A stretch of DNA of 64,000 bases from Acidimicrobiia bacterium. Its GTDB lineage: Bacteria > Actinomycetota > Acidimicrobiia > Spongiisociales > ZC4RG35. The DNA is taken from contig CBDBCY010000004.1 in the NCBI GenBank assembly GCA_965203555.1, positions 512,001-576,000 on the forward strand. Reading direction: 5' to 3'. This document shows positions 1 to 64,000 of the stretch, piece by piece; the first letter of the stretch is position 1, and every line of letters starts with the position of its first letter. The notes beneath the pieces are model-generated. The model was given only the letters and a program-made list of their open reading frames with translations. It made no database searches and had not been told where the DNA came from. The position numbers and the translations under genes are program-made.

Positions 1-1
1 A

Positions 2-817
2 GAGACAGCTTCAGACAACGGCACGCAGGTGATTTGCACCTCACACTCGGAAGTGATACTGAACGAGGCCGCCCAACAGGACGCCCTGGTCGCCTTTGTG
101 GGACACCCTCATCGGGTCGAAAAAAAGGCTCAAGTGCTCAAAGCGCTAAAGGAAATCAGGTTCGAAGATTATTACAAAGCAGAGATCACCGGTTTCGTGC
201 TGTATGTAGAAGGTTCAACCGATGTGGATTTGTTGCTCGCCTTTGCCACGGTGCTGCAGCATGAGGCTCGCCACGTCTTGGAGCGCCCCTTCGTTCATTA
301 CGTCGGCGACAACCTGGCCTACGCCCGCTCCCACTTCTACGGTCTGCGGGAGGCGAAAACCGATCTGGTGGGATATGCAATCTTCGATCGCCTCGACCGA
401 GGGCGACTCAGATCAGAAGGCGAGTTGGTGGAACATATGTGGAACCGCCGCGAGATAGAGAATTACCTCCTGCCTGCGGAAACGCTACGTCGATACGCGG
501 AGCAGAAAGGACGTGCATCCGTCAAGCCCTCCGATTCCAAACGCATCGGCACAACCCTTTTCGAAGGGCCGGAAGCCCAGCGATGGTTGGATGCCATGGA
601 CCGCGCCATCGAAGACTTTGCTCCGCCCGTCGCCTTACGTGATCCGGACAACGAATTCTGGATCGAAACCAAGATGAGTGACCGGTTCCTGACGCCGGCG
701 CTCAGGACTTTCTTCACCGATATGAGTCTTCCCGTCCTCCTGCGAAAGAAAAACTACTACAAACTGGCCACTATCTTGAGCCCTCCGAGTCCACCGGGAC
801 GTGGCGGATGTGCTTGA
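2..817 (+). CDS. AAA/ABC ATPase-TOPRIM (OLD-like ATP-dependent nuclease), C-terminal part; 5' end outside the window
   Basis: Frame is open from position 2. ICTSHS is an ABC-ATPase H-loop; LYVEGSTD, AIFDRLD and REIENYLL are TOPRIM/OLD-type motifs. The C-terminus looks frameshifted and the true end is probably 866. Confidence 0.7.
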   Translation, partial: ETASDNGTQVICTSHSEVILNEAAQQDALVAFVGHPHRVEKKAQVLKALKEIRFEDYYKAEITGFVLYVEGSTDVDLLLAFATVLQHEARHVLERPFVHYVGDNLAYARSHFYGLREAKTDLVGYAIFDRLDRGRLRSEGELVEHMWNRREIENYLLPAETLRRYAEQKGRASVKPSDSKRIGTTLFEGPEAQRWLDAMDRAIEDFAPPVALRDPDNEFWIETKMSDRFLTPALRTFFTDMSLPVLLRKKNYYKLATILSPPSPPGRGGCA

Positions 818-910
818 TGGCATAGTGAGCCAAGCCTCCATTGCGCGCTCGGAAGCCACCCCCTGATCTCGAACCACCCGGTCCACCTGCGAACCCCTCC
901 CGACCCGAAT

Positions 911-1666
911 TCAGGCGATGGTTTGGCCTGCGTCGAGGTAGACGGTGGTGCCGGTGGCCATCCTGGAGTCCTCCGAGGCTAGGAATACAGCGGCGCCCAC
1001 TATGTCCTCGGGAACTCCGATGATTCCCAGTGGAATCATGGAGAGGCGATACTGACGGAACTCCGGTTCGGCCAGATCGTGCCGGTTCATGTCGGTCTCG
1101 ATCAAGCCGGGAGCGATGGCGTTGGCGCGGATCTTGTAGGGCGCCAGTTCGAAGGCCAGTTGGCGAGTGAGCATTCGCACTCCCCCCTTGGCCACGCAGT
1201 AGTGGGTGAGGTTCTTTCCCGCCAGCGTGTCGCCCGCCGATGACATGTTGATGATCACGCCTCCGTCTCCCTGGCTCACCATCTGCTTGGCGGCCGCCTG
1301 GGAGCAAAGGAAGAATCCCTTGAGATTCACATCGAGGATCCTGTCCCACTCGGACTCTTCGATCTCCAGGATGGGAGTCCGGATCAGAATCCCGGCATTG
1401 TTCACCAGGATGTCAATCCGGCCAAAGCGTTCGACAGCGGCAGCCACCAATCCGGCCACATCCGAGGAAGAGGATGTGTCGGCTTGCACCGCAATGGCTT
1501 CCGATCCCGCTTCCTCGGCTACAGCGACCGCCGAGTTCGCCGCGCCCTCGTCACTCCGGTAGTTGATCACCACCTTTGCCCCTTCCCGGGCGTACCCGAG
1601 AGCGATGGCCCTCCCGATGGAACGGGAGGACCCGGTGACTATCGCAACTTTATCTTTGAGACGCAT
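911..1666 (-). CDS. SDR family oxidoreductase (glucose 1-dehydrogenase/FabG-like)
   Basis: TGSSRSIG Rossmann motif, NNAG, catalytic YCVAK (YxxxK). Confidence 0.9.
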   Translation of the reverse strand: MRLKDKVAIVTGSSRSIGRAIALGYAREGAKVVINYRSDEGAANSAVAVAEEAGSEAIAVQADTSSSSDVAGLVAAAVERFGRIDILVNNAGILIRTPILEIEESEWDRILDVNLKGFFLCSQAAAKQMVSQGDGGVIINMSSAGDTLAGKNLTHYCVAKGGVRMLTRQLAFELAPYKIRANAIAPGLIETDMNRHDLAEPEFRQYRLSMIPLGIIGVPEDIVGAAVFLASEDSRMATGTTVYLDAGQTIA

Positions 1667-1680
1667 ATCGTGTTTCCCTC

Positions 1681-2721
1681 TCAGTCCAACTCGAACCCGG
1701 GTACCACAAACTGGCCCCGGTCGATGATCTGGGTGTCCCCGACCGCTATCGAGTGGTTGCGAGTGGGAATGTCGTAATGGAAATTCACCCGGTTCTTACC
1801 ACCCAACTTGTGAGTGAAATTGGCGCCGAAAGCGATCAGCATGTTGCCGTAGTAGCTCTCGGTGTCCATAACTCCCCCGCCTTCCCAGAAGCGAAGACCG
1901 AGAGCGTTCCAGTTGGCCCGGTGCTCGTAGCCCCAACCTATATGGGAAAGACCGTAGGCTCGCTTGTCCTTGGGCAATTCGAAATAGTCCTTGACCAGTC
2001 GGGCATCGGCCCCGCCCTCCATGGAGATGATGCTGCCTTCCCGCATTTCTATGCGGATAGGCTGCTCCACGTACTTGCCCATCGGAAGCAGCGCATCACC
2101 GGCGTCCACCACCAGGATCCCCTCAGCCGAGTCCTCGAGGGGGGCCACGCCGCACTGTCCCGAGGGCCAGTGATCCCACCGTCCCGGTTGATCCGTGTAG
2201 CCGTACTGGCATGTTAGGGGGCGACCGGTGTATCTGACCGTAAAGTCACTGCCGGCATCGGACCAGACCCGCATGGTGTCGGATGTCGCCAGGTATTCGA
2301 TGCTCTTCTCTCCCCGCCTGCGGATCTCGGGAAGTGGGAACATCCGGCGCAGGTGGTCTTCCGGCTCCTCGATCATCAGGCTGCGGGTGCCGGACGCCAG
2401 AGCCTCGTTGTGGGCGTCGGAATATATCCAGTGAGATCCCATGCTGGCCAGAAATCCCACCACCAGGTCGGATCCTTTCCAAGCGTCGACAATGGTGCGG
2501 GACTTCATCCAGGAGTCGTCAGCCGCCACCATGATCTGGAAGAAGTCGCCGCCCAGCACCCGGACCGCCCCCATCAGAGCGGCGATGTAGGCCGGGTTGC
2601 TCTGGGTGTTGGTGAAGGCCATCACGGTCTGTCCGGGACCGACCCCGCACAACTCCATGTGGTCTTTGAACATCGGCACCAGTTCGGCGCCGGCGGCGGA
2701 AGTGGTGGGAACTCTGCGCAA
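1681..2721 (-). CDS. NicX-like 2,5-dihydroxypyridine 5,6-dioxygenase family protein (M29 aminopeptidase fold)
   Basis: YGYTDQPGRWDHWPSG, SHIGWG and HYDIP match my recollection of Pseudomonas NicX, including the His/His/Asp iron ligands. Confidence 0.75.
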   Translation of the reverse strand: MRRVPTTSAAGAELVPMFKDHMELCGVGPGQTVMAFTNTQSNPAYIAALMGAVRVLGGDFFQIMVAADDSWMKSRTIVDAWKGSDLVVGFLASMGSHWIYSDAHNEALASGTRSLMIEEPEDHLRRMFPLPEIRRRGEKSIEYLATSDTMRVWSDAGSDFTVRYTGRPLTCQYGYTDQPGRWDHWPSGQCGVAPLEDSAEGILVVDAGDALLPMGKYVEQPIRIEMREGSIISMEGGADARLVKDYFELPKDKRAYGLSHIGWGYEHRANWNALGLRFWEGGGVMDTESYYGNMLIAFGANFTHKLGGKNRVNFHYDIPTRNHSIAVGDTQIIDRGQFVVPGFELD

Positions 2722-2824
2722 CGGTCATCTCCTTCTCGGTTTCAGACCTATCGTATACCGATCCTCCCCAGAAACGGGCTAAAAACGGACCCCCCGCTCT
2801 TCGAGGGGCATCCTTTGGCGACGG

Positions 2825-5113
2825 TCACTTGATCACCACCAAGCTGAACCCGGAGGTATATACCAGGATGTCCAAGTCATCGATTCCGTTGACCTGCTCG
2901 TCCCACTTTTGCTCAAACGTCTCGAGGCTGACGACCTCGCCGTTCGCTTGGAACATGTGGTCGGCGTCATAGCTCCACAGGGTGAAGAAGGTGCGATACC
3001 TCTGCTGGCCGGCGTACAACTCGACCTCCTCGACATTCAGGCCCGGAGCCGTCGAGAAATTCCGGCCTTGTAGTACATCGAACTCTGTCTCGTCCCGTGC
3101 GGTGTGAACGATCCAGACAATCGAACGAGAGTCCACATACCTGACTTCGTTCGCGTCCAGTACGGCGTCACCATCTCTGTCGCTGAAGACCTCCACGTCG
3201 ACACTGACAAGGAACTCGTAGCCAACTCGATATTCGGACGGGATTGGAATCTCGATGTCGGCCCTTACACCTCTGCGGTTGATTCTGATGCTGGGCGTCC
3301 CTGCCGTGAGGGGAGCTTCCCCGATCATGTAGGCGCCGTCGCCATCGGAGGGGGCATGGTACAGCTGGTAACGGATTTTCGCTTCCAGTTCGGTATTGGG
3401 TCTTCCCGTGTAGCGGGAGTCCGTCCCGCGCAGCGTCCCCCCGTACTGGTCTACCAGGTCGTATCCGACGGTGAACTCAATCTTGTCACCGTCCCGCTGC
3501 TGGAAAGAATTGAAATCAGGCCGGGCGTACACCAGGACCGACTCGCCATCGCTCCAGGCGATCCGATGGACCTGTTCGGTGCAACAATCTGCTTCGATGG
3601 TTACCGTGTCCAGACGCTCTTCACGCCTCGGACCCCTCAAAGAAAAAGTGGCGCTGCCGCCCGCGTCGGTGAGCACCGTTTCGTCCTGCCTTGCGTTGCG
3701 TCCTCTGCTGACCAAGTCGGGATCGGGCCGGCCGGCGCTCACATCCTCGGATTCCACCCTGACTGCCCGGCTCTCAACTTCGATATACACCGGCACTCCC
3801 TCTCTCTCCAGGCGGGCGCCGTCCTCGTCGAGGAGTTGGATGCTGAACTCCACCGATGACCGCCGGTCCAGATCGACTATGAAGGCCCCGTCGCCGCCTA
3901 TGCGAGCGGAGTCGGCGGGCACATCGTGCCGCACCGTGAGACTGTCCGGCGCCTTTTCCGACCTTGCCCGGGCCGTGGAGAAATCCGCCGTGTCCCGATC
4001 AAATCTCTGTCCATCCCTCTCACCAACCCAGGCGTAGATGTTCATGGTCGCCCCCGGGGTTGCGTCAAAATCCTCGAAGAGATTCCCATCCGGATCGGTT
4101 ACCTCATCTTCGTCCCGGTCCCAGATGCAGTCACCGTCGCCCAGTATCTGGTCCTCGTCGCAGGTACCGTCGCTTTCCAGGCCACCACGGGGATCGTCCG
4201 TGTAGAACCAGTCCACGGCCCTGCCCTCGGCGGGAGCGAAATTGTCATCCCGAACGGAAACCATCATCAAGACCTCGAAGTCGTCGGTACCCTCGTTCGG
4301 AGTGACCTGCACCATCAACCCTCTGGGACGCAGGTTGGAATGGTCCAGGATGGCCGCCATGAATTCAGCCATGGTGGCTCTCGACATGTCTACGTCAGGA
4401 CCGTAAGTCAGACTGGTCAGTCCACTTGCCACCCCGAGTTCGTACAACTGGGTGACTGCATCGTGAACGTTGTGGGGCGCCTCCTCCAGGTCTGTGAAGG
4501 GAGAGCCCACCTCGAAGTCTCCGTCGTTGTCATTGACATCATCCGGTGTGTAACCAAAGGCTATTCGGCCGTCGGCGGCGGGGACCATCAGGTCCATGAG
4601 TCTTTGCAGGAAAAGAGCCATCTCGCCGCGGCTGACGTTACGGGCGGGCGTGTAGGTGGTGGCGCTGGTGCCCACGGTAATCCCCATCCGGTAAATCTGG
4701 CCGATGGCCTCTTGGGACTCTCGGGACAAGTCTGCGGTATCCCGGAAGGGCGTTTCAGTTGCCGGGGGAACGCGAATACCCACCAGCCTGGCCAGACGGA
4801 CCAGGAAAAGCGCCATGTGCCAGCGGGTCACCGGCCTGTCCGGCGAGTATGAAGTAGGAGAGGCGCCGTTGGTGATTCCATAGTAGGCGATGCAATCGAC
4901 GTCGCCGGCATTGGGATGGAGGACCGGGACATCGACGAAACCCGCGCTCGGAATGATCTCCTCTGGACAGGCCTCAAAAGATGGAAGATAATCGGGCGCC
5001 GGGCCACCCGCATTGGCTGAAATCGGGCTGATCGCCGAAATGCCGACCAAGAGCGACAGAGCCGCCGCCAACCCCACTGAACGGCGCCGGTGGAAGGAGA
5101 AGAGCGTTGCCAT
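2825..5113 (-). CDS. Secreted S-layer homology (SLH) domain protein
   Basis: Signal peptide from MATLFSF (ATG 5113); three SLH-like repeats (VTRWHMALFL, VSRGEMALFL, MSRATMAEFM); acidic beta-rich C-terminus. Confidence 0.8.
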   Translation of the reverse strand: MATLFSFHRRRSVGLAAALSLLVGISAISPISANAGGPAPDYLPSFEACPEEIIPSAGFVDVPVLHPNAGDVDCIAYYGITNGASPTSYSPDRPVTRWHMALFLVRLARLVGIRVPPATETPFRDTADLSRESQEAIGQIYRMGITVGTSATTYTPARNVSRGEMALFLQRLMDLMVPAADGRIAFGYTPDDVNDNDGDFEVGSPFTDLEEAPHNVHDAVTQLYELGVASGLTSLTYGPDVDMSRATMAEFMAAILDHSNLRPRGLMVQVTPNEGTDDFEVLMMVSVRDDNFAPAEGRAVDWFYTDDPRGGLESDGTCDEDQILGDGDCIWDRDEDEVTDPDGNLFEDFDATPGATMNIYAWVGERDGQRFDRDTADFSTARARSEKAPDSLTVRHDVPADSARIGGDGAFIVDLDRRSSVEFSIQLLDEDGARLEREGVPVYIEVESRAVRVESEDVSAGRPDPDLVSRGRNARQDETVLTDAGGSATFSLRGPRREERLDTVTIEADCCTEQVHRIAWSDGESVLVYARPDFNSFQQRDGDKIEFTVGYDLVDQYGGTLRGTDSRYTGRPNTELEAKIRYQLYHAPSDGDGAYMIGEAPLTAGTPSIRINRRGVRADIEIPIPSEYRVGYEFLVSVDVEVFSDRDGDAVLDANEVRYVDSRSIVWIVHTARDETEFDVLQGRNFSTAPGLNVEEVELYAGQQRYRTFFTLWSYDADHMFQANGEVVSLETFEQKWDEQVNGIDDLDILVYTSGFSLVVIK

Positions 5114-5555
5114 AAACTCTTTATAGCATCGCCAAGACCTGTCGACCGGGCCTCGGCCAATCTTTAAATGTTCAGGTTGACCACATCCCTTTGCGCAGAT
5201 TTTTCCGGTTGTGGCCGAGACTCCGGCCATCGTCTCGGAGGAATAACCCCGCTTGATTAACTCCTTCTCCGCCAGTTTGGCCGGCCTGATCACGAACAGT
5301 GGCGTGTGGTCGCCGATCACAAAAGCGTCAGGTGAGTAGGTGGTGACCGAAGTCCCCTTGGGTAATTCCGTATTGGGCGATGCTGTTGATGTCCAAGGCG
5401 TTGGCGGTTACGACCGGGCACTTTAAGCCCAGCCACCCCTACCCCTCTTGAGAGTGCTGTGTTAGGATAGCTCCGGTAAGGTATTGGATGGGTTGCCCCA
5501 ATGGGGTCGCCCGATCTATCGCTGTACCACCCAGACCCAGAAAAGGAAGGGAAAG

Positions 5556-7508
5556 ATGACCAAGATTCGTGTATGGATAACCATGCTTTCGGCTCTGGCT
5601 CTCATAGCCGCGGCCTGCGGCGGGGACGCTGCTGACGACACAGACGCTTCTGCAACGCCGCAAACCACTGCCGCCGCAGAGACGCCGGACACCACCGCCG
5701 CTATGGACGAGGAAGACGACCACATGGATGAGGAAGACGACCACATGCATGAGGAAGACGACCACATGCATGAGGAAGAGTCCATGGAGGAGGAACAGGA
5801 AGAGGAAGAAATGCCCATCGAAGAGGAAGAGGTGACTACCACCACCGTCCTCACGGGCGAGGAACTGATGGCGGGTAGTTGCGCTCCGCCACCGGAAGCC
5901 GCTCCTCCGAGAGGCGTGGAACCGGTTGATGGTTTGACGATCATCAAGGCCTACTCCGGCGACGTGCCCAACATCGATCCGAGACTCAACTTCGAGGCTC
6001 GCGGATCGGAGTTGGCTGCCAACATGTACGACCAGTTGATCACCTTCCACCTCGACGAGAACGAGGACGGAGTGCTGATTGCCGACTCTTCCCGTCCGCA
6101 GGGACTGCTGGCGGAGAGTTGGGAGTTCAACGAGGACTGCACCTCGGTGACCTTCACTCTGCGTCAAGGCGTGAAGTTCAATCACACCAAGAACGAGATG
6201 ACCGCCCATGACGTGAAGTGGAGTTTCCGCAGGGCGGCGTTGCACCAGGACCGTGTAGGCGGTTGGTTCGATCATGCGGTGATTGCCCTGTATGACTACG
6301 GTGACGAAGAGACCATTGATGATGTGATCACCGTCATCGACGACTACACCATCCGCTTCGACTTCCTCTATCCCACCCCGTTCCCCTTGCATGTGCTCTC
6401 CAACGCTGGTGTCACGGTGTACGACTCGGCGGTTCTGAGCAGGCAGGGCACAACCTCGGATCCGTGGGCCAGGGACTTCCTGCAGACCATCGACACGGGC
6501 ACCGGGCCCTTCTACCTGGAGGATGTCGACCCTGGCGTTCAGGTCACCCTGAGGCGCAACGATGACTACTTCCTCGGGCCGGCCCAGGCCGAGCGGGTCA
6601 TCTTGAGGATCATCCCCGACGAGGCCCAGCAGGCTGCATTGTTGGCGGCCGGTGAGATCGACTTCGCCGAAGCGGTGCCGGTCACGGCCATTCCCGAACT
6701 CCGGGCACAGGGCGTGAAGGTCACCACGGTGGGTGGCAACAACCAAGCGGTCATGTACATGAACCCCACCGTGCCCCCGTTTGACGATATCAAGGTACGC
6801 CAGGCGATTTCTTACGCCTATCCCTACGACGATATCCTGGAGGGCGTTTACTTCGGCGCCGCCAGTCGCGGCGGTGGGCCGATCCCGTCGACGACTCCGA
6901 CCTTCGATCCGGATGCTCCGTTCTACACCTACGACTTGGACAAGGCCCGTGCCTTGCTGGCCGAGTCGGGACATCCCGATGGATTCACCACCCAGCTTTA
7001 CATAGATGGAACCTTGGCCTTCGCTCCTGAGTTGGCCATCGTGGTGCAGGCATCGTTGGCCCAGATCGGGATCGACGTCGAGATCGTCAGGCTCAGTGCC
7101 GGTGACTTCCACGAGAATGTGTTCGCCGAGGACTCCACCAAGACCGACCCCTTGGAGGCGCGCATCAACCCGATGCCCTTCTTCCTGTTCTACTTCGGGT
7201 CCGGTTCTTGGGTGAACGAGCCCCAGTACCACATGGAACTCTTCTGGGAAGTGGATGCGTACGCCATGCGGAGCAACTACTCGAACCCCCTGGTTACCGA
7301 GAAGCTCGAAGCCGCCAAGCTCCTGAGCCCCGCCACGGAGGAGAGGGTCCAGCTCTATAAGGATGTACAGGCGATAATGCTTGAGGATGCTCCCGCGGTG
7401 TGGCTGGCCGAACCCCATCTGATCGTGGCTTCCTCGCAAGCCATCCAGGGGTTCATCTGGCGACCCGACCAGATCAACCGTTACTACTACGTGACCAAGA
7501 CTCCCTGA
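5556..7508 (+). CDS. ABC transporter substrate-binding lipoprotein, family 5 (DppA/OppA-like)
   Basis: AG-rich SD before ATG 5556; lipobox IAAAC; LAESWE, TLRQGVKF and GTGPF motifs. Confidence 0.9.
   Translation: MTKIRVWITMLSALALIAAACGGDAADDTDASATPQTTAAAETPDTTAAMDEEDDHMDEEDDHMHEEDDHMHEEESMEEEQEEEEMPIEEEEVTTTTVLTGEELMAGSCAPPPEAAPPRGVEPVDGLTIIKAYSGDVPNIDPRLNFEARGSELAANMYDQLITFHLDENEDGVLIADSSRPQGLLAESWEFNEDCTSVTFTLRQGVKFNHTKNEMTAHDVKWSFRRAALHQDRVGGWFDHAVIALYDYGDEETIDDVITVIDDYTIRFDFLYPTPFPLHVLSNAGVTVYDSAVLSRQGTTSDPWARDFLQTIDTGTGPFYLEDVDPGVQVTLRRNDDYFLGPAQAERVILRIIPDEAQQAALLAAGEIDFAEAVPVTAIPELRAQGVKVTTVGGNNQAVMYMNPTVPPFDDIKVRQAISYAYPYDDILEGVYFGAASRGGGPIPSTTPTFDPDAPFYTYDLDKARALLAESGHPDGFTTQLYIDGTLAFAPELAIVVQASLAQIGIDVEIVRLSAGDFHENVFAEDSTKTDPLEARINPMPFFLFYFGSGSWVNEPQYHMELFWEVDAYAMRSNYSNPLVTEKLEAAKLLSPATEERVQLYKDVQAIMLEDAPAVWLAEPHLIVASSQAIQGFIWRPDQINRYYYVTKTP
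5703..5779 (+). repeat. 21-bp tandem repeat (about 3.7 copies) encoding M(D/H)EEDDH
   Basis: Units of atg(g/c)a(c/t)gaggaagacgaccac at 5703, 5724 and 5745, with a partial copy at 5766. Confidence 0.95.
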
Positions 7509-7537
7509 TCACCCGGTAGTACCTACTTGAAAGCCGA

Positions 7538-7581
7538 ACAAGCCGCCGTGTCAGTCAATCTGGCTCGGCGGCTTGTCCTTT
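7538..7581 (+). terminator. Intra-operon hairpin after the SBP gene (partial terminator or mRNA stabiliser)
   Basis: acaagccgccg (7538-7548) pairs with cggcggcttgt (7566-7576), followed by ccttt. Confidence 0.6.
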
Positions 7582-7600
7582 ACCACCAGAGGAAGCACTG

Positions 7601-8611
7601 ATGGGTTCTTACATCGTCCGGCGGCTGATAGCGCTGGTCCCAATTCTCATTGGCGTCACCATGGTTGCCTTCCTGGTATCCCGAGGACTCCCCGGAGACC
7701 CCGCCCGGCTGTACGCCGGCATGCAGGCGTCTGATTTTGAAGTCCAGGCGATCCGGGTCAGCCTGGGACTGGACAAGCCGCTCTATTACCAGTACTGGGT
7801 CTACATGCAGGGACTGGTCCAAGGCGATCTGGGGTTTTCGCTGCGTACCGGTTTCCCCGTGGCCGAAGATATCCGTAATCGCCTCCCGGCCACCGTGGAG
7901 ATGGTGATCTTCGCCTTGGCTTTTGCTCTTTCGGTGGCGCTCCCACTGGGAGTGTGGGCGGCAGTGCGCAGAGGCAAGCTGATCGACAGGTTCAGCAGGT
8001 TCATCTCCACCCTGGGGGTGGCCATCCCCGACTTTTGGGCGGCCCTCATATTGGTGCTGATCTTCTTTGTGTTCCTGGGCTGGGCGCCCCCGCCGGTCGG
8101 TCGCCTGGATCTGGGGGCGGTTTCTCCTGACGGCCCAACCGGCTTCTTCCTATTCGATTCCCTGGTGCAGGGAGACTGGGCTACCTTCCGAAACGCGTTG
8201 GCGCATCTCATCCTGCCCATGGTGTCTCTGGGGTTCCCGGCCATCGCACCTATCACGAGGCTCACCCGCAACGCCACGCTGTCCGTCCTTCAGTCTGACT
8301 ACATTGCTTTCGGAAGAGCCGCTGGTCTACGCGGCGCTCCCCTGTACCTCAAATACGTTCTTCGCAACTCCCTACCGGGCGCCATAACCATGACCGGCCT
8401 CATCTCTGGGTACATGATCGGAGGAGCGGTCCTGATTGAGAGAGTATTCTCCTGGCCCGGAGTGGGTCTTTATGCTTACAACTCCCTGGAAAGGACCGAC
8501 CATGCCGCTATCCAGGGCGTCGTCCTCCTCTCGGCCATCACCTATCTGATGGTGTTCCTGGTTGTGGATCTGCTGCAATCCATAGTCGATCCGCGGGTGA
8601 GGTTGAAATGA
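7601..8611 (+). CDS. ABC transporter permease (DppB-like)
   Basis: PGDPA, GDLGFS, EAA-like loop and IERVFSWPGVG; multiple TM segments. Confidence 0.9.
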   Translation: MGSYIVRRLIALVPILIGVTMVAFLVSRGLPGDPARLYAGMQASDFEVQAIRVSLGLDKPLYYQYWVYMQGLVQGDLGFSLRTGFPVAEDIRNRLPATVEMVIFALAFALSVALPLGVWAAVRRGKLIDRFSRFISTLGVAIPDFWAALILVLIFFVFLGWAPPPVGRLDLGAVSPDGPTGFFLFDSLVQGDWATFRNALAHLILPMVSLGFPAIAPITRLTRNATLSVLQSDYIAFGRAAGLRGAPLYLKYVLRNSLPGAITMTGLISGYMIGGAVLIERVFSWPGVGLYAYNSLERTDHAAIQGVVLLSAITYLMVFLVVDLLQSIVDPRVRLK

Positions 8612-9450
8612 CAGCCACATCCACGAAAAGAAAGTGGGACCGCCGCCTGGTGCTTGGGTTGATCATGTTCGGAGGCATGATTTGCGTGGCAATATTTGCG
8701 CCATGGATCGCCCGCAACGACCCTCTGGCAATCGACTTCGGTACCCAATTCCTGGCGCCCTCCGCGGACCACTGGTTCGGGACCGGCAGGTTGGGCTTTG
8801 ACATCTTCGCCCGGGTGGTTTACGCCGCCCGGTATGACCTGATTATCTCCATTACGGCAGTGGCTTTCTCCATAGTGATCGGCCATCCCATCGGGCTGGT
8901 CGTCGGTTATCTTGGAGGACGTGTAGATTCGCTCACTATGCGAACCCTCGACGTCATCCAGTCCTTCCCCGCCTTCGTGCTGGCGGTGGGGGTACTGGCC
9001 GCGTTGGGTGAAGGGGTTTTGAACCTGATCCTGGTGGTCGGCTTCGTGGGCATACCCACCTTTGTCAGGTTGGTGCGAGCCGAGGTCCGTTCTCTGCGAG
9101 AGCATTCCTATGTGGAAGCCGGCCGGGCGGTCGGCAACTCGCGGACCAGAATTATGCTCCGCTACATCGCTCCGGGAACCGTTGGAACAGTCGTAACCCA
9201 GGCAGCTATAAGTTGCGGCTGGGCGATCCTGCTTACCGCCGCCCTGGGATTCATCGGTCTGGGAGTCCCGCTTCCCGAGCCTGAGTGGGGAGCGATGATC
9301 GCAGAGGGCGTCGAGGAAATGGTGGTGGGAGGACGATGGTGGATCTCGGTGTTCCCCGGCATCGCCATCGCGGTCACGATCTTCTCTCTCAGCCTGATCG
9401 GAGAATCGATCGCCGACCTGGTTGAGCCCACCCGAAGGAAGTCCCGATGA
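8608..9450 (+). CDS. ABC transporter permease (DppC-like)
   Basis: HWFGT..GFDIFAR, YVEAGRAVG and PEWGAMI; ATGA overlap with the upstream gene. Confidence 0.9.
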   Translation: MTATSTKRKWDRRLVLGLIMFGGMICVAIFAPWIARNDPLAIDFGTQFLAPSADHWFGTGRLGFDIFARVVYAARYDLIISITAVAFSIVIGHPIGLVVGYLGGRVDSLTMRTLDVIQSFPAFVLAVGVLAALGEGVLNLILVVGFVGIPTFVRLVRAEVRSLREHSYVEAGRAVGNSRTRIMLRYIAPGTVGTVVTQAAISCGWAILLTAALGFIGLGVPLPEPEWGAMIAEGVEEMVVGGRWWISVFPGIAIAVTIFSLSLIGESIADLVEPTRRKSR

Positions 9451-10406
9451 GAACTGTCCTGGAGGTCACCGGCCTGGAAGTCGAGATCGAGGGTCTCCCA
9501 ATCCTCCGCGGCGTGGATCTGGAAGTCAGGCAGGGAGAAACGCTGGGCGTAGTGGGAGAAACCGGAGCCGGCAAGTCCATGACTGCCCGTTCCATCCTGG
9601 ATCTGCTCCCCGCTGCCGCCACCGTCTCATTTCAGAATTGCACTTTTGGAGGACTGGACTTCACCCCTTCCAAGGCCCGACAGCAGGCGCGAGGCCACCG
9701 GATAGGTTTCGTCCCCCAACGTCCCCGGGGAAGTCTCAACCCGGTGTTCCGGGTTGGAACCCAACTCTACGATACGATCCGCCGCCTGCGGACCGTGGGT
9801 AGGAAGGAAGCCAGGAACGATGCCCTCGAACTTCTTCGTTCGGTGCGGATCACCGATCCCGAACGAGTGTATCGCTCCTATCCACATGAGTTGTCAGGGG
9901 GGATGTGCCAGCGGGTGTGCATTGCCATCGCACTGGCCGGGGAACCTGAACTGATCATCGCCGACGAACCCACCACCGGTCTTGACGTCACCATCCAAGC
10001 CGAGATGCTCAGGCTGCTGGGCGACGTCATCTCCGAGCACAACGCGGCCGGGATGTTGATCACCCACGATTTGGGAGTGGTGGCCGACGTATGCGACCGA
10101 GTGGCTGTCATGTACGCGGGCCGCGTGATCAACCTGGGTACCACCGAAGAAATCTATCGAGAGGCTCTCCATCCCTACGCCAACCAGTTGGTCTCCATCG
10201 CCACGTCCTTGGACTCCGGGGGCACCCCCCGGGAAATCCCCGGCCGGGTACCGAACCCCGGGGACGATCTGGCCCCCTGCGCCTTCGCGCCTCGCTGTTT
10301 TCGAGCCGAGTCCGATTGCTTCGAGCAGGAACCTCCCCTGGTCAACGTGGAGGGGCAGATGGCTTTCTGCCATCATCCGATAATCACCCGGGCGGTCTCG
10401 CAATGA
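9447..10406 (+). CDS. ABC transporter ATP-binding protein (DppD-like)
   Basis: [16 protein letters not shown] and IADEPTT; C-terminal Cys-containing oligopeptide domain. Confidence 0.92.
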
Positions 10407-11371
10407 CCGGCGGTCAACACACACTGGCACTCCGGAATCTGACCAGGATCTTCAAGATCAAGACGGGCAGTTTCCGCCACGCCGATCTTAAGGCGGTGGA
10501 CGAAGTCACCATCTCAATCGCCCCCGGGAGAACCCTGGCAGTGGTGGGTGAGTCGGGATCGGGAAAGACTACCCTGGCCCGCCTCATCCTGCGCCTCTTG
10601 GAACCAACTCAGGGCACCGTGCTCCTACAAAACACCGACATAACCGCCATGAAAGGCGCCAAGTTGGAAAAGAGACGAGACCGGATGCAGATCGTCTTCC
10701 AGGATCCCTACGACTCAATTTCCCCCTGGCAGACCGTGGGGCGGACCGTGGCCGAGCCGTTGCTGCTGCATCAGAATCTCTCCAAGCAGGAAGCGGCCGA
10801 GTCGGTGGCCAGGATGCTGGAGAGGGTGGGTCTCAGCCCCGAACACGCCAAGCGTTACCCGCACGAGCTATCGGGGGGCCAGGCTCAGCGGGTGGGCATC
10901 GCCCGGGCCATGATCACCAACCCCGCCCTGGTGGTGCTGGACGAGCCCACCTCGTCGCTGGACATGTCGGTCCAGTCCCAGATCCTGCTGCTGCTGCAGT
11001 CCCTGCAGGAGGAGATGAACATCTCCTACCTGTTCATCTCCCACGACCTGACCGTGGTCCGTTACATCGCCCACGATCTGGCGGTGATGTATCTCGGTAA
11101 GGTTGTCGAATCCGGTCCGGCCCACGAAGTCTTTGCCTCCCCGCGCCACCCTTACACTGAAGCCCTGCTCAAAGCCGCTCCCCGCCCCGACCCTTCCTAC
11201 AAGACCGAACACGTCTACCTGGTGGGCGAGCAGCCCTCGGCGCTCGACAGGGCGCCGGGGTGTCCCTTGTACGGAAGGTGCCCGATCGCCGAAGAAGTGT
11301 GCGCCGACACGCCCCAGAAACTGGTGGACATCGGCGCCGGACACCGCGTCGCCTGTTGGAAGCGAACCTGA
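10403..11371 (+). CDS. ABC transporter ATP-binding protein (DppF-like)
   Basis: ATG 10403 overlaps the previous stop; GESGSGKT, LSGGQAQR and LDEPTS. Confidence 0.92.
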   Translation: MTGGQHTLALRNLTRIFKIKTGSFRHADLKAVDEVTISIAPGRTLAVVGESGSGKTTLARLILRLLEPTQGTVLLQNTDITAMKGAKLEKRRDRMQIVFQDPYDSISPWQTVGRTVAEPLLLHQNLSKQEAAESVARMLERVGLSPEHAKRYPHELSGGQAQRVGIARAMITNPALVVLDEPTSSLDMSVQSQILLLLQSLQEEMNISYLFISHDLTVVRYIAHDLAVMYLGKVVESGPAHEVFASPRHPYTEALLKAAPRPDPSYKTEHVYLVGEQPSALDRAPGCPLYGRCPIAEEVCADTPQKLVDIGAGHRVACWKRT

Positions 11372-13404
11372 AACTCCGAGTCGCAACCGACATAGGCGGC
11401 ACTTTCACCGACGTGGTGGTGTTCGACCCGGGTTCGCGAAGGTACACCACCGCCAAGGCCCCGAGCCAGAGCCACGACCTGGCCACCGGAGTGATGAACG
11501 CGCTGGGGCTTGTGGTGGACGACCCGACCGGAGTCGAATCTTTCGTTCACGGGTCGACGGTGGGACTCAACGCTTTCCTGCAGAGGCGGGGAGAGCGTGT
11601 CATCCTGCTGGCGACCAGGGGAGCAAGCGACATCTACCACATCGCCCGGGGCAACCGGTTGGACATGTACAACATCCGGTACCGCAAGCCCCGGCCCCTC
11701 CTCCCCCGCCGCGACATCATCCCCATCCGAGGGCGCCTCGACTGCGACGGCAATGAACTGACCCCCCTCGACTACGACGACCTTCGCCGGGCGGCGGATC
11801 GGATCCGCTCCGAGGGCGTCCGGTCGGCGGCCATCGCTTTCCTGTTCTCATATCAGAACCCCGATCACGAGGAAGCCGCCGCGAAGGCCTTGGCGGACCT
11901 GGTTCCCGGAGTCTCCATCTCCCTCTCTCACCAGGTGGCCACCGAGTGGCGGGAGTACGAGCGGACCGCCTCCACGGTGATGGACGCCTACATCGCTCCC
12001 TCGGTCTCCCGTTACATGGCCGATCTCTCGGTCCGATTGAGTGATCGGGGCATGTCGGCGCCGCTGCGGGTCATGCAGTCCAACGGGGGCGTGATCTCGG
12101 CCCGTTCGGCTTCCGAGCGTCCGCTGCAGACGCTGTTGTCCGGCCCGGTGGGCGGGGCGGCCGGGGGCGTTGCTCTTTCTGAAGTCCTCAGCCGACCCAA
12201 CCTGATCTGCATCGACCTGGGAGGGACCAGCTTCGACGTCAGCCTGGTCACCTCGGGCCAGGCCGACAGTTCCCCCTCCGCCCTGCTGGAAGGCCTGCCG
12301 GTGCTGATGCCGGTGGTTGACATCCACACCATCGGAGCGGGAGGCGGTTCACTCGCCTACCTGGAGGCCGGCGGCTTGCGGGTGGGGCCGGAGAGCGCCG
12401 GCGCTCACCCCGGTCCCGCCTGTTACGGCCGGGGCGGCACCCAGCCCACCGTCACCGACGCCAACCTGTTCCTGGGAAGGATCGATCCAAGCTACTTCCT
12501 GGGCGGCAACCTCACCCTCGACACCGGAGCGGCAGCGTCAGCCCTGGCGGACCTGGGCGCCAAACTCAGCCTGGACGCGGAGAGGCTGGCCCTGGGAGTC
12601 ATCGAAGTCATCAATGCCAAGATGTCGCAGGCCATCCGGACCCTCACCGTGGAACGCGGGATCGAGCCCCGGGAGTTCAGCCTGGTGGCCTTCGGTGGCG
12701 CGGGACCCATGCACGCTGTCGCGCTGGCGCAGGAACTGGGAATCTCCGAAGTCATCGTTCCCCCCGACCCCGGTGGCTTCTCGGCCTGGGGAATGCTGCA
12801 GTCGGCCGTTCGCCAGGACTTCAGCGAGGCCTTTTTCCGTGACTTCGCGGATCTCGACACCGGAGACCTGCAGACCAGGTTCGACCGGATCGGAGACCGG
12901 GCCCTCTCGAGTCTGCTGGAAGAGGGAGTGGCTTCGGACCGTGTGTCCCTGGTCCAGCGCCTTGACATGCGCTACCAGGGCCAGGAGCACACCCTGACCG
13001 TGACCCTTCCCAACGGCGCTTCTCCCGGCCAGGACCGTTTCGCAGCTCTGCGCCAGAGGTTCGAGGACAGCTACAAGGCCCGGTACGGTCACTCCAATCC
13101 CCAGGCGTCGCTGGAGACCGTCAACCTGAGGCTCACCGCCCTGGGAGACGTGGGGCGCCCTCTCCTGCAGGCCAACTACCAGCCCGAACAAGCCTCGGTT
13201 GTACCTTCCAAGACGACGCCGGTGCTGTTCGGTTCCGGTTCCCACCCCACCGCCCGGTACAACCGGGAGATGTTGCCGCCGGGATGCTCCATAGATGGGC
13301 CGGCCATCGTGGAGGAGGCTACCGCCACCACCGTGATTCCACCCGGAGGCTCGGCCACCATCGACCCCTACGGGTGCCTGGTGATAGGGGTCCCTCCCCT
13401 ATGA
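11356..13404 (+). CDS. Hydantoinase/oxoprolinase subunit A (HyuA-like)
   Basis: DIGGTFTD, DLGGTSFD, GAGGGS and GPACYGRGG..PTVTDA; start approximate. Confidence 0.88.
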   Translation: MEANLKLRVATDIGGTFTDVVVFDPGSRRYTTAKAPSQSHDLATGVMNALGLVVDDPTGVESFVHGSTVGLNAFLQRRGERVILLATRGASDIYHIARGNRLDMYNIRYRKPRPLLPRRDIIPIRGRLDCDGNELTPLDYDDLRRAADRIRSEGVRSAAIAFLFSYQNPDHEEAAAKALADLVPGVSISLSHQVATEWREYERTASTVMDAYIAPSVSRYMADLSVRLSDRGMSAPLRVMQSNGGVISARSASERPLQTLLSGPVGGAAGGVALSEVLSRPNLICIDLGGTSFDVSLVTSGQADSSPSALLEGLPVLMPVVDIHTIGAGGGSLAYLEAGGLRVGPESAGAHPGPACYGRGGTQPTVTDANLFLGRIDPSYFLGGNLTLDTGAAASALADLGAKLSLDAERLALGVIEVINAKMSQAIRTLTVERGIEPREFSLVAFGGAGPMHAVALAQELGISEVIVPPDPGGFSAWGMLQSAVRQDFSEAFFRDFADLDTGDLQTRFDRIGDRALSSLLEEGVASDRVSLVQRLDMRYQGQEHTLTVTLPNGASPGQDRFAALRQRFEDSYKARYGHSNPQASLETVNLRLTALGDVGRPLLQANYQPEQASVVPSKTTPVLFGSGSHPTARYNREMLPPGCSIDGPAIVEEATATTVIPPGGSATIDPYGCLVIGVPPL

Positions 13405-15080
13405 GCCCCGACCCCATCACCATCGAGATCCTCCGCAACGCCTTCATCATGGCCGCCGAAGAGATGAACGCGGCATTGATCCGCTCCGCATACACGCCGG
13501 TGATCTACGAGTCCAAGGACTGCGCGGTGGCGCTGATCGACAGCCGCCACCGGGTGCTGGGACAGTCCTCGGGAGTCCCACTCTTTTTGGGCAACCTTGA
13601 AGCCTGCACCCTCGCCACCGAGGAGATGTTCGGAAGGTCGGTCTGGAACGAGGGCGACATCTGGATCATGAACGATCCCTACCTGACCGGCACCCACATG
13701 CACGACGTCACCATCTTCGCTCCCATCTTCTACCACGGAGACCTGGCCGGCTTTGCTGCCTCCCGGGCCCACTGGCTGGACATCGGCGCCAAGGACCCCG
13801 GAGTGCCGATGGACTCGACCGAAGTCTTCCAGGAGGGCGTGCGTCTGCCGCCCACCCAGGTGATGAGGGGCGGGCAACCGGTGAAGGACATCTGGTCGAT
13901 CGTGGAAAGCAACGTTCGATTTCCCAGATCGGCGATTGGCGACATGACCGCGCAGTTCGCGGTGGCAGCCATCGGCGAACATCGCCTGGGCGCCCTCTTC
14001 GACCGCTACGGGCGGGATACCGTGGAGGCAGCCGCCGAAGAGATCTTTCGGCAGAGTGAACGGCTGGACCGGGAAGCGATCAGGGCCATTCCAGACGGGG
14101 TATACGCCGCGGAGGGCTTCCTCGATTCCGACGGGGTGGGTGACGACCCGGTCCACATGAAGGTGACGATCACCGTGGATGGCGAGCGGCTGGTATTCGA
14201 CCTCACCGAGACGGACGGCCCTGGCCAGGGCCCGATCAACTGCGGGGCGGTGCAGACCCTGTCCGCCTGCCGCCTGGCTTTCAAGTATCTGTTCAACTCC
14301 CATCAGCCGGTCAACGGAGGGACTTTCCTTCCGCTGGAGGTGAAAACCAAGCCGGGTTCCATCCTGAGCGCGGTCCCACCGGCTGCCTGCCAGTTCTATT
14401 TCACTCCCCTGGGTCTGATGATTGATTTGATCTGTTCGGCGCTCTCGTCCGCCCTTCCCGACACCGTTCCGGCCGCCCATTACGGCGACGGCATGATATT
14501 CCAGTTCACGGGAATAAATCCCCGGACCGATGAACTGTTCCTGGACAACGAGCCCCATGTGGGCGGCTGGGGCGCCTCCCGCGGCCAGGACGGCCAGGAT
14601 GGCATGATCTGGACCCTGTCCGGAAATTTCCACGACATGCCCATTGAAGTGTTCGAATCCAAATTCCCCGCCCGGATCACCGACTACGGCTTCCGCCGGG
14701 ATTCGGCCGGTGCGGGCCGGTGGCGGGGCGGGAACGGCATCATAAGGGAATACCAGATGACCACCGACACGGAGTTGAGCCTGTGGTTCGAGCGGTCGGG
14801 TCACCCGGCCTGGGGCCTGTTCGGCGGCCAGGGCGGGGCGCCCCCGCGAGTGGTGATCAATCCCGGTACACCCCGGGAGATACGGCGACTCAAGACCAAC
14901 CGCATGCCGCTGCGCAAAGGGGATGTCGTGCGCTGTTACACGGGAGGCGGCGGTGGGTACGGTGATCCCCTGGAGCGCGATCCCCGGGCCGTTCTAACCG
15001 ATCTGGCGGATGGCCACATCTCTCCCGACTACGCCGAGCGCCATCATCGGATGAACTCGGAGGAACTCTCCGGGGAGTAA
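13401..15080 (+). CDS. Hydantoinase B/oxoprolinase subunit (HyuB-like)
   Basis: RSAYTPVIYE, NDPYLTGTHMHD, HWLDIG and TGGGGGYGDP; ATGA overlap. Confidence 0.88.
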   Translation: MSPDPITIEILRNAFIMAAEEMNAALIRSAYTPVIYESKDCAVALIDSRHRVLGQSSGVPLFLGNLEACTLATEEMFGRSVWNEGDIWIMNDPYLTGTHMHDVTIFAPIFYHGDLAGFAASRAHWLDIGAKDPGVPMDSTEVFQEGVRLPPTQVMRGGQPVKDIWSIVESNVRFPRSAIGDMTAQFAVAAIGEHRLGALFDRYGRDTVEAAAEEIFRQSERLDREAIRAIPDGVYAAEGFLDSDGVGDDPVHMKVTITVDGERLVFDLTETDGPGQGPINCGAVQTLSACRLAFKYLFNSHQPVNGGTFLPLEVKTKPGSILSAVPPAACQFYFTPLGLMIDLICSALSSALPDTVPAAHYGDGMIFQFTGINPRTDELFLDNEPHVGGWGASRGQDGQDGMIWTLSGNFHDMPIEVFESKFPARITDYGFRRDSAGAGRWRGGNGIIREYQMTTDTELSLWFERSGHPAWGLFGGQGGAPPRVVINPGTPREIRRLKTNRMPLRKGDVVRCYTGGGGGYGDPLERDPRAVLTDLADGHISPDYAERHHRMNSEELSGE

Positions 15081-15130
15081 CCCGCGCCGCCCGGGTCTTT
15101 GCTCCGGACGGCGCAGATCGTAGTCAGCAC

Positions 15131-17002
15131 CTACTCTCCCCCCGTCTCCTCCGGGGCCTCTCCGGAGGTCTCCTCCGGTGGGTTGTCCAGCAACGACTTC
15201 ACCCACTCCATAAGTTCCTGGAGGGGCAGGCTGGGGAACTGGGCCTGGATGTCCAGAGGAACACCGTCTTCCCCGACGTCGATCCCGCCCGGAGTCGTCC
15301 ACCGGATGGTGGTCAGCCTGAAGACGCCCTCATTGAATAGATGGAGCAAACTCTGCCCGGTGTTCTTCTTGAAAGTGGTCTCACCGATCACCACCGCTCC
15401 TCGGGTTTCCTGCAGCAGCCCGGCCAGCACCTCAGCGGCCGAGGCGGATTGCCCGTTCACCAGCACCGCTATCCGGGGGGCGTCGGCTGCCAACAGAGAC
15501 TCGCCAATGCCGTCGATGTCATAGGTCCTGTCCCGAGTGTGGAAGGTCATAACCGGCACCTCACCCACCAGAGACCCGGCTATTTTCTGCAGTACGTCCA
15601 CCCGTCCCCCGGGGTTGTTGCGAAAGTCGAGAACCAGCAGTTCGGTATCCACCACTTCGGCCAGCCGCCCCGCGAACTCCTCGGGGGCGCCACCCGGGGA
15701 CGCGCTGAAGCTGGTCAATTGGATGTAGGCGATGGACTGGGTGTCGTGCGACTCCGCACTGGTGTACGGAACCTCTATTTCCTTGCGAACCAGGGTGAGT
15801 GTGTACTCCTCCCCGTCCCTTTCGAAGGTGATGTCCACCGAGGTGTCGAGTTCGCCCCGGATCAGACCGGCCGCCTCCCGAAGAGTCAGACCGGAAAGAC
15901 GGTTGCCGTCCACGGCAACAATGAAATCCCACGGCAGCAAACCGGCGTTGTAGGCGGGACCGCCCTCGAAGACGTCAAGGATGAAGATCCGGCAGGTCTC
16001 CGAAAGCGGGGAACAGAACGGCTTCCACTGGTCGTCCACCGTGACCACCCGAACTCCGATACCCACGTAGCGGCCCGCCTCATCGATTGCCCTCCACTCT
16101 TCGGGATCGTGGTAGGCGCTGTTACGATCCAACGCCTTGACCATCTCCCGCACCGCGGTTTCCGCAACACTCTTGAGGGGAGTCTCGACCGCGCCCGACG
16201 CCCAGGCGCACACCGGCTCGAAGACCGGATCGGGGATGGAACAGTCAAACCGAGGACGTTTCGCAGCCGATTCCTCCGCCTCCTCCATCGCCAAGGCGGC
16301 CGCCTCGTTCACCGGCGCCGCCAACTCCTCGAGAGTGACTCCCAGCAGGTACCTGGTGTCGATGTACTCGTACACCTCGCACAGCAGCAGCCACTCGTCC
16401 GGATCCTCACAATTGGCGACCGCATAGGGAACCGCCAACGCCCTCTCTATCAGTGTGGCCGCCTCCCGAAGGTTTATGGGGTCCTCGCCACAGAACCGCA
16501 ACGGATCCTCGGCACACCCCCTGGTGATCCCGTCCGCATACAAGCCGCTAACCGCATCCGCGTAGAACGCGTCTTCCGGGATGTCGGTAAAGGACGCCGG
16601 ATCGGCCGGGTGCCGGTCATCGAAGAACGCCCGATCCAGCCAAACGGCGAACTCGCCGCGGGTGATCACCTCGTCCGGACGGAAGGTCCCATCCGGGTCT
16701 GCATTCACCACCCCCTCCAGGGCCAGGGCTTCGATGGTCCCTGCGCTCCGGCTGTTCTCCCCCACATCCGAGAACAGGCCCTGCCAAGGCTCTTCCGCAA
16801 GACTCAGGGCCTCGGCCAGCAGGACCGCCGCTTCCCGGTTGGTCAGTGCCCGGCTCCCGTCAAGGGAGATGGGGACGGGGTGCGGGGCATCGTCGGATGT
16901 GGACGGCGCCTCCTGAGCGAGGACCGGGCCTGTAAATATCAAGCCCACCGCGATAACGGACGCCAAGACCCGCTTGGCAAAGGGAACAGTAAAGGAAATC
17001 AT
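15131..17002 (-). CDS. SLH-domain S41 (CtpA-like) carboxyl-terminal protease with PDZ domain
   Basis: Signal peptide; SLH repeats (ITRGEFAVWL); PDZ (GIGV...GPAYNAGL); DFRNNPGG; catalytic SASAAE. Confidence 0.85.
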   Translation of the reverse strand: MISFTVPFAKRVLASVIAVGLIFTGPVLAQEAPSTSDDAPHPVPISLDGSRALTNREAAVLLAEALSLAEEPWQGLFSDVGENSRSAGTIEALALEGVVNADPDGTFRPDEVITRGEFAVWLDRAFFDDRHPADPASFTDIPEDAFYADAVSGLYADGITRGCAEDPLRFCGEDPINLREAATLIERALAVPYAVANCEDPDEWLLLCEVYEYIDTRYLLGVTLEELAAPVNEAAALAMEEAEESAAKRPRFDCSIPDPVFEPVCAWASGAVETPLKSVAETAVREMVKALDRNSAYHDPEEWRAIDEAGRYVGIGVRVVTVDDQWKPFCSPLSETCRIFILDVFEGGPAYNAGLLPWDFIVAVDGNRLSGLTLREAAGLIRGELDTSVDITFERDGEEYTLTLVRKEIEVPYTSAESHDTQSIAYIQLTSFSASPGGAPEEFAGRLAEVVDTELLVLDFRNNPGGRVDVLQKIAGSLVGEVPVMTFHTRDRTYDIDGIGESLLAADAPRIAVLVNGQSASAAEVLAGLLQETRGAVVIGETTFKKNTGQSLLHLFNEGVFRLTTIRWTTPGGIDVGEDGVPLDIQAQFPSLPLQELMEWVKSLLDNPPEETSGEAPEETGGE

Positions 17003-17049
17003 TAAGGCAAGACTAACGATCCCCGGCAGTTATGTCCCTGAAGTAGATT

Positions 17050-17167
17050 GTCCGGCGGTGACCTACTCTCCCGGGGTTTTGCAACCCAAGTACCATCGGC
17101 GCTGTCGGGTTTCACTTCCGTGTTCGGAATGGGAACGGGTGGTTCCCCAACGCTATCGCCACCGGAC
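17050..17167 (-). rRNA. rrf: 5S rRNA
   Basis: Reverse complement contains CCCAUUCCGAACAC and GAGAGUAGGUCACCGCCGG; ends approximate. Confidence 0.95.
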
Positions 17168-17426
17168 AACCAAACTCACAACAAGCAAATCATCTGGGAT
17201 TCCCTGTCCAAGCCCTCGGCCTATTAGTACCGGTCAGCTGAACGCATTGCTGCGCTTACACCTCCGGCCTATCAACCTGGTGTTCTGCCAGGGGCCTTAC
17301 CGGGTAATACCCGTGGGAGACCTCATCTTGGGGTGGGCTTCGCACTTAGATGCCTTCAGCGCTTATCCCGTCCGTACGTAGCTAACCAGCCGTGCTCTTG
17401 GCAGAACAACTGGCACACCAGAGGTA

Positions 17427-17458
<32 letters not shown>

Positions 17459-17482
17459 CTCCCCTCAAGTCTCCTGCGCCTG

Positions 17483-17517
<35 letters not shown>

Positions 17518-17536
17518 AAACCCAGCTCGCGTGCCG

Positions 17537-17615
<79 letters not shown>

Positions 17616-17804
17616 ACGCCGTCGATATGGACTCTTGGGCGTGATTAGCCTGTTATCCCCGGAGTACCTTTTAGCCGATGAGCCATGGCGCACCCACGTG
17701 CCACCATGGGATCACTAAGCCCGACTTTCGTCCCTGTTTGACTTGTAGGTCTCACAGTCAAGCTCCCTTGTGCCTTTACACTCGTCGTCTGATTGCCGAC
17801 CAGA

Positions 17805-17845
<41 letters not shown>

Positions 17846-18127
17846 CACCGCCCCAGTGAAACTGACCGCCAGACACTGTCCCCGATCCGGATTACGGACC
17901 CGGGTTAGAAGCCCGTCGTACAAAGGGTGGTATTCCAAGGTTGACTCCACAGAGGCTTGCGCCTCTGCTTCCTCGTCTCCCACCTATCCTGCACATTACA
18001 CGCCAGACTCCAATGCCAAGCTACAGTAAAGGTTCCGGGGTCTTACCGTCCTGCCGCAGGTAGTGAGCATCTTTACTCACATTGCAATTTCGCCGAGTCC
18101 CTGGTTGAGACAGTGCCCAAATCGTTG

Positions 18128-18171
<44 letters not shown>

Positions 18172-18798
18172 CGGATGATCCCACCTGTTTCCAAGCGGGC
18201 CGGACTTTACCTTGATTGACCTCGATTCATCTGACCGGCGATCTGGCGTATCCGATCAACGCCTTCTTCGGTCAGATGCTCCCCCGCTTCCATCATCAGC
18301 AGGATGCGTCGGAACTTCTCGAACGCAATCCGCTTTCTGGTCTTCAGCGGGTGCTTGACAAAGAACGGAACGATATACCGGAGCAAATGCTCGATGCTGC
18401 GCACACGGTAGGCCATCCGGTCGCCGTGGTTCTTGCGTACCACGCCGCACCCGAAATGGCTCTTCATTGCATGCAGTACCTGTACATCGCGTTCGTGCTG
18501 CACAACGGTGAACTCAGGTAGAACCTGAAAGCCGGTCTTCATGCTGGGATGAGGGTTTATCCCGACGTGAAAGCAACCTTCACCGTCCACGAATCCTGTT
18601 ATCCATTGACTGTCAAGCTTCATCGATCAATCCTGAACGTCAAGTCTCTGAGGGTTTCCATTGCAGATTGGACCTTCCCTGCGGATTGTCCCCATGTCTG
18701 CCGGATTTTTACTGCCCGCCTGTGAGGACGGACGAGTACCGGACAGCTGTACGAGGAGTTTCCCGCATATGGTTCAGTTTTACTAAGGCTGCGATTCA
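18172..18798 (-). ncRNA. Group I self-splicing intron at 23S position L1931 (627 nt)
   Basis: Interrupts CCUAAGGU|AGCGAAAUU; ends in omega-G; P1 with U.G wobble; P, Q, R and S elements and P3, P4, P7, P8, P9 pairings are all visible. Confidence 0.95.
18207..18623 (-). CDS. Intron-encoded single-motif LAGLIDADG homing endonuclease
   Basis: WITGFVDGEGCF motif, conserved Gln (FTVVQHERD) and HPLKTRK; 138 aa; lies in loop L8. Confidence 0.93.
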   Translation of the reverse strand: MKLDSQWITGFVDGEGCFHVGINPHPSMKTGFQVLPEFTVVQHERDVQVLHAMKSHFGCGVVRKNHGDRMAYRVRSIEHLLRYIVPFFVKHPLKTRKRIAFEKFRRILLMMEAGEHLTEEGVDRIRQIAGQMNRGQSR

Positions 18799-18842
<44 letters not shown>

Positions 18843-19721
18843 AATTCAGAGCTTCGCCCGAGGGCTAACACCTCCTCTTAACCTTCCGGCACCGGGCAGG
18901 CGTCACAGCGTATACGTCGTCTTACGACTTAGCACGCTGCTGTGCTTTTAGTAAGCAGTCGTTTGGGCCTGGTCACTGCGGCCCCCTCAAGCTTCGGAGG
19001 AAAACTCCTACACTTTACCGGGGCGCTCCTTCTCCCGAGGTTACGGAGCCAATTTGCCGAATTCCTTAACCAGGGTTAACTCGCTCGCCTTGGTATTCTC
19101 TACCTGTCCACCTGTGTCGGTTTGGGGTACGGGCGCCCTGTGAACTCACTAGAGGTTTTTCTCGGTGGCATGGGCGTTCAGCGGCTTCTCCTAGAGGCGG
19201 ATCGGCGTCACGCCTCGGGCTTTTTTCGTGGCCCGGATTTACCTGGGCCACACCCTACACGTTTACCCCGGGAACAACCAACGCCCGGGTCCGCTTACCC
19301 TTCCACGTCGCCCCATTGTTGACCTCCTCCGGTCTGGGTCGACCACATCCGAAGATGCGGTCTTAGCAAGACCGGCCTTGGTCGGGCGCGCACAGAGCGG
19401 TACGGGAATATCAACCCGTTGTCCATCGACTACGCCTTGCGGCCTCGCCTTAGGTCCCGACTAACCCTGGGCGGACGAACCTTCCCCAGGAACCCTTGGA
19501 CATTCGGCGGAAGAGATTCTCACTCTCCATTCGCTACTCATACCGGCATTCTCACTCGTGCCGTCTCCACGTCTCCTCACGGCGACGCTTCTCTGTCGAC
19601 ACGACGCTCCCCTACCGATCCCGCCCAACGGACGGAATCTCGCAGCTTCGGTGCTGAGCTTTAGCCCCGTTACATTTTCCGCGCAGCGCCACTCGACCAG
19701 TGAGCTATTACGCATTCTTTA

Positions 19722-19756
<35 letters not shown>

Positions 19757-20328
19757 TTGTGCAACTCCACATCGTTTCCCACTTAGCTCAGACTTAGGGA
19801 CCTTAGCTGGCGATCTGGGCTGTTTCCCTCGCGTCCACGAAGCTCATCCCACGTAGACTGACTGCCACGCTCTCACGCAATGAGATTCGGAGTTTGACTG
19901 AAGTTGGTAGGCTTGTGGGCCCCCTAGTTCAATCAGTGCTCTACCCCCATTGCGAAACGCGTAACGCTAGCCCTAAAGCTATTTCGGGGAGAACCAGCTA
20001 TCACCGGGCTTGATTGGCCTTTCACCCCTATCCACAGGTCATCCCCCAAGTTTTCAACCTTGGTGGGTTCGGGCCTCCACGAAGTCTTACCTTCGCTTCA
20101 CCCTGCCCATGGATAGCTCGCCCGGATTCGGGTCTAGGGCATGCGACTGGGTCGCCCTGTTCAGACTCGCTTTCGCTTCGGCTCCGGTACAACTACCTTA
20201 ACCTTGCCACATACCGCTAACTCGCCGGCTCATTCTTCAAAAGGCAGGCGGTCAGAGTTCCGTAGAACTCCTCCCACTGCTTGTAGGTCAACGGTTTCAG
20301 GTACTATTTCACTCCCCTCACCGGGGTG

Positions 20329-20370
<42 letters not shown>

Positions 20371-21054
20371 CAGGAAGTAATTAGCCTTACGAGGTGGTTC
20401 TCGCAGATTCACACGGAATATCCTCCGTGATACTTGGGAACACCGCTCAGAGAGCGACAACCTTCGCCTACGGGGCTGTTACCGTCTGCGGCCCGGCTTT
20501 CCATCCGGGTTCGGCTGATCGCCGCCTTTGTAACTCTGTGACGGCGCCGACGCACCGTCCAGCGGGTCCCACTACCCCCCCGCAGCAACGCCGTCGGGCT
20601 TTCATACACTGCAGAGGTTTGGGCTGATCCCGTTTCGCTCGCCGCTACTCAGGGATTCGCTATTGCTTTCTCTTCCTCGGAGTACTTAGATGTTTCAGTT
20701 CCACCGGTTCCCTCTACCGGTCCTATGTGTTCAGACCGGAGTGACTGGGCATGACCCCAGCCGGGTTTCCCCATTCGGACATCCCCGGGTCGAAGCTTGC
20801 TTGACAGCTCGCCGGGGCTTATCGCAGCCTGCCACGTCCTTCGTCGGCTCCTGGCGCCAAGGCATCCACCGATGACCCTTGGTAGCTTGGACAGAGAATC
20901 CAAGACAATTTGCTTGTTATGAAACTTTCAAGGTGCCAGTGGAGGTCACCCGTGCCAACGTGGGCGGCGGGCTCCCTCACAGCTGAATAGTGCGCCCGAG
21001 CCGCTTGCGCGGCCCGAGTAACCGGTGACCAAGTGAGAGCATTGTTTGCTCCTT

Positions 21055-22571
<1,517 letters not shown>

Positions 22572-22801
22572 ACACTTTTTGGGAGCGGGTCGCCCCGCTC
22601 GTGTGGTGTCAATTATGTGAGTTTGCATCCATTGTTTAAGGGGTCCCGGGCCACATGAGGTGACCCGAGCTCTTTGTGGATGCCACCGACCCATCCCAAG
22701 AGGCGTGAGGCCCAGGGGTGGATCGGCGCATACCGGCTTTTGGCACACTATCCAGTTGTCAAGAAGCCCGCAGGGGTTCTCCCGAAGTATCGGGCCTCTG
22801 A

Positions 22802-22830
22802 ATGATAGACACCCCCGCTAGCAAAGTCCA
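22802..22830 (-). promoter_or_regulatory. Putative rrn promoter; boxA-like site and processing stems downstream
   Basis: TGGACT-17 bp-TATCAT on the minus strand. boxA-like GCTTCTTGACAAC at about 22755-22767. Leader ACAACUGGAUAGUGUGCC can pair with ITS GGCGCACUAUUCAGCUGU (about 20979-20996). Confidence 0.6.
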
Positions 22831-22832
22831 AA

Positions 22833-24023
22833 TCAATTTCGGAGAAAAACCGACCTTCGCTTGCCCACCGTGAGAACTTTTTTTACCAACAATTCCCGCC
22901 CGACCTCATAGCCCCGAAGTGGCTTGCCGTCAATCCTGACCGCCCCCGCGTCTATCAGACGCCTGCCCTGGCTGGCTGAGGGCGCCAGCTGTGCCGACCT
23001 GAGCAATCCCGGCAGATATACCGGATCGTCGGCGGGAAGAGTGTGAGGGGGAGCGTCCCGGGGGACTTTCCGGTACTTGAACCGGCGGTCGAAATCCGCT
23101 TCGGCGGCGTTCGCCTCCCCCTCTCCCCAGTAGAGGGAGACGATTTGTTTCCCCAACAGCCTTTTGGCGGTGGCCGGATGCAGGCGTCCGTCATCGATCT
23201 GTTCGAGGATCCCGTTCACTTGCTCAACCGGTCGATCGGCCGCCAGCCGGAACCACTCTCCTAGAAGGTGATCGGGGATGGACATGGTCTTGCCGAACAT
23301 CTCGGACGCCGGTTCCGTCACTCCTATGTAATTGCCCAGCGACTGTGACATTTTTTGGCGGCCGTCGATGCCGGTGAGAAGCGGCATGGTGAGAGCAACC
23401 TGTGGCTTCTGTCCGTAGCGGGTCTGGATGATCCGACCCATCATCAGGTTCCACAACTGGTCCGTACCGCCCAACTCCACGTCCGCTTCAACCGCCACCG
23501 AGTCGTAACCCTGCAGCAGCGGATACAGAAACTCCAGAATCGAGATGGGAGTTTGCTCCGAGAAGCGATCGGCGAAGTCGGAACGCTCCAGCATCTGCGC
23601 CACCGTCACCGTCGAGGCGAGTTCCAGAATCTCGGTCATGTCCAAGGACTCCAGCCACTCCGAGTTCCAACGGATCTCCAGGGGTTCGGGGAGCAGCACC
23701 GAGCGGAATTGGTCCAGCAGCGGTTCGGCGTACGAACGGACCTCATCGGCGGTGAGGCGGCGGCGGGTCTGGCTCTTTCCGCTCGGGTCACCCACCCGGG
23801 CCGTGAAGTCCCCCACGATCAGCACGGCGGTGTGACCCAACTCCTGGAAGTGGCGGAGTTTTCGCAGCACCACCGCCCATCCCAGGGTGACCATGGGTGC
23901 GGTGGGGTCGAGGCCCAGCTTGATGCGAAGAGGGCGGCCGCTGTCCAGCAATTCTTCAAGACCTCCCGGCGGCAAGACCGTGTCGGCGCCTCGGAAGGCC
24001 AGGTTGAGATCTCTCGAAGTCAT
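22833..24023 (-). CDS. tyrS: Tyrosine--tRNA ligase
   Basis: KLGLDPTAP, YPLLQGYDS, GGTDQ, KMSQS and C-terminal S4 domain. Confidence 0.95.
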   Translation of the reverse strand: MTSRDLNLAFRGADTVLPPGGLEELLDSGRPLRIKLGLDPTAPMVTLGWAVVLRKLRHFQELGHTAVLIVGDFTARVGDPSGKSQTRRRLTADEVRSYAEPLLDQFRSVLLPEPLEIRWNSEWLESLDMTEILELASTVTVAQMLERSDFADRFSEQTPISILEFLYPLLQGYDSVAVEADVELGGTDQLWNLMMGRIIQTRYGQKPQVALTMPLLTGIDGRQKMSQSLGNYIGVTEPASEMFGKTMSIPDHLLGEWFRLAADRPVEQVNGILEQIDDGRLHPATAKRLLGKQIVSLYWGEGEANAAEADFDRRFKYRKVPRDAPPHTLPADDPVYLPGLLRSAQLAPSASQGRRLIDAGAVRIDGKPLRGYEVGRELLVKKVLTVGKRRSVFLRN

Positions 24024-24213
24024 GAGTTAATCCCGAGAATCTAACCGAGAAAAGGAAACCTCCATAAAGCAGGCGGAAAGGACCACAAGAGGAAGATCCC
24101 GTTCCCATAAATCCCCCGAAACGTAACCGACCAGACAGGACCAGCAAGTCCGCGCCTTTGTGAAAGCACACAACCGCCAAGCAGCATGCATGTCAAGGCC
24201 GGGTGCTGCTTCG

Positions 24214-26868
24214 TCAGGCTGACAATCTGACCACCCTGGCATTGCCCACATGGGCGTAACGGCCGGGAGTGCAGGTCAGGATGATGATCTGGCACTGCCT
24301 GCCCGCGGCCCCTATGGCGGCGCCCATTCGTGACAGACGCTCGGGATCGCTCCACCCCAGCGCGTCGTCGACTATCACGGGAGCTCCCCCGCCGTCGGGA
24401 CTTACGATGGCCGCGCACGCCAGTCGGCTCAACAGACCCAGCTGTTCGCGGGCGCCGGCGCTCAGTTGATCGACCTCCAGGGTGACGCCGTCCAGGGTAC
24501 GGCGGACCACCTCCAGATCGTCGCCCACTTCGACCCCGAATCCGGAACCGAACACGATCCGCCCGAATTCCTCGATACGTTCGACGAGAGGGGCGTGGTA
24601 GCGCAGCCGGCTCTGTTGTCGCCGCGCCGCGAACTTGGCATAGAGCAACTTGGCGGCGTGGGCGCGCGCTTGCAGGCGCTCGTGCTGACGCTGGAGGCGC
24701 CTCATCCGGCGCTCCGCTTCACCGAGGCGCGTGTACAGTCCCTCTTCCCCCCGCAGTTTCAGGCTGGCACGCAGCTCCCTTTCTTCCTCCCGGTTGTCCC
24801 GCAGCTCTCCGACCGCCCGCCGGCTGGCGGCCCGGGCATTGTCGAGCAGCACCTGGACGGAGTCGGGATCGGCGGCCCTCAAGTCCTCTCTGGCCCGTGC
24901 CAGGGAGCCGGAAGCCCCATCGACCCGGTCCTCCGCCGACCGGAGATCACCTTCCAACTGGGAGTCCGAGCGTTCCTCCCTGGCCCGCCGGAGCAAGCGT
25001 TCGGCCTCTTCCACGGCGTGCCGACCGTCCTCGATCCGCACTTCCAGGGTGGCCTTGCGTAGTTCCTGCTCGGAGCGTTGCCCGGATGCAGACTCCAGGT
25101 CGGCCTGCAGCATCCGGTACTCATCCCGGCGTTCGGCAAGCAGGTCCTTCCTCTCCGCGGCAATCTGCTTGGCTTCCTCGTAGCTGGAGGGCAGGAGCGG
25201 ATCGGAAGGTCGCTGGGCCGCGTAGCCATCGATCCGCCGGCCAATCTCCTTGATCTTTTCCTGCATGACCTCGGGGGTGAGATCACGCAGATCGCGCCTT
25301 ATGGCATCGACCGCCTCCTGACGGGTCCGCTCGGCTTCCCTGCGGTCGGCCACCGCCCGGCGAGCCGCGGCGAGATCGGAGACCCCGCCGGAAGCGCACA
25401 GGTTGCGCAACTCTTCCCGGGCACGGTTCAACTCGGTCGCCAGGTTCCGGGACTCGGGCCCGGCCTGGATCCGCAGCTCCGCCACTCCGGGCGCCAGGAA
25501 TACCATCTCCCGGGTCACCACTCCCCTGATATCTTCGCCGGCGCCGAATGTCACCCCCTCACCGTCGATCCGCATGGAGATCTCGGACAGGGCGGTCCCG
25601 GCCAGCTGCAATCCGGCACTGTACACCGCGCTGTCGGCTCGCACCACCGCCAGATGGGCCTCTTCGATTCTGGCCAGGAGGTTTTCGTCCATCCTGGCCG
25701 ACTGCAGATGGATCTCGGCATCCCTGAGGCTGTATTGAGCGGTGATGGTTCTCTGCCAGCGTTCTCGCAGTTGTTCGTAGTCGATCAGCGAGCGATGATG
25801 CTCGTGGTCCCCGCGGGCGACGCGGTGGTCGGCCTCGGCGGCGCGCAGCGCGCTTTTAGCCTCTTCCAGCGCCCTTTGAGCTTCCTGGCCGTGTGCGATG
25901 GCCGCCTCGATCAACGGGGCGGCCCGTCGAGCCTCCGCCTCCAGTTCGGCCAGTTCGGCGTTTCGAGAGTGGTGAGCGCTCACCAGATCACCACGGCGGC
26001 GTTGCTGGCTGACAATGCGGTGCCTGAGCGCCGTGGCCTCACGGTGGGCGCTTTCGTAACGTTCCACCTCGCCGCGCAGTCGCTCGGCCGCAGCTTGGCG
26101 GTTCTCCAGGTCTTGTTCGGCGCGATCGCACTCATCGCGGATGCCCACCAGGCGGGCCCGGTCGGTGCGCAGGTAGGCGACCCTGGCGGCGTCCCGTTCG
26201 ATCTCCTGGAGTTGGCCTTCCAGTTCGGCCACCTTCTCCTGTGAGTCCTCGACCCTGCGACTCAACTCGCTCCGTGCCTGCTTCACCCGGCCGGTGGCGG
26301 TCCAGTACCTCTCGCGCTCATCGCAGATTCGTCGCCACAGGTTGTCCTCACCGTCACCGGTGGCGTCGCCACCGACCGCCATGTCCAGAGCATCGACCAG
26401 GGACCGCACGTTGAATGCCGGCATGACCAATTCACCATGCCGCTTGGCGCCGGTCCATTGCTCCACTCTCAACGCCCGCCACAGCTCATGATCGAGGGTC
26501 TCGTCGAGTATGCCCCTAACCCGATCGTGGGCCTCGCGTCCGGTGACCTGCTCTTGGCGCGGCGCCGTGATGTTAAGAGTGGTACGGGGACGTCTCAGCC
26601 ACCGCTTCCGGTACGCGAAGCGGTAGGCGCCTGTGGAGACTTCGATCTCCACCTCGGGGACCTCGTCCCGGTGCACCGGCCGGACGTTCTCAATCCGCTT
26701 GGCGCGGGAGGAGTCGAGCATTTCGAGAATCAGATCGACGGCCTCGGGTATGGAGGTCTTTCCTCTTTCGTTGGCGCCTTCGATGATCGTCACGCCCTCG
26801 GTGGGGAACTCCACGGTGTCGTCGACGACGCCGCGGTAGTTGCGCAGCCGCACCCGGTGGATTCTCAC
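24214..26868 (-). CDS. Rad50/SbcC-like coiled-coil ATPase (YhaN/Rv1278-type)
   Basis: Walker A GANERGKTS, long coiled coil, signature LSAGARE, Walker B VIVDD. Confidence 0.85.
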   Translation of the reverse strand: MRIHRVRLRNYRGVVDDTVEFPTEGVTIIEGANERGKTSIPEAVDLILEMLDSSRAKRIENVRPVHRDEVPEVEIEVSTGAYRFAYRKRWLRRPRTTLNITAPRQEQVTGREAHDRVRGILDETLDHELWRALRVEQWTGAKRHGELVMPAFNVRSLVDALDMAVGGDATGDGEDNLWRRICDERERYWTATGRVKQARSELSRRVEDSQEKVAELEGQLQEIERDAARVAYLRTDRARLVGIRDECDRAEQDLENRQAAAERLRGEVERYESAHREATALRHRIVSQQRRRGDLVSAHHSRNAELAELEAEARRAAPLIEAAIAHGQEAQRALEEAKSALRAAEADHRVARGDHEHHRSLIDYEQLRERWQRTITAQYSLRDAEIHLQSARMDENLLARIEEAHLAVVRADSAVYSAGLQLAGTALSEISMRIDGEGVTFGAGEDIRGVVTREMVFLAPGVAELRIQAGPESRNLATELNRAREELRNLCASGGVSDLAAARRAVADRREAERTRQEAVDAIRRDLRDLTPEVMQEKIKEIGRRIDGYAAQRPSDPLLPSSYEEAKQIAAERKDLLAERRDEYRMLQADLESASGQRSEQELRKATLEVRIEDGRHAVEEAERLLRRAREERSDSQLEGDLRSAEDRVDGASGSLARAREDLRAADPDSVQVLLDNARAASRRAVGELRDNREEERELRASLKLRGEEGLYTRLGEAERRMRRLQRQHERLQARAHAAKLLYAKFAARRQQSRLRYHAPLVERIEEFGRIVFGSGFGVEVGDDLEVVRRTLDGVTLEVDQLSAGAREQLGLLSRLACAAIVSPDGGGAPVIVDDALGWSDPERLSRMGAAIGAAGRQCQIIILTCTPGRYAHVGNARVVRLSA

Positions 26869-27989
26869 CGACTCTCCTTTATGAGCCGGCGCAACAGGAC
26901 CAGGGCATCACGGGCCGCCGGAGCATCCTCATCCTGCTGGGCCAACTCCCTGAGGTCCTGGACAGCCTGCCGGGCGAATCCAGAGACGCCGAATTCCTCG
27001 ACATCGGTCTCATCGGGCAATGGCAGCACACCCCGGTCGTCAACTTCGAGAGCGGCCAACGGGTCTTCATGGTCCTCCAGGAGTTCCGCGAGTCGCGCCT
27101 GCTGCTTCAGGGATACATAACCCTTCACACCCAGTCTGATGATGGTCCGCTCCTTGGGCCGCAGATCGGAGAGCCACTGGTCAAGAGCGTCGAGGTCGGC
27201 ATCGCCGGTGACTTCCCAGTCTCTGCCCAGGAATCTCCAGTCGCCCACTCTTCGGCCATCCACGTCGATCCAATCCGGACCGAGGCTGACCAGCAGAACA
27301 TGCCCCGGATCGACCTCCCTGAAGGCAGTGGGCTCCGGAGCCCCCGAATACCAAACCCGGCCGGTCTCCCCCACCTCGGTCTTGGAGTGGCGGTCCCCCA
27401 GCGCCACATAGTGAATCCAACCCGCCTCGAGTTTCTCCTCCAGTTCCGCCAGCGCTATCCGCGCCGGAAGGTGGTGACCGTGGGCAAACCGGTCGAGTTG
27501 ACCGTGACCGATGACGATTCGGATTCCTTCGGTGGGACCGAGCCTCTCGCAAGCCTGGTTCACGAGGTCGGCGCGAGGATCCTTGTTTCGCCACGGGGCG
27601 GGGATCAATTCCAACCCGGGGGAGACCTCCACCGGATGGGGATCCTCGAAAACCACCACGTTCTCGGGGCACTTGGCGGTGAACGTCGGAGACCGGAAGA
27701 CCGAAGAGGCGTCCAGGGGATCATGGTTGCCGGGCAGCAGGTAAAAGGTGACCTGGGGTGTCTCCGCCATCGCTTCAAGCGCTCGGATCACTATCTCTCG
27801 CTCCACATGATTGGACTCGAACACGTCGCCGCACACCAGAACGAACCCACACCTTTCCTCCGCGGCCAACGCGCCGATCCGCCGGATGACATCCACCCGG
27901 GCCTGGCTGAAGCGCGCCTGGGCTTCCCCCTCCAGGTAGTACCTGGTCATGCCGAGTTGCCAGTCGGCGGTGTGGAGAAACCTGATCAC
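26865..27989 (-). CDS. Mre11/SbcD-like metallophosphoesterase nuclease
   Basis: HTADWQLG, GDVFE, PGNHD, GHG, ALGDRH and YSGAPE. Confidence 0.9.
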   Translation of the reverse strand: MIRFLHTADWQLGMTRYYLEGEAQARFSQARVDVIRRIGALAAEERCGFVLVCGDVFESNHVEREIVIRALEAMAETPQVTFYLLPGNHDPLDASSVFRSPTFTAKCPENVVVFEDPHPVEVSPGLELIPAPWRNKDPRADLVNQACERLGPTEGIRIVIGHGQLDRFAHGHHLPARIALAELEEKLEAGWIHYVALGDRHSKTEVGETGRVWYSGAPEPTAFREVDPGHVLLVSLGPDWIDVDGRRVGDWRFLGRDWEVTGDADLDALDQWLSDLRPKERTIIRLGVKGYVSLKQQARLAELLEDHEDPLAALEVDDRGVLPLPDETDVEEFGVSGFARQAVQDLRELAQQDEDAPAARDALVLLRRLIKESR

Positions 27990-28387
27990 AACCGATGATT
28001 GTATCTCCTGGGCCTATCCCCAGTTGATCCAATTCACCAGGCGGTTGATGCACAGCATGAGCATCTACTTCCTGAACTACAACTTGCCCGCTCCCACCTC
28101 ACGCTCAAAGGTAAACCTCCGCCATGGCCGCAGGAATAACCGACCGCCGGTGGACACAAGATGACATCATCACCAGGGTCGTAGATCCATCCTGACCCGC
28201 ATCATCACATCAAAGTCGGGTGGGGGGAACCCACCACAGATTTTTCAAAGGCGTGACAGGAGCCACCTCTGGTGCAGACGGAACTTGCCGGCTCAAGCCA
28301 TTCATTACCAGGGACACGGCTACGGAGTTGAGCTCCTGGTGGCCAGTCACTGTCCTCCACTTGCTTGCTCTCCCGAGGTCAACAGCA

Positions 28388-29926
28388 TCATTGGCGCCGC
28401 TCGGCGGATTCCACCACTCGTTTGAGCAGTTGGCGCCAGATGACCGCATGCGGGATTAGAAGCGCCCACCAGTACAGCCGGCCGGCGATACCCCGGGGAT
28501 GGAATCTGGCCCGCTGTTCAAGGGTCGTCCCGCCGTGGCCGTCCTTGGCAGGTGAGACGCGCCACTCTAGCCACGCCTTCCCCGGGAGCTTCATCTCGGC
28601 TCGCAATCGCAGCAGACCGGACGGATCGCACACCTCTACACGGAAGAAGTCCAGGGCATCCCCCACGCGCAGCTCGTCGGGGTGCCTTCGCCCGCGCCGC
28701 ATGCCCACTCCACCCAAGAGCTTGTCGACCCACCCTCGGACGGCCCAAAGGCCGTTGGCAACGTACCAGCCGCGCCTGCCCCCGATGCCCGACACGGTTG
28801 CGAACACCTCACGGGGGGAGGCGGCGGTCGACTTGGACCTGACATCCTCAAAGACCGTGCCGCCGGCCCAACTCGGGTCCTGCGGCATGGGAAGAGCCGA
28901 GGTGCCCGTCGAGGCGCTGTCCATCCAACTGGTGGACACGTTGAGATCCTTCACATGGGAAAGGGCGTTGCGCAAACCCTCGTCCAACGAGAGAGGGCGG
29001 ACCTCACTGAGAAGCGCCATGTCCCGACCGTCCCCACCGACCACCACGTCGTTGCAGAGGCTGTCAACCAAAGGGCGGGCCAGTCCGATCGGGAGAGGAG
29101 TCACCAGATTCACCCAGTGCGACGACAGGCGAGGGGTGAGCAGCGGCACGGGGATCACCACACGCCTCCTGAGACCGGCCACCGCCGCATACCGCTGCAT
29201 CATCTCCCGGTAGGTGACCACCTCGGGTCCGCCGATCTCGATGATCCGATTCCGGTCGCTCGACACCTGAAGCGCAGCCACCAGGTAACGCAGCACGTCT
29301 GCAATGGCTATGGGCTGGCACCTGGTCCTGGTGACCCAGCGGGGGCACACCATGGCCGGAAGCACCTCGACGAGGTGCCGCAGCATTTCGAACGAGGCGC
29401 TGCCCGAACCGATGATCACCGCCGCTCGCAGTTCGGTGACCGGAACGGTCCCCGAAGCCAGCACGGTTCCCACCTCGTGGCGGCTGGCCAGATGATGAGA
29501 CAGCGCATCGGGATCGTCCTCACCCAGACCTCCCAGGTATATAAGGTGTTTCACACCGGCGTTCGCAGCCGCATCCCCGGTGTTGCGGGCGCCGGTGCGA
29601 TCGGCTTCCTGGAAATCCCGGGCATGACCCATGGCGTGCACCAGATAGTAGACGGCATCCAGCCCCACGAAACCAGACTCCAGCGATCGCTGATCCAGCA
29701 CATCAGCCTCCACTACCTCAACCTCGCCTCGCCAGGGGACCTGATCGAGCTTGTCGGGTGTTCGAGCCAGGCATCGAACCCGATGACCGTCCGCCAGGAG
29801 TTCCGGCACGAGCCGTCCACCCACATAACCCGTGGCGCCGATCACGCCGACCTTCAACATGATCGGCGCCTGGGACCCGGTGTTGTCGCGCCGGCGTGGC
29901 CGGACTATTGGATCTGCCATTTCCAT
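28388..29926 (-). CDS. Atypical SDR NAD(P)-binding protein with C-terminal DUF2867 (YbjT-like)
   Basis: GATGYVG, LRAAVIIGSGSASFEM, AEMKLPGKAWLEW and FHPRGIAGRLYW; TAGATT 7 nt before ATG 29926. Confidence 0.85.
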   Translation of the reverse strand: MEMADPIVRPRRRDNTGSQAPIMLKVGVIGATGYVGGRLVPELLADGHRVRCLARTPDKLDQVPWRGEVEVVEADVLDQRSLESGFVGLDAVYYLVHAMGHARDFQEADRTGARNTGDAAANAGVKHLIYLGGLGEDDPDALSHHLASRHEVGTVLASGTVPVTELRAAVIIGSGSASFEMLRHLVEVLPAMVCPRWVTRTRCQPIAIADVLRYLVAALQVSSDRNRIIEIGGPEVVTYREMMQRYAAVAGLRRRVVIPVPLLTPRLSSHWVNLVTPLPIGLARPLVDSLCNDVVVGGDGRDMALLSEVRPLSLDEGLRNALSHVKDLNVSTSWMDSASTGTSALPMPQDPSWAGGTVFEDVRSKSTAASPREVFATVSGIGGRRGWYVANGLWAVRGWVDKLLGGVGMRRGRRHPDELRVGDALDFFRVEVCDPSGLLRLRAEMKLPGKAWLEWRVSPAKDGHGGTTLEQRARFHPRGIAGRLYWWALLIPHAVIWRQLLKRVVESAERRQ

Positions 29927-30089
29927 AACCCCCAATCTAAGCGTCCTCACCTGTTGACGGCTGGAGGTTGATCGCCGCGGTCCGTCAGCGTGGTCGATAC
30001 AGACCTGACGGCCCAACTCCGCGTCCGATCCGCTCTCGGGCGTCCCCCGCGGCTACAACCGCGCCCCTCGTCGCGGTAGCCTTGTGGCC

Positions 30090-31706
30090 ATGCCGCATAT
30101 GATGGACGATTTCCCGCTACTTCTCTCCACCCTGTACGATCGGGCCGTGAGGCTGTTCCCCGATCAGCAGATCGTCTCAATCGAGTCCGACCGCTCGCTG
30201 ATCCGCACCTCCTATGCCGATACGGACGAACGGATCCGACGCCTGGCCACCGCCTTGGACCGGAAGCTCGGGGTGTCGCAGGGGCAAGCCGTAGGTACCT
30301 TCGCCTGGAACAACCAGCGTCACCACGAGCTCTACTGGGCCACCGCCAACACCGGCCGCATCTGCCATACGCTCAACATCCGCCTGTTCGCAGATCAACT
30401 CGTCTACATCATCAATCACGGCGAAGATCGAGTGGTCTTCGTCGATCCAGACCTCACCGCGCTGTTGGCGCCGATCGTTTCCGAATTGAAGACCGTGAAG
30501 GCATTTGTGGTTATGGGAGACGACGTCTCCGATTGCGGACTTCCCAACGCCATTGCCTACGAGGACCTGATTGCCGACGTGGAACCCCACGGCGCCTGGC
30601 CGGAATTGTCCGAGCGGTCACCGCACATGTTCTGCTACACCTCGGGCACCACCGGAGATCCCAAGGGAGTGGCCTATACCCAGCGCTCCACCTACATGCA
30701 TGTCGTCTCCAACCTGGCCACCGTGCACATCAGCCCCGCAGACAACGTGATGCCGATCGTGCCCATGTTCCACGCCTCGGCGTGGGGATATCCCTTCATG
30801 GCAACCACCCAGGGCTCCAAACTCACCTATCCCGGACCCGACCTGACTGCCGAGGCCCTGGTGCCGCTGATAGAGTCGGAGAGGGTGAGTTTCTCCGCCG
30901 GGGTGCCCACCGTGATGTTGGGCATGAAACAGTACCTGGAGGACTATCCCGGAACGGACATCTCCTCGCTTCAGGCCTTCCTGTGCGGCGGCTCGGCGGT
31001 TCCTCGTTCCCTGATCGAGTGGTTCTGGAAAGCTCAAAGGGTGCGGGTCATCCAGGGATGGGGCATGACCGAGACCAATCCCGTCGCCAGTGTCGCCCTG
31101 CTCAAACCCCACATGATGGACTGGGACTTCGATCGCCAGTTGGACATCCTGGAGACCGCCGGGCTGCCAACCGCCGGCCTGCAGGTCAAGATCGTGGACG
31201 ACGAGGGCCACCGGCTCCCCGAGGACGGCGAGGCGTTCGGGGAACTGCTGATCCGCGGCCCGTGGGTCACCGCAGAGTACTACAACGACCCCCGCACTCC
31301 CCAGTCGTTCCTGGACGGGTGGCTGCGCACCGGGGACGTGTGCAAGATCACCCCGGAAGGATATGTGCGGATCACCGACCGGGCCAAGGATCTGATCAAA
31401 TCCGGCGGGGAGTGGATCTCCTCGGTGGACCTGGAAAACCAACTGATGGCTCATCCGGAAGTGATGGAGGCAGCGGTGGTGGGCGCCAGGCACGACAAAT
31501 GGCAGGAGCGGCCGGTCGCCCTGGTGGTGACGAGGGAAGGGTCGGTGGTCACCGAGCCGGAACTGTTGGAGTTTCTCCGCCCGCATGTGGTGAATTGGTG
31601 GTTGCCGGACCGAGTGATCTTCATAGATGAGATTCCCAAGACCGGCACCGGCAAATTCGACAAGAAGGTGTTGCGAGACAAGCATTGGGAAGTGCTGTCG
31701 GGGTGA
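30090..31706 (+). CDS. Fatty-acid--CoA ligase (AlkK/DmdB-like)
   Basis: [38 protein letters not shown] and [10 protein letters not shown]. Confidence 0.9.
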
Positions 31707-31712
31707 ACTCCG

Positions 31713-32090
31713 GTGCGTACCCTGGTTCAACTTCACACCTCCCTGGGTTGGTGGGTGGCCGGCGCCACCGGCCTGGTCGGTTTGTGGGGAGTGGCGCTGT
31801 CGGTCATGCGCCGGCCCCCGGGCCGCAGCTTCAACCGGGCGGTGGGGGCGGTGATCGCGGCCATGACCGCCCAGGTCCTGCTCGGCCTGGTCGCTTTGAA
31901 CCTCGACGCCGCCAGAATCGCCGGGAGCCAGCACATCTTCTACGGAGTCCTGGTGTTGTTCACGTTCGCCTTCGCATACATCTACCGGGCAACCCTGCGC
32001 CGCCGGCCCGCTCTGTATGTGGGCCTGCTACTGCTGTTCGTGATGGGACTGGGTATTCGGGGAATCTCCACCTTCGGGGGGTCGTTTTGA
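31713..32090 (+). CDS. Small four-helix membrane protein, function unknown
   Basis: Four hydrophobic segments; lies between the CoA ligase and fabI. Confidence 0.7.
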   Translation: MRTLVQLHTSLGWWVAGATGLVGLWGVALSVMRRPPGRSFNRAVGAVIAAMTAQVLLGLVALNLDAARIAGSQHIFYGVLVLFTFAFAYIYRATLRRRPALYVGLLLLFVMGLGIRGISTFGGSF

Positions 32091-32103
32091 GTGAGGTGAT
32101 GAC

Positions 32104-32928
32104 TTGACCATGTTTTTGGAAGGCAAGAGACTGCTGATAACGGGGATACTCACCTCCGATTCGATCGCTTGGCATGTGGCGCGCCTCGCCCAAGAGCAGG
32201 GAGCGGACATAGTGGCGACCGGTTTCGGAAGAGGAATCAGGATCACCCAACGTTCGGTCCGACGTCTCCCGAAGCCCTGCCCGGTATATGAACTCGACAT
32301 CAACCAACCCACCCATCTGGAAGCCATCGCCGCCGATTTGCAGGACAGGTGGGACGGGTTGGACGGGGCGCTTCATGCCATCGCCTTCGCTCCCGCAGAT
32401 GCCCTGGGAGGCAACTTCCTGACCGCTCCCGCCGAAAGCGCCGGAATTGCCTTCCAGACCTCGGCCTTCTCCTACAAGGCCCTGGCGGTGGGCCTACTAC
32501 CTCTCTTCCAGGCCGCCGGAGGAGGATCGCTGGTCACCCTGGACTTCGACAATTCCCAGGCTTGGCCCGCCTACGACTGGATGGGGGTGGCCAAAGCAGC
32601 CTTGGAAGCCGTCACCCGCTATCTGGCCCGGGACCTGGGACCCCACGGGATTCGGGTCAACGCGGTCTCCGCCGGCCCCCTCGGCACGGTGGCCGCCAAG
32701 TCGATTCCCGGGTTTTCGCTCTTCCAGGAGGTGTGGAACGACCGGGCCCCGCTCCGTTGGGATGCAAAAGACCCCGATGCGGTTGCCCGGATGGTGTGCC
32801 TGCTGCTTTCTGACTGGACCCCGATGACCACCGGGGAGATAGTCCACGTTGACGGCGGGTTCCATGCGGTGGCGGTGGGCGCCGGGAAGCCGTCGAGCGA
32901 TCCTGGGGCGGTCGAGGAAAACGAGTGA
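32104..32928 (+). CDS. fabI: Enoyl-ACP reductase (InhA-type)
   Basis: ITGILTSDSIAW, HAIAFAP, YDWMGVAK and VDGGFH. Confidence 0.92.
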   Translation: MTMFLEGKRLLITGILTSDSIAWHVARLAQEQGADIVATGFGRGIRITQRSVRRLPKPCPVYELDINQPTHLEAIAADLQDRWDGLDGALHAIAFAPADALGGNFLTAPAESAGIAFQTSAFSYKALAVGLLPLFQAAGGGSLVTLDFDNSQAWPAYDWMGVAKAALEAVTRYLARDLGPHGIRVNAVSAGPLGTVAAKSIPGFSLFQEVWNDRAPLRWDAKDPDAVARMVCLLLSDWTPMTTGEIVHVDGGFHAVAVGAGKPSSDPGAVEENE

Positions 32929-33689
32929 GAGCCGCGCCTCTGCGGGCGCTGGCCGACGGGGCCCTGATGGCCCGATTCTTCGGTACTTCCACCCCCAAGG
33001 TCCTGGCCCTCCACGGTTGGGGAAGGGACAGCGCCGATTTCACCAACGTCCTGGACGGTATTTCGGCGATAGCCCCCGATCTACCGGGTTTCGGTTATTC
33101 ACCTCCCCCCGGCGAGGTGTGGGGAGCGGCCGAATATGCCGACCAGTTGGTGCAACTGCTGCCGGAAATGGACCCCCCGGTGGTGGTGGTGGGGCACTCC
33201 TTCGGCGGACGGGTGGCGGTCTGCCTGGCTACCCGGTGTCCCGGCATGATATCCGGACTGGTTCTCGCGGGGGCCCCGCTGATAAGAGTTCATCAAGCGG
33301 CTCGTCCCCAACTCTCCTATCGCCTGATCCGTTGGGGCCATCGGTGGGGCCTGGTCTCCGATGAGCGCATGGAGTCCATCCGACGCCGGCGCGGATCAAG
33401 CGACTACCGGGCAGCCCGGGGAGTGATGCGTAACGTGCTGGTCAAGGTGGTGCATGAGTCCTACGAAGAGCAACTCGACGGCCTGTCCGTTCCGGTTGAC
33501 CTTATCTGGGGAGCGGACGACCGGGAAGTGCCGGTGGAAAGAGCGCGACTCGCGCAGCGCCGCCTCAGGGAAAGCGGCTGCGAAGTACGCCTGCGGACAC
33601 TCAATGGTGCAGGGCACGATCTGCCCCTTGCCAGACCGGAAGTACTCCGGGAAGCCATCCAACTGATGCTGGGAGGCGCCGGCCGGTGA
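32925..33689 (+). CDS. Alpha/beta-fold hydrolase
   Basis: LHGWG, DLPGFG, nucleophile GHSFGG, WGADD and GAGH. Confidence 0.88.
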   Translation: MRAAPLRALADGALMARFFGTSTPKVLALHGWGRDSADFTNVLDGISAIAPDLPGFGYSPPPGEVWGAAEYADQLVQLLPEMDPPVVVVGHSFGGRVAVCLATRCPGMISGLVLAGAPLIRVHQAARPQLSYRLIRWGHRWGLVSDERMESIRRRRGSSDYRAARGVMRNVLVKVVHESYEEQLDGLSVPVDLIWGADDREVPVERARLAQRRLRESGCEVRLRTLNGAGHDLPLARPEVLREAIQLMLGGAGR

Positions 33690-35206
33690 CGCTGTGGGGA
33701 TGGCTGGTGATTCTTGCCTGTGGAACGGCCGCAGTTCCGGCCGGTGTCCGGTGGCTGAGGATCGCTCAACGGGAACACTATCTGCCGCCGGCAGTAAGCC
33801 GGTTCTCTGTGAGGTGGTGGACCGCGGGCTACCTCAACCGCGGACTTGCCGCCGGGGCGATCATCGCGGCCGCCGGGGAATGGCGGTGGGCGGGCATCGG
33901 GTTGGTCACCGCGGTTGTCGAAGGCTGCGGGCCGGTGGGATTGGGATTGAGAGGAGTGACCGGTTCCCTGGTTTGGACCAGGCGCCTGGTCCGCGTAGCC
34001 GTGACCACCGCCGTGGTTACGGGCGGGGCGTTTGGTGCGGCGATAGCCATCGGCCGGGCCGGTGTGGCGGCAGCCGCTCTGGTTGCCATGCCGGCCGTGG
34101 TGGATGCGGCCCTGGCCGTCAACCGTCCCTTGGAAAGGGCCATGAACGAAAAGTGGGTTAGAGAGGCCGCTCGCCGGTTGCGTGAGGTAGCGCCGAGGGT
34201 AGTGGCAATCACCGGATCGTACGGGAAGACCTCCACCAAGCTCTACCTGGCTCATCTGCTGGCCGGAAGCAAACGGGTGATGGCGAGTCCCGCCAGCTTC
34301 AACAACCGGATGGGGCTGGCCAGGGCTATCAACGAGCGGCTGACTCCAGGAACAGAGATATTCGTGGCGGAGATGGGGACCTATGGACCTGGTGAGATCG
34401 CCGAACTGTGCAGGTGGATACCCCCCGAGGTGGCGGTGATCACCGCCATCGGACCCGTCCACCTGGAACGGATGCGTACCGAAGATCGCATCCTGGCCTG
34501 CAAGAGCGAGATACTCACCGCGGGCGCCACCGCGGTGTTGGGAGTGGATCATCCCGGACTCTCCGGGCTGGCTGAGAGCGAGGCCCGGAGCGGCCGGCGG
34601 GTGATAACGTGCTCGGGCCGGGAAGCGGACGGCCAGGTGTCGGTGAATCCGCACAGCGGAGAAGTGCGTGTGCAGGGGAGGTTGATAGGAAAAATCGACC
34701 TCAGATTCCATCATCCCCTGAACGTGGGCGCTGCGCTGGGAGCAGTCCTGGCGCTGGGTGTAGACCCCAGCGAGGTGGCCGACCTTCTGGGAACTCTCCC
34801 CTCCCCGGAGCACCGGTTGGCAACCATGGTCAACGAGCGGGGGGTGATAGTAATCGATGACACGTTCAACGCCAATCCGGCCGGCGCCCGAGCCGCCCTG
34901 CGCCGATTGACGGAGCACTCGTCGCCAGGAGGCAGGCGGGTGGTGGTAACCCCCGGATTGGTGGAGATGGGACCGCGCCGCCGGATCGAGAACCGGGAGT
35001 TGGGTAAGGCAGCCAGCGAGGTGGCCACCCATCTGCTGGTGGTGGGACGAACCAACCGACGGTATCTGTTGGCGGGTGCCACGGAAGGGAAGGCTTCGGT
35101 GTTAGTGTTGGAGAATCGACAGCAAGCGGTTCGCTGGGCGCGGGCCAACCTCGACCGGGGCGACACGATCCTCTATGAAAACGACCTCCCCGACCACTAT
35201 CCATAA
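33686..35206 (+). CDS. murF: MurF-type Mur ligase with N-terminal membrane domain
   Basis: ITGSYGKTSTK, SFNN..G, EMG, EHRL, DDTFNANP and ENDLPDHY; hydrophobic N-terminal ~140 aa. Confidence 0.8.
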   Translation: MTLWGWLVILACGTAAVPAGVRWLRIAQREHYLPPAVSRFSVRWWTAGYLNRGLAAGAIIAAAGEWRWAGIGLVTAVVEGCGPVGLGLRGVTGSLVWTRRLVRVAVTTAVVTGGAFGAAIAIGRAGVAAAALVAMPAVVDAALAVNRPLERAMNEKWVREAARRLREVAPRVVAITGSYGKTSTKLYLAHLLAGSKRVMASPASFNNRMGLARAINERLTPGTEIFVAEMGTYGPGEIAELCRWIPPEVAVITAIGPVHLERMRTEDRILACKSEILTAGATAVLGVDHPGLSGLAESEARSGRRVITCSGREADGQVSVNPHSGEVRVQGRLIGKIDLRFHHPLNVGAALGAVLALGVDPSEVADLLGTLPSPEHRLATMVNERGVIVIDDTFNANPAGARAALRRLTEHSSPGGRRVVVTPGLVEMGPRRRIENRELGKAASEVATHLLVVGRTNRRYLLAGATEGKASVLVLENRQQAVRWARANLDRGDTILYENDLPDHYP

Positions 35207-35233
35207 TCTGCCTCCTGCAATGGAGAGCGGGGC

Positions 35234-36304
35234 ATGACCAGGATTGCCACGGTCTTTGGAGGCCCTTCTCCCGAACACGACGTCAGCGTCTCCACCGGAC
35301 TCCAGGCTCTTCGCGTACTTCCGGAATCGGACTCTCTCTACTGGTCCATAACGGGAGATTGGTATCTGACCCAGCCCAACCTGGAACTCTCCGACTTCGC
35401 AGACGGAGTTCCAAAAAGGTCGCGACGGCTGGATCTGCTGGTTGGTCCCTCCGGGGGATACCGAGTCGGCCGAAAGCAACTCAAGTACGACGTGCTGGTC
35501 AACTGCTTCCACGGAGGACCGGGTGAAGACGGGACCGTTCAGGGGATCTGGGACATGGCAGGTCTTCGCTACACCGGACCGGGCACGGCCGCCTCAAGTC
35601 TGGGAATGGACAAACTGATCTTTTCGGCGGCCGTCCGTACGGCAGGAATGTCCACGGTGGAAAGACACCTGATTACCACTCGGTTTACCCCCAGCTTCGA
35701 TCCACCTTACATAGTCAAGCCCCGCAGCGGGGGTTCTTCCATCGGGATAGCCGTGGTGGACGACTACCAGACCGCCCTTGCCCTTTCCCGCTCCTCTCCC
35801 CATCTGGTCGACGGAGCAGTAATCGAGCCTTATCTGGACGGAGCAAGAGACCTCCAGGTTGCAGTGCGCCGCCATCCCGATTTGGAACTGTCTGCTATCG
35901 AAGAACCCACGCGATCTGACAGCCGGGGGATCCTGACCTACCGTGAAAAATATCTGGCGTGGGCGAATTCCCAGGCTGTGGCCCGCCAGCTTCCCGCCGA
36001 GGTCGAAAGCCGACTGGAAGCCCAAATCCGAGAAGAGGCCGTGGCTGTGGCGGAACTGGTGGGAATCAGGGGAATCTCCCGGGTCGACTTCCTGGCTCAC
36101 GATGGGAACCTCCACGTCAACGAGATCAACACCCTCCCCGGCAGCCTGGCGGCGTACCTGTGGATAGACCCCCCTCGAACCAGGGAACGTCTGCTGCGAG
36201 ACATGGTCTCGGAAGCCCTTGCCAACCCACGGATCTTCAACACCGCCGGCGCGGACGGGACAGCCTTGCGGGGCGGCGGAATGATCGCCGCCAAACTCGC
36301 ATAG
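35234..36304 (+). CDS. ddl: D-alanine--D-alanine ligase family protein
   Basis: FGGPSPEHDVS, HGGPGEDG, GMDK, GGSSIG, YREKY and NEINTLPG. Confidence 0.88.
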   Translation: MTRIATVFGGPSPEHDVSVSTGLQALRVLPESDSLYWSITGDWYLTQPNLELSDFADGVPKRSRRLDLLVGPSGGYRVGRKQLKYDVLVNCFHGGPGEDGTVQGIWDMAGLRYTGPGTAASSLGMDKLIFSAAVRTAGMSTVERHLITTRFTPSFDPPYIVKPRSGGSSIGIAVVDDYQTALALSRSSPHLVDGAVIEPYLDGARDLQVAVRRHPDLELSAIEEPTRSDSRGILTYREKYLAWANSQAVARQLPAEVESRLEAQIREEAVAVAELVGIRGISRVDFLAHDGNLHVNEINTLPGSLAAYLWIDPPRTRERLLRDMVSEALANPRIFNTAGADGTALRGGGMIAAKLA

Positions 36305-36339
36305 ACGACGCCTGTAAGAGTATCTTCGCTTCCATAAGA

Positions 36340-36372
36340 AAAGGCGACCCCGGAGAGTTCGAGGTCGCCTTT
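36340..36372. terminator. Bidirectional intrinsic terminator between convergent ddl and amtB
   Basis: aaaggcgacc (36340-36349) pairs with ggtcgccttt (36363-36372). Confidence 0.7.
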
Positions 36373-36400
36373 ATACCTGGATCTTGCTGGAGCTTGTTGA

Positions 36401-37807
36401 TCAGTCCTCGTCGCCGAACTCTTCGGGAACCAGCAGGAACTCGGGATAGGACTCGATACCCAGTTCTCCGGCGTCTTGGCCCAGCCTCTCAATGTCAGGC
36501 TCGACCCTCAGACCCATGGTCATGTCCAGGATCTTCCAGACGATGAACGAGGCGATGAACACGAACAACCCCACCGCCACGATGCCCAGGAGTTGGACTC
36601 CAAACGGGGCGCCTCCGGTAATGCCGACCACCAGGGTTCCCCAGATGCCGCACATCAAGTGAGCGGGAATCGCGCCAACCACATCATCGACCTTCCAGAC
36701 CTCCAAGAACTTGATCCCGGCAACCACGATCAATCCGCCCACCGCGCCGATGAGGATCGACCAGTAGTGGTCAACCAGGTCCGGCCCGGCGGTTATGGCC
36801 ACCAGCCCGGCTATGGCGCCGTTCAAGCCCGCGAAGAGATCGATCCGTCCCAGCAGAGGCCGCGATACGAACAACGCCATCACCACCCCGGCGGCCGCCG
36901 CCAGGTTGGTATTGACCAGGACATTGCTCATCGCCACCGCGTCCAGCGCACTTCCGAGAGCCAACTGGGAACCACCGTTGAATCCGAACCAGCCCAGCCA
37001 GAGTACGAAGACGCCCAGAGTCACCATCAGGACATTCGAGGGAGGCGTGGCCTTGATGCTTCCATCTTTGCGGAACTTGCCAAGACGCGGGCCGATTAAC
37101 AGTACGCCGGCCAAAGCCGCCCATCCACCGGTGCCGTGGACGATGGTAGAACCGGCAAAATCGCTGAACCCCATCTCGGCGAGCCAACCGCCGCCCCAGG
37201 TCCAGGCGCCGACGATTGGATAGATAACGGCTGTCAGGACCAACACGAAGACGAAGAAGGTCCACATCTTGATCCGCTCCGCGATGGCGCCGGACACAAT
37301 GGATGCCGCCGTGGCCACGAACACCATCTGGAAGAACCAGTCCGACATGACTGCGTACCCGTTTGAGACCACGTCCGCCAGGACATCCGTCGCACCATCC
37401 AGTAGTGCGACCTCACTGGCCGACGACGAGTAGAACAGTTGGAAGGACCCGATAACGTTCCCCACATCTACGTACATAAGGTTGTAGCCGATTGCGAAAT
37501 AAGCCAGACCGGCAATCGAATAGATGCCGATGTTCTTGAGACAGATCATGGAAGAGTTCTTGCTGCGTACGGCCCCAGCCTCAAGCATGGTGAATCCGGC
37601 GGCCATCCACATCACCAGCGCACCCCAGATGAGGAAGGCAAAGGTGTTGAACACAAACTGTGACTCTCCAGTTATCGCCAACTCCTGCGCTTTGGCCAGA
37701 CCGGGCCTCAGGAGAACGAACCCGAATACCAGAAGGGCAATCACACCTGCGACCAGGTATGGCCTTCTCTTCTCAAGTCCCAAAGATTTGCTGTGAGCAA
37801 GGTTCAT
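36401..37807 (-). CDS. amtB: Ammonium transporter
   Basis: FQMVF, SGAIAER, DFAGSTIVH, WFGFNGGS and DDVVGAIPAH; GGAGG SD before ATG 37807. Confidence 0.93.
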   Translation of the reverse strand: MNLAHSKSLGLEKRRPYLVAGVIALLVFGFVLLRPGLAKAQELAITGESQFVFNTFAFLIWGALVMWMAAGFTMLEAGAVRSKNSSMICLKNIGIYSIAGLAYFAIGYNLMYVDVGNVIGSFQLFYSSSASEVALLDGATDVLADVVSNGYAVMSDWFFQMVFVATAASIVSGAIAERIKMWTFFVFVLVLTAVIYPIVGAWTWGGGWLAEMGFSDFAGSTIVHGTGGWAALAGVLLIGPRLGKFRKDGSIKATPPSNVLMVTLGVFVLWLGWFGFNGGSQLALGSALDAVAMSNVLVNTNLAAAAGVVMALFVSRPLLGRIDLFAGLNGAIAGLVAITAGPDLVDHYWSILIGAVGGLIVVAGIKFLEVWKVDDVVGAIPAHLMCGIWGTLVVGITGGAPFGVQLLGIVAVGLFVFIASFIVWKILDMTMGLRVEPDIERLGQDAGELGIESYPEFLLVPEEFGDED

Positions 37808-38031
37808 CGAAAGTCCTCCTGGTCGCCGATTCAGCCCCTGTGGTTCCATTACCCTGGTTGGGCCCGCTTTCGGCAATTCAGGCTACCAGATAGGACAGTT
37901 CAAGCCGGGTAAACAATAGGGCTTTGATAGTAATCCTTAGTTTTCATTTCCCATTGGGAGCAGGAGTGGCGGATCTTCCATTGGCCGAAAATGCGAGGAT
38001 CCACGGTCCCTTCGGGATTAGAGTGGTGACA

Positions 38032-38856
38032 ATGGGTCGATTAGCTAACTCCATTGCTCTGGCCAAGGCGTCCTGGCAGGTTCTCAAGGCCGATAAGGAA
38101 CTGTTGCTTCTGCCGATCATCTCGATGGCCGCCACCGCCATAGCCCTTGCTTTGTTCTTCATTCCGATCATGATCGGGGGTTTCGACGGCACGAGCTTCT
38201 TGCTTTTGGTGGCGATGTACTTCGTCCTCGCCTACATCACGATCTTCTTCAACGCTGCTCTGGTCAGCGCCGCCCACGAACGTCTGCAAGGAGGAGACCC
38301 CACCGTGGGCAGCGCGTTGAGAGGCGCCGCGCAGCGCGCAGGACGGATACTGCCCTGGGCCCTCATCTCGGCGGTGGTGTCGGCGATTCTGAAGGCCATT
38401 GAGGAACGTGCAGGGTTTTTGGGCAGCATCGTGATCAGTATGGTGGGCATGGCATGGAGCGTGGTCACATTCTTGGTGTTACCCATCATCGTGATCGAGG
38501 GAAAGGGCGCCGTGGAGGCGATCAAAAGCTCGGTCAGCCTATTTCGTAGAACCTGGGGCGAGAATCTTGGTGCACAGGTAGGCCTGGGCCTGGTCGGCTT
38601 TCTGGCTTCTCTCCCCGGTGCGGCGTTGATAGTTCTGGGAGTGGTCTCCGGTGGCGGAGCAGCAACCGCGGCGGCGATCGGCCTCGGCGCCTTGTGGATG
38701 CTGGTGGTGATCGTTGTCATGTCAGCGCTATCGGGAATTTTCCAGACGGCTCTCTACCACTTCGCCGTCGACCGCCAAGCTCCCCAGGGGTACTTCGACA
38801 ACCGGATCATGAGCGAGGCGTTCCGTACCAAGCGTGGTCGTCGATTCGGAATGTAA
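38032..38856 (+). CDS. Conserved membrane protein (DUF6159-like)
   Basis: SWQVLKADKELLLLP and SLFRRTWGE; several TM segments; TAGAGT 7 nt before the ATG. Confidence 0.75.
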   Translation: MGRLANSIALAKASWQVLKADKELLLLPIISMAATAIALALFFIPIMIGGFDGTSFLLLVAMYFVLAYITIFFNAALVSAAHERLQGGDPTVGSALRGAAQRAGRILPWALISAVVSAILKAIEERAGFLGSIVISMVGMAWSVVTFLVLPIIVIEGKGAVEAIKSSVSLFRRTWGENLGAQVGLGLVGFLASLPGAALIVLGVVSGGGAATAAAIGLGALWMLVVIVVMSALSGIFQTALYHFAVDRQAPQGYFDNRIMSEAFRTKRGRRFGM

Positions 38857-38877
38857 GTCCGGAAGATTCCAACCTTT

Positions 38878-39465
38878 TCATCTCCGGGGAGATCGGTAAT
38901 CCGTCCCGGTTGTGATTAGCCTCCACCGCCGCTCGGTGGCCTTGCTGATTCCCACCCTCGGCGTGCTTCTCCATTCCGGAGTCGCCACACCGGAGTCCTC
39001 AAGCCATACCTCCGAACTCTCCCACAACACCAGCCCGTCATGGCGACCTGTCAAACCAAGCGCCTGGGTCAGCTTGCCGGGTCCGTCACACAGATGATCT
39101 TCCCGGCCCCGGCGGGCGATCATGGTTTGCAATCCCCGCTCCGGCACACCACCCCGCAGCAGCACCGCCTGGCCTTCGCCTTCCGGTCCGGTGACCACAT
39201 TGGCGCACCAGTGGACTCCATACGACCGGTACACGTAGAGGGCGCCAGCCCGCGAGAACATGGTGCGGTTTCTACGCCTGGGTCCCACAAATGCGTGACT
39301 GGCGGGATCGTCGGCCCCGCCGTACGCCTCCACCTCGCAGATCAGCACCGAGGTTGTCACCTCCTCGATCCTGGTAACCAGCCTCTTGCCCAAAAGCCTC
39401 TCTGCTACTCCGAGCACCGTTCCGGTGAAATCATCAGTGACCAGACAGCGGGACCCCTTTCCCAT
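38878..39465 (-). CDS. mpg: DNA-3-methyladenine glycosylase (AAG/Mpg type)
   Basis: EVEAY, DPASH, YVYRSYGVH, GPGKL and PRVGIS; start uncertain. Confidence 0.9.
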   Translation of the reverse strand: MGKGSRCLVTDDFTGTVLGVAERLLGKRLVTRIEEVTTSVLICEVEAYGGADDPASHAFVGPRRRNRTMFSRAGALYVYRSYGVHWCANVVTGPEGEGQAVLLRGGVPERGLQTMIARRGREDHLCDGPGKLTQALGLTGRHDGLVLWESSEVWLEDSGVATPEWRSTPRVGISKATERRWRLITTGTDYRSPRR

Positions 39466-39551
39466 CGAAGTTCAGGCGTTCCTGGATTGCGCACCGGCCT
39501 TGCAATCCCTGTTACGCCAGGAGCAGACTGCAATGTCCCCCGGTCGATCCT

Positions 39552-40466
39552 TCACTCTCGGGGAATCCACGGCGTCTGGGACAAAAGGTCCAGGAGCAAC
39601 GCCGCGAACGAATGCAAACGGTTTTCGGCTTGGTCGAACACCACAGAGCGGGGCGACTCCAACACCTCGGCGGTCACCTCCTCGCCCCGATGGGCAGGCA
39701 GACAATGCATGAACACCCCGTCGGGGTCGGCCCGTTCCATCAACTCGGAGTCAACGGTGTAATCCGCAAAGGCGGCCAAGCGATGCTGAGCCTCTTCCTC
39801 CTGGCCCATGGAAGTCCATACATCGGTGTAGACCGCGTGAGCCCCTTCCACCGCCGGGACGGGATGATCGAAAATCGAGACCCTGCCCCACTGGCGGGCC
39901 CGTGCCACCACACTCGAATCGGGCCTGTAGCCGGGGGGACACCCGACCCGCACCTCCATCCCCACCATGGTTCCGGCCAGCATCAGAGAGTGGCAGACGT
40001 TGTTTCCATCCCCCACATAGGCGAGTCTGGCGCCGCGCAGAGGACGCCTCTCGGCAATGGTCATCAGATCGGCCACCGCCTGACAGGGGTGTTCCCAATC
40101 CGACAGCAGGTTGATCACTGGCGCATTCATGAATCTTGACATCTCTTCCAGCAGAGAATGCTCAAAGACCCGCATCCCCATAGCGTCGAGATAGCGGTCG
40201 AGCACCCGGGCGACGTCCGACACCTCTTCCCTCTGGCCCACCCCCGAGACATCCTGGCGTATGACTATGGGGTGGGCGCCCAAGAGAGCCGTGGCGGCGG
40301 TGGATGACACCCAGGTCCTCAAGGAAGGCTTCTGAAAGAACATACCCACCGTTTTTCCCGACAGTGCCCGGCGGTACCGCCCGGGGTTTCGCTTGAAGTC
40401 CAAGGCGGTTTCCACTAGACGGGCCAATCCCTCGGGTCCCCGATCCGCTACCGAGAGAAAACTCAC
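39552..40466 (-). CDS. argF: Ornithine carbamoyltransferase
   Basis: SLRT, HPCQ, GDGNNV, DVWTSMG, HCLP and QAENR. Confidence 0.9.
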   Translation of the reverse strand: MSFLSVADRGPEGLARLVETALDFKRNPGRYRRALSGKTVGMFFQKPSLRTWVSSTAATALLGAHPIVIRQDVSGVGQREEVSDVARVLDRYLDAMGMRVFEHSLLEEMSRFMNAPVINLLSDWEHPCQAVADLMTIAERRPLRGARLAYVGDGNNVCHSLMLAGTMVGMEVRVGCPPGYRPDSSVVARARQWGRVSIFDHPVPAVEGAHAVYTDVWTSMGQEEEAQHRLAAFADYTVDSELMERADPDGVFMHCLPAHRGEEVTAEVLESPRSVVFDQAENRLHSFAALLLDLLSQTPWIPRE

Positions 40467-42868
40467 AACTCCCCCCGGAGTTCGGCGCCCAATTGCCGGG
40501 CGGCATCGGCCATGGAACGTAGAGCCTCTCCGGTCTCTTCACCTGAGAGGGTGCGATCCGGCGCCCTGAGCGTATAGTTGATCGCCAGACTCTTCCTTCC
40601 CTCCGCCAGAGGCGCCCCCCTGAATTCATCGAACACCCGGGCGGACTCCAGCAGAACGCCGGCCGCCTGTCCGGTGGCCGCCAGCAGGTCGTCGGCGCCC
40701 AACTCCTCGGGGGTTTCGAAAGCCAAGTCAAATGTGTAGGGTGGGAAAACGCTCGGCGCCCGGAATTGCCAATGATCCCGCTCGGTCACCAGCGGATCGA
40801 GTTCCACCTCCATCGCAATCACCCTTCCGGAAAGTTCCGCCCTTCTGACCACCGCGGGATGGACTTCTCCCATTGTCCCCACCGTCTTACCGTCCAGCAT
40901 CAAGCGAGCGGCGCGGGCGGGATGCCACCCCGCCGTCTCGGTGGGCGCCAGCCGCCACTCCCCCAGATCCAGGTGGTTGGACAAGGCTCTCCAAACCGCT
41001 GAAACCGTGAAGAAGTCCACCGACCGTTGAGCGAGACCCAATCCCGTTCCCCCCAGGCGCCCGGTAGCCAGGACTCCGATTCGCTCGGGCTGATCCGGTA
41101 CCTTGGGCAGCGTGGGATGGGGACGGTCCAAGAACACCCTGCCCAACTCGAAGATGGCTACGTCTTCCAACCCATGTGAATAGTTGTATTTCGCCACCCG
41201 CAGGAGTCCCGGCAGCAGAGTGGTTCGCAATATGGACTCCTCCTCCCGGAGAGGGTTCTTGAGCCGAATGTCGGCGGCTCGCTCGTCGTCGCTTTCCCAT
41301 CCCCAGATCTCGATCTCCGCAGCTCGCATGAAACTCAGGGAGACCGACTCGGAGAACCCCAAACCACACAGGGCCTGACGAAGAGTCCGCGTGCGACGCT
41401 GGATCACCGAGCGTCCCCCTCCCGGACCGCGGGGCACCCGCTCGGGGAAGTTGTCATATCCCCACAAACGCGCCAATTCCTCCACCAAATCGATTGGTCT
41501 GGTCAGGTCGGGTCGGAAGGTGGGGACTGTGACCGAGACTGGATCCTCCCCTTCCACAGCCAGGTGAAGCCGGGAGAGAAGATCCACTACCCGGGGGGTG
41601 TCGAACCCCGGTCCCAGGATGCGCTCCGCCTCTTTCATCTCAAGGCTGATCGTGACCGACTCGAGCTTGTCCTCTCGGGCAACAACGTCCGTCACCTGTC
41701 TTACGGCCTGCCCCCCGGTCAACTGCGTGACCAACTCTGCCGCCCGGGCCGCGGCCTGCGGGGGCAAAGCCGGATCCACCCCCCGTTCGAACCGGGCAGA
41801 AGCCTCGGTGCGCAGGGCATGGCGCTTGGACATGTGCAGTACCGTCGGAGGATCCCAGGCAGCGGCTTCGATCAGCACCGAGGTGGTCCGATCGGTGACC
41901 TCCGAAGAGCCGCCCCCCATGGTGCCTGCCAGAGCGGAGGCCCGCTCCCGGTCGGCCACCACCAGATCCGAAGCGTTCAATGCCCGCTCCACCCCGTCCA
42001 GGGTGGTGAGCCTCTCCCCGGGCCTGGCCCTTCTCACCACAATCCCCGCCCCGCCCAGTTCATCCAGATCGAAGGCGTGTATGGGCTGGCCCAGTTCCAG
42101 GAGCACATAGTTGGTGATGTCCACCACATTCGAGATAGGCCGTTGTCCCGAGGCCCGCAGCCGGGTCTGCATCCAGAACGGGGATGGCGATACCTTGCAA
42201 CCCTGTACCTCTCGGGCCGTGAACCGGTAGCAGCCACTGGGGTCCTCAATGGTGATCCCGATCCGGGGAGCGGCTTCGACCTGGGGAAAGTCAGGTTCCG
42301 GCACACGAAACCCGATTTGATGGTAGGCGGACAACTCCCGGGCCACTCCCACGTACGACATCACATCGGGCCGGTTGGGAGTGATACTCAGGTCGAGCAC
42401 GGTGTCGGTAAGGGAAACGAAGCCTGCCAGATCATCCCCGACCGGGACATCGGCGTCGAAAACCAGGATGCCTTCCGCGTCCTCGCCCAACCCGAGTTCC
42501 CTCTCCGAGCAAATCATCCCATTGGAAACCACCCCGCGGATAGACCGTCGGCCGATCTGCATCCCTCCGCTCAGCGTGGATCCGGGAAGGGCCAGCGCCA
42601 CGGTGGCGCCTGCTTCGAAATTCCACGCTCCGCACACCACTGTCATCGGCTCGTCTCCGGTGGTCACGCGACAAACTCTGATCCGGTCGGCCCGAGGGTG
42701 CGGCGCAACCTCCAGTACCCGGGCAGTCACCACCCCGTCGAATTGCGGAGTAAGCGACTCGACCTCCTCAACTTCATGACCCAAAGACTCCAACACCGCA
42801 GCCACCGCACCCGATTCCCAGGTCGGAAGGTCGATGTAGTCAGCCAGCCAGTTGAAGGAGACTCTCAT
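40463..42868 (-). CDS. pheT: Phenylalanine--tRNA ligase beta subunit
   Basis: Starts MRVSFNWL at 42868; ITPNRPD, RFERGVD and an anticodon-binding domain ending DRTL. Confidence 0.95.
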   Translation of the reverse strand: MRVSFNWLADYIDLPTWESGAVAAVLESLGHEVEEVESLTPQFDGVVTARVLEVAPHPRADRIRVCRVTTGDEPMTVVCGAWNFEAGATVALALPGSTLSGGMQIGRRSIRGVVSNGMICSERELGLGEDAEGILVFDADVPVGDDLAGFVSLTDTVLDLSITPNRPDVMSYVGVARELSAYHQIGFRVPEPDFPQVEAAPRIGITIEDPSGCYRFTAREVQGCKVSPSPFWMQTRLRASGQRPISNVVDITNYVLLELGQPIHAFDLDELGGAGIVVRRARPGERLTTLDGVERALNASDLVVADRERASALAGTMGGGSSEVTDRTTSVLIEAAAWDPPTVLHMSKRHALRTEASARFERGVDPALPPQAAARAAELVTQLTGGQAVRQVTDVVAREDKLESVTISLEMKEAERILGPGFDTPRVVDLLSRLHLAVEGEDPVSVTVPTFRPDLTRPIDLVEELARLWGYDNFPERVPRGPGGGRSVIQRRTRTLRQALCGLGFSESVSLSFMRAAEIEIWGWESDDERAADIRLKNPLREEESILRTTLLPGLLRVAKYNYSHGLEDVAIFELGRVFLDRPHPTLPKVPDQPERIGVLATGRLGGTGLGLAQRSVDFFTVSAVWRALSNHLDLGEWRLAPTETAGWHPARAARLMLDGKTVGTMGEVHPAVVRRAELSGRVIAMEVELDPLVTERDHWQFRAPSVFPPYTFDLAFETPEELGADDLLAATGQAAGVLLESARVFDEFRGAPLAEGRKSLAINYTLRAPDRTLSGEETGEALRSMADAARQLGAELRGEL

Positions 42869-43902
42869 CGGAACTGGGAGAGCACTCGGAGATCGTTGTC
42901 GAAGAAGTGGCGCAGCGGCGAGACACCGTGGCGCACCTGGGCAATCCGCTCCACTCCCATCCCGAACGCGAAACCGCTCACCTTGGATGGGTCGTACCCC
43001 ACCCACTCGAAGACATTGGGATCAACCATGCCGCACCCCAACAACTCGATCCATCCCACCCCTCCGCAGACCCGGCAGTCTCCTCCCCCTTCGCAGGCAA
43101 AACAGGAAGCATGCATCTCGGCCGACGGTTCGGTGAATGGAAAGAAATTGGGAAGCATGCGGATACGACGGTCTGCTCCGAAGAACTTCCTGGCAAAGTA
43201 AGCGAGCGTCCCTCGCAAATCGGAGAAAGTCAGGTTCTCGTCAACCGCCAGACCCTCTATTTGGTGGAAAACCGGCGAGTGGGTGGCGTCGGGGGTGTCT
43301 GCTCTGAACACCTTGCCCGGCACCACCACATAAACCGGAGGATCATGGTTCTCCATATACCGGGCCTGCATGGGGGACGTGTGGGTACGCAGCAGGATCT
43401 CATCGGCGGGATCTCCCCAGTCGAGGTAGAGAGTATCTGACTCCAACCGGCTGGGATGAGTGGGAGGAGTGTTGAGAGCGTCGAAATTGTAGATTCCCGA
43501 CTCTGCCTCCGGACCCCCTACCACCTGATACCCCAGTCCTATGAAGATGTCGCACACTTCTTCGATGGTGGAAGTGATCAGATGGGTGTACCCCTCCGGA
43601 TATCGGAGGGCCGGGAGGGTGACGTCCACCCGGTCGGCAGCCAACATCAAGCGTTCGCCATCAGCCTCAAGAGAATCCCGGCGTGTCGCTATCAGATCGG
43701 TGAAGGTGCGCCGCGCTTTTTGGATCGCTCTTCCCAGCCGGGGGCGCTCGTCGGGCGGCAGTTTGCCAATCCGTCTCTGCAGTCCCGCGATCACTGACCG
43801 TCTGCCCAACAGGTCGCTGCGGACCGCGTCGAGTTCCTCCAGGCTGGTCGCCCCCTCCACCAGGCCGGGGGCTTGTTCCATCAGAGCGGCAAGGTTTTCC
43901 AT
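42865..43902 (-). CDS. pheS: Phenylalanine--tRNA ligase alpha subunit
   Basis: LLRTHTSP, FHQIEG, FPFTEPS and GFAFGMGVER. Confidence 0.96.
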   Translation of the reverse strand: MENLAALMEQAPGLVEGATSLEELDAVRSDLLGRRSVIAGLQRRIGKLPPDERPRLGRAIQKARRTFTDLIATRRDSLEADGERLMLAADRVDVTLPALRYPEGYTHLITSTIEEVCDIFIGLGYQVVGGPEAESGIYNFDALNTPPTHPSRLESDTLYLDWGDPADEILLRTHTSPMQARYMENHDPPVYVVVPGKVFRADTPDATHSPVFHQIEGLAVDENLTFSDLRGTLAYFARKFFGADRRIRMLPNFFPFTEPSAEMHASCFACEGGGDCRVCGGVGWIELLGCGMVDPNVFEWVGYDPSKVSGFAFGMGVERIAQVRHGVSPLRHFFDNDLRVLSQFR

Positions 43903-43907
43903 TCCGG

Positions 43908-44696
43908 CTATAGGAGTTTAGAAAGCTCGGCGGCCTGATCAGTACAACCCTGCTTCCGCCCTTCTCGCAGGCGGGAGAGATGGTAGCAGATTATGGCCCC
44001 GGCCGCCGCCGCGTTCAGACTCTCCACCCTGCCCGACATCGGAATTGAGCACCCCAGGTCGGCTCGATCGGCATAGTCGGAGTGGATTCCGTGAGTTTCG
44101 TCGCCGATGACCAGCCACCATGCCCGATCAAAATCGAGCCGGTCCTCTATCTCGGCGAGGGGAAGACCACCCCGGGGAACGGCCGCCACCACCATCGCCT
44201 CAAGCGGGGGCTCGGCGGCCTGGCCGATGGCTGCCCGGAAGTGACCGCCGGCGCCGGCCCGCAGCACTTTGGGCGCCCACGGATCGACCGACGCACCCCC
44301 GGTCGCCACATCCCATCCGAAGGCCGAGGCAGTGCGGATCAATGTGCCGCAGTTGCCGGGTTCGGACACCAGCAGCAAGACTACGTCTCTGCATTCCAGG
44401 TTGCTTTTGGGAATGGTCAACACTCCTACCGGACCACGCGGGTTCCGGGTGCCGGCAATCCGTGACAGGGCTTCTTCGCTAACCGCAGTGACCGGTACCC
44501 CTCGCGGTTCGCAAAGCCTTCGGGTGTGCCGGTCGGAGGGTACGGCCAGCACCTCGGTTATCTCTTGCCCGGTCGCCAGCGCCTCCGCCAGCAGATGCGG
44601 TCCTTCGATCAGCGTCCTCCCGGTTCTCCTCCGTTCACGGGACCGGTGCAGCCGGGCCAGTTCGGCAATCCGGGGATGGCGCCGAGAGCGGATCAA
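43908..44696 (-). CDS. TrmH/SpoU family RNA methyltransferase
   Basis: [17 protein letters not shown] and ESLNAAAA; probable TTG start overlapping the rplT stop. Confidence 0.85.
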
Positions 44697-45043
44697 GCCT
44701 CTCTGGCGATCTTCACCAACTGGGAAAAGGCATCCGGATCGTGGACCGCCAGGTCGGCCAGGACCTTCCGGTTGACCTCCACTCCAGCCGAGTTGAGACC
44801 TGCCACAAACCGCGAATAGCTCATCCCGTTCTGGCGGGCGGCAGCATTTATGCGAGTGATCCACAATCGCCGGAAGTCGCCCTTACGAGCTCGACGGTGA
44901 CTGTACGAGTCCACCATTGCATGCATTACCTGTTCGTTGGCGGCTCGGAAGGTACGACTGCGGGCACCTCGGTAACCCTTGGCCCGCGCAACCACCCTGC
45001 GGCGGGAACGACGAGCGGAAGGGACGTTCTTTGCTCTTGCCAT
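44693..45043 (-). CDS. rplT: 50S ribosomal protein L20
   Basis: AKGYRGARS and [14 protein letters not shown]. Confidence 0.96.
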
Positions 45044-45055
45044 TATTGCCGCCTC

Positions 45056-45250
45056 CTAATTCCGAATCATCCGACGTACGATCCTCTCATCGCCGGACGC
45101 CAGTCCATCGGTACCGTTCAATCGCCGGAACCGGTTCTTGCCTTTGGCCAAGCGGTAGTGGCCTCGCCCAGCCTTGCGTCGCATCAATTTCCCCGACCCG
45201 GTCTTCTTTATACGTTTTGCGAGACCTCTATGGCTCTTCTGTTTAGGCAT
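45056..45250 (-). CDS. rpmI: 50S ribosomal protein L35
   Basis: MPKQKSHRGLAKRIKKTGSGK. Confidence 0.95.
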   Translation of the reverse strand: MPKQKSHRGLAKRIKKTGSGKLMRRKAGRGHYRLAKGKNRFRRLNGTDGLASGDERIVRRMIRN

Positions 45251-45288
45251 CGGGTCCTCCTGGATTTGATGTTGTCGTCAGAGGAGAT

Positions 45289-45843
45289 TCATCTCCTCTG
45301 CCTGTGTCGTTGCTTATTCCTGCCCCTACCCGACCCATGACTCAGCGGGGCCAGCATCATGGTCATATTGCGTCCCTCCATTTTGGGCGCCTGCTCCATG
45401 ACCCCGTCCTGGCTGACGGCGTCGGCCAAGCGGGCCAACAGCTTCTGACCGTATTCCGGCCTCTCCCGCTCCCTGCCGCGAAAGCGAACCGTCAACTTCA
45501 CCTTGTCGCCTCCCGACAGGAATGCGACGACCTTGCGAGTCTGCATCTCGAAGTCATGGTCTTCGATGCGGGGCCTGAGCCGCAATTCCTTGATCACTGT
45601 CCGCGACTGGCTCTTGCGCGCAGCCCTTTCCTTGATGGAACGTTCGTACTTGAAGCGTCCGTAATCCATGAGGCGGCAGACGGGCGGATCGGCCATGGGG
45701 GCAACCTCCACCAGATCCAGGTCCAACTGTTCCGCCAGCCACATGGCCTCCTCCCGCTTCTTGACCCCGATCTGTGCCCCGTCCGGCGCCACCAAGCGAA
45801 CCACAGCCGCTTTTATTCCATCATTCACTCGAAGTTCTGCGAT
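45289..45843 (-). CDS. infC: Translation initiation factor IF-3 (non-canonical ATC start)
   Basis: LDLVEVAP.ADPPVCRLMDYG and KVKLTVRFRGRE; AGGAGG 7 nt before ATC at 45843. Confidence 0.93.
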   Translation of the reverse strand: MAELRVNDGIKAAVVRLVAPDGAQIGVKKREEAMWLAEQLDLDLVEVAPMADPPVCRLMDYGRFKYERSIKERAARKSQSRTVIKELRLRPRIEDHDFEMQTRKVVAFLSGGDKVKLTVRFRGRERERPEYGQKLLARLADAVSQDGVMEQAPKMEGRNMTMMLAPLSHGSGRGRNKQRHRQRR

Positions 45844-45849
45844 AGTGTC

Positions 45850-45994
45850 TCCTCCTGTTTCAAGAGCCTGCGCCAAGCAAAAGAATCCGCTCCCAAGAAC
45901 CACGGCTCACCTGGCGGCGGCCGGGTGGGAAGCAAAACAGCCTCCGCTTCGTATAGCAAGCCGACAGTATAACCCGGCCCGGAAGATTGTCCAA
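45850..45994 (-). promoter_or_regulatory. infC operon promoter and L20-leader-like 5' UTR
   Basis: TTGGAC-17 bp-TATACT (-10 at 45971-45966). The leader GAAGCGGAGG..GCUUCCCAC..GGGAGCGG resembles L20 autoregulatory leaders. Confidence 0.55.
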
Positions 45995-45996
45995 GC

Positions 45997-46701
45997 TCAC
46001 CTTATCTCGGACCGGAGAGCCTCCACCACGGCCCGGGCGGCCTGGGCGCCGGCATTTGCCTCGGGTCTGCTACGGGCCACCGCCTGTTCCCACTCCGAAA
46101 CCGCCAGAACAGCGTTCCCAACCGGAACGCCCGTGTCGATCTGCAGCTGGATCAGGCCCTGGACCGCTCCGTCAACTACGGAGTGGAAGTGGTGAGTCTC
46201 CCCTTGCATGACCACCGCAGTGGCCACCACGCCCTGACACCCGGCCTGGATCAATCGGCTGGCCCCCCAGGGAAGTTCCCATGCTCCTGCGACGTCCAAG
46301 CGGACAATATTCTCTGGTTTAATCCCCATTTCCACCAGCGTCTCACGGGCGCCGTCACCCAGCCGGTCTGCCACCGGGGCGCTGCCCACTTTATCAAAAC
46401 GGGCCATAACCAACCCCACCTTCGGCTCCCTCCGCGCCCAGGGCAACACGATCAGCCATGCCAGTCCAATCACAGAACTGATGAATACGCCGATCCCCGC
46501 CATACCGAACACCAGAAAGAAACTCCATGCCAGATCGTCTCTTACCCACAGCAAGCCCGCCAGCACCAGCACCGAGATACCCAGCCAGATGACAGTGATG
46601 GATATTGCCACCCTTCTATAGATCTCAAAGTTGGGCGACCTGCGGTATCCGAACCCGATGTTGGCCAGACGTCGGTAGAGATCAGTACTTCCCGGAAACA
46701 C
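45997..46701 (-). CDS. ribH: Lumazine synthase (RibH) domain fused to two N-terminal TM helices
   Basis: VMARF, VAGAWELP, GETHHF, GVPVGNAVL and EQAVARS; ~90-aa N-terminal extension with two hydrophobic helices. Confidence 0.8.
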   Translation of the reverse strand: MFPGSTDLYRRLANIGFGYRRSPNFEIYRRVAISITVIWLGISVLVLAGLLWVRDDLAWSFFLVFGMAGIGVFISSVIGLAWLIVLPWARREPKVGLVMARFDKVGSAPVADRLGDGARETLVEMGIKPENIVRLDVAGAWELPWGASRLIQAGCQGVVATAVVMQGETHHFHSVVDGAVQGLIQLQIDTGVPVGNAVLAVSEWEQAVARSRPEANAGAQAARAVVEALRSEIR

Positions 46702-46737
46702 AGGACAAAATTCTAGCCGCGATGCCTGTCGGCAGAT

Positions 46738-47514
46738 TCAGAGCCTGCGCCACGTATCCAAAAAATCGCGCACCCCTTCGGCGTGATCCGAACTTGCCGT
46801 CAACTCTCTCCAAATCCGCTCCGTGTCCTGATTGTCGCCTGTCTGGCCTTTAGCCACCATTCTCATCATCTCTTTCATCGACCGCAGGGACGTCTGAGAC
46901 ATGCTGCACACCAGTGCCAAAAGACCGTCGAGCTTCGATTGGAAGGACTGTGGCTCATACAACGCCGACAGGAGCCCGATCCGCAGCGCCCGCTCGGCGT
47001 TGAATACCTCTCCGGTGAACAGCAGCCACTTTGCGTGGGTCTCGCCGACCGCCGCCACCAGAGAGCGCAACGCTGCATACGGGAAGGCCAGCCCAACCCG
47101 GGCGGGGGGAAGACTGAAGCGAGCGGTTTGATCGGCCACCCGTAGGTCGCAGACCATGGAGATCGCCGCCCCGCCCCCCATGCAGACGCCCCGGATGGCA
47201 GCCACCGTAGGTTTTTTCATATCGGCCACCGCCGATATTCCGGCCGTTACCGTCTCACCGTTCTCCACGCCGCTCTCGCCCTGGGACAGGCGCTCCGCCC
47301 ACTCCGCCACATCAGCGCCCGCGCAGAACACGGCGGAATCGGCGCCCCTGATCACCATCACCTTGGTACGGTCGTCCAAGTCGGCTTCCCGGGCCAGATC
47401 GGCCAGTATCGACCACATCTCATCGCTGAAGGCGTTGCGTCTCCGCGGCCGATCAATTATCAGGTGGGCGACTTCGTCTCGGCGCTGCAGGTATAGGGAT
47501 CTTGACTTGCCCAC
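46738..47514 (-). CDS. Enoyl-CoA hydratase/isomerase family protein
   Basis: RRNAF, FCAGAD, CMGGG and PARVGL. Confidence 0.88.
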   Translation of the reverse strand: MGKSRSLYLQRRDEVAHLIIDRPRRRNAFSDEMWSILADLAREADLDDRTKVMVIRGADSAVFCAGADVAEWAERLSQGESGVENGETVTAGISAVADMKKPTVAAIRGVCMGGGAAISMVCDLRVADQTARFSLPPARVGLAFPYAALRSLVAAVGETHAKWLLFTGEVFNAERALRIGLLSALYEPQSFQSKLDGLLALVCSMSQTSLRSMKEMMRMVAKGQTGDNQDTERIWRELTASSDHAEGVRDFLDTWRRL

Positions 47515-47524
47515 CGAAGCGAGA

Positions 47525-48100
47525 CTACTTGCGGGGCACGCGGCCCAGTAGATAAAACTCGGGATTGGGCATCATGTGGCCCAGATGGGCCAGTCTGTTG
47601 GACATGGCAAAGAAAGCGGTGATCGCCCCGATTTCCCAGATTTCGTCGTCGGTGAAGCCCTGCTCGTAGAGAGGCTGGTAGTCGCGGTCCTCGATCTCTT
47701 CGGGAGTGCGGGCCAGTTTTACCGCGAAACGGAGCATGGCGCTCTGTCGGTCCGAAACGGGGGCCGTTCGCCAGTTGGCGGCGACTTGATCGGAGATGAG
47801 CGGGTCACCCGATCGGATGCGAAGAATCGCCCCGTGGGCCACTATGCAATAAGGACATTCGTTGGCTGCGCTGGTGGCAACCACAATCATCTCCCGCTCA
47901 ACCTTCGACAACCCCTCCTCCCCCTCCATCAGAGCGTCGTGATAGGCGAAGAAGGCTCTTGCCTCCTCCGGTCGATGGCCCAGAGCCAACATTACATTGG
48001 GAGTGAATCCCAGTTTGGAATGGACAAATTCGGCCCTTTCCCGCAGATCGTCCGGCAGCTCGGATATGTCGGCCATCGGGAAACGGGAATTATCAGGCAT
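47525..48100 (-). CDS. AhpD-like peroxidase-related enzyme
   Basis: EREMIVVATSAANECPYCIVAHG and FFAMSNR. Confidence 0.9.
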   Translation of the reverse strand: MPDNSRFPMADISELPDDLRERAEFVHSKLGFTPNVMLALGHRPEEARAFFAYHDALMEGEEGLSKVEREMIVVATSAANECPYCIVAHGAILRIRSGDPLISDQVAANWRTAPVSDRQSAMLRFAVKLARTPEEIEDRDYQPLYEQGFTDDEIWEIGAITAFFAMSNRLAHLGHMMPNPEFYLLGRVPRK

Positions 48101-48200
48101 AACCGCCTTCTAGCTGGGTTGAGAATGGATCAGCCGGGTTTCATTTCGCCGACGCGTCGCATCTATTCTACGCTCCTAAGCAACCCTGAGGGAGACTAAA

Positions 48201-49643
48201 ATGTCCACACCAGCCGAAGTATCGGCCCTCGCTCAAGAATACGAGTTTGTTGATCTTCGTTTCCCGGACCTGCCGGGGAAGATGCATCACTTCACCATGC
48301 CGTCCAGCTACCTGACCGAAGAGTCCTTCGAGGAGGGCTTCGGATTCGATGGTTCGTCCATCCGTGGCTTCCAGACCATCGAGGAGTCGGATATGCTGCT
48401 CATTCCCGATCCCTCCGTCGCCTTCGAGGATCCTTTCTTCGTGCGCAGCACCCTGGTTGTGAACTGCTTCATCAAGGATCCGATCACCGGAGACTGGTAC
48501 CACAAAGATCCGCGGCGCGTGGCAAGGAACGCCGAGGAGTACCTGCTCTCCACCGGCATCGCCGACACCTCCTATTGGGGTCCCGAAGCCGAGTTTTTCA
48601 TCTTTGACTCCGCCCGGTTCTCCCAGGTCGGTCATCACAGCAACATGTCCTTCTACGAGGTGGACTCCGTGGAAGCCGCATGGAACTCGGCGCAGCAATG
48701 GAACTCGGCGCAGCAGGAAGACGTAGGCAACCTGGGACACAAGATGCGCCACAAGGAAGGCTACTTCCCGGTACCTCCCAACGACACCCAGCAGGACATC
48801 CGTTCAGAGATGGTCGCCCAGATGCTCAAAGTGGGAATTCCCATCGAGATACATCACCATGAAGTGGGAACCGCCGGCCAGGCCGAGATCGACATTCGGT
48901 ATGCGCCTCTGCTTCTGCAAGCCGATCGTTTGATGATCTACAAGTACATCTGCAAGAACGTGGCCAAGCAGGCGGGCAAGACCGTCACTTTCATGCCCAA
49001 GCCCATCTTCTCGGACAACGGTTCGGGGATGCATACCCACCAAAGCCTCTGGAAAGACGGCGTACCGCTATTTTATGAAGAGGGTACCTACGCCAACCTC
49101 TCCGACATGGCCCGCTGGTACGCGGGCGGTTTGATCGCCCACGCTCCGGCCATTCTCGCCTTTGCGGCGCCCGGAACCAACTCCTACCGTAGATTGGTGC
49201 CCGGTTTCGAAGCTCCGGTCAACCTGGTGTACAGCCAGCGCAATCGCTCCGCTGCGATCCGGATTCCCACCTACTCGGAAGCGCCCTCCGCCAAACGGCT
49301 CGAGTTCCGCTGCCCTGATCCGTCCTGCAACCCCTACTACGCCTTCGCCGCCATGCTGATGGCGGGGCTGGACGGGGTTCGCAATCAGATCGAGCCGGGC
49401 GATCCGGTCGATGTGGACCTGTACGAACTGAGCTCCGAGGAAGCTGCCGGACTGAAGACAGTTCCCGGAACCCTGGACGAGGCATTGGACGCCTTGCAAG
49501 CCGACCACGCTTTCCTGACCGAAGGCAACGTATTCTCCCAGGACCTGATCGATACCTGGATCTCCTACAAGCGGGAGAACGAGGCCAGCTTGGTGAGGCG
49601 CCATCCGACCCCGGTGGAGTACGAGCTCTACTACGACATTTAA
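48201..49643 (+). CDS. glnA: Glutamine synthetase type I
   Basis: [34 protein letters not shown] and adenylylation-site DLYEL. Confidence 0.97.
48680..48715 (+). repeat. Perfect 18-bp tandem duplication within glnA
   Basis: atggaactcggcgcagca x2, giving [12 protein letters not shown]. Confidence 0.95.
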
Positions 49644-49660
49644 CCGTCACCCTGTCTGCA

Positions 49661-49704
49661 GAAAAGGACGCATCTCCCCTCGGGAGAGCGTCCTTTTCCT
49701 TTTT
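49661..49704 (+). terminator. Intrinsic terminator after glnA
   Basis: gaaaaggacgc-a-tctccc / gggaga-gcgtccttttc stem followed by a U tract. Confidence 0.85.
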
Positions 49705-49766
49705 CGGGACCTCTGTTGCCGGTTCAGAGGTGGAAGAACGCGGCTAGTTAGAAGTCGCAACAAGAG

Positions 49767-49838
49767 CGCCCTCGGCAGGACTCGAACCTGCGCACCCGGT
49801 TCCGGAGACCGGCGCTCTATCCCCTGAGCTACGAGGGC
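49767..49838 (-). tRNA. tRNA-Arg(CCG)
   Basis: Cloverleaf with anticodon arm CCGGU-CUCCGGA-ACCGG and T loop UUCGAGU; CCA not encoded. Confidence 0.95.
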
Positions 49839-49905
49839 ATGGCTGTCCCCCCAAGGCTAGCCCCACCGACAAATAGCGGAATCAGAAAAAATACCTCCCT
49901 TTTGC

Positions 49906-49985
49906 TTGACAAAACGTTAGATTGCCCCTAGCCTTAATGGCTTGTGAGACCCAGCAACAGAGACATGCTTGTGAAAGTGTTCACA
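49906..49985 (+). promoter_or_regulatory. whiB promoter with downstream CRP-type box
   Basis: TTGACA (49906)-17 bp-TAGCCT (49929); TGTGA-aagtgt-TCACA at 49970-49985. Confidence 0.75.
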
Positions 49986-50008
49986 ATCGTAAGCTTGGAG
50001 ATGACCTC

Positions 50009-50290
50009 TTGAACACGACCATAACCATCACCGATTGGAGGGAGTCGGCCGCTTGCCTTGACTCCGATCCCACCCTGTTTTTTCCGGTGGGCAGCACCGG
50101 ACCTGCCGTTGAGCAAATCGCAATGGCAACTTCCATCTGCACCAGCTGCCACGTAATAGAAGACTGCCTGCAATACGCCTTGGAGACGAACCAAGAATCG
50201 GGCGTGTGGGGCGGCTATTCGGAAGATGCTCGTCGCAGACTGCGGAAGCGCTGGCTAGCCAAACGGCGCCGCCAACACCTGGCCCGTTAA
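50009..50290 (+). CDS. WhiB family Fe-S transcriptional regulator (WhiB1/WblE-like)
   Basis: Four Cys (C, CxxC, C), FFPVGSTGPA and GVWGG; GGAG SD before TTG 50009. Confidence 0.9.
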   Translation: MNTTITITDWRESAACLDSDPTLFFPVGSTGPAVEQIAMATSICTSCHVIEDCLQYALETNQESGVWGGYSEDARRRLRKRWLAKRRRQHLAR

Positions 50291-50517
50291 CCCCCCGGGG
50301 TGAATCCAACCCCCGATCGACTGCCGGGGCTGTCGAATTCGACAAACGCCAGCATCTGTCTCGGGATGCCGATTTGGGTGCCGTCGGAATCTTCAATCCA
50401 CAGGATCGGGCGACCCTTTTCGAACACTTCCTCAATCGCTGAACGCACCTTCGCCGTGTCCTGACTTTCGATCTCCACCACTCGGCTGGTGTGGGCGACT
50501 CCGATTTTGATCTTCAC
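50287..50517 (-). CDS. DUF3107 family small actinobacterial protein
   Basis: VKIKIGVAHTSR, LAFVEF and GVGF pattern. Confidence 0.75.
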   Translation of the reverse strand: MKIKIGVAHTSRVVEIESQDTAKVRSAIEEVFEKGRPILWIEDSDGTQIGIPRQMLAFVEFDSPGSRSGVGFTPGG

Positions 50518-50641
50518 TTCCGTAATACTTCCCGTTCCTGGCGCTCGCCCGATGCTACCAGTCAAAAAGGCTGTATCGGTCGCGAAGAATTCCGGCCACC
50601 TCCACTGGCAGGTCCGAGCCGGCCGAGTTCACACTGAGGGA

Positions 50642-51457
50642 ATGAAACAAGATATCCACTCCGCCGCACCTGCTCTGGTCATACTGTCCTTCTCCGCCGC
50701 CTCCACTTTCGGTCTTCACCAACTGGGAGATGTGCCCTGGCTCTCTGTCGAATGGTCGAATCTCAGCCAATGGCTCGACGGCACCCCGCCGACCGAGGCT
50801 CTTATCTCCGCCTTCCGGCTGGTTGGCCTGGGGTGCGGATGGTGGATCCTTGTTTCCACCTGTTTCTACCTGCTTGCTCGATTGCGCAGGGCAACGGCTG
50901 CAATGCGCATGGCAACTCTCATCACACCGCCGTTCATTCGCAGCCTGAGCGCCCGGGTAGCTGTGGGCGCCGTGACGGTCACGACCCTGGGAAGCACCCT
51001 CCCGGCCGTTGCCTCCACCGACCACCCTCCGATGACCGGTCAATTCGATTCCCATCCGGTTCCGCTGGGGGTATCGCACCCCCCTCCGGTCGTTACGCAC
51101 CAGGCACCCGAACCCCGCCGCTTCCGATTTCCTCTCCCGTGGTTGAATCCGGTCGAGACCGCCGACCAGCCCATCGAGGCACCGGACATCGCGGAGGGCA
51201 GGATACCTTTTCCCATCCCGTACCATCCCTCCCGCATCGCACCTGCCGACAGCTACCGGATCGTGGCGGGAGACAACCTGTGGAGCATCGCCCGGCGGGT
51301 GCTGTCCCAAGCGATGGATCATCACCCCACCACCGAACAAATCACCTCCTATTGGGTGGATCTGATCGAGGCCAATCGGGAGAACATTTCGTCCGAAGAC
51401 CCCGACCTCATCTATCCCGGCGAGCGAATCCTGCTCCCCGACATTCGCAAAGTCTGA
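50642..51457 (+). CDS. Membrane protein with C-terminal LysM domain
   Basis: N-terminal TM segments, Pro-rich linker, YRIVAGDNLWSIA and DPDLIYPGERI. Confidence 0.85.
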   Translation: MKQDIHSAAPALVILSFSAASTFGLHQLGDVPWLSVEWSNLSQWLDGTPPTEALISAFRLVGLGCGWWILVSTCFYLLARLRRATAAMRMATLITPPFIRSLSARVAVGAVTVTTLGSTLPAVASTDHPPMTGQFDSHPVPLGVSHPPPVVTHQAPEPRRFRFPLPWLNPVETADQPIEAPDIAEGRIPFPIPYHPSRIAPADSYRIVAGDNLWSIARRVLSQAMDHHPTTEQITSYWVDLIEANRENISSEDPDLIYPGERILLPDIRKV

Positions 51458-51847
51458 CGGAACATCCCACTCCGCTTCCAGCGCCACCCCATGCCGTTGG
51501 ATGATAACTTCGATACCTCGACTAATGGACCGTCGACCCGACCAGTCCTTCAGGCACGAAACAACGCTACTAAATCGCGAAAAAACACTTCAGATTCTGG
51601 GCTCAGTGCCCACCCCCACCACCACCGCCATTTGGTCAAGACACGCTTCGGCCAGTCTCGAGGTGGGACCTTTCTGCAATATTTGTCCCGTGGTCGGCCC
51701 GATTGACGTCCTATCGGGCCGATTCGGTGGATCTTCTGTCTCTCGCATCAATATGCAGTACGGGCGGGACGTAATTCAAATACGGACCAGGGCTTTTCTT
51801 ACCAGGTTCATCGTTCGGGAGTAGGCGGGCGACCAGGACGGACGCCT

Positions 51848-52252
51848 CTAGCCGGGAAGGAAACTCATCCTGATTTTTCTCACCGGATTATCCCGATTGG
51901 GGTCAACCAGGAGCACTGATTGCCATACGCCCAGCGCCGGGCGCCCCTCCAGGACCGGAAGCACCAGGCTGGGAGAGACCAAAGCCGGCATCACATGATC
52001 CCCTCCGTGACCCGGGGAGCCATGCCGGTGACGCCAATCCCCCCTGCGGGGCAGGATCCTCTCCAGAACCGTCATCAGGTCTCGATCGCTTCCCGCCCCG
52101 ACTTCGATCACCGCCAGGCCGCAGGTGGAATGGGGTGTGAAAACCGACAACAATCCGTCGCCGCGGGAGCGGCAGAACTCCAAAACCTGCGATGTCAGAT
52201 CGACTACCGCCGGTCGCCCACCGGTGCGGACTTCTAATACCCGTGTGTCCAT
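51848..52252 (-). CDS. YjbQ family (secondary thiamine-phosphate synthase-like) protein
   Basis: PHSTCG, WRHRHGSPGHGGDH and LGVWQ. Confidence 0.85.
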   Translation of the reverse strand: MDTRVLEVRTGGRPAVVDLTSQVLEFCRSRGDGLLSVFTPHSTCGLAVIEVGAGSDRDLMTVLERILPRRGDWRHRHGSPGHGGDHVMPALVSPSLVLPVLEGRPALGVWQSVLLVDPNRDNPVRKIRMSFLPG

Positions 52253-52259
52253 AACTGTT

Positions 52260-53231
52260 TCAGAAGTTCTCACCCAAGAATATCTTGCTGACCGAATCAT
52301 CGGTGAATATGGCCTGCACCGACTTGGCCACTATCGAGGCAATGGACAGCACTTTCAGATTCCCGGCCATGGTGGCTTCCTCGGGGACCGGGAGGGTATT
52401 GGTCACCACCACCTCATCTATTCCCGCCGCGGTGATGCGTTCCATCGCCCTGCTGGACAGGACCCCGTGCGTTGCGGCAATGCGTACCGACTTGGCGCCC
52501 ATCCGGCGGATCAGTTCCGCAGCGTTGCCCACAGTTCCCCCGGTGTCGATTATGTCGTCCACGATCACGGCGTGGCGATTCTCCACCACCCCGGTAACCG
52601 CCAGCGCCTCGGAGATGTTGTGGCGATGGACGTCCCGTCGCTTGTAGACCAAAGCCACGTCGGCGTCCAACTGCCGAGCATATTTCTCAGCCCTTTTACC
52701 ACCGCCGGCGTCGGGAGAAACGATGGTCACGTCCTCGCTGATCACCGTCGACAGATATTCGCTGATGATGGGTATGGCCGTGAGGTGATCGAAGGGCTTG
52801 GTGATGAACCCCTGCAACTGCCCGGTGTGAAGATCCACCGAAACCAGCCGGTCGGCGCCCGCCGACATGAAGAGGTCGCCGACCAACCTGGCGGTGATGG
52901 GCTCGCGGGGCAGCACCTTCTTGTCCTGCCGGCAGTACCCGTAGTAAGGCATCACCGCTGTGATCGAATGGGCGGAGGCGCGGCGCAGCGCGTCGATGAT
53001 GATCAGTTGCTCCATGATGGCGTCGTTGATGGGAGGTGAGTGGCTCTGGAAGACGAAGCAGTCCGTGCCTCTCACGCTCTCATTGGACCGTGCGTACACC
53101 TCCCCGCTGGAAAAGGTGGATCTGCGCAACCGTCCCAGTGACACTCCGAGCAGGTCCGCCACCTCCTGCGCGAGTTCCAGATTGTGGCTACCGGAGAAGA
53201 TCCGCATCTGCTTGAAGTGCGCTATGTCCAT
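52260..53231 (-). CDS. prs: Ribose-phosphate pyrophosphokinase
   Basis: PYYGYCRQD, DLH, SPDAGG and VDDIIDTGGT. Confidence 0.96.
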   Translation of the reverse strand: MDIAHFKQMRIFSGSHNLELAQEVADLLGVSLGRLRRSTFSSGEVYARSNESVRGTDCFVFQSHSPPINDAIMEQLIIIDALRRASAHSITAVMPYYGYCRQDKKVLPREPITARLVGDLFMSAGADRLVSVDLHTGQLQGFITKPFDHLTAIPIISEYLSTVISEDVTIVSPDAGGGKRAEKYARQLDADVALVYKRRDVHRHNISEALAVTGVVENRHAVIVDDIIDTGGTVGNAAELIRRMGAKSVRIAATHGVLSSRAMERITAAGIDEVVVTNTLPVPEEATMAGNLKVLSIASIVAKSVQAIFTDDSVSKIFLGENF

Positions 53232-53244
53232 TCAGGTTTCTCCA

Positions 53245-54675
53245 CTAGCCACCGCTCGCCGAATCGGAATCCTCAGACGAAGTTTGCCCTGCGTTTTCCT
53301 GACGGTAGCGCGCCGCTCGCCTCGCCGCATAACCGGGGAGAGTCTTCTGCGGGGACCGTTCAACCGCCAGCGCTCCCGGCTCCACCGGTCGGGTGATGGT
53401 GGAGCCGGCCCCCGTCCATCCCTCCTCCCCGACTTCCACCGGCGCCACCAGCACCGTGTTCGAGCCGATCTGAGCCCCGGGGCCGATGACGGTACGGTGC
53501 TTTCGGTAACCGTCGTAGTTGGCGGTGATAGTCCCCGCCCCGATGTTGGCGCGCTCACCGACGTCGGTGTCCCCCACATAGGAGAGATGGGGCGCCTTGG
53601 CGCCTTCTCCCAGGCGGCTGTTCTTGATTTCGACGAAAGAGCCCGCCTTGGCCTCCCGCTCTATCCGGGTGCCGGGACGCAGTGACGCATAGGGCCCGAC
53701 CCGGACGTCCGCGCCTATCACTGACTCACGCACCACCGAATACCAAACCCGGGAACCGGATCCGATGGTGCTGTCGCGGACATAACTGTCGGGTCCCACA
53801 ACTGCCCCATCCCCCACTTTCACCTTTCCTTCCAGGTGAACGCCCGCGTGCAACTTCACCCCGGGGGCGAGTCTCACATCCGCATCGACATATGTCCTCT
53901 CCGGATCGGCCATCCACACCCCGGCCAGCATGTGACGTTGAAGTATCCGGCGTCTCATCCAGGTCGCCACCTCCGCCAACTGCGCCTGATCGTTCACCCC
54001 CAGCGCCTCGTGGAAAGGAATGGGCATGGCGGTCACCAACAGTCCGTCAGCCACCATCAAACCGATCACATCGGGCAGGTAGTACTCACCCTGCCGGTTG
54101 CCGACCCCGATCCGCCCCAGCGCATCCCGTAACGGTCCGGCCTCGAAGACATAGAGACTGGTGTTGACCTCCCTTAATCTTCTTTGATCGGGGGTGGCGT
54201 CGACATGCTCCACCACTCCTTCAACCTGCCCTTCCGAATCGCGCAACACCCTTCCATAGCCGGTGGGATCATCCACTTCGGCGGTGAGCATGACCGCTGC
54301 TGCTCCCCGGCTGCAGCGCCTCTCGATAGCCCCGGTGATCGACTCCGCAGTGAGGAGAGGCACGTCCCCGGGTAGCACCGCCACCGCCGCGCCGTCCGGA
54401 AGGTCACCCAGCGCCTCCATCCCCAAGGAGGCCGCCTGCCCGGTCCCCCGCCGCTGCGGTTGGTGGCAGGTTTCGACCCCGGATGGCAGGATGGATCTCA
54501 CTCGGCGCGCGCCCGCTCCGACCACCACCATCATCCGCTCGGGGCGGGTGGCGGCGGCTGCTTCCACGATCCAGGACAGGATCGGCCGGCCTGCCACCGG
54601 ATGAAGCACTTTGGGGATGTCAGAACGCATACGAACGCCCTCACCGGCCGCCATGATTATCGCCGCATGGCTCAT
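53245..54675 (-). CDS. glmU: Bifunctional UDP-GlcNAc pyrophosphorylase/glucosamine-1-P acetyltransferase
   Basis: AAGEGVRM, GYGR, GEYYLPD and HLSYVGD; hexapeptide repeats. Confidence 0.95.
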   Translation of the reverse strand: MSHAAIIMAAGEGVRMRSDIPKVLHPVAGRPILSWIVEAAAATRPERMMVVVGAGARRVRSILPSGVETCHQPQRRGTGQAASLGMEALGDLPDGAAVAVLPGDVPLLTAESITGAIERRCSRGAAAVMLTAEVDDPTGYGRVLRDSEGQVEGVVEHVDATPDQRRLREVNTSLYVFEAGPLRDALGRIGVGNRQGEYYLPDVIGLMVADGLLVTAMPIPFHEALGVNDQAQLAEVATWMRRRILQRHMLAGVWMADPERTYVDADVRLAPGVKLHAGVHLEGKVKVGDGAVVGPDSYVRDSTIGSGSRVWYSVVRESVIGADVRVGPYASLRPGTRIEREAKAGSFVEIKNSRLGEGAKAPHLSYVGDTDVGERANIGAGTITANYDGYRKHRTVIGPGAQIGSNTVLVAPVEVGEEGWTGAGSTITRPVEPGALAVERSPQKTLPGYAARRAARYRQENAGQTSSEDSDSASGG

Positions 54676-54711
54676 TGTCTTCTCCAAGTCATGTCATCGC
54701 AGACGCGGCCC

Positions 54712-54786
54712 TGGCTGGGGGGATAGGACTTGAACCCATACCGGCGGGACCAAAACCCGCTGTGCTGCCGGTTACACCACCCCCCA
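54712..54786 (-). tRNA. tRNA-Gln(UUG)
   Basis: U1-A72 acceptor pair, anticodon arm GCGGG-UUUUGGU-CCCGC, encoded CCA; usual position before glmU. Confidence 0.95.
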
Positions 54787-54816
54787 TCGGGAAAGAAGGG
54801 CACATCGCCCCCTAGG

Positions 54817-55671
54817 TTACCTGCTCGTCTCCGTGGGACCGCCGGAAAACAGGTCCGCCCCCACCGTTGTCGCGAACAGGTTCTCCACCTGCTCCGAAGC
54901 CGATCTTGCCTCCTCTTCATCCATGAAATATCCGAACAGTGAGGGTCCGCTGCCCGACATGGCCACCGGTCTCCCCCACTCTCGTGAAAGCAGATGCATC
55001 GCATCACCCAGTTCGGGACGCGCCCGGAGAGCGGCAGGTTGCAGATCGTTGCGAAAAGGCATCGAGCGGCGCAACGGCGGAGGCAGAGCCGCCGAAGGAA
55101 ACTCCGATCCCCGCGGTCCCTCCAGATGGTCCCACATTCGATAGACGTCAGCAGTGAGCAGGGGAAAGTCGGGTACGGCCACTGCCAGGGCAAAGCCTGA
55201 CAGGGAGGAAAAGGGAGAGACTCTTTCCCCGAAGCCCTCCACCCACAGGCTTCCCCCCCGAAGCGCCGCCGGCACATCGGACCCGATGTCCGGGGCCACC
55301 CGCCGAAGAACCCGTGGATCAAGGTCGAGCATCCTTCCCAACGCCGCCAGCATCGTCGCCGCATCGGCGCTGCCTCCTCCCAGGCCGGCCGCCACCGGGA
55401 CCCGCTTGTCGAGATGGACCCGGAGGGGAGGGCGGGCGATGTCGGTGCCCGTTTCCAATGCCTCCACCGCCATCCACACCAGGTTCTCACGGCCGGCGGG
55501 AAGTTCGGCGCCCTCGATCTCCAAATGGTCATCCTCTCCCTGCGTGACAGTCAGCCGATCGCCCCAGTACAGGGTCTGCGTCAGGGACCGGATCGGATGG
55601 AGCCCCCCAGCCGCTATGGACCCCACCATCAGGGTGAGATTCACCTTGGCGGGCGCCAGCCAGGCGGTCAT
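54817..55671 (-). CDS. ispE: 4-diphosphocytidyl-2-C-methyl-D-erythritol kinase
   Basis: APAKVNL, PVAAGLGGGSADAA, GSDVP and MSGSGP; starts at ATG 55671. Confidence 0.93.
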   Translation of the reverse strand: MTAWLAPAKVNLTLMVGSIAAGGLHPIRSLTQTLYWGDRLTVTQGEDDHLEIEGAELPAGRENLVWMAVEALETGTDIARPPLRVHLDKRVPVAAGLGGGSADAATMLAALGRMLDLDPRVLRRVAPDIGSDVPAALRGGSLWVEGFGERVSPFSSLSGFALAVAVPDFPLLTADVYRMWDHLEGPRGSEFPSAALPPPLRRSMPFRNDLQPAALRARPELGDAMHLLSREWGRPVAMSGSGPSLFGYFMDEEEARSASEQVENLFATTVGADLFSGGPTETSR

Positions 55672-56501
55672 TTGCCCGACCCCCAAACTCGCGCCGCGCC
55701 GGCCAATCGCAGGAAGGCGCCCGGAGAAAGCGTCTCGGGTCGGTCCTGCGGAGAAATCCCCGCCGCGGCCAGCACCTGTTCGGGAGCGGCCAGGTGCGAC
55801 CCCAAGGAGCGCCGCAGCATCTTGCGCCGCTTGCCGAAAGCAGCCGACGCCAGGGACACGGCCAGACCGGCATCGGGATGGGGATCGGTCCTCCGCAATT
55901 GCACCACCGAGGAGAAGACCTCGGGGCGCGGAAAGAACACCTGGGGAGGAACGTCGAAGGCCCGCCGCATTCGGGTGTACAGCCCGGCTATCACCGAAGG
56001 AAGACCGTATTCCCGGCTTCCGGGACCAGCCAGGAGACGTAGCACCACCTCCCGCTGCAGCATCACCGTGTAACCGACGACGGCGGGAACGTGTTGGATC
56101 ATCTCCAGCACCAACGGAGTGCCGACCCCATAGGGAAGATTGGAGACCATCACCCACTCCCCTCCCCGAAGAGTCCGGTTCCAATCGACTTTCATGGCGT
56201 CTTCCATCCGGATCACAACCCGGTCGCCGACGGCCGCCACCGTCTCCGCCAGAACAGGAGCAAGGCGGCGGTCGATCTCGTAAGCCAGCACCGAGGCGCC
56301 GGTCTCCGCCAGGGCGGCAGTCAGGTTTCCCACCCCCGCTCCCACTTCCAGCACCCGGTCGGTGGGACCCACTCTCGCGGTTTTCACCATCTTGTTCACC
56401 AGGTTGACATCGGTAAGAAAGTGCTGGCCCAGCCTGCGGGAAGGACTGATCCCATGACGGGTCAGCAGATCGGACAAGCCCGAAGGGGTAATGGCGGTCA
56501 A
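55668..56501 (-). CDS. rsmA: 16S rRNA dimethyladenosine transferase
   Basis: LGQHFL, EVGAGVG, SNLPY and RRKMLR; TTG start overlaps the tatD stop. Confidence 0.92.
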   Translation of the reverse strand: MTAITPSGLSDLLTRHGISPSRRLGQHFLTDVNLVNKMVKTARVGPTDRVLEVGAGVGNLTAALAETGASVLAYEIDRRLAPVLAETVAAVGDRVVIRMEDAMKVDWNRTLRGGEWVMVSNLPYGVGTPLVLEMIQHVPAVVGYTVMLQREVVLRLLAGPGSREYGLPSVIAGLYTRMRRAFDVPPQVFFPRPEVFSSVVQLRRTDPHPDAGLAVSLASAAFGKRRKMLRRSLGSHLAAPEQVLAAAGISPQDRPETLSPGAFLRLAGAARVWGSGK

Positions 56502-57280
56502 CTTTCTCCACCTTCTCGGTAGCCGAAGGTCCGCCGGGCGTTGGCGGTGGTGATCCGGGCCACTTCGGTCGAGTCCATGCCCCACACCTTGCCCAGGGCC
56601 CGGCCCACCAGCGCCACCCAGGCCGGCTCGTTGGGCTTTCCCCGATGGGGAGGAGGGGTCAGATAGGGGGTGTCGGTCTCCACCAGGGCGCGGGAGGGTG
56701 GTACGATCGCCGCCGCTCTTCTCACCGTGTCGCCGTTGGGAAACGCAACCGGCCCGGCAAAGGAAAACCGCACCCCCAATCCCAAGAACCGGCGGGTCCA
56801 TCTGGGACCACCCGTCCAGCAGTGCATCACCGTAAAATGACCGGCCGCGGTCTGCTCCAACAGCCGGTAGACATCCGCAAACGCATCCCGGCAGTGGACG
56901 ACCAGCGGCTTGCGCAGTTCGGCAGCCAACTCGATCTGGGAACGAAAAGACTCCAATTGGTGATGTCGAGAAGAGAGATTGCGGTAGAAGTCCAGTCCCG
57001 TCTCCCCCACCGCCGCCGCCTGCCGAGCCGCTTCGGCAATACCATTCCCCTGCTGCGGCCAGCGGTCCGCCACATGGGGATGTAATCCGGCCGCAGCCAG
57101 CACCCGTCCCCGATGCCGGTCGGCCAGGAGGAGAGCCGCCCGTGACGACTCCAGGTCCACCCCGGGCGCCACCACCCAATCAACCGCGGTAGCCCGGTCG
57201 AGCAGTTGCTCCGGAGGCCGTCCATCCAACTGCAGATGGCAATGGGTGTCCACCCAGCGCGCATCGGTAGAGGAACCCAC
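56498..57280 (-). CDS. tatD: TatD family DNase
   Basis: DTHCH, GETGLD, VHCRDA, MHCW and ETDTPYL. Confidence 0.92.
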   Translation of the reverse strand: MGSSTDARWVDTHCHLQLDGRPPEQLLDRATAVDWVVAPGVDLESSRAALLLADRHRGRVLAAAGLHPHVADRWPQQGNGIAEAARQAAAVGETGLDFYRNLSSRHHQLESFRSQIELAAELRKPLVVHCRDAFADVYRLLEQTAAGHFTVMHCWTGGPRWTRRFLGLGVRFSFAGPVAFPNGDTVRRAAAIVPPSRALVETDTPYLTPPPHRGKPNEPAWVALVGRALGKVWGMDSTEVARITTANARRTFGYREGGES

Positions 57281-57301
57281 CGCCTTTACCGTATCCTGCA
57301 G

Positions 57302-58138
57302 CTACCCATGCGCCAACCGGTACAGGTCCCGGCGAGGGACATCGAGCAGTCTGGACACTTCTCGCACGGCCGCAGAAGTGGGCAGGCCGGCGGTGACCAG
57401 GCGCTCGACCGCTTCGGTGGCTCTCGCCATCCGCACCGAGATCCGATCCTCGGCCCGAGGATCGGCGCCACCCACTACCAGGGTGAACTCGCCCTGTGGG
57501 GAACGGGCGTCCCACTCCCGGCAGGCTTGCGAGATTGTGCCGCGCCAGATTTCCTCGTGGAGTTTGGTGAGTTCCCGGACCACCGTGATCGGACGCTTTC
57601 CCATCCCCGCCGCGGCCAGATCGTCCAGGTCGTCCAGTAGACGATGGGGAGAAGAGAACAGCACCACTGTCTCCACGGACCGGGACAGCACTTCGACACG
57701 CCGCGCCCGCTTCTCGCCGGAGCGCGGTAGAAAGCCCTCGAACGCAAACCGGCCGGCCGCCAGTCCCGAAACGGCCACCGCGGCGGTCACCGCGCTCGGC
57801 CCGGGAACGATGGTTACCGCCGCCCCTTCCGCAACGGCGGCTCTCACCGCCGGCAATCCCGGATCGGAGATGCTCGGAGTCCCCGCGTCGGTCACCAACG
57901 CCACGGTCTCTCCCGACGCCAGCCGGCCCGCCAGTTCGGCGGTGCGGGAGTCTTCATTTCCGGCGAAAAAGGACCGCAGTCGGCGGGGCGTCACTCCCAG
58001 GGCTTCGAACAGCCTCCCCGACCGGCGGGTGTCCTCCGCGTACACGCAGTCGGCGGCGGAAATCGCTTCCGCCAACCGGGGCGGAGCATCGGCCAGATTG
58101 CCGATCGGGGTCCCGCACAGAATCAGCAGACCGGCCAC
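57302..58138 (-). CDS. rsmI: 16S rRNA C1402 2'-O-methyltransferase
   Basis: TPIGNLAD, AEDTR, DAGTPSISDPG and RELTKLHEE. Confidence 0.93.
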   Translation of the reverse strand: MAGLLILCGTPIGNLADAPPRLAEAISAADCVYAEDTRRSGRLFEALGVTPRRLRSFFAGNEDSRTAELAGRLASGETVALVTDAGTPSISDPGLPAVRAAVAEGAAVTIVPGPSAVTAAVAVSGLAAGRFAFEGFLPRSGEKRARRVEVLSRSVETVVLFSSPHRLLDDLDDLAAAGMGKRPITVVRELTKLHEEIWRGTISQACREWDARSPQGEFTLVVGGADPRAEDRISVRMARATEAVERLVTAGLPTSAAVREVSRLLDVPRRDLYRLAHG

Positions 58139-58458
58139 GGCTCAAGGCCGTCCTTCCAGGCAAGAACCCAGCCCGCCTGGGGCGGAACCCGGCCATGACG
58201 CAGCTCCAACACGGCTTCCGCATCCGCGAAGACCGCCATCCCGCCCGGTCCCAGACTGCGCACCCCCACCACTCGCAGCGCGCCGTCCAGCCCCACTGCC
58301 CACAACTTGGCAACGATGAACATCCCGTGCACGGAACGCCCGGGTATCAGCACGCCCCACCGCCGGGGAACCCCGTGTATCCCCACCAGCCGCTTCCAGA
58401 AGCTGTCAGCCACGGTCACCGGACCCGACCTCCACTCCCCACAATGCAATTCCGCCAC
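58123..58458 (-). CDS. DUF192-like small protein
   Basis: VADSFWKRLVG, SVHGMF and AVLEL pattern. Confidence 0.6.
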   Translation of the reverse strand: MAELHCGEWRSGPVTVADSFWKRLVGIHGVPRRWGVLIPGRSVHGMFIVAKLWAVGLDGALRVVGVRSLGPGGMAVFADAEAVLELRHGRVPPQAGWVLAWKDGLEPWPVC

Positions 58459-58461
58459 TTC

Positions 58462-59919
58462 TCAAGGAAGATAAGGGGCAGCCACCGATGGACACACCTG
58501 CGGGTCCGAACAGGCCACCATCACCAGTCCGGCGGGGATGGGAGCGACCAACACGTAGTCCTCTTTCGAGGCCCGAAAACCCAGATCATCCAGTGACCGC
58601 AACTCTCCCACCTTCATTCCCGCCACCGCGTAGTCAGCCAGCAGCCGGGCCAACTCCTCCGTCTCGGCCGGACTGTCCCCGGCGTGCTCCCAAACCAGAA
58701 CCACCTCCCCCTGCCGGTCATATCCGACCAGGCTGCGCCCCCCGCCCCACCCGGTGGCGGCGTCCACCGCAGCATCGGGACCCAGCACCTGCTCGAACAT
58801 GATCAGTATGTCCAAAAAACCCCAGGTGTAGTTGTAGATCTCTTCGTATCCCTGGGGAAGCACCCCGCTCGGTCTCTCCATCTCGATCGGCTCAGTGGAA
58901 GGCGATGGGGCGCCCGCGTAGATCTCCTCGGTGGAGGCAGGGGGATCCAGGTACAAATCGTCCACCGCTTTCCAGCCCCCTTCTCTCCATCGGTTCAACA
59001 CGTATTCGAATCCCTTTTCATAGGGAAAGCGGAGAGCCAATTCCATGAACAGCGGGATGTCCATGTCGGGCGGTTCGAAGTCGGCAAACTCCGCCATGAG
59101 ACGATTTCGCTCCGAGACGTCGAGATTGTTCACGTACACGAACTCGGACAGGGTGGCGTCTCCTTCCACCAGGGCGACCAATCCGGAGGCGGGATCGTAG
59201 AGTTGGGCGTCCACCAACTCCTCCACTCTCGGACCGAAGTCAAAGTGCTGATCGGTCAGGGCATGCACCAATTCATGGACCAGCGTCAAGGTCTCCATTG
59301 CCGTGAACTCTTGGCCGGAGGCGGGAATCACCAGTTCCTTGTCCTCGCTGGAATAGTACCCGGCCACGCTCTGCCCGTACAGTTCTCCGTACAGAGCAGC
59401 CAGATCATCGTCGGGCGCCAATAGGCCCAACAGCTTGAACAGGGCCTCGTCCACCTCGATGTCCTCCAATTCGGACTCCACCTCCATACGGACCCGCTCC
59501 TCGAAGTCCTCGGGGGAGAGGACGACGATGGAGGGCAGGTCTTCGAACTCCAGACCCCTTATCCCTTCGGTGGTCTCCACAGCCTCCCAGATCTGAGCGG
59601 AGATCCCAGGCCCCAAGCCCTCGATAACGGGTGTCCGGGAGGCCGGCGCCGGCTGCGTGGTGGTGGTGTCGGGGACGGTAGCAGGGGAAATGGTGGTTGT
59701 GGTCGACTCCGCCGCCGTGGTGGAGGGCGCAGCCGCGGTGGTAACCGCCCCGGTGGTGGGGGTCGCGGCCGCCGTGGTGGTGGTCGCGGCTGCGGTGCTC
59801 AAAGGCGCCACTGAGGTGGTGACCGTCGATCTCTCGGTACCGGCGCCGGCCCCGGAATCGGCGCCGGGACCGCATGCGGCCAGCACCAGCACCGCCGCCA
59901 GTACCGCCGCGACGTTCAC
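58462..59919 (-). CDS. Lipoprotein, putative zinc metallopeptidase (HExxH gluzincin-type)
   Basis: Lipobox LAAC, Thr/Ala-rich linker, AGYY, LVHELVHALTDQ, EGDA and FPY..G; start approximate. Confidence 0.75.
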   Translation of the reverse strand: MNVAAVLAAVLVLAACGPGADSGAGAGTERSTVTTSVAPLSTAAATTTTAAATPTTGAVTTAAAPSTTAAESTTTTISPATVPDTTTTQPAPASRTPVIEGLGPGISAQIWEAVETTEGIRGLEFEDLPSIVVLSPEDFEERVRMEVESELEDIEVDEALFKLLGLLAPDDDLAALYGELYGQSVAGYYSSEDKELVIPASGQEFTAMETLTLVHELVHALTDQHFDFGPRVEELVDAQLYDPASGLVALVEGDATLSEFVYVNNLDVSERNRLMAEFADFEPPDMDIPLFMELALRFPYEKGFEYVLNRWREGGWKAVDDLYLDPPASTEEIYAGAPSPSTEPIEMERPSGVLPQGYEEIYNYTWGFLDILIMFEQVLGPDAAVDAATGWGGGRSLVGYDRQGEVVLVWEHAGDSPAETEELARLLADYAVAGMKVGELRSLDDLGFRASKEDYVLVAPIPAGLVMVACSDPQVCPSVAAPYLP

Positions 59920-60098
59920 CCCAGGCCGGATTTTACCGTTGGGTCGAAAGAAGTCCTGTCCGGTCATCCTTGGCGCCACTCCCGCACGGGTCGCGCCGAT
60001 ATGACTCGCCCCGGAGTGACGGATTTCAACAGCAGCATCTCCAAAAGCCTATCCACGGTGGAGTGCAATGCGACAGGTATACAGCGGCAGCAACCGGG

Positions 60099-61463
60099 TC
60101 AGCCACCTCGGGAAGAGCGCAGTTCACGGCCTGTCATCACGTCGGTGGCGGCTATGAACGTCAACAGTTCCCCCTCTCCGCCAAGCCATGCGTAGTCATC
60201 GTCGTAATACTCGATTCCCCCTTCTCGCGATCGGCGCTCCCCCACAGCCATCTGCTTGGGGATGAATTCCTCCAGTGCGACCCGCAACTCTTCGGTGTCC
60301 TCGCTCGTGTCTCCCACGTAGTCCACCACCAGGGCGACATCCGGGCCGTTTGTGAAGATCAGGTAACGATCGCCGCCCCATCCCCAAGCGGCCGGGAAGG
60401 CCGTCTCGGGACCGAGCGCCGAAGAAAGCAGGGTTTCCCATCCCCACTGTCCCCAAATAGCGTCGGACACCTCCCGATATCCCTGCGGAGACGCCACTCT
60501 CGGTTTGGGAAGCAGAACCGGATCCGATTCCCCCGCCCCCAGTGACAGGATGTGCTCAGTCGAAATGGGAGGCGCCCGGTGAGTATCGTTGATCAGGTCC
60601 CATCCGCCCAACTGGAACAACCTCTGCAAATAGTCGAGGGTCGGACCGGCGGCGAACCTTGCGCTTCGCTGAATGAACGAAGGCGCCGACCTCACCGCTG
60701 CGGACAGTCTCCAAGCCTCTTCGGCAACTTCCTGTTGGGCCGCTTCGGTCAATCCCTCCAAGAAGAGCAACTCCACCAGATTCGAGTCGGCCTCCGCCAT
60801 GGCGCCCAGGACGGTTAGGGAATCGCTCGGGCCGGCGCCGGCCAACCGCTCCAGGCGCGTCCAAACGTCCATGTTCAGATCCACCAACGCCTTGGCGATC
60901 TCACCGACCAGTGTCATCTCCTCAAGGGGCGTCGGCGCCTCCAAAGTGGATACCAGCCACAGCTTTTGACTGGCCGCATCGTAGAAGGCGGGCGTGGGAC
61001 GGGACCTGAAGTCGGCGAGAATACCGACCCAATCACTCTCGGCGTCGATCAGGCCCAGCAGACGCAGCAAAGCCTCATCCAACTCGTACAGGCCGGCATC
61101 GTCCTCCACCCGGGAGCGTAGACGCCGCCTCAACTCCTGGGAGGTGATCGCCTCGATCGGCAGCGGATCCGCAAAGGAGAGGCCGCGCAGCATCTGGGTC
61201 TCCTCCACCAACTCCACCAACCTGTCCCGGAAAGTCTCTGGAACAAAGAGCAAGTCCTCCACCGGCGGTGGCGAGGTGGTAGTTGTGGTGGAAATGGTGG
61301 TGGTCGTCTCCGCACTTGCACTGGTGGAGGTCACCTCGCCGGTCGCTTCCACTGCCACCGACGACGGAGGTGACTGAGTCGCCTCATCACCGCAGGAGGC
61401 GAGCAACAGGCTCAATAAGGATAAGGCAACCATCGCCCACTTGACGAGAACGGCTCGTTTCAC
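60099..61463 (-). CDS. Paralogous lipoprotein with degenerate zinc motif (pseudo-peptidase)
   Basis: Lipobox LASC, Thr-rich linker, AFY, LVGEIAKALVD, EADS, PPISTEHI and GWGGD; start approximate. Confidence 0.7.
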   Translation of the reverse strand: MKRAVLVKWAMVALSLLSLLLASCGDEATQSPPSSVAVEATGEVTSTSASAETTTTISTTTTTSPPPVEDLLFVPETFRDRLVELVEETQMLRGLSFADPLPIEAITSQELRRRLRSRVEDDAGLYELDEALLRLLGLIDAESDWVGILADFRSRPTPAFYDAASQKLWLVSTLEAPTPLEEMTLVGEIAKALVDLNMDVWTRLERLAGAGPSDSLTVLGAMAEADSNLVELLFLEGLTEAAQQEVAEEAWRLSAAVRSAPSFIQRSARFAAGPTLDYLQRLFQLGGWDLINDTHRAPPISTEHILSLGAGESDPVLLPKPRVASPQGYREVSDAIWGQWGWETLLSSALGPETAFPAAWGWGGDRYLIFTNGPDVALVVDYVGDTSEDTEELRVALEEFIPKQMAVGERRSREGGIEYYDDDYAWLGGEGELLTFIAATDVMTGRELRSSRGG

Positions 61464-61632
61464 TTTGTCGGAGGCTACATCATATGGGGCTGTGAAGTTG
61501 GTTACCGTTCCGATGCCTCCCATCGTGTCGCGCCTCCCGGTGCCATCCGCTCCGATCTGCGGAGATAAACGGCGAGCCGGCGAACCCGATTTGCGGCTAG
61601 TCTTATCCCGGTCAGTGATGGCAACCCCACCC

Positions 61633-61723
61633 GGAGGGATCGCATAGTCCGGCCTAGTGCGCGGCACTCGAAATGCCGTAGAGGGTTACCACCCTCTCGT
61701 GGGTTCGAATCCCACTCCCTCCG
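61633..61723 (+). tRNA. tRNA-Ser(CGA)
   Basis: Anticodon arm CGGCA-CUCGAAA-UGCCG, long variable arm, G discriminator. Confidence 0.95.
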
Positions 61724-61752
61724 CCCGCACAAAACAGCCCGTCGGCGCCCAT

Positions 61753-61837
61753 GGAGGGATGACCGAGCGGCCTAAGGTGACAGTCTTGAAAACTGTTGGG
61801 CATCCGTGCCTCGTGGGTTCGAATCCCACTCCCTCCG
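61753..61837 (+). tRNA. tRNA-Ser(UGA)
   Basis: Anticodon arm ACAGU-CUUGAAA-ACUGU, long variable arm, G discriminator. Confidence 0.95.
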
Positions 61838-62339
61838 CTCTGGCTATTTGGCAGTTTTTGCAAATTTGTTGACCATTTAGCCGTCTGCAGGCCGGTTTTG
61901 CCGGACTTTGGAGTTGCAGGCGTTTCGGATCGCTCTGAGGGGGTGTTTTGACCTAGCCTAGCCGATGGCCGTGTAGGGGGTTGGCGAGTGTGAGGGTTTG
62001 CCGTTTCGGGCGCGCTGAATCTGACCGCGTGTCTGCTGTCAGTGAAGAGGTCGGGGCGTCTTAGCGGGGCGGCGCTCGGGGTTTGCTTTCCCCGCGGGTG
62101 GGGGTGCTGACCGGTTCGGTTACGGGCGGCTGCTTGTCGTCCTCTTCCAGTGGCTGTGCGCGAAAGGCGTAGCCTTTGGCTCCTCACATGTTGTGAGCCA
62201 CCGCTTGGGCCATGACTTCTTCTAACTTAGGGAGAGGCCACTTCCCGCTGCCCTTACCTGTTCGCTGACTCGCAGACCCGCCACTAGGGGAAAAGCCTTT
62301 GGTATTTCCGTTCGTATCTCTGAGAGTGGTACACAACCC

Positions 62340-62382
62340 ATCGCCTACGACCACTGACCACCCCTTGGAACTAACCGTATAG
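62340..62382 (+). mobile_element. Remnant right end of an IS982-family element
   Basis: atcgcctacgaccactga encodes IAYDH-stop, the typical C-terminus of actinobacterial IS982 transposases. It is followed by 25 bp matching the reverse complement of 63055-63079 at 21/25. Confidence 0.8.
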
Positions 62383-62539
62383 GTGGGACATCACAATAGA
62401 TCATGACTTATAGTATAATAAGTCACGTATAGATCATAAGCTTTTGTGTACACTTGTCCTGTGTCCGGCTGCTTCCAGGGCTAACCGATCAGCGGACAGC
62501 AGTAGGTATCAGCCCCGCCCCCGAAAGGATGTCTCCGCG

Positions 62540-63058
62540 ATGATTAGAAAACACAACCCCGCCGCCGGAATCGTCGGCGTCCTGACCCTCTGCCTGCTGG
62601 TAGGCCTGACCGGCCCCGCCGCCGCCTCGGAGCCCCCCCCCCCCGCAGAGTCGGAGCCGGTCTGCGTGAGCAGCCGCTGGGATACGCGCCTGCAGGCCCG
62701 CGTCAACGCGTACTCTGACGGCTCTGTCAGAGTGGAGGCGGAACCCTGCCGTATCGCCGCCCCCCGGTCAGAGTCAGAGCCGCAACCCGGCCCGCAACCC
62801 GCGCCGCAGGCCGAACCGCAGTCAGAGCCCGTACCCGTACCCGTGGAGGTGGAGCCGCCGGAACCCGAACCCGAACCCGAATCGCAGCCGCAGGTCAGAG
62901 AGCGCAGGGAGTGCTGTCGGACTTTCCCCGCCCGCTTTGTGGACGGGAAGTACTGGCTGGACACCGACAACGACGGGGTGCCGGAACTGCATACTACTTC
63001 CGGCTATCCGAGATGGGACCCCGCGTACGAGCAGTGCTGCGTATCGCTCTGTGACTAG
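62540..63058 (+). CDS. Secreted Cys-rich, Pro/Glu-rich protein of unknown function
   Basis: GAAAGGA SD, signal peptide ending PAAA, PE-rich linker and DTDNDG loop. Confidence 0.7.
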   Translation: MIRKHNPAAGIVGVLTLCLLVGLTGPAAASEPPPPAESEPVCVSSRWDTRLQARVNAYSDGSVRVEAEPCRIAAPRSESEPQPGPQPAPQAEPQSEPVPVPVEVEPPEPEPEPESQPQVRERRECCRTFPARFVDGKYWLDTDNDGVPELHTTSGYPRWDPAYEQCCVSLCD

Positions 63059-64000
63059 ATGAGTAGTTCCAAGGGGTGGGGGGTGGAAATCCGCTGTTGA
63101 CGGGTTGGGGATGTCCAGAATCCGGGGGTGAAACTATTACCGATCCCGGAGGACTGGTATGAACCCGGACCTGGACACCCTTGTCACCTCACTATACGTC
63201 ACTGTTGACGATTTACTAATCGAAAACCCGCATTGGGCTCCCCAGCGCCCGGTGGTGAATATCCCCCCGAAACTGTCCGACGCCGAGTTGATCACTCTGG
63301 CGGTAATCGGGGCACTGCTGCGAATCGAGTCCGAGGCCCGGTTCATCCGCCTGCGCCAAAACGCATCTGCGACCCTGGTTTCCCTATATTCCCACCCGGT
63401 CAGCCTACAACAAGCGACTGCGCCGCAGCATCCGGACGATGCAAAACGTAATGGGCTGTTTGTCCCGGGCCACCCACTCCTGGCACGACGACCTGTGGAT
63501 ACTGGACTCCACCCCGGTCGAATGCGGCCGCAGCCGCCAAACCCAACAACGCTCCGACCCGACAAGGCTGGGCCGAAACGCGGCTACTGCGCCTCCCACT
63601 CGCGATACTTTTGGGGTCTTCCTCTCCACCTGGTAGCCACCCCGTCGGGTCTGCCCATAGCCTGGGCACTCGCTCCCGCCAAAGCAGACCAACCGCGAGA
63701 TCGCCTTGGACATGCTGTCCCGAAGCGGCCTCGCACGGGCAGGGCAGACCATCATCGCCGACAAAGGCTACCGACGGAAAAGTTTCGAGAACATTCTCAA
63801 CCAGGTAGGCATCACCCTTATCCGGCCTGCCACCAAAACAGAAAAGCCCCGGCCCGGACAACGGTACCCTGCGCCCCTTCCGCCAGATCATAGAGTCAAT
63901 CAACAACACCCTCAAGACCCAGCTTTGTCTCGAACGGCACGGAGAACGCACCAAACCCGGGGGCATAGCACGCATCCTGCAACGCCTCCTCGCCTTGGTT
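63055..64000 (+). mobile_element. IS982-family insertion sequence (runs off the window)
   Basis: Left end ctagatgagtagttccaaggggtgg followed by the transposase. Confidence 0.85.
63159..64000 (+). pseudogene. IS982-family DDE transposase, frameshifted
   Basis: DLDTLVTSLYV..DD, LSDAEL, DSTPVECG, GYCASHSRYFWG, ADKGY and IESINNTLK lie in different frames. Shifts occur near 63350, 63560, 63693 and 63868. Confidence 0.85.

Follow-up and report, generated by a model that had tools for sequence, protein, structure and literature searches.

A putatively mobile L1931-lineage group I intron interrupting the only 23S rRNA gene of an uncultured acidimicrobiial bacterium

The 23S rRNA gene, its intron and the encoded protein

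The window, that is, the whole stretch of 64,000 nucleotides that was analysed, holds on its minus strand a 23S rRNA gene that is interrupted by a 627-nt insertion. A search of the assembly (4 contigs, 3.4 Mb) with Rfam RF02541 showed that this is the single 23S copy in the whole genome. The gene is 3689 nt long with the insertion and 3062 nt long without it, and the 23S genes of intron-less congeners measure 3059-3063 nt. The 5' exon ends in ...CGGUCCUAAGGU at 18799 and the 3' exon begins with AGCGAAAUUCC at 18171 (minus strand). In an alignment with an annotated 2904-nt 23S gene of E. coli, the opening base of the 3' exon falls on base 1932 (in the E. coli record, the match begins at 458261 and the gene at 456330), so the insertion lies between positions 1931 and 1932 in E. 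coli numbering, at site L1931. This site is within the H69-H71 region of 23S rRNA, and the same element occupies the identical site in 78 of 80 fetched homologous loci. The features of the locus are listed in Table 1.

Table 1. Features of the interrupted 23S rRNA gene (window positions)
Feature	Position	Strand	Details and basis
23S rRNA gene	17204..20892	-	Rfam RF02541, 2728 bits, model positions 1-2925
3' exon start, AGCGA	18167..18171	-	GCGA pairs with intron UCGC (P10); sequence and covariation
Group I intron	18172..18798	-	627 nt, IC1-like, no P2; RF00028 match and covariation
Terminal G (omega-G)	18172..18172	-	invariant in 80/80 aligned introns
P9.0 (GG/CC) around P9	18173..18201	-	P9: 8-bp hairpin, GAAA loop
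Endonuclease ORF	18207..18623	-	138 aa, single LAGLIDADG motif, in P8 loop; ORF list, PF00961, 5gkk
P8 3' strand	18214..18226	-	covariation alignment
P3 3' strand and P8 5' strand	18622..18638	-	P3 18638-18633; P8 18632-18622
P7 5' strand, GAGACU with bulged A, within R	18643..18648	-	partner 18202-18206 in S
P6 (GGG/CCC) and P6a	18652..18679	-	P6a: 4/4 pairs compensatory, 99.7% of cells paired
P4 and enclosed P5/P5a/P5b	18680..18767	-	P4 is 18767-18762 with 18685-18680; P5-P5b 18757-18689, A-rich bulge
P3 5' strand, CUGAAC	18772..18777	-	partner 18633-18638; 5/6 pairs compensatory, 100% of cells paired
Internal guide region	18783..18794	-	P10 strand UCGC 18794-18791; P1 strand GCCUUAG 18789-18783
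Last 7 nt of 5' exon, CUAAGGU	18799..18805	-	P1 exon strand; sequence; 18799 is U1931

The Rfam model Intron_gpI (RF00028) matches the insertion over model positions 1-253 with 48.7 bits and an E value of 3e-11. The gathering score is 50, so the match falls 1.3 bits short of it, and the scoring treats the 400-nt ORF in P8 as an insertion. The fold was evaluated in an alignment of 80 introns, 79 of them distinct, that was composed of 78 of the 80 fetched loci, the window and locus L004; L021, where a contig end cuts the locus, and L055, whose flanks differ, were left out. The alignment spans at least 12 phyla, namely Pseudomonadota, Chloroflexota, Acidobacteriota, Actinomycetota and at least eight others. 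In the proposed P1-P10 structure, 93.9% of 5895 cells are paired, compared with 81.1% after shuffling and 26-48% when the partners were slid. Compensatory changes are present in 44 of the 75 pairs, and none of 500 shuffles matched the observed pairing or covariation.

P1 (CUAAGGU/GCCUUAG) places a U.G pair at the splice site. All seven of its pairs are standard in each of the 79 distinct rows, and the U.G is invariant. In P10 (UCGC/GCGA), the three inner positions are paired in 73-74 of 77-78 rows, and the fourth position (U-A) is paired in 41 of 78. The elements P, Q, R and S lie at 18770-18759, 18687-18678, 18652-18641 and 18213-18202 (minus strand), respectively, and P3 is formed by CUGAAC and GUUCAG. 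P4 and P5 are nearly invariant; compensatory pairs number 7/7 in P5a and 6/6 in P5b, or 7/7 in P5b if its closing pair, which the tool lists as a helix of its own, is included. With these 13/13 pairs supporting an extended P5, and with P1 followed by UAAAA and then directly by P3 in place of a P2, the intron has the features of the L1931 lineage and is termed IC1-like, a label taken from the available text of PMC1995217. P7, which is presumed by analogy to be the guanosine-binding helix, consists of five nearly invariant pairs (99.5% of cells paired). The outer P8 helix is compensatory in 5/5 pairs, and its inner extension over the endonuclease start codon is paired in just 64.9% of cells. P9.0 shows compensatory changes in both of its pairs (GC to AU in 8 and 19 rows) and P9 in seven of eight. 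The structure contains several hallmarks of a group I intron: a P3-P4-P6-P7-P8 core with the P3/P7 pseudoknot and covariation, a P1 formed from the 5' exon end and an internal guide with U.G, and a guanosine as the last intron nucleotide.

The protein encoded in the P8 loop matches LAGLIDADG_1 (PF00961) with 84.1 bits against a gathering score of 23.1, and its residues 8-107 align with profile positions 1-101 of 102. The match is a single Pfam stretch with one motif, ITGFVDGEG, at residues 8-16. The motif ends in a catalytic acidic residue, E15 (of GFVDGEG), whose aligned counterparts in the two motifs of I-SmaMI are E and D. PDB entry 5gkk_A is matched with an E value of 1e-53 over residues 2-136. 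An AGGA stands 7 nt 5' of the AUG, within the strand shared by P3 and P8. At the other end, the stop codon UAA (18209-18207) lies within element S, so the last seven codons double as the P8 3' strand and J8/7. The 138-aa ORF is intact in all seven Actinomycetota copies examined. The dN/dS of the endonuclease is 0.036-0.20 in 20 of 21 pairs and 0.63 in the closest pair, which has just 15 differences. The endonuclease gene is under purifying selection.

The preliminary description of this DNA had read the locus as a complete group I intron at L1931 of an actinobacterial 23S gene with a single-motif LAGLIDADG gene. The covariance-model match from end to end, the 0/500 shuffles, the alignment to E. 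coli 1932, and the PF00961 and 5gkk matches all agree with that reading, as does the placement of congeners G003, G015 and G007 in the Acidimicrobiia. Its boundaries, its coordinates for P, Q, R and S, and its P1, P10, P3, GAAA loop of P9 and terminal G were correct as well, all on the minus strand.

Mobility of the intron within the genus

We consider it highly probable that the insertion, which resides in the single 23S gene of an uncultured member of the Acidimicrobiia, is an L1931-lineage group I intron capable of both movement and self-splicing. Judged by its sequence, the intron is real and probably active. Only sequence features were observed here, and the splicing chemistry described below is inferred from established group I biology. 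Upon transcription of the rrn operon, the intron would fold into P1-P10. Free guanosine at P7 would attack the phosphate after U1931, which the guide GCCUUAG holds in the U.G pair. The terminal G (18172) would then occupy the guanosine site, and the freed 3' OH of U1931 would attack the 3' splice site, aligned by P10. Joining of the exons would yield a normal H69-H71 region with the predicted junction ...CCUAAGGU/AGCGAAAUU. Since the genome has a sole 23S copy, the intron would need to splice. By analogy, the 138-aa protein would act as a LAGLIDADG homodimer that cleaves intron-less 23S rDNA at L1931, and repair off the intron-bearing copy would copy the intron into the site (homing). The protein may also aid the folding of its own intron, as in Thermotoga neapolitana.

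The genus is represented by 17 genomes, 12 of which have an assembled 23S gene. Five of these 12 carry the intron, and the other seven have the uninterrupted site (CGGTCCTAAGGT followed directly by AGCGAAATTCC). On a 23S tree built from exons only, the carriers need at least three gains or losses, and constraining the carriers to one clade is rejected (AU p 2e-58). This tree left out G016 (partial, 75% aligned) and two genes of G015, C96 and C135 (2953 and 2945 nt), which are probably foreign 23S genes in the G015 bin; G025 and G028 were not outgroups in it.

The pairwise comparisons, in all of which G000 denotes the source genome of the window, point in the same direction. The endonuclease dS is 0.05 between G000 and G003 and 0.16 between G000 and G006. 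The corresponding values are 0.75 and 0.85 for TyrRS and 1.15 and 0.97 for GlnA, where a housekeeping dS near 1 is close to saturation. In the closest pair, the endonuclease dS is 14-22 times below that of TyrRS and GlnA. An endonuclease dS so far below those of two housekeeping genes argues for recent transfer between species. Furthermore, the intron of G000 is 97% and 95% identical to those of G003 and G006, respectively, whereas identity in the 16S-23S spacer of that operon is 82% and 80%. As part of the explanation that we favour with high confidence as a whole, the intron appears from these comparisons to have moved between species of the genus after the species had diverged.

The endonucleases diverge from that of G000 in the order G003, G006, G015 and G007, and the order is the same for TyrRS. 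To some extent, the pattern may thus stem from vertical inheritance combined with two precise losses (in G013 and G009). The shared order also speaks for an alternative in which the ribozyme splices and the endonuclease no longer homes, being a maturase or a decaying protein, with the intron inherited vertically and lost precisely on occasion. In line with this alternative, the endonuclease dS of 0.37 between G003 and G015 is compatible with descent at housekeeping values of 0.53-0.69, and a maturase-like role is reported for the T. neapolitana L1931 protein in the available text of a review (PMC3984707). However, the ratio of endonuclease to housekeeping dS ranges from about 0.05 to 0.7 among pairs with a GlnA dS of 0.97-1.15, and one slower clock does not explain such a spread at similar GlnA divergence. 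Intron identity also far exceeds that of the spacer in the operon, the endonuclease retains its catalytic acidic residue, and near-identical 138-aa proteins across phyla argue for repeated invasion. We regard loss of homing as unlikely, and transfer by an active endonuclease as the better account.

RNA data and splicing

RNA evidence was drawn from Logan contigs of four runs, comprising the RNA runs X15, X16 and X17 and the DNA-like run X1. The runs holding matches are labelled sponge, coral and marine. Contigs whose joints leave out precisely the 627 nt between 18171 and 18799 number one in X16 and 20 in X17; the contigs of X15 and X1 contain no exact skip of 18172-18798. The shorter side of the X16 and X17 joints consists of just 23-30 letters of the universally conserved junction, so the skipping contigs may derive from intron-less organisms. 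In X17, many neighbouring joint variants show that other organisms are present. No contig of the four runs bridges a splice site with at least 31 letters on both sides. In X15, the word depth of the intron contig is 12.4, compared with 350-444 for the neighbouring exon contigs with zero mismatches, and in the DNA-like X1 it is 4.4 for the intron and 5.8 for the exon. This contrast is suggestive as a weak hint of splicing, because the exon contigs pool relatives, and the tool itself cautions against ranking by depth.

Intron-bearing contigs occur at low depth in three metatranscriptome runs, which indicates that these runs also include intron RNA, unspliced or excised, or DNA contamination. Their presence could be accommodated if the intron stayed in the mature 23S rRNA or were excised without ligation. 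Simkania negevensis offers a precedent, since Everett et al. 1999 are said to have described its L1931 intron as unspliced, unlike the splicing proposed for the acidimicrobiial intron. Retention is nevertheless difficult to reconcile with the ribozyme core, the U.G pair, P10 and the terminal G, which are kept with compensatory changes across phyla; this conservation is sensible only if splicing is under selection. In addition, the intron host is the sole 23S copy and the site is in the H69-H71 region, and the depths of X15 and X1 lend their weak hint to the same side. Retention or excision without ligation is thus very improbable in our view.

An assembly or binning artefact, in which part of a foreign 23S gene brought the intron into this genome, has almost no credibility: rRNA operons in metagenome bins are often mis-assembled and the congener bin G015 holds three different 23S genes, but the window lies within a 4-contig, 3.4-Mb assembly, the single-contig congener genomes G003 and G007, as well as G006, carry this intron at an identical position, the exons are 97.8-98.3% identical to those of congeners, the gene minus the intron has the length of intron-less congeners (3062 nt), and TyrRS, upstream of the operon in G000, is near the 23S gene in G003, G006, G007 and G013 by their coordinates.

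Related introns and distribution among bacteria

The 23S introns of Thermotoga are reportedly self-splicing, a finding attributed to Nesbo and Doolittle 2003. The present intron shares with the L1931 introns of this genus the site, the group I type and the single-motif LAGLIDADG gene. According to the available text of Haugen et al. 2007 (PMC1995217), the introns of T. neapolitana, T. naphthophila and T. petrophila are 698-700 nt long and encode 162-aa proteins, compared with 627 nt and 138 aa here. The Thermotoga hosts are hyperthermophilic, whereas the present host is a mesophilic marine or sponge-associated member of the Acidimicrobiia. The Thermotoga intron is judged in the same text to be strictly vertical within its clade; for the acidimicrobiial intron, in contrast, the evidence favours transfer between species. 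The L1931 intron of S. negevensis (654 nt, 143-aa protein; PMC1995217, available text), when compared by description, shares the site, a near-equal size and the single-motif LAGLIDADG. A 72%-identical endonuclease is present at L1931 in a Chlamydiae MAG (L040).

The available text of PMC1995217 describes the L1931 introns of Synechococcus C1 and C9 (675 and 666 nt) as IC1-like, lacking P2 and having a complex P5, with ORFs that begin in a peripheral loop and extend into the core. Similarly, the acidimicrobiial intron is without P2, has a P5-P5a-P5b with an A-rich bulge, and has an ORF that ends in J8/7 and S. The Synechococcus proteins are larger (162-167 aa), and the 23S genes hold up to three introns as opposed to one here. 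In CPR bacteria, LAGLIDADG_1 genes are found in 23S genes at 1917, 1931, 1952, 2593, 2604 and 2657, and the available text of this survey (Tsurumaki et al. 2024, PMC11270868) treats their abundance as characteristic of CPR. In contrast, the host described here is non-CPR, and the same kind of gene is in 12-16% of sampled Actinomycetota genomes. A 77%-identical endonuclease occurs at L1931 in a Patescibacteria MAG (L015).

Among proteins of known structure, 5gkk, a 'Putative homing endonuclease' of 170 aa, is about 60% identical (81 of 135 positions, by manual count of the alignment). Our literature search for 5gkk found no paper on it; it may be a tagged form of the Thermotoga protein, a guess on which no conclusion here depends. 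Each half of the I-SmaMI monomer aligns with the 138-aa protein at an E value of about 1e-22. I-SmaMI and I-OnuI, which come from fungal mitochondria, differ from it in that they are monomers with two motifs and have other targets.

Relatives occur in 165 species genomes. Of the 301 Acidimicrobiia and 401 Actinomycetota genomes sampled, 47 and 50 respectively (12-16%) contain LAGLIDADG genes of this endonuclease family, and the genes are inside 23S genes in all nine genomes inspected. The Actinomycetota count includes one unpublished genome (G449, one row), on which nothing else here depends. Endonucleases with 66-81% identity occupy the same site in 73 further loci across many phyla. A quick endonuclease tree shows the phyla intermixed, with 24 label changes against a minimum of 11. 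The tree has weak support, and picking the longest ORF led to frame errors in L040 and L064 and put the start too far upstream in many rows; the tree serves solely the statement that phyla intermix. Within the explanation that we hold with high confidence as a whole, the element would belong to a single lineage, marked by its conserved 138-aa endonuclease, which has spread over many bacterial phyla.

A DNA-level search for the intron matched none of 44 genomes outside the genus. Reading this as absence was rejected, for G035, G024 and G025, of the same family, carry L1931 insertions whose endonucleases are 36-43% identical; the result thus reflects a limit of sensitivity. Rfam gave weak group I matches of 23-32 bits for four other loci of the family and for the isolated G035 insertion, and these insertions are termed introns solely by their position and LAGLIDADG ORF.

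Judged from the sampled genomes, such 23S introns are frequent in Actinomycetota; the element type is well known and is common among uncultured bacteria. Our literature search found no account of such introns in Actinomycetota, and the supplementary tables of PMC11270868 and PMC1995217 may list actinobacterial or other non-CPR examples. The rarity implied in the preliminary description does not survive the counts in Acidimicrobiia and Actinomycetota. That description had itself named commonness in the clade as a finding that would remove the novelty. Its view of an active, horizontally acquired element has gained indirect support, the first part from the covariation of the ribozyme core, the purifying selection on the endonuclease and the sole 23S copy, and the second from the patchy occurrence in the genus, the rejection of a single clade, the low endonuclease dS and the identity gap between intron and spacer.

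The element itself is textbook biology. It offers a clean natural case of transfer, in which an intron appears far younger than its host genomes (dS 0.05-0.16 against 0.75-1.15). A 2014 review, in its available text, saw little evidence for bacterial introns moving horizontally between species (PMC3984707). Interruptions of rRNA genes disrupt primer and probe sites and defeat both rRNA predictors and MAG quality checks that expect a normal rRNA length. The compact 138-aa endonuclease, with its universally conserved predicted target in 23S, is a candidate meganuclease scaffold. We lean slightly towards a broader reading, in which the lineage is moving now between species and over the longer term between phyla, among both free-living and host-associated bacteria, and endonuclease-bearing 23S group I introns are regular in uncultured Actinomycetota at about one genome in eight, with some 23S genes reaching 4-5.7 kb and containing two or three ORFs of this kind. 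If this is true, the textbook view that such introns are rare outside CPR and show little horizontal movement would reflect the sampling of cultured strains.

Structure of the intron and its endonuclease

The single rRNA operon of the window lies on the minus strand. In minus-strand reading, the conserved 5' exon ...CGGUCCUAAGGU of the 23S gene breaks off at 18799, and the 3' exon AGCGAAAUUCC picks up at 18171. Over its first 44 nt, the downstream exon shows 100% identity to the E. coli 23S sequence, beginning at base 1932 of an annotated 2904-nt gene. The insertion therefore follows U1931, where the preliminary description had placed it. The genome assembly (3.42 Mb, 4 contigs, 95% complete) contains one 23S gene and one intron copy. 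The gene for tyrosyl-tRNA synthetase (TyrRS) is immediately upstream of the operon. S-layer homology domains occur in two large ORFs near the operon, one of which has PDZ and S41 peptidase domains as well.

Features of the operon and intron (window coordinates; helices in intron positions, read from the window's sequence)
Feature	Position	Strand	Remark
16S rRNA	21057-22571	minus
23S rRNA	17204-20892	minus	spans 3689 nt; Rfam model covered completely (positions 1-2925)
5S rRNA	17050-17166	minus
Intron	18798 to 18172	minus	627 nt between two 23S exon parts
Endonuclease ORF	18623-18207	minus	138 aa
TyrRS gene	22833-24023	minus
S-layer homology ORF	15131-17002	minus
S-layer homology ORF	2825-5320	minus
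P1	exon CUAAGGU with 10-16
P2			absent
P3	22-27 with 161-166
P4	32-37 with 114-119
P5, P5a, P5b			with A-rich bulge
P6, P6a			after P5 region
P7	151-156 with 593-597
P8	167-177 with 573-585
P9.0, P9			after P8; GAAA loop on P9
Terminal G	627
P10	intron UCGC with exon GCGA

An Rfam search of 18100-18870 only matched Intron_gpI over model positions 1-253 with 48.7 bits (E 3e-11), 1.3 bits under the curated cut-off of 50; the ORF of about 400 nt was accommodated as inserted sequence within the P8 loop. Every intron element named in the preliminary description was found at its coordinates. The observation overall, a complete group I intron with a homing endonuclease, is confirmed, and its interpretation as an active, horizontally acquired element is indirectly supported.

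The endonuclease matches Pfam LAGLIDADG_1 in a single stretch (84.1 bits; cut-off 23.1). The solved "putative homing endonuclease" 5gkk aligns with residues 2-136 (E 1e-53), and the two-motif enzymes I-SmaMI, I-OnuI and I-PanMI align with the protein by either half. Its motif is ITGFVDGEG, in which E15 stands opposite the acidic residue of each I-SmaMI motif. AGGA lies 7 nt 5' of the AUG. At the other end of the ORF, the final seven codons and the stop share their sequence with the P8 3' strand, J8/7 and element S; a similar ORF/core overlap is described for cyanobacterial L1917, L1931 and L2593 introns (Haugen et al., PMC1995217). The 138-aa ORF is intact in five copies from the genus and two from other Actinomycetota. 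Of the 21 pairs among these seven, 20 have dN/dS values of 0.036-0.20; the remaining pair, the window's genome (G000) and its congener G003, gives 0.63 and differs at 15 positions only.

Twenty public runs from 10 studies, labeled mostly as sponge, coral or marine metagenome, contain part of the stretch. The comparison with the 23S gene used three metatranscriptomes and a single DNA-like run. Contigs with an exact skip of the 627 nt, flanked by 23-30 letters of universal sequence, are present in two RNA runs, and none was found in the DNA-like run. Contigs of the intron itself occur at low depth in all three RNA runs. The RNA contigs are compatible with splicing but do not prove it. Separately, contigs in two of the metatranscriptome runs (X16 and X17) and the DNA-like run (X1) skip a 104-nt stretch within 23S (window 19557-19660). 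The stretch is likely to be a variable expansion segment missing from related organisms, and it would serve well as an organism-specific tag for RNA work.

Covariation across homologous introns

Searching the genome collection with the endonuclease protein turned up relatives in 165 species genomes, and the best 80 loci were fetched. In 76 of these, an insertion of 623-841 nt lies between identical exon words, and two more have one exon mismatch. One locus ends at a contig end, and L055 was set aside. L055 encodes a 72%-identical endonuclease (1433-1914); its upstream exon word deviates (CGGTTATAAGGT) and its downstream word was not found at up to 2 mismatches. The locus may lie in a 23S gene that has diverged, or in another context.

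The window, one further congener and the 78 loci were aligned (80 rows, 79 distinct). With the structure taken from the window's own sequence and with rows that are related, standard pairs fill 93.9% of 5895 cells, against 81.1% after shuffling and 26-48% when partners are slid by 1-3 columns. Both-sided changes occur in 44 of 75 pairs, and 0 of 500 shuffles matched any of the five measures. The robust part of this comparison is the number of compensatory pairs: 5/6 in P3, 7/7 in P5a, 6/6 in P5b (plus a closing pair counted as a separate helix), 4/4 in P6a, 5/5 in outer P8, 2/2 in P9.0 and 7/8 in P9. P4 and P7 are nearly invariant and therefore uninformative for or against pairing. The splice-site U.G pair and terminal G are invariant. 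Inner P8, which would cover the start codon, is weakly conserved (64.9% of cells paired), and the fourth P10 pair is present in just 41 of 78 rows. Five loci of the same lineage (L017, L022, L026 from Pseudohongiella, L081 and L045) have introns of 709-841 nt, whose additional length lies in P6 or P5; the P6 insert of L081 is about 200 nt.

Distribution and age of the intron in the genus

The genus has 17 species genomes, 12 of them with an assembled 23S gene. The intron is carried by G000, G003, G006, G007 and G015 (contig C29) in copies of 625-628 nt, and the site is uninterrupted in G004, G005, G013, G012, G002, G009 and the partial G016. The G015 bin is probably mixed. It holds three different 23S genes, on C29, C96 (L093) and C135 (L098); the intron-bearing one is 98.3% identical to the window exons, and the other two (2953 and 2945 nt) have no intron. 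An exon-only 23S tree was built from 11 genus rows and 2 outgroups, omitting G016 and the two probably foreign G015-bin genes. The empty G013 is the sister of intron-bearing G015 (support 98/97), and the empty G009 clusters with G006 and G007 (97/99). At least three gains or losses are required; forcing the carriers into one group costs 141 log-likelihood units (AU p 2e-58).

dS between the window's genome (G000) and congeners; TyrRS adjoins the operon and GlnA is about 26 kb away from it
Pair	Endonuclease	TyrRS	GlnA
G000-G003	0.05	0.75	1.15
G000-G006	0.16	0.85	0.97
G000-G015	0.39	1.06	1.03
G000-G007	0.76	1.09	1.07

Between G000 and G003, G006 and G007, the intron is 97%, 95% and 90% identical; the corresponding identities for the operon's own 16S-23S spacer are 82%, 80% and 87%. 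Together with the endonuclease dS, compared with only two housekeeping genes whose dS is near saturation, this indicates that the G000, G003 and G006 copies are much younger than their genomes. Judged by spacer divergence, they are also younger than the surrounding operon. The simplest reading of these sequences would be DNA exchange between species, followed by homing into empty sites. A weak point of this reading is that endonuclease and TyrRS divergence follow identical order. Descent is compatible with the G007 copy and, by its dS values, with the G003-G015 pair (endonuclease 0.37, housekeeping 0.53-0.69). The empty site in G013 may reflect loss.

Occurrence beyond the genus

In the protein database, 4582 clusters match at an E value of 1e-3 or better. 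Identity is 77-97% throughout the best 120, almost all of which have 138 aa. Pseudomonadota account for 26 of the fetched loci, Chloroflexota for 16 (the cultured Bellilinea caldifistulae GOMI-1 among them), Acidobacteriota for 10 and Actinomycetota for 5; further loci are from Gemmatimonadota, Myxococcota, Planctomycetota, Deinococcota, Chlamydiota, Nitrospirota, Patescibacteria and others. Phyla cluster only in part in a quick protein tree (24 label changes; minimum 11).

Different insertions occupy the same 23S stretch in other genera of the host family. At L1931, G035 has 707 nt (L105 3594-4300) and G024 705 nt (L108), with LAGLIDADG proteins just 36-43% identical to the window's. G025 (L106) carries two insertions, one of 566 nt at L1931 and one of 737 nt near positions 1911-1917, and G028 (L107) has 733 nt near position 1923. 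All of these were overlooked by the DNA-level intron search. A second weak group I match in L106 (315-480, minus; 29.2 bits, E 6.5e-4) lies downstream of and outside 23S.

The rarity implied by the preliminary description is not supported. In a protein-level survey of sampled genomes at E 1e-10, 47 of 301 from Acidimicrobiia (36 of 136 genera) and 50 of 401 from Actinomycetota (44 of 249 genera) had relatives, the latter count including one unpublished genome, G449. These counts are lower bounds, since many bins lack rRNA genes. Five further genomes were checked, and in all five the matches fall within 23S genes, which are 3.6-5.7 kb long; one gene has three LAGLIDADG ORFs. Three long Actinomycetota 23S genes (G129:C2:681269-686966, 5698 nt; G226:C12:5186-9605 (L118), 4420 nt; G368:C18:57011-61133, 4123 nt) contain one to three internal LAGLIDADG ORFs and represent multi-intron rRNA genes from bacteria other than CPR.

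Documented L1931 introns that carry a single-motif LAGLIDADG gene come from Simkania, Thermotoga, Synechococcus, green algal plastids and Acanthamoeba mitochondria (PMC1995217), and from CPR bacteria (PMC11270868). The Thermotoga protein has maturase-like activity (PMC3984707). The window intron shares their site, architecture and gene family, and belongs to an already known type. For group I introns in 23S rRNA of Acidimicrobiia or Actinobacteria, no paper was found among the main texts of openly accessible literature. Two results reach beyond the element itself: evidence for a recent passage of introns from one species to another, and how often rRNA introns occur in uncultured Actinomycetota.

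Follow-up and report, generated by a model that had tools for sequence, protein, structure and literature searches.

A predicted membrane-anchored lumazine synthase confined to one genus of uncultured marine Acidimicrobiia

We describe a gene, here called TM-RibH, in which a lumazine synthase (RibH) domain follows a predicted two-helix transmembrane hairpin within one uninterrupted ORF (45997..46701, minus strand; 234 aa plus stop, GTG start). The ORF lies in a window of 64,000 nt, which is the whole stretch of DNA that was analyzed and corresponds to positions 512001-576000 of contig C4 of its genome (G000). As the sole PF00885 match in that genome, TM-RibH is the organism's only lumazine synthase, and it is probably an active, pentameric enzyme that is tethered to the cytoplasmic membrane by its N-terminal hairpin, where membrane insertion, oligomeric state and activity are the parts that we infer. 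Lumazine synthase, a textbook example of a soluble enzyme, is known in nature as pentamers, decamers or capsids and has found wide use as a nanoparticle scaffold. An earlier reading of this DNA made from the sequence alone (the sequence-only reading) knew of no TM-fused form, and our full-text literature searches likewise returned no description of a natural membrane-anchored lumazine synthase in titles or abstracts; in a 2026 review of riboflavin biosynthesis, term counts showed that the words "membrane," "transmembrane" and "fusion" are absent (PMC13151069).

All of the parts of the protein described here are encoded on the minus strand. The ORF begins with a basic tail (residues 1-30; 46612..46701), predicted to be cytoplasmic, that contains six Arg and three YRR units. 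It is followed by predicted transmembrane helix 1 (residues 31-53; 46543..46611), a short acidic loop, RDDLAW, whose sequence and the positive-inside rule place it on the predicted outer face (residues 54-59; 46525..46542), predicted transmembrane helix 2 (residues 60-88; 46438..46524), the linker ARREPK, predicted from its sequence to be cytoplasmic (residues 89-94; 46420..46437), and the 6,7-dimethyl-8-ribityllumazine synthase domain (residues 95-234; 46000..46419), which is assigned by PF00885, TIGR00114 and fold matches. Kyte-Doolittle hydropathy in 19-residue windows had maxima of 2.41 at residues 31-49 and 2.25 at residues 67-85, where the usual transmembrane threshold is 1.6, and no peak of such height was found in residues 95-234. 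The AF2 model had helices at residues 23-52 (pLDDT about 77-83) and 57-89 and, C-terminal to them, a lumazine synthase fold (domain pLDDT >90), while residues 1-22 had a pLDDT <50. These results, together with the PF00885 match to residues 94-230, bear out the initial claim of a fusion between RibH and a two-helix hairpin in a single ORF. In the homologue alignment the loop appears as RDDL, RDNL or RGDL, and helix 2 carries a small-xxx-small face (G71, S75 and G79), which is GxxxGxxxG in genome G068; such faces are typical of helix-helix packing. The positive-inside rule is an established guide to membrane topology, and from the charge pattern we infer that the tail and linker are cytoplasmic, the RDDL loop is outside and the RibH domain is on the cytoplasmic side, as the sequence-only reading had also proposed.

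By its sequence signatures, the N-terminal part is coding and is kept by purifying selection. The hairpin fusion was found in 7/7 genomes of the genus, two of which are assembled as 1-2 contigs, and in 30 database protein clusters from several sources that have the same layout at 67-91% identity; two N-terminal hydrophobic stretches were present in 29 of these clusters, and the partial P0028 has one. Relatives therefore share the fusion rather than carrying two separate genes, a possibility that had been raised at the outset. GC3 of the N-terminal part was 69.9%, compared to 70.7-76.4% in neighboring genes and 46-52% in the two alternative frames. For the computable genome pairs, dN/dS was 0.03-0.42 in the tail, 0.05-0.49 in the helices and 0.04-0.23 in the enzyme domain. 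In the tail, 12 of the 30 positions were invariant and the mean top-residue fraction was 0.87 (31 sequences), on par with the enzyme domain, and this is more than plain membrane anchoring would explain. The junction between hairpin and enzyme had been singled out for checking, and contigs of runs from three studies span the ORF with 0 gaps and contain neither a stop nor an indel; within the ORF, contigs of other runs differed by 8 substitutions, 6 of which were synonymous. Long chance open frames do occur in high-GC genomes, one example being a shadow ORF of 177 aa on the other strand. Apart from this propensity, we found no evidence in favor of an artefact, in which an ordinary ribH would have been joined to an unrelated frame upstream of it through an assembly error, a frameshift or a wrongly called start. 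Given the identical fusion in 7 genomes and 30 protein clusters, the absence of an indel in the contigs of three studies, the agreement of GC3 and dN/dS with the TM-RibH frame and the conserved -10 box at the start codon discussed below, we consider such an artefact extremely improbable.

A TAGAAT hexamer, the -10 box of a probable promoter of a leaderless mRNA, is located at 46710..46715 (minus strand), 8 nt upstream of GTG 46701. The sequence-only reading had cited this box in support of the start, and a TAnnnT hexamer occurs 7-8 nt 5′ of the start in 7/7 genomes of the genus. In M. tuberculosis, 73% of primary TSSs are described, in the part of the source available to us, as having a TANNNT motif centered 7-12 bp upstream and no -35 motif (PMC3898074). 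The conserved spacing points to a leaderless mRNA, and transcription of TM-RibH thus probably begins at GTG 46701, the codon at which its translation starts. Another promoter-like sequence, TGGACA-16-TATACT, lies just past the ribH stop and ahead of infC (45966..45993, minus strand); it comes from a consensus scan only, with 1 found versus 0.4 expected.

Alternatively, the working enzyme may be soluble, either because translation starts internally near codons 95-99 and skips the hairpin or because a protease removes it; the fusion would then matter little for the mature protein. In the genome of the window, GTG codon 95 does have a linker-encoded Shine-Dalgarno-like GGAGGGAG 6 nt upstream, and codon 99 is ATG. 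However, GGAGGGAG is confined to this genome and missing in the other 6 genomes of the genus, codons 95 and 97 of G049 are GTC and CTG, and residue 99, which is Met in the genome of the window, is Thr, Ile or Val in several metagenome homologues. A start at residue 99 would moreover remove part of strand beta-1 (residues 95-100 in the AF2 model), and the purifying selection on the tail and helices is not expected of a bypassed part. The sequence-only reading had asked whether relatives have an internal start that gives a soluble RibH; as no start near codons 95-99 is conserved across genomes and homologues, we rejected such a start, and we regard a soluble working enzyme as improbable.

The membrane-anchored architecture is confined to one genus. 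In other genera of the family (loci L012-L038), a soluble RibH is encoded in the order ribE-ribBA-ribH-infC, with RibBA adjoining RibH in 25/27 loci and IF3 directly following RibH in 26/27, the exceptions being truncated by contig ends. In the genus itself, the gene order is CMD-(ECH)-TM-RibH-IF3 in 7/7 genomes. Synteny shows that in the ancestor of the genus the ribE-ribBA-ribH-infC array was split between ribBA and ribH, and that ribH stayed upstream of infC and gained a new promoter, a new start and a hairpin-coding 5′ end that has since been held by selection. In the tree, the TM-RibH clade was monophyletic (100/100) and sister to the soluble RibHs of the family within a 97/89 clade, and its stem branch was long (1.74 substitutions per site). 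Median identities between the genus and other genera, and among the other genera themselves, were 42.1 and 52.9% for RibH, 67.9 and 73.4% for RibBA, and 68.7 and 74.7% for IF3, giving -ln(identity) ratios of 1.36, 1.25, and 1.29, respectively. Accelerated evolution of the enzyme domain was therefore unsupported, RibH having diverged in step with RibBA and IF3. Of 2844 matches in a 50%-identity library, the best 150 were inspected, and among these the two-helix extension was found only in the clade's own representative; four others had one N-terminal hydrophobic stretch resembling a signal or transit peptide, and one RibH had a hydrophobic C-terminal tail resembling read-through.

We searched for a donor of the hairpin at several levels. 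In a six-frame search of 121 genomes of the family, the best hairpin match outside the genus had an E-value of 0.002. Across 401 sampled genomes of the class, from 177 genera, there was one outside match (E 4.3e-5), located inside a 577-aa multi-pass membrane ORF; we considered this ORF as a hairpin homologue and read it as a chance match. No stand-alone hairpin homologue was found at E <= 0.01 among proteins of 51-165 aa, and 19/19 matches among proteins of 128-410 aa were the same RibH fusion, with no other fusion partner. Pfam searches with residues 1-94 gave a best E-value of 9.2, the Atlas returned no usable match for the whole protein and only scores <= 0.82 for residues 1-93, and the genes downstream of the CMD gene at 12 loci of other genera included no consistent hairpin gene. 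In the databases searched, the N-terminal hairpin was not found to match any known family.

The genomic context of riboflavin synthesis bears on function. A single PF00885 match was found in the organism's own genome and in each of 5/5 further genomes of the genus, so the second, soluble ribH that the sequence-only reading suggested looking for is absent from 6/6 genomes. That reading had also noted the lack of other rib genes nearby, and no other rib gene is present inside the 64,000-nt window; whole-genome Pfam searches located ribD, ribE and ribBA at about 99.4-101.9 kb of the same contig, outside the window. RibE of this genome is of the normal two-barrel form, RibBA is present in 5/5 relatives, and flavokinase (ribF) is present. 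We found no match to the ECF-type riboflavin transporter family, and no FMN riboswitch was found in the genome.

The enzyme domain is recognizably that of a lumazine synthase. PF00885 covers residues 94-230 (E 1.5e-33, 116 bits versus a cut-off of 26.7) and TIGR00114 is passed narrowly (88 bits versus 84.6), while the scores for two other RibH equivalog models, NF000814 and NF009084, are far below their cut-offs. Among PDB sequences, phmmer matched 3mk3 (E 2.4e-17) and 1w19 (E 3.5e-15). In Foldseek comparisons of the AF2 model with solved lumazine synthases (E about 1e-10, rmsd 1.8-2.7 Å, target TM-score 0.72-0.86), the modeled domain superposes on these structures with a flavodoxin-like alpha/beta fold, which agrees with the full RibH fold seen by the sequence-only reading. 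A weak match to TIGR01506, the model for archaeal riboflavin synthase, was also obtained (E 1.7e-4, 21.5 bits), but the score is so far under the cut-off of 100.55 that TM-RibH is no member of that family.

Active-site positions were mapped by alignment to 3mk3 (Salmonella RibH). In B. subtilis numbering, we take the aromatic gate to be position 22 (Phe or Trp), the catalytic residue to be His88 and the ribityl-binding residue to be Glu58. Glu142, Thr169, His171, and Arg210 are kept in 7/7 genomes and the aromatic gate F102 is Phe in 6/7 and Tyr in 1/7, so the equivalents of the active-site Phe, His and Arg are retained much as originally reported. The available portion of one source states that the Arg (B. 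subtilis Arg127, phosphate-binding) and the Thr (Thr86) are strictly conserved in all lumazine synthases, and reports a weak influence on catalysis for Lys134 and Glu137 (PMC2935281). Of two residues contributed by the adjacent subunit, the equivalent of Lys135 in the genus is A217 (Ala in 6/7, Leu in 1/7) and that of Glu138 is Q220 (Gln in 7/7), while other genera of the family have Lys in 25/26 and Glu, Asp and Tyr in 26/26 at the matching positions. The change from NKG to NAG that had been noticed in this ORF thus belongs to a clade-wide loss of the Lys, together with the Glu; the accompanying change from RGET to QGET is present in this ORF but is not a feature of the clade (Q in 2/7, R in 5/7). 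Other clade changes affect the neighbors of the catalytic His, where Asp is replaced by His or Arg beside it and Tyr by Phe after it, and the Asn23 equivalent, which is Asp in 6/7 genomes. The insertion of about 4 aa reported after ARF was confirmed as G106-P109 relative to Salmonella RibH, following ARFDKV and beside the substrate gate. As the Lys and Glu are reported to be of little weight in catalysis, their loss is compatible with lumazine synthase membership; combined with the further residue changes and the gate insertion, it indicates that the active site has been remodeled.

Such remodeling may instead reflect neofunctionalization, in which a RibH-like membrane protein retains the ability to bind pyrimidine, lumazine or flavin ligands while serving another role, for example as a ligand sensor, as a pore or exporter, as a dock for partners via its tail or through altered chemistry, with lumazine formation slow or largely non-enzymatic. 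The lumazine synthase reaction also proceeds without enzyme. The substitutions fixed in this clade around the active site (K to A/L, E to Q, D to H/R, Y to F and N to D) with the 4-aa gate-loop insertion, the long stem branch, a tail that is as conserved as the enzyme and the small-xxx-small face in helix 2 all fit this explanation. However, the gene is the sole PF00885 gene in 6/6 genomes with the rest of the pathway intact, and it retains the gate residue, the His and the two residues described as strictly conserved, Arg and Thr. In the portion of the source available, mutating the Lys or the Glu is reported to have weak effects (PMC2935281), M. tuberculosis RibH likewise has Gln at the Glu position, and the low domain dN/dS and the proportional divergence of the domain also argue against a change of role. 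We therefore view neofunctionalization as unlikely, albeit the foremost of the alternatives.

We favor an active, membrane-tethered enzyme, which could work as follows. The leaderless mRNA would start at GTG 46701, as the conserved -10 box suggests, and residues 31-53 and 60-88, judging by hydropathy and the positive-inside rule, would insert as a hairpin, with the Arg-rich tail and the ARREPK linker remaining cytoplasmic and the acidic RDDL loop outside. The C-terminal domain would form a pentamer with active sites between neighboring subunits, as is known for the family. Because all five N-termini exit one outward face, the disc-shaped pentamer would sit flat against the inner leaflet with ten helices around it, and a 60-mer capsid would be excluded. 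The sequence-only reading had likewise suggested a ten-helix membrane ring and, as conceivable roles, a flavin synthesis or export site, a ligand sensor or channel, or a membrane-shaping scaffold. Consistent with the retained residues and the pathway context, TM-RibH would condense 5-amino-6-ribitylamino-uracil and 3,4-dihydroxy-2-butanone 4-phosphate to lumazine, which soluble RibE would then turn into riboflavin. We counted against this explanation that the six-residue linker may strain the pentamer, as well as the remodeling of the active site, the long stem branch, the narrow TIGR00114 pass and the tail conservation. A more speculative version, which we think has only a slight chance of being correct, is that the five hairpins form a ten-helix ring, packed via G71-S75-G79 and co-axial with the pentamer channel, that couples synthesis to release across the membrane. 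Lumazine made or riboflavin bound at the inner leaflet would then be passed outward to an animal host (sponge or coral) by an "enzyme-pore," similar to group translocation, that provides a vitamin or a signal, with the Arg-rich tail gating the pore or docking RibE or RibBA.

A natural, selected membrane-anchored lumazine synthase would add a fourth state to the known forms of this enzyme. It would show a pathway enzyme that was moved to the membrane after an operon break while still being the only copy, would give a dated example in which the gain of a transmembrane segment by an old enzyme can be traced, and could be used directly as a membrane-tethered scaffold with C5 symmetry. The source is an uncultured marine member of the Acidimicrobiia, and given its host-associated setting one may ask whether a supply of flavin or lumazine at the membrane is important for the symbiosis.

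M. tuberculosis RibH (PDB 1W19 and 2VI5), also actinobacterial, has the same fold and family (phmmer E 3.5e-15; Foldseek target TM-score 0.85-0.86) and in the alignment also has Gln at the Glu138-equivalent position, but it is soluble, about 160 aa long, lacks a hydrophobic N-terminal extension and keeps the Lys (..EDKGAQ..); according to the accessible part of the 2026 review, it purifies as a pentamer (PMC13151069). The 60-mer lumazine synthases of Salmonella (3MK3, the best sequence match, with 37% identity in Foldseek), B. subtilis (1RVV) and A. aeolicus (1HQK) share the active-site Phe, Glu, Thr, His and Arg with TM-RibH, but are soluble capsids without the 4-aa gate insertion and without the Lys/Glu loss. 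A capsid is not expected for TM-RibH, since sixty outward hydrophobic hairpins could not share one bilayer. In the part of one source available to us, the N- and C-termini of lumazine synthases of all forms are described as exposed and outward-pointing, and fusions engineered at the N-terminus as tolerated, leaving folding and assembly intact (PMC7369331); these fusions, used for vaccine display (e.g., with the Brucella decamer), are man-made and carry soluble cargo and no membrane segment. Archaeal riboflavin synthase, a lumazine synthase paralogue, is described in the accessible part of the review as having a homologous fold and a pentameric form (PMC13151069), but TM-RibH scores below the TIGR01506 cut-off and its genome has a normal two-barrel RibE. 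The soluble RibHs of the sister genera (L012-L038) are positional orthologues just upstream of infC with 36-48% domain identity; they are encoded by the last gene of ribE-ribBA-ribH, have no hairpin, and keep NKG..E as well as the D and Y around the catalytic His.

The fused gene, TM-ribH, is a 234-codon ORF without interruption, starting with GTG, at 45997..46701 on the minus strand of the window. Its product begins with a basic tail containing six Arg (residues 1-30, 46612..46701, minus strand), followed by two hydrophobic stretches whose 19-residue Kyte-Doolittle windows peak at 2.41 (residues 31-49) and 2.25 (residues 67-85), the second stretch comprising residues 60-88 (46438..46524, minus strand). 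The loop RDDLAW separates the two stretches, and a linker, ARREPK (46420..46437, minus strand), joins the hairpin to a DMRL-synthase domain (46000..46419, minus strand) that is recognized by PF00885 (residues 94-230, E 1.5e-33) and, scoring 88 bits where the cut-off is 84.6, by TIGR00114. An AlphaFold2 model built with a 24-row alignment has helices at residues 23-52 and 57-89 (pLDDT about 77-85), followed by a beta-alpha domain that exceeds pLDDT 90. Foldseek comparison of this model with solved lumazine synthases gave E values of about 1e-10, rmsd of 1.8-2.7 Å and TM-scores (target) of 0.72-0.86, and the top PDB sequence matches were the RibH proteins of Salmonella (3mk3, E 2.4e-17) and M. 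tuberculosis (1w19, E 3.5e-15). By profile, fold and strictly conserved residues, the protein is a member of the DMRL-synthase family. A sequence-only reading had described a single uninterrupted frame combining a basic N-terminus, two transmembrane stretches and a full RibH fold, and the ORF, hydropathy, PF00885 and AlphaFold2 results agree with it.

We next consider whether the two parts belong together. A protein search over 5.8 billion clusters returned 47 proteins, 30 of which have the identical layout at 67-91% identity; below these, identity falls to ≤46% and the matches cover just the enzyme part of the query. One of the 30 is labelled by its source as Acidimicrobiia bacterium, and 29 have two N-terminal hydrophobic stretches at a hydropathy threshold of 1.6, the partial protein P0028 having one. 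The same architecture, for which a search in relatives had been suggested, is present in all seven genomes of the genus: the N-terminal part was found in the window's own genome (G000) and in G022, G049, G068, G086, G100 and G113 (E 1.4e-58 to 1.5e-10), while across the remaining 114 family genomes included in this search the best match reached just E 0.002. Pairwise dN/dS among the seven genes was 0.05-0.49 in the helices, 0.04-0.23 in the enzyme domain and 0.03-0.42 in the tail, where many pairs were saturated, and GC3 of the N-terminal part (69.9%) is similar to that of neighboring genes. An indel at the junction had been named as a possible flaw, and Logan contigs from four runs in three studies (one organism that may itself be the source, a coral metagenome and a sponge metagenome) span the whole ORF with zero gaps, 6 of the 8 in-ORF substitutions being synonymous. 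Together, the dN/dS values, GC3 and gap-free contigs indicate purifying selection and an intact frame. The hairpin-RibH fusion is almost certainly genuine.

The TAGAAT hexamer proposed to support the GTG start at 46701 was confirmed at 46710..46715 (minus strand), 8 nt upstream, and a TAnnnT hexamer ends 7-8 nt ahead of the start in all seven genomes, preceded by TGC in four. In M. tuberculosis, 73% of primary transcription starts have such a motif centered 7-12 bp upstream, with no -35 motif (PMC3898074). Given this precedent and the conserved hexamer, a leaderless mRNA beginning at the start codon would be the most economical reading. Alternatively, an internal start might yield a soluble RibH. 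A Shine-Dalgarno-like GGAGGGAG, formed by the RRE codons (46420..46437, minus strand), does lie 6 nt ahead of a GTG codon, but among the seven genomes it occurs in G000 only. G049 has GTC at codon 95 and CTG at codon 97, where the six other genomes have GTG and TTG, respectively, and in the alignment of the query with the cluster proteins (A1) several homologues carry Thr, Ile or Val at residue 99. We therefore rejected an internal start, none of these candidates being conserved. The architectural interpretation as a whole, including translation from GTG 46701, is supported. Directly past the ribH stop and ahead of infC is a sigma-70-like site, TGGACA-16-TATACT (45966..45993, minus strand), and because of this position infC may have its own promoter.

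The fused gene is the only lumazine synthase, and the genome has a complete pathway. PF00885 has one match in G000 (95% complete, four contigs) and a single match, to the fused gene, in every one of five further genus genomes (5/5), so that the second, soluble ribH for which a search had been suggested was not found in these genomes; a whole-protein search of G022 also gave one match. As had been remarked, no rib genes are nearby: ribD, ribE (two lumazine-binding barrels) and ribBA lie together about 456 kb away (L005, the rib operon of G000, C4 about 99.4-101.9 kb), and RibBA is located elsewhere in the genome in 5/5 relatives. No ribH follows ribBA in L005, where the next ORFs, on the opposite strand, are a 118-aa ORF without a Pfam family and an amidohydrolase fragment. 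A flavokinase domain is present. As weak negatives, there was no match to an ECF-type transporter family and, across the whole of G000, no FMN riboswitch, although the identical riboswitch search was positive for 7 of 14 controls. Away from the rib operon, G000 has one further, weaker match each to GTP_cyclohydro2 (E 2.5e-12, 442-aa frame, C4:227850-228281) and RibD_C (E 4.8e-14, C4:1528235-1528912).

We analyzed gene order at 27 loci belonging to other genera in the family, including L026 from the unpublished genome G033, on which no claim rests alone. The order in these genera is ribE-ribBA-ribH-infC, with RibBA adjoining RibH in 25/27 loci and IF3 next after RibH in 26/27, all exceptions being at contig ends, and their RibH is soluble (in L017, for example, 17 residues lead from an in-frame Met to strand beta-1). 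In the window, a CMD/AhpD-like gene (47525..48100) and an enoyl-CoA hydratase gene (46738..47514) lie upstream of TM-ribH, and infC (45289..45903), then rpmI, rplT and a SpoU-type methyltransferase gene, lie downstream, all on the minus strand; ORFs at 42865..43902 and 40463..43006 (minus strand) are, from their translations, putative pheS and pheT. A glutamine synthetase gene (48201..49643, plus strand) is divergent from the CMD gene, and beyond it is a WhiB-family regulator (49922..50290, plus strand), which fits an actinobacterial origin. The order CMD-(ECH)-TM-RibH-infC is found in 7/7 genomes of the genus; enoyl-CoA hydratase, present in just two (G000 and G068), is consequently not a functional partner of the fusion. 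Since the position ahead of infC is kept, the fused gene is the positional orthologue of ordinary ribH. In the genus ancestor, the ribE-ribBA-ribH-infC array was split between ribBA and ribH, and the end of L005 lacking ribH is the other side of this break.

In a maximum-likelihood tree of 45 rows (7 fused proteins, 26 others from the family and 12 representatives from outside it; L020, whose best tblastn piece was <100 aa, was left out), the fused clade is monophyletic (100/100) and sister to the family's other RibHs within a clade supported at 97/89, and this nesting offers no hint that the gene was acquired from beyond the family. The stem of the fused clade is long (1.74 substitutions per site). 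Median identities between the genus and other genera, and among other genera themselves, are 42.1 and 52.9 for RibH, 67.9 and 73.4 for RibBA (the genus represented by G000 only), and 68.7 and 74.7 for IF3; the stem length matches the overall depth of the genus. No homologue of the hairpin was detected in family genomes, a sample of class genomes, stand-alone proteins, fusion partners, Pfam, Atlas or downstream of CMD in other genera, and its source may be non-coding DNA or a decayed membrane gene.

Active-site positions were mapped via alignment to Salmonella RibH and tallied for the 7 fused proteins and 26 soluble ones of the family, using the B. subtilis numbers (Phe22, Asn23, Glu58, Thr86, His88, Arg127, Lys135 and Glu138). 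The sequence-only reading held that the Phe, His and Arg equivalents are kept, which proved correct: the aromatic gate Phe22 (F102) is Phe in six fused proteins and Tyr in one, and Glu58 (E142), Thr86 (T169), His88 (H171) and Arg127 (R210) are kept in 7/7. Five positions near the active site carry changes restricted to the fused clade relative to the 26 soluble relatives. Lys135 (217) is Ala in six and Leu in one, whereas other genera have Lys in 25/26 and Gln in L025; this is the NKG-to-NAG loss already noticed. Glu138 (220) is Gln in 7/7 against Glu in 26/26, the residue before the catalytic His (170) is His in six and Arg in one against Asp in 26/26, the residue after it (172) is Phe in 7/7 against Tyr in 26/26, and Asn23 (D103) is Asp in 6/7 against Asn in 25, the 26th row being gapped. 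The 4-aa insertion behind the gate, also reported earlier, is present, with a 2-aa insertion further along. According to PMC2935281, every lumazine synthase strictly conserves Arg and Thr, the enzyme is inactive when the Arg site holds an uncharged residue, mutating Phe, His, Lys or Glu affects it only weakly, and catalysis is mainly a matter of proximity and activation entropy. Judged by this source, TM-RibH is probably active, with a remodelled pocket.

Net charges counted from the sequence (tail about +4, loop -1, linker +2) agree with the positive-inside rule, so the hairpin would insert with both ends cytoplasmic, in line with the proposed cytoplasmic placement of RibH. Helix 2 has a conserved small-xxx-small face, G71-S75-G79 (GxxxGxxxG in G068), a pattern often tied to helix-helix packing in oligomeric membrane proteins. 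The enzyme domain would form the pentamer that builds the active sites. As every lumazine synthase form has its N-termini on one face, directed outwards (PMC7369331), this pentamer would lie flat against the inner leaflet, surrounded by ten helices and unable to close into a 60-mer, and TM-RibH would supply lumazine to soluble RibE. We consider an active, membrane-tethered lumazine synthase a reasonably likely description of TM-RibH. Conservation of the tail equals that of the enzyme (mean top-residue fraction 0.87, 12/30 positions invariant; helices 0.77-0.80), which points to a specific contact, since a plain anchor would not require one. The tail contains three YRR units (LYRRLAN / GYRRSPN / IYRRVAI), and the shorter G068 tail a single YRYRR unit; these units may stem from a short duplication within the tail and may serve in specific binding.

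In a library of 1.84 billion representatives clustered at 50% identity, the clade is reduced to one full-length representative and just two matches reach E 1e-30; no other protein among the best 150 of 2844 matches has a like extension. No membrane-anchored lumazine synthase was described in the titles and abstracts from a full-text literature search, and a 2026 riboflavin biosynthesis review does not mention a membrane form (PMC13151069), consistent with the initial impression that no TM-fused form is known. TM-RibH is confined to one uncultured genus; for specialists in this intensively studied enzyme and scaffold it should be a clear surprise, and its evolutionary history is clean. What sets it apart from all described lumazine synthase forms is its predicted transmembrane hairpin.
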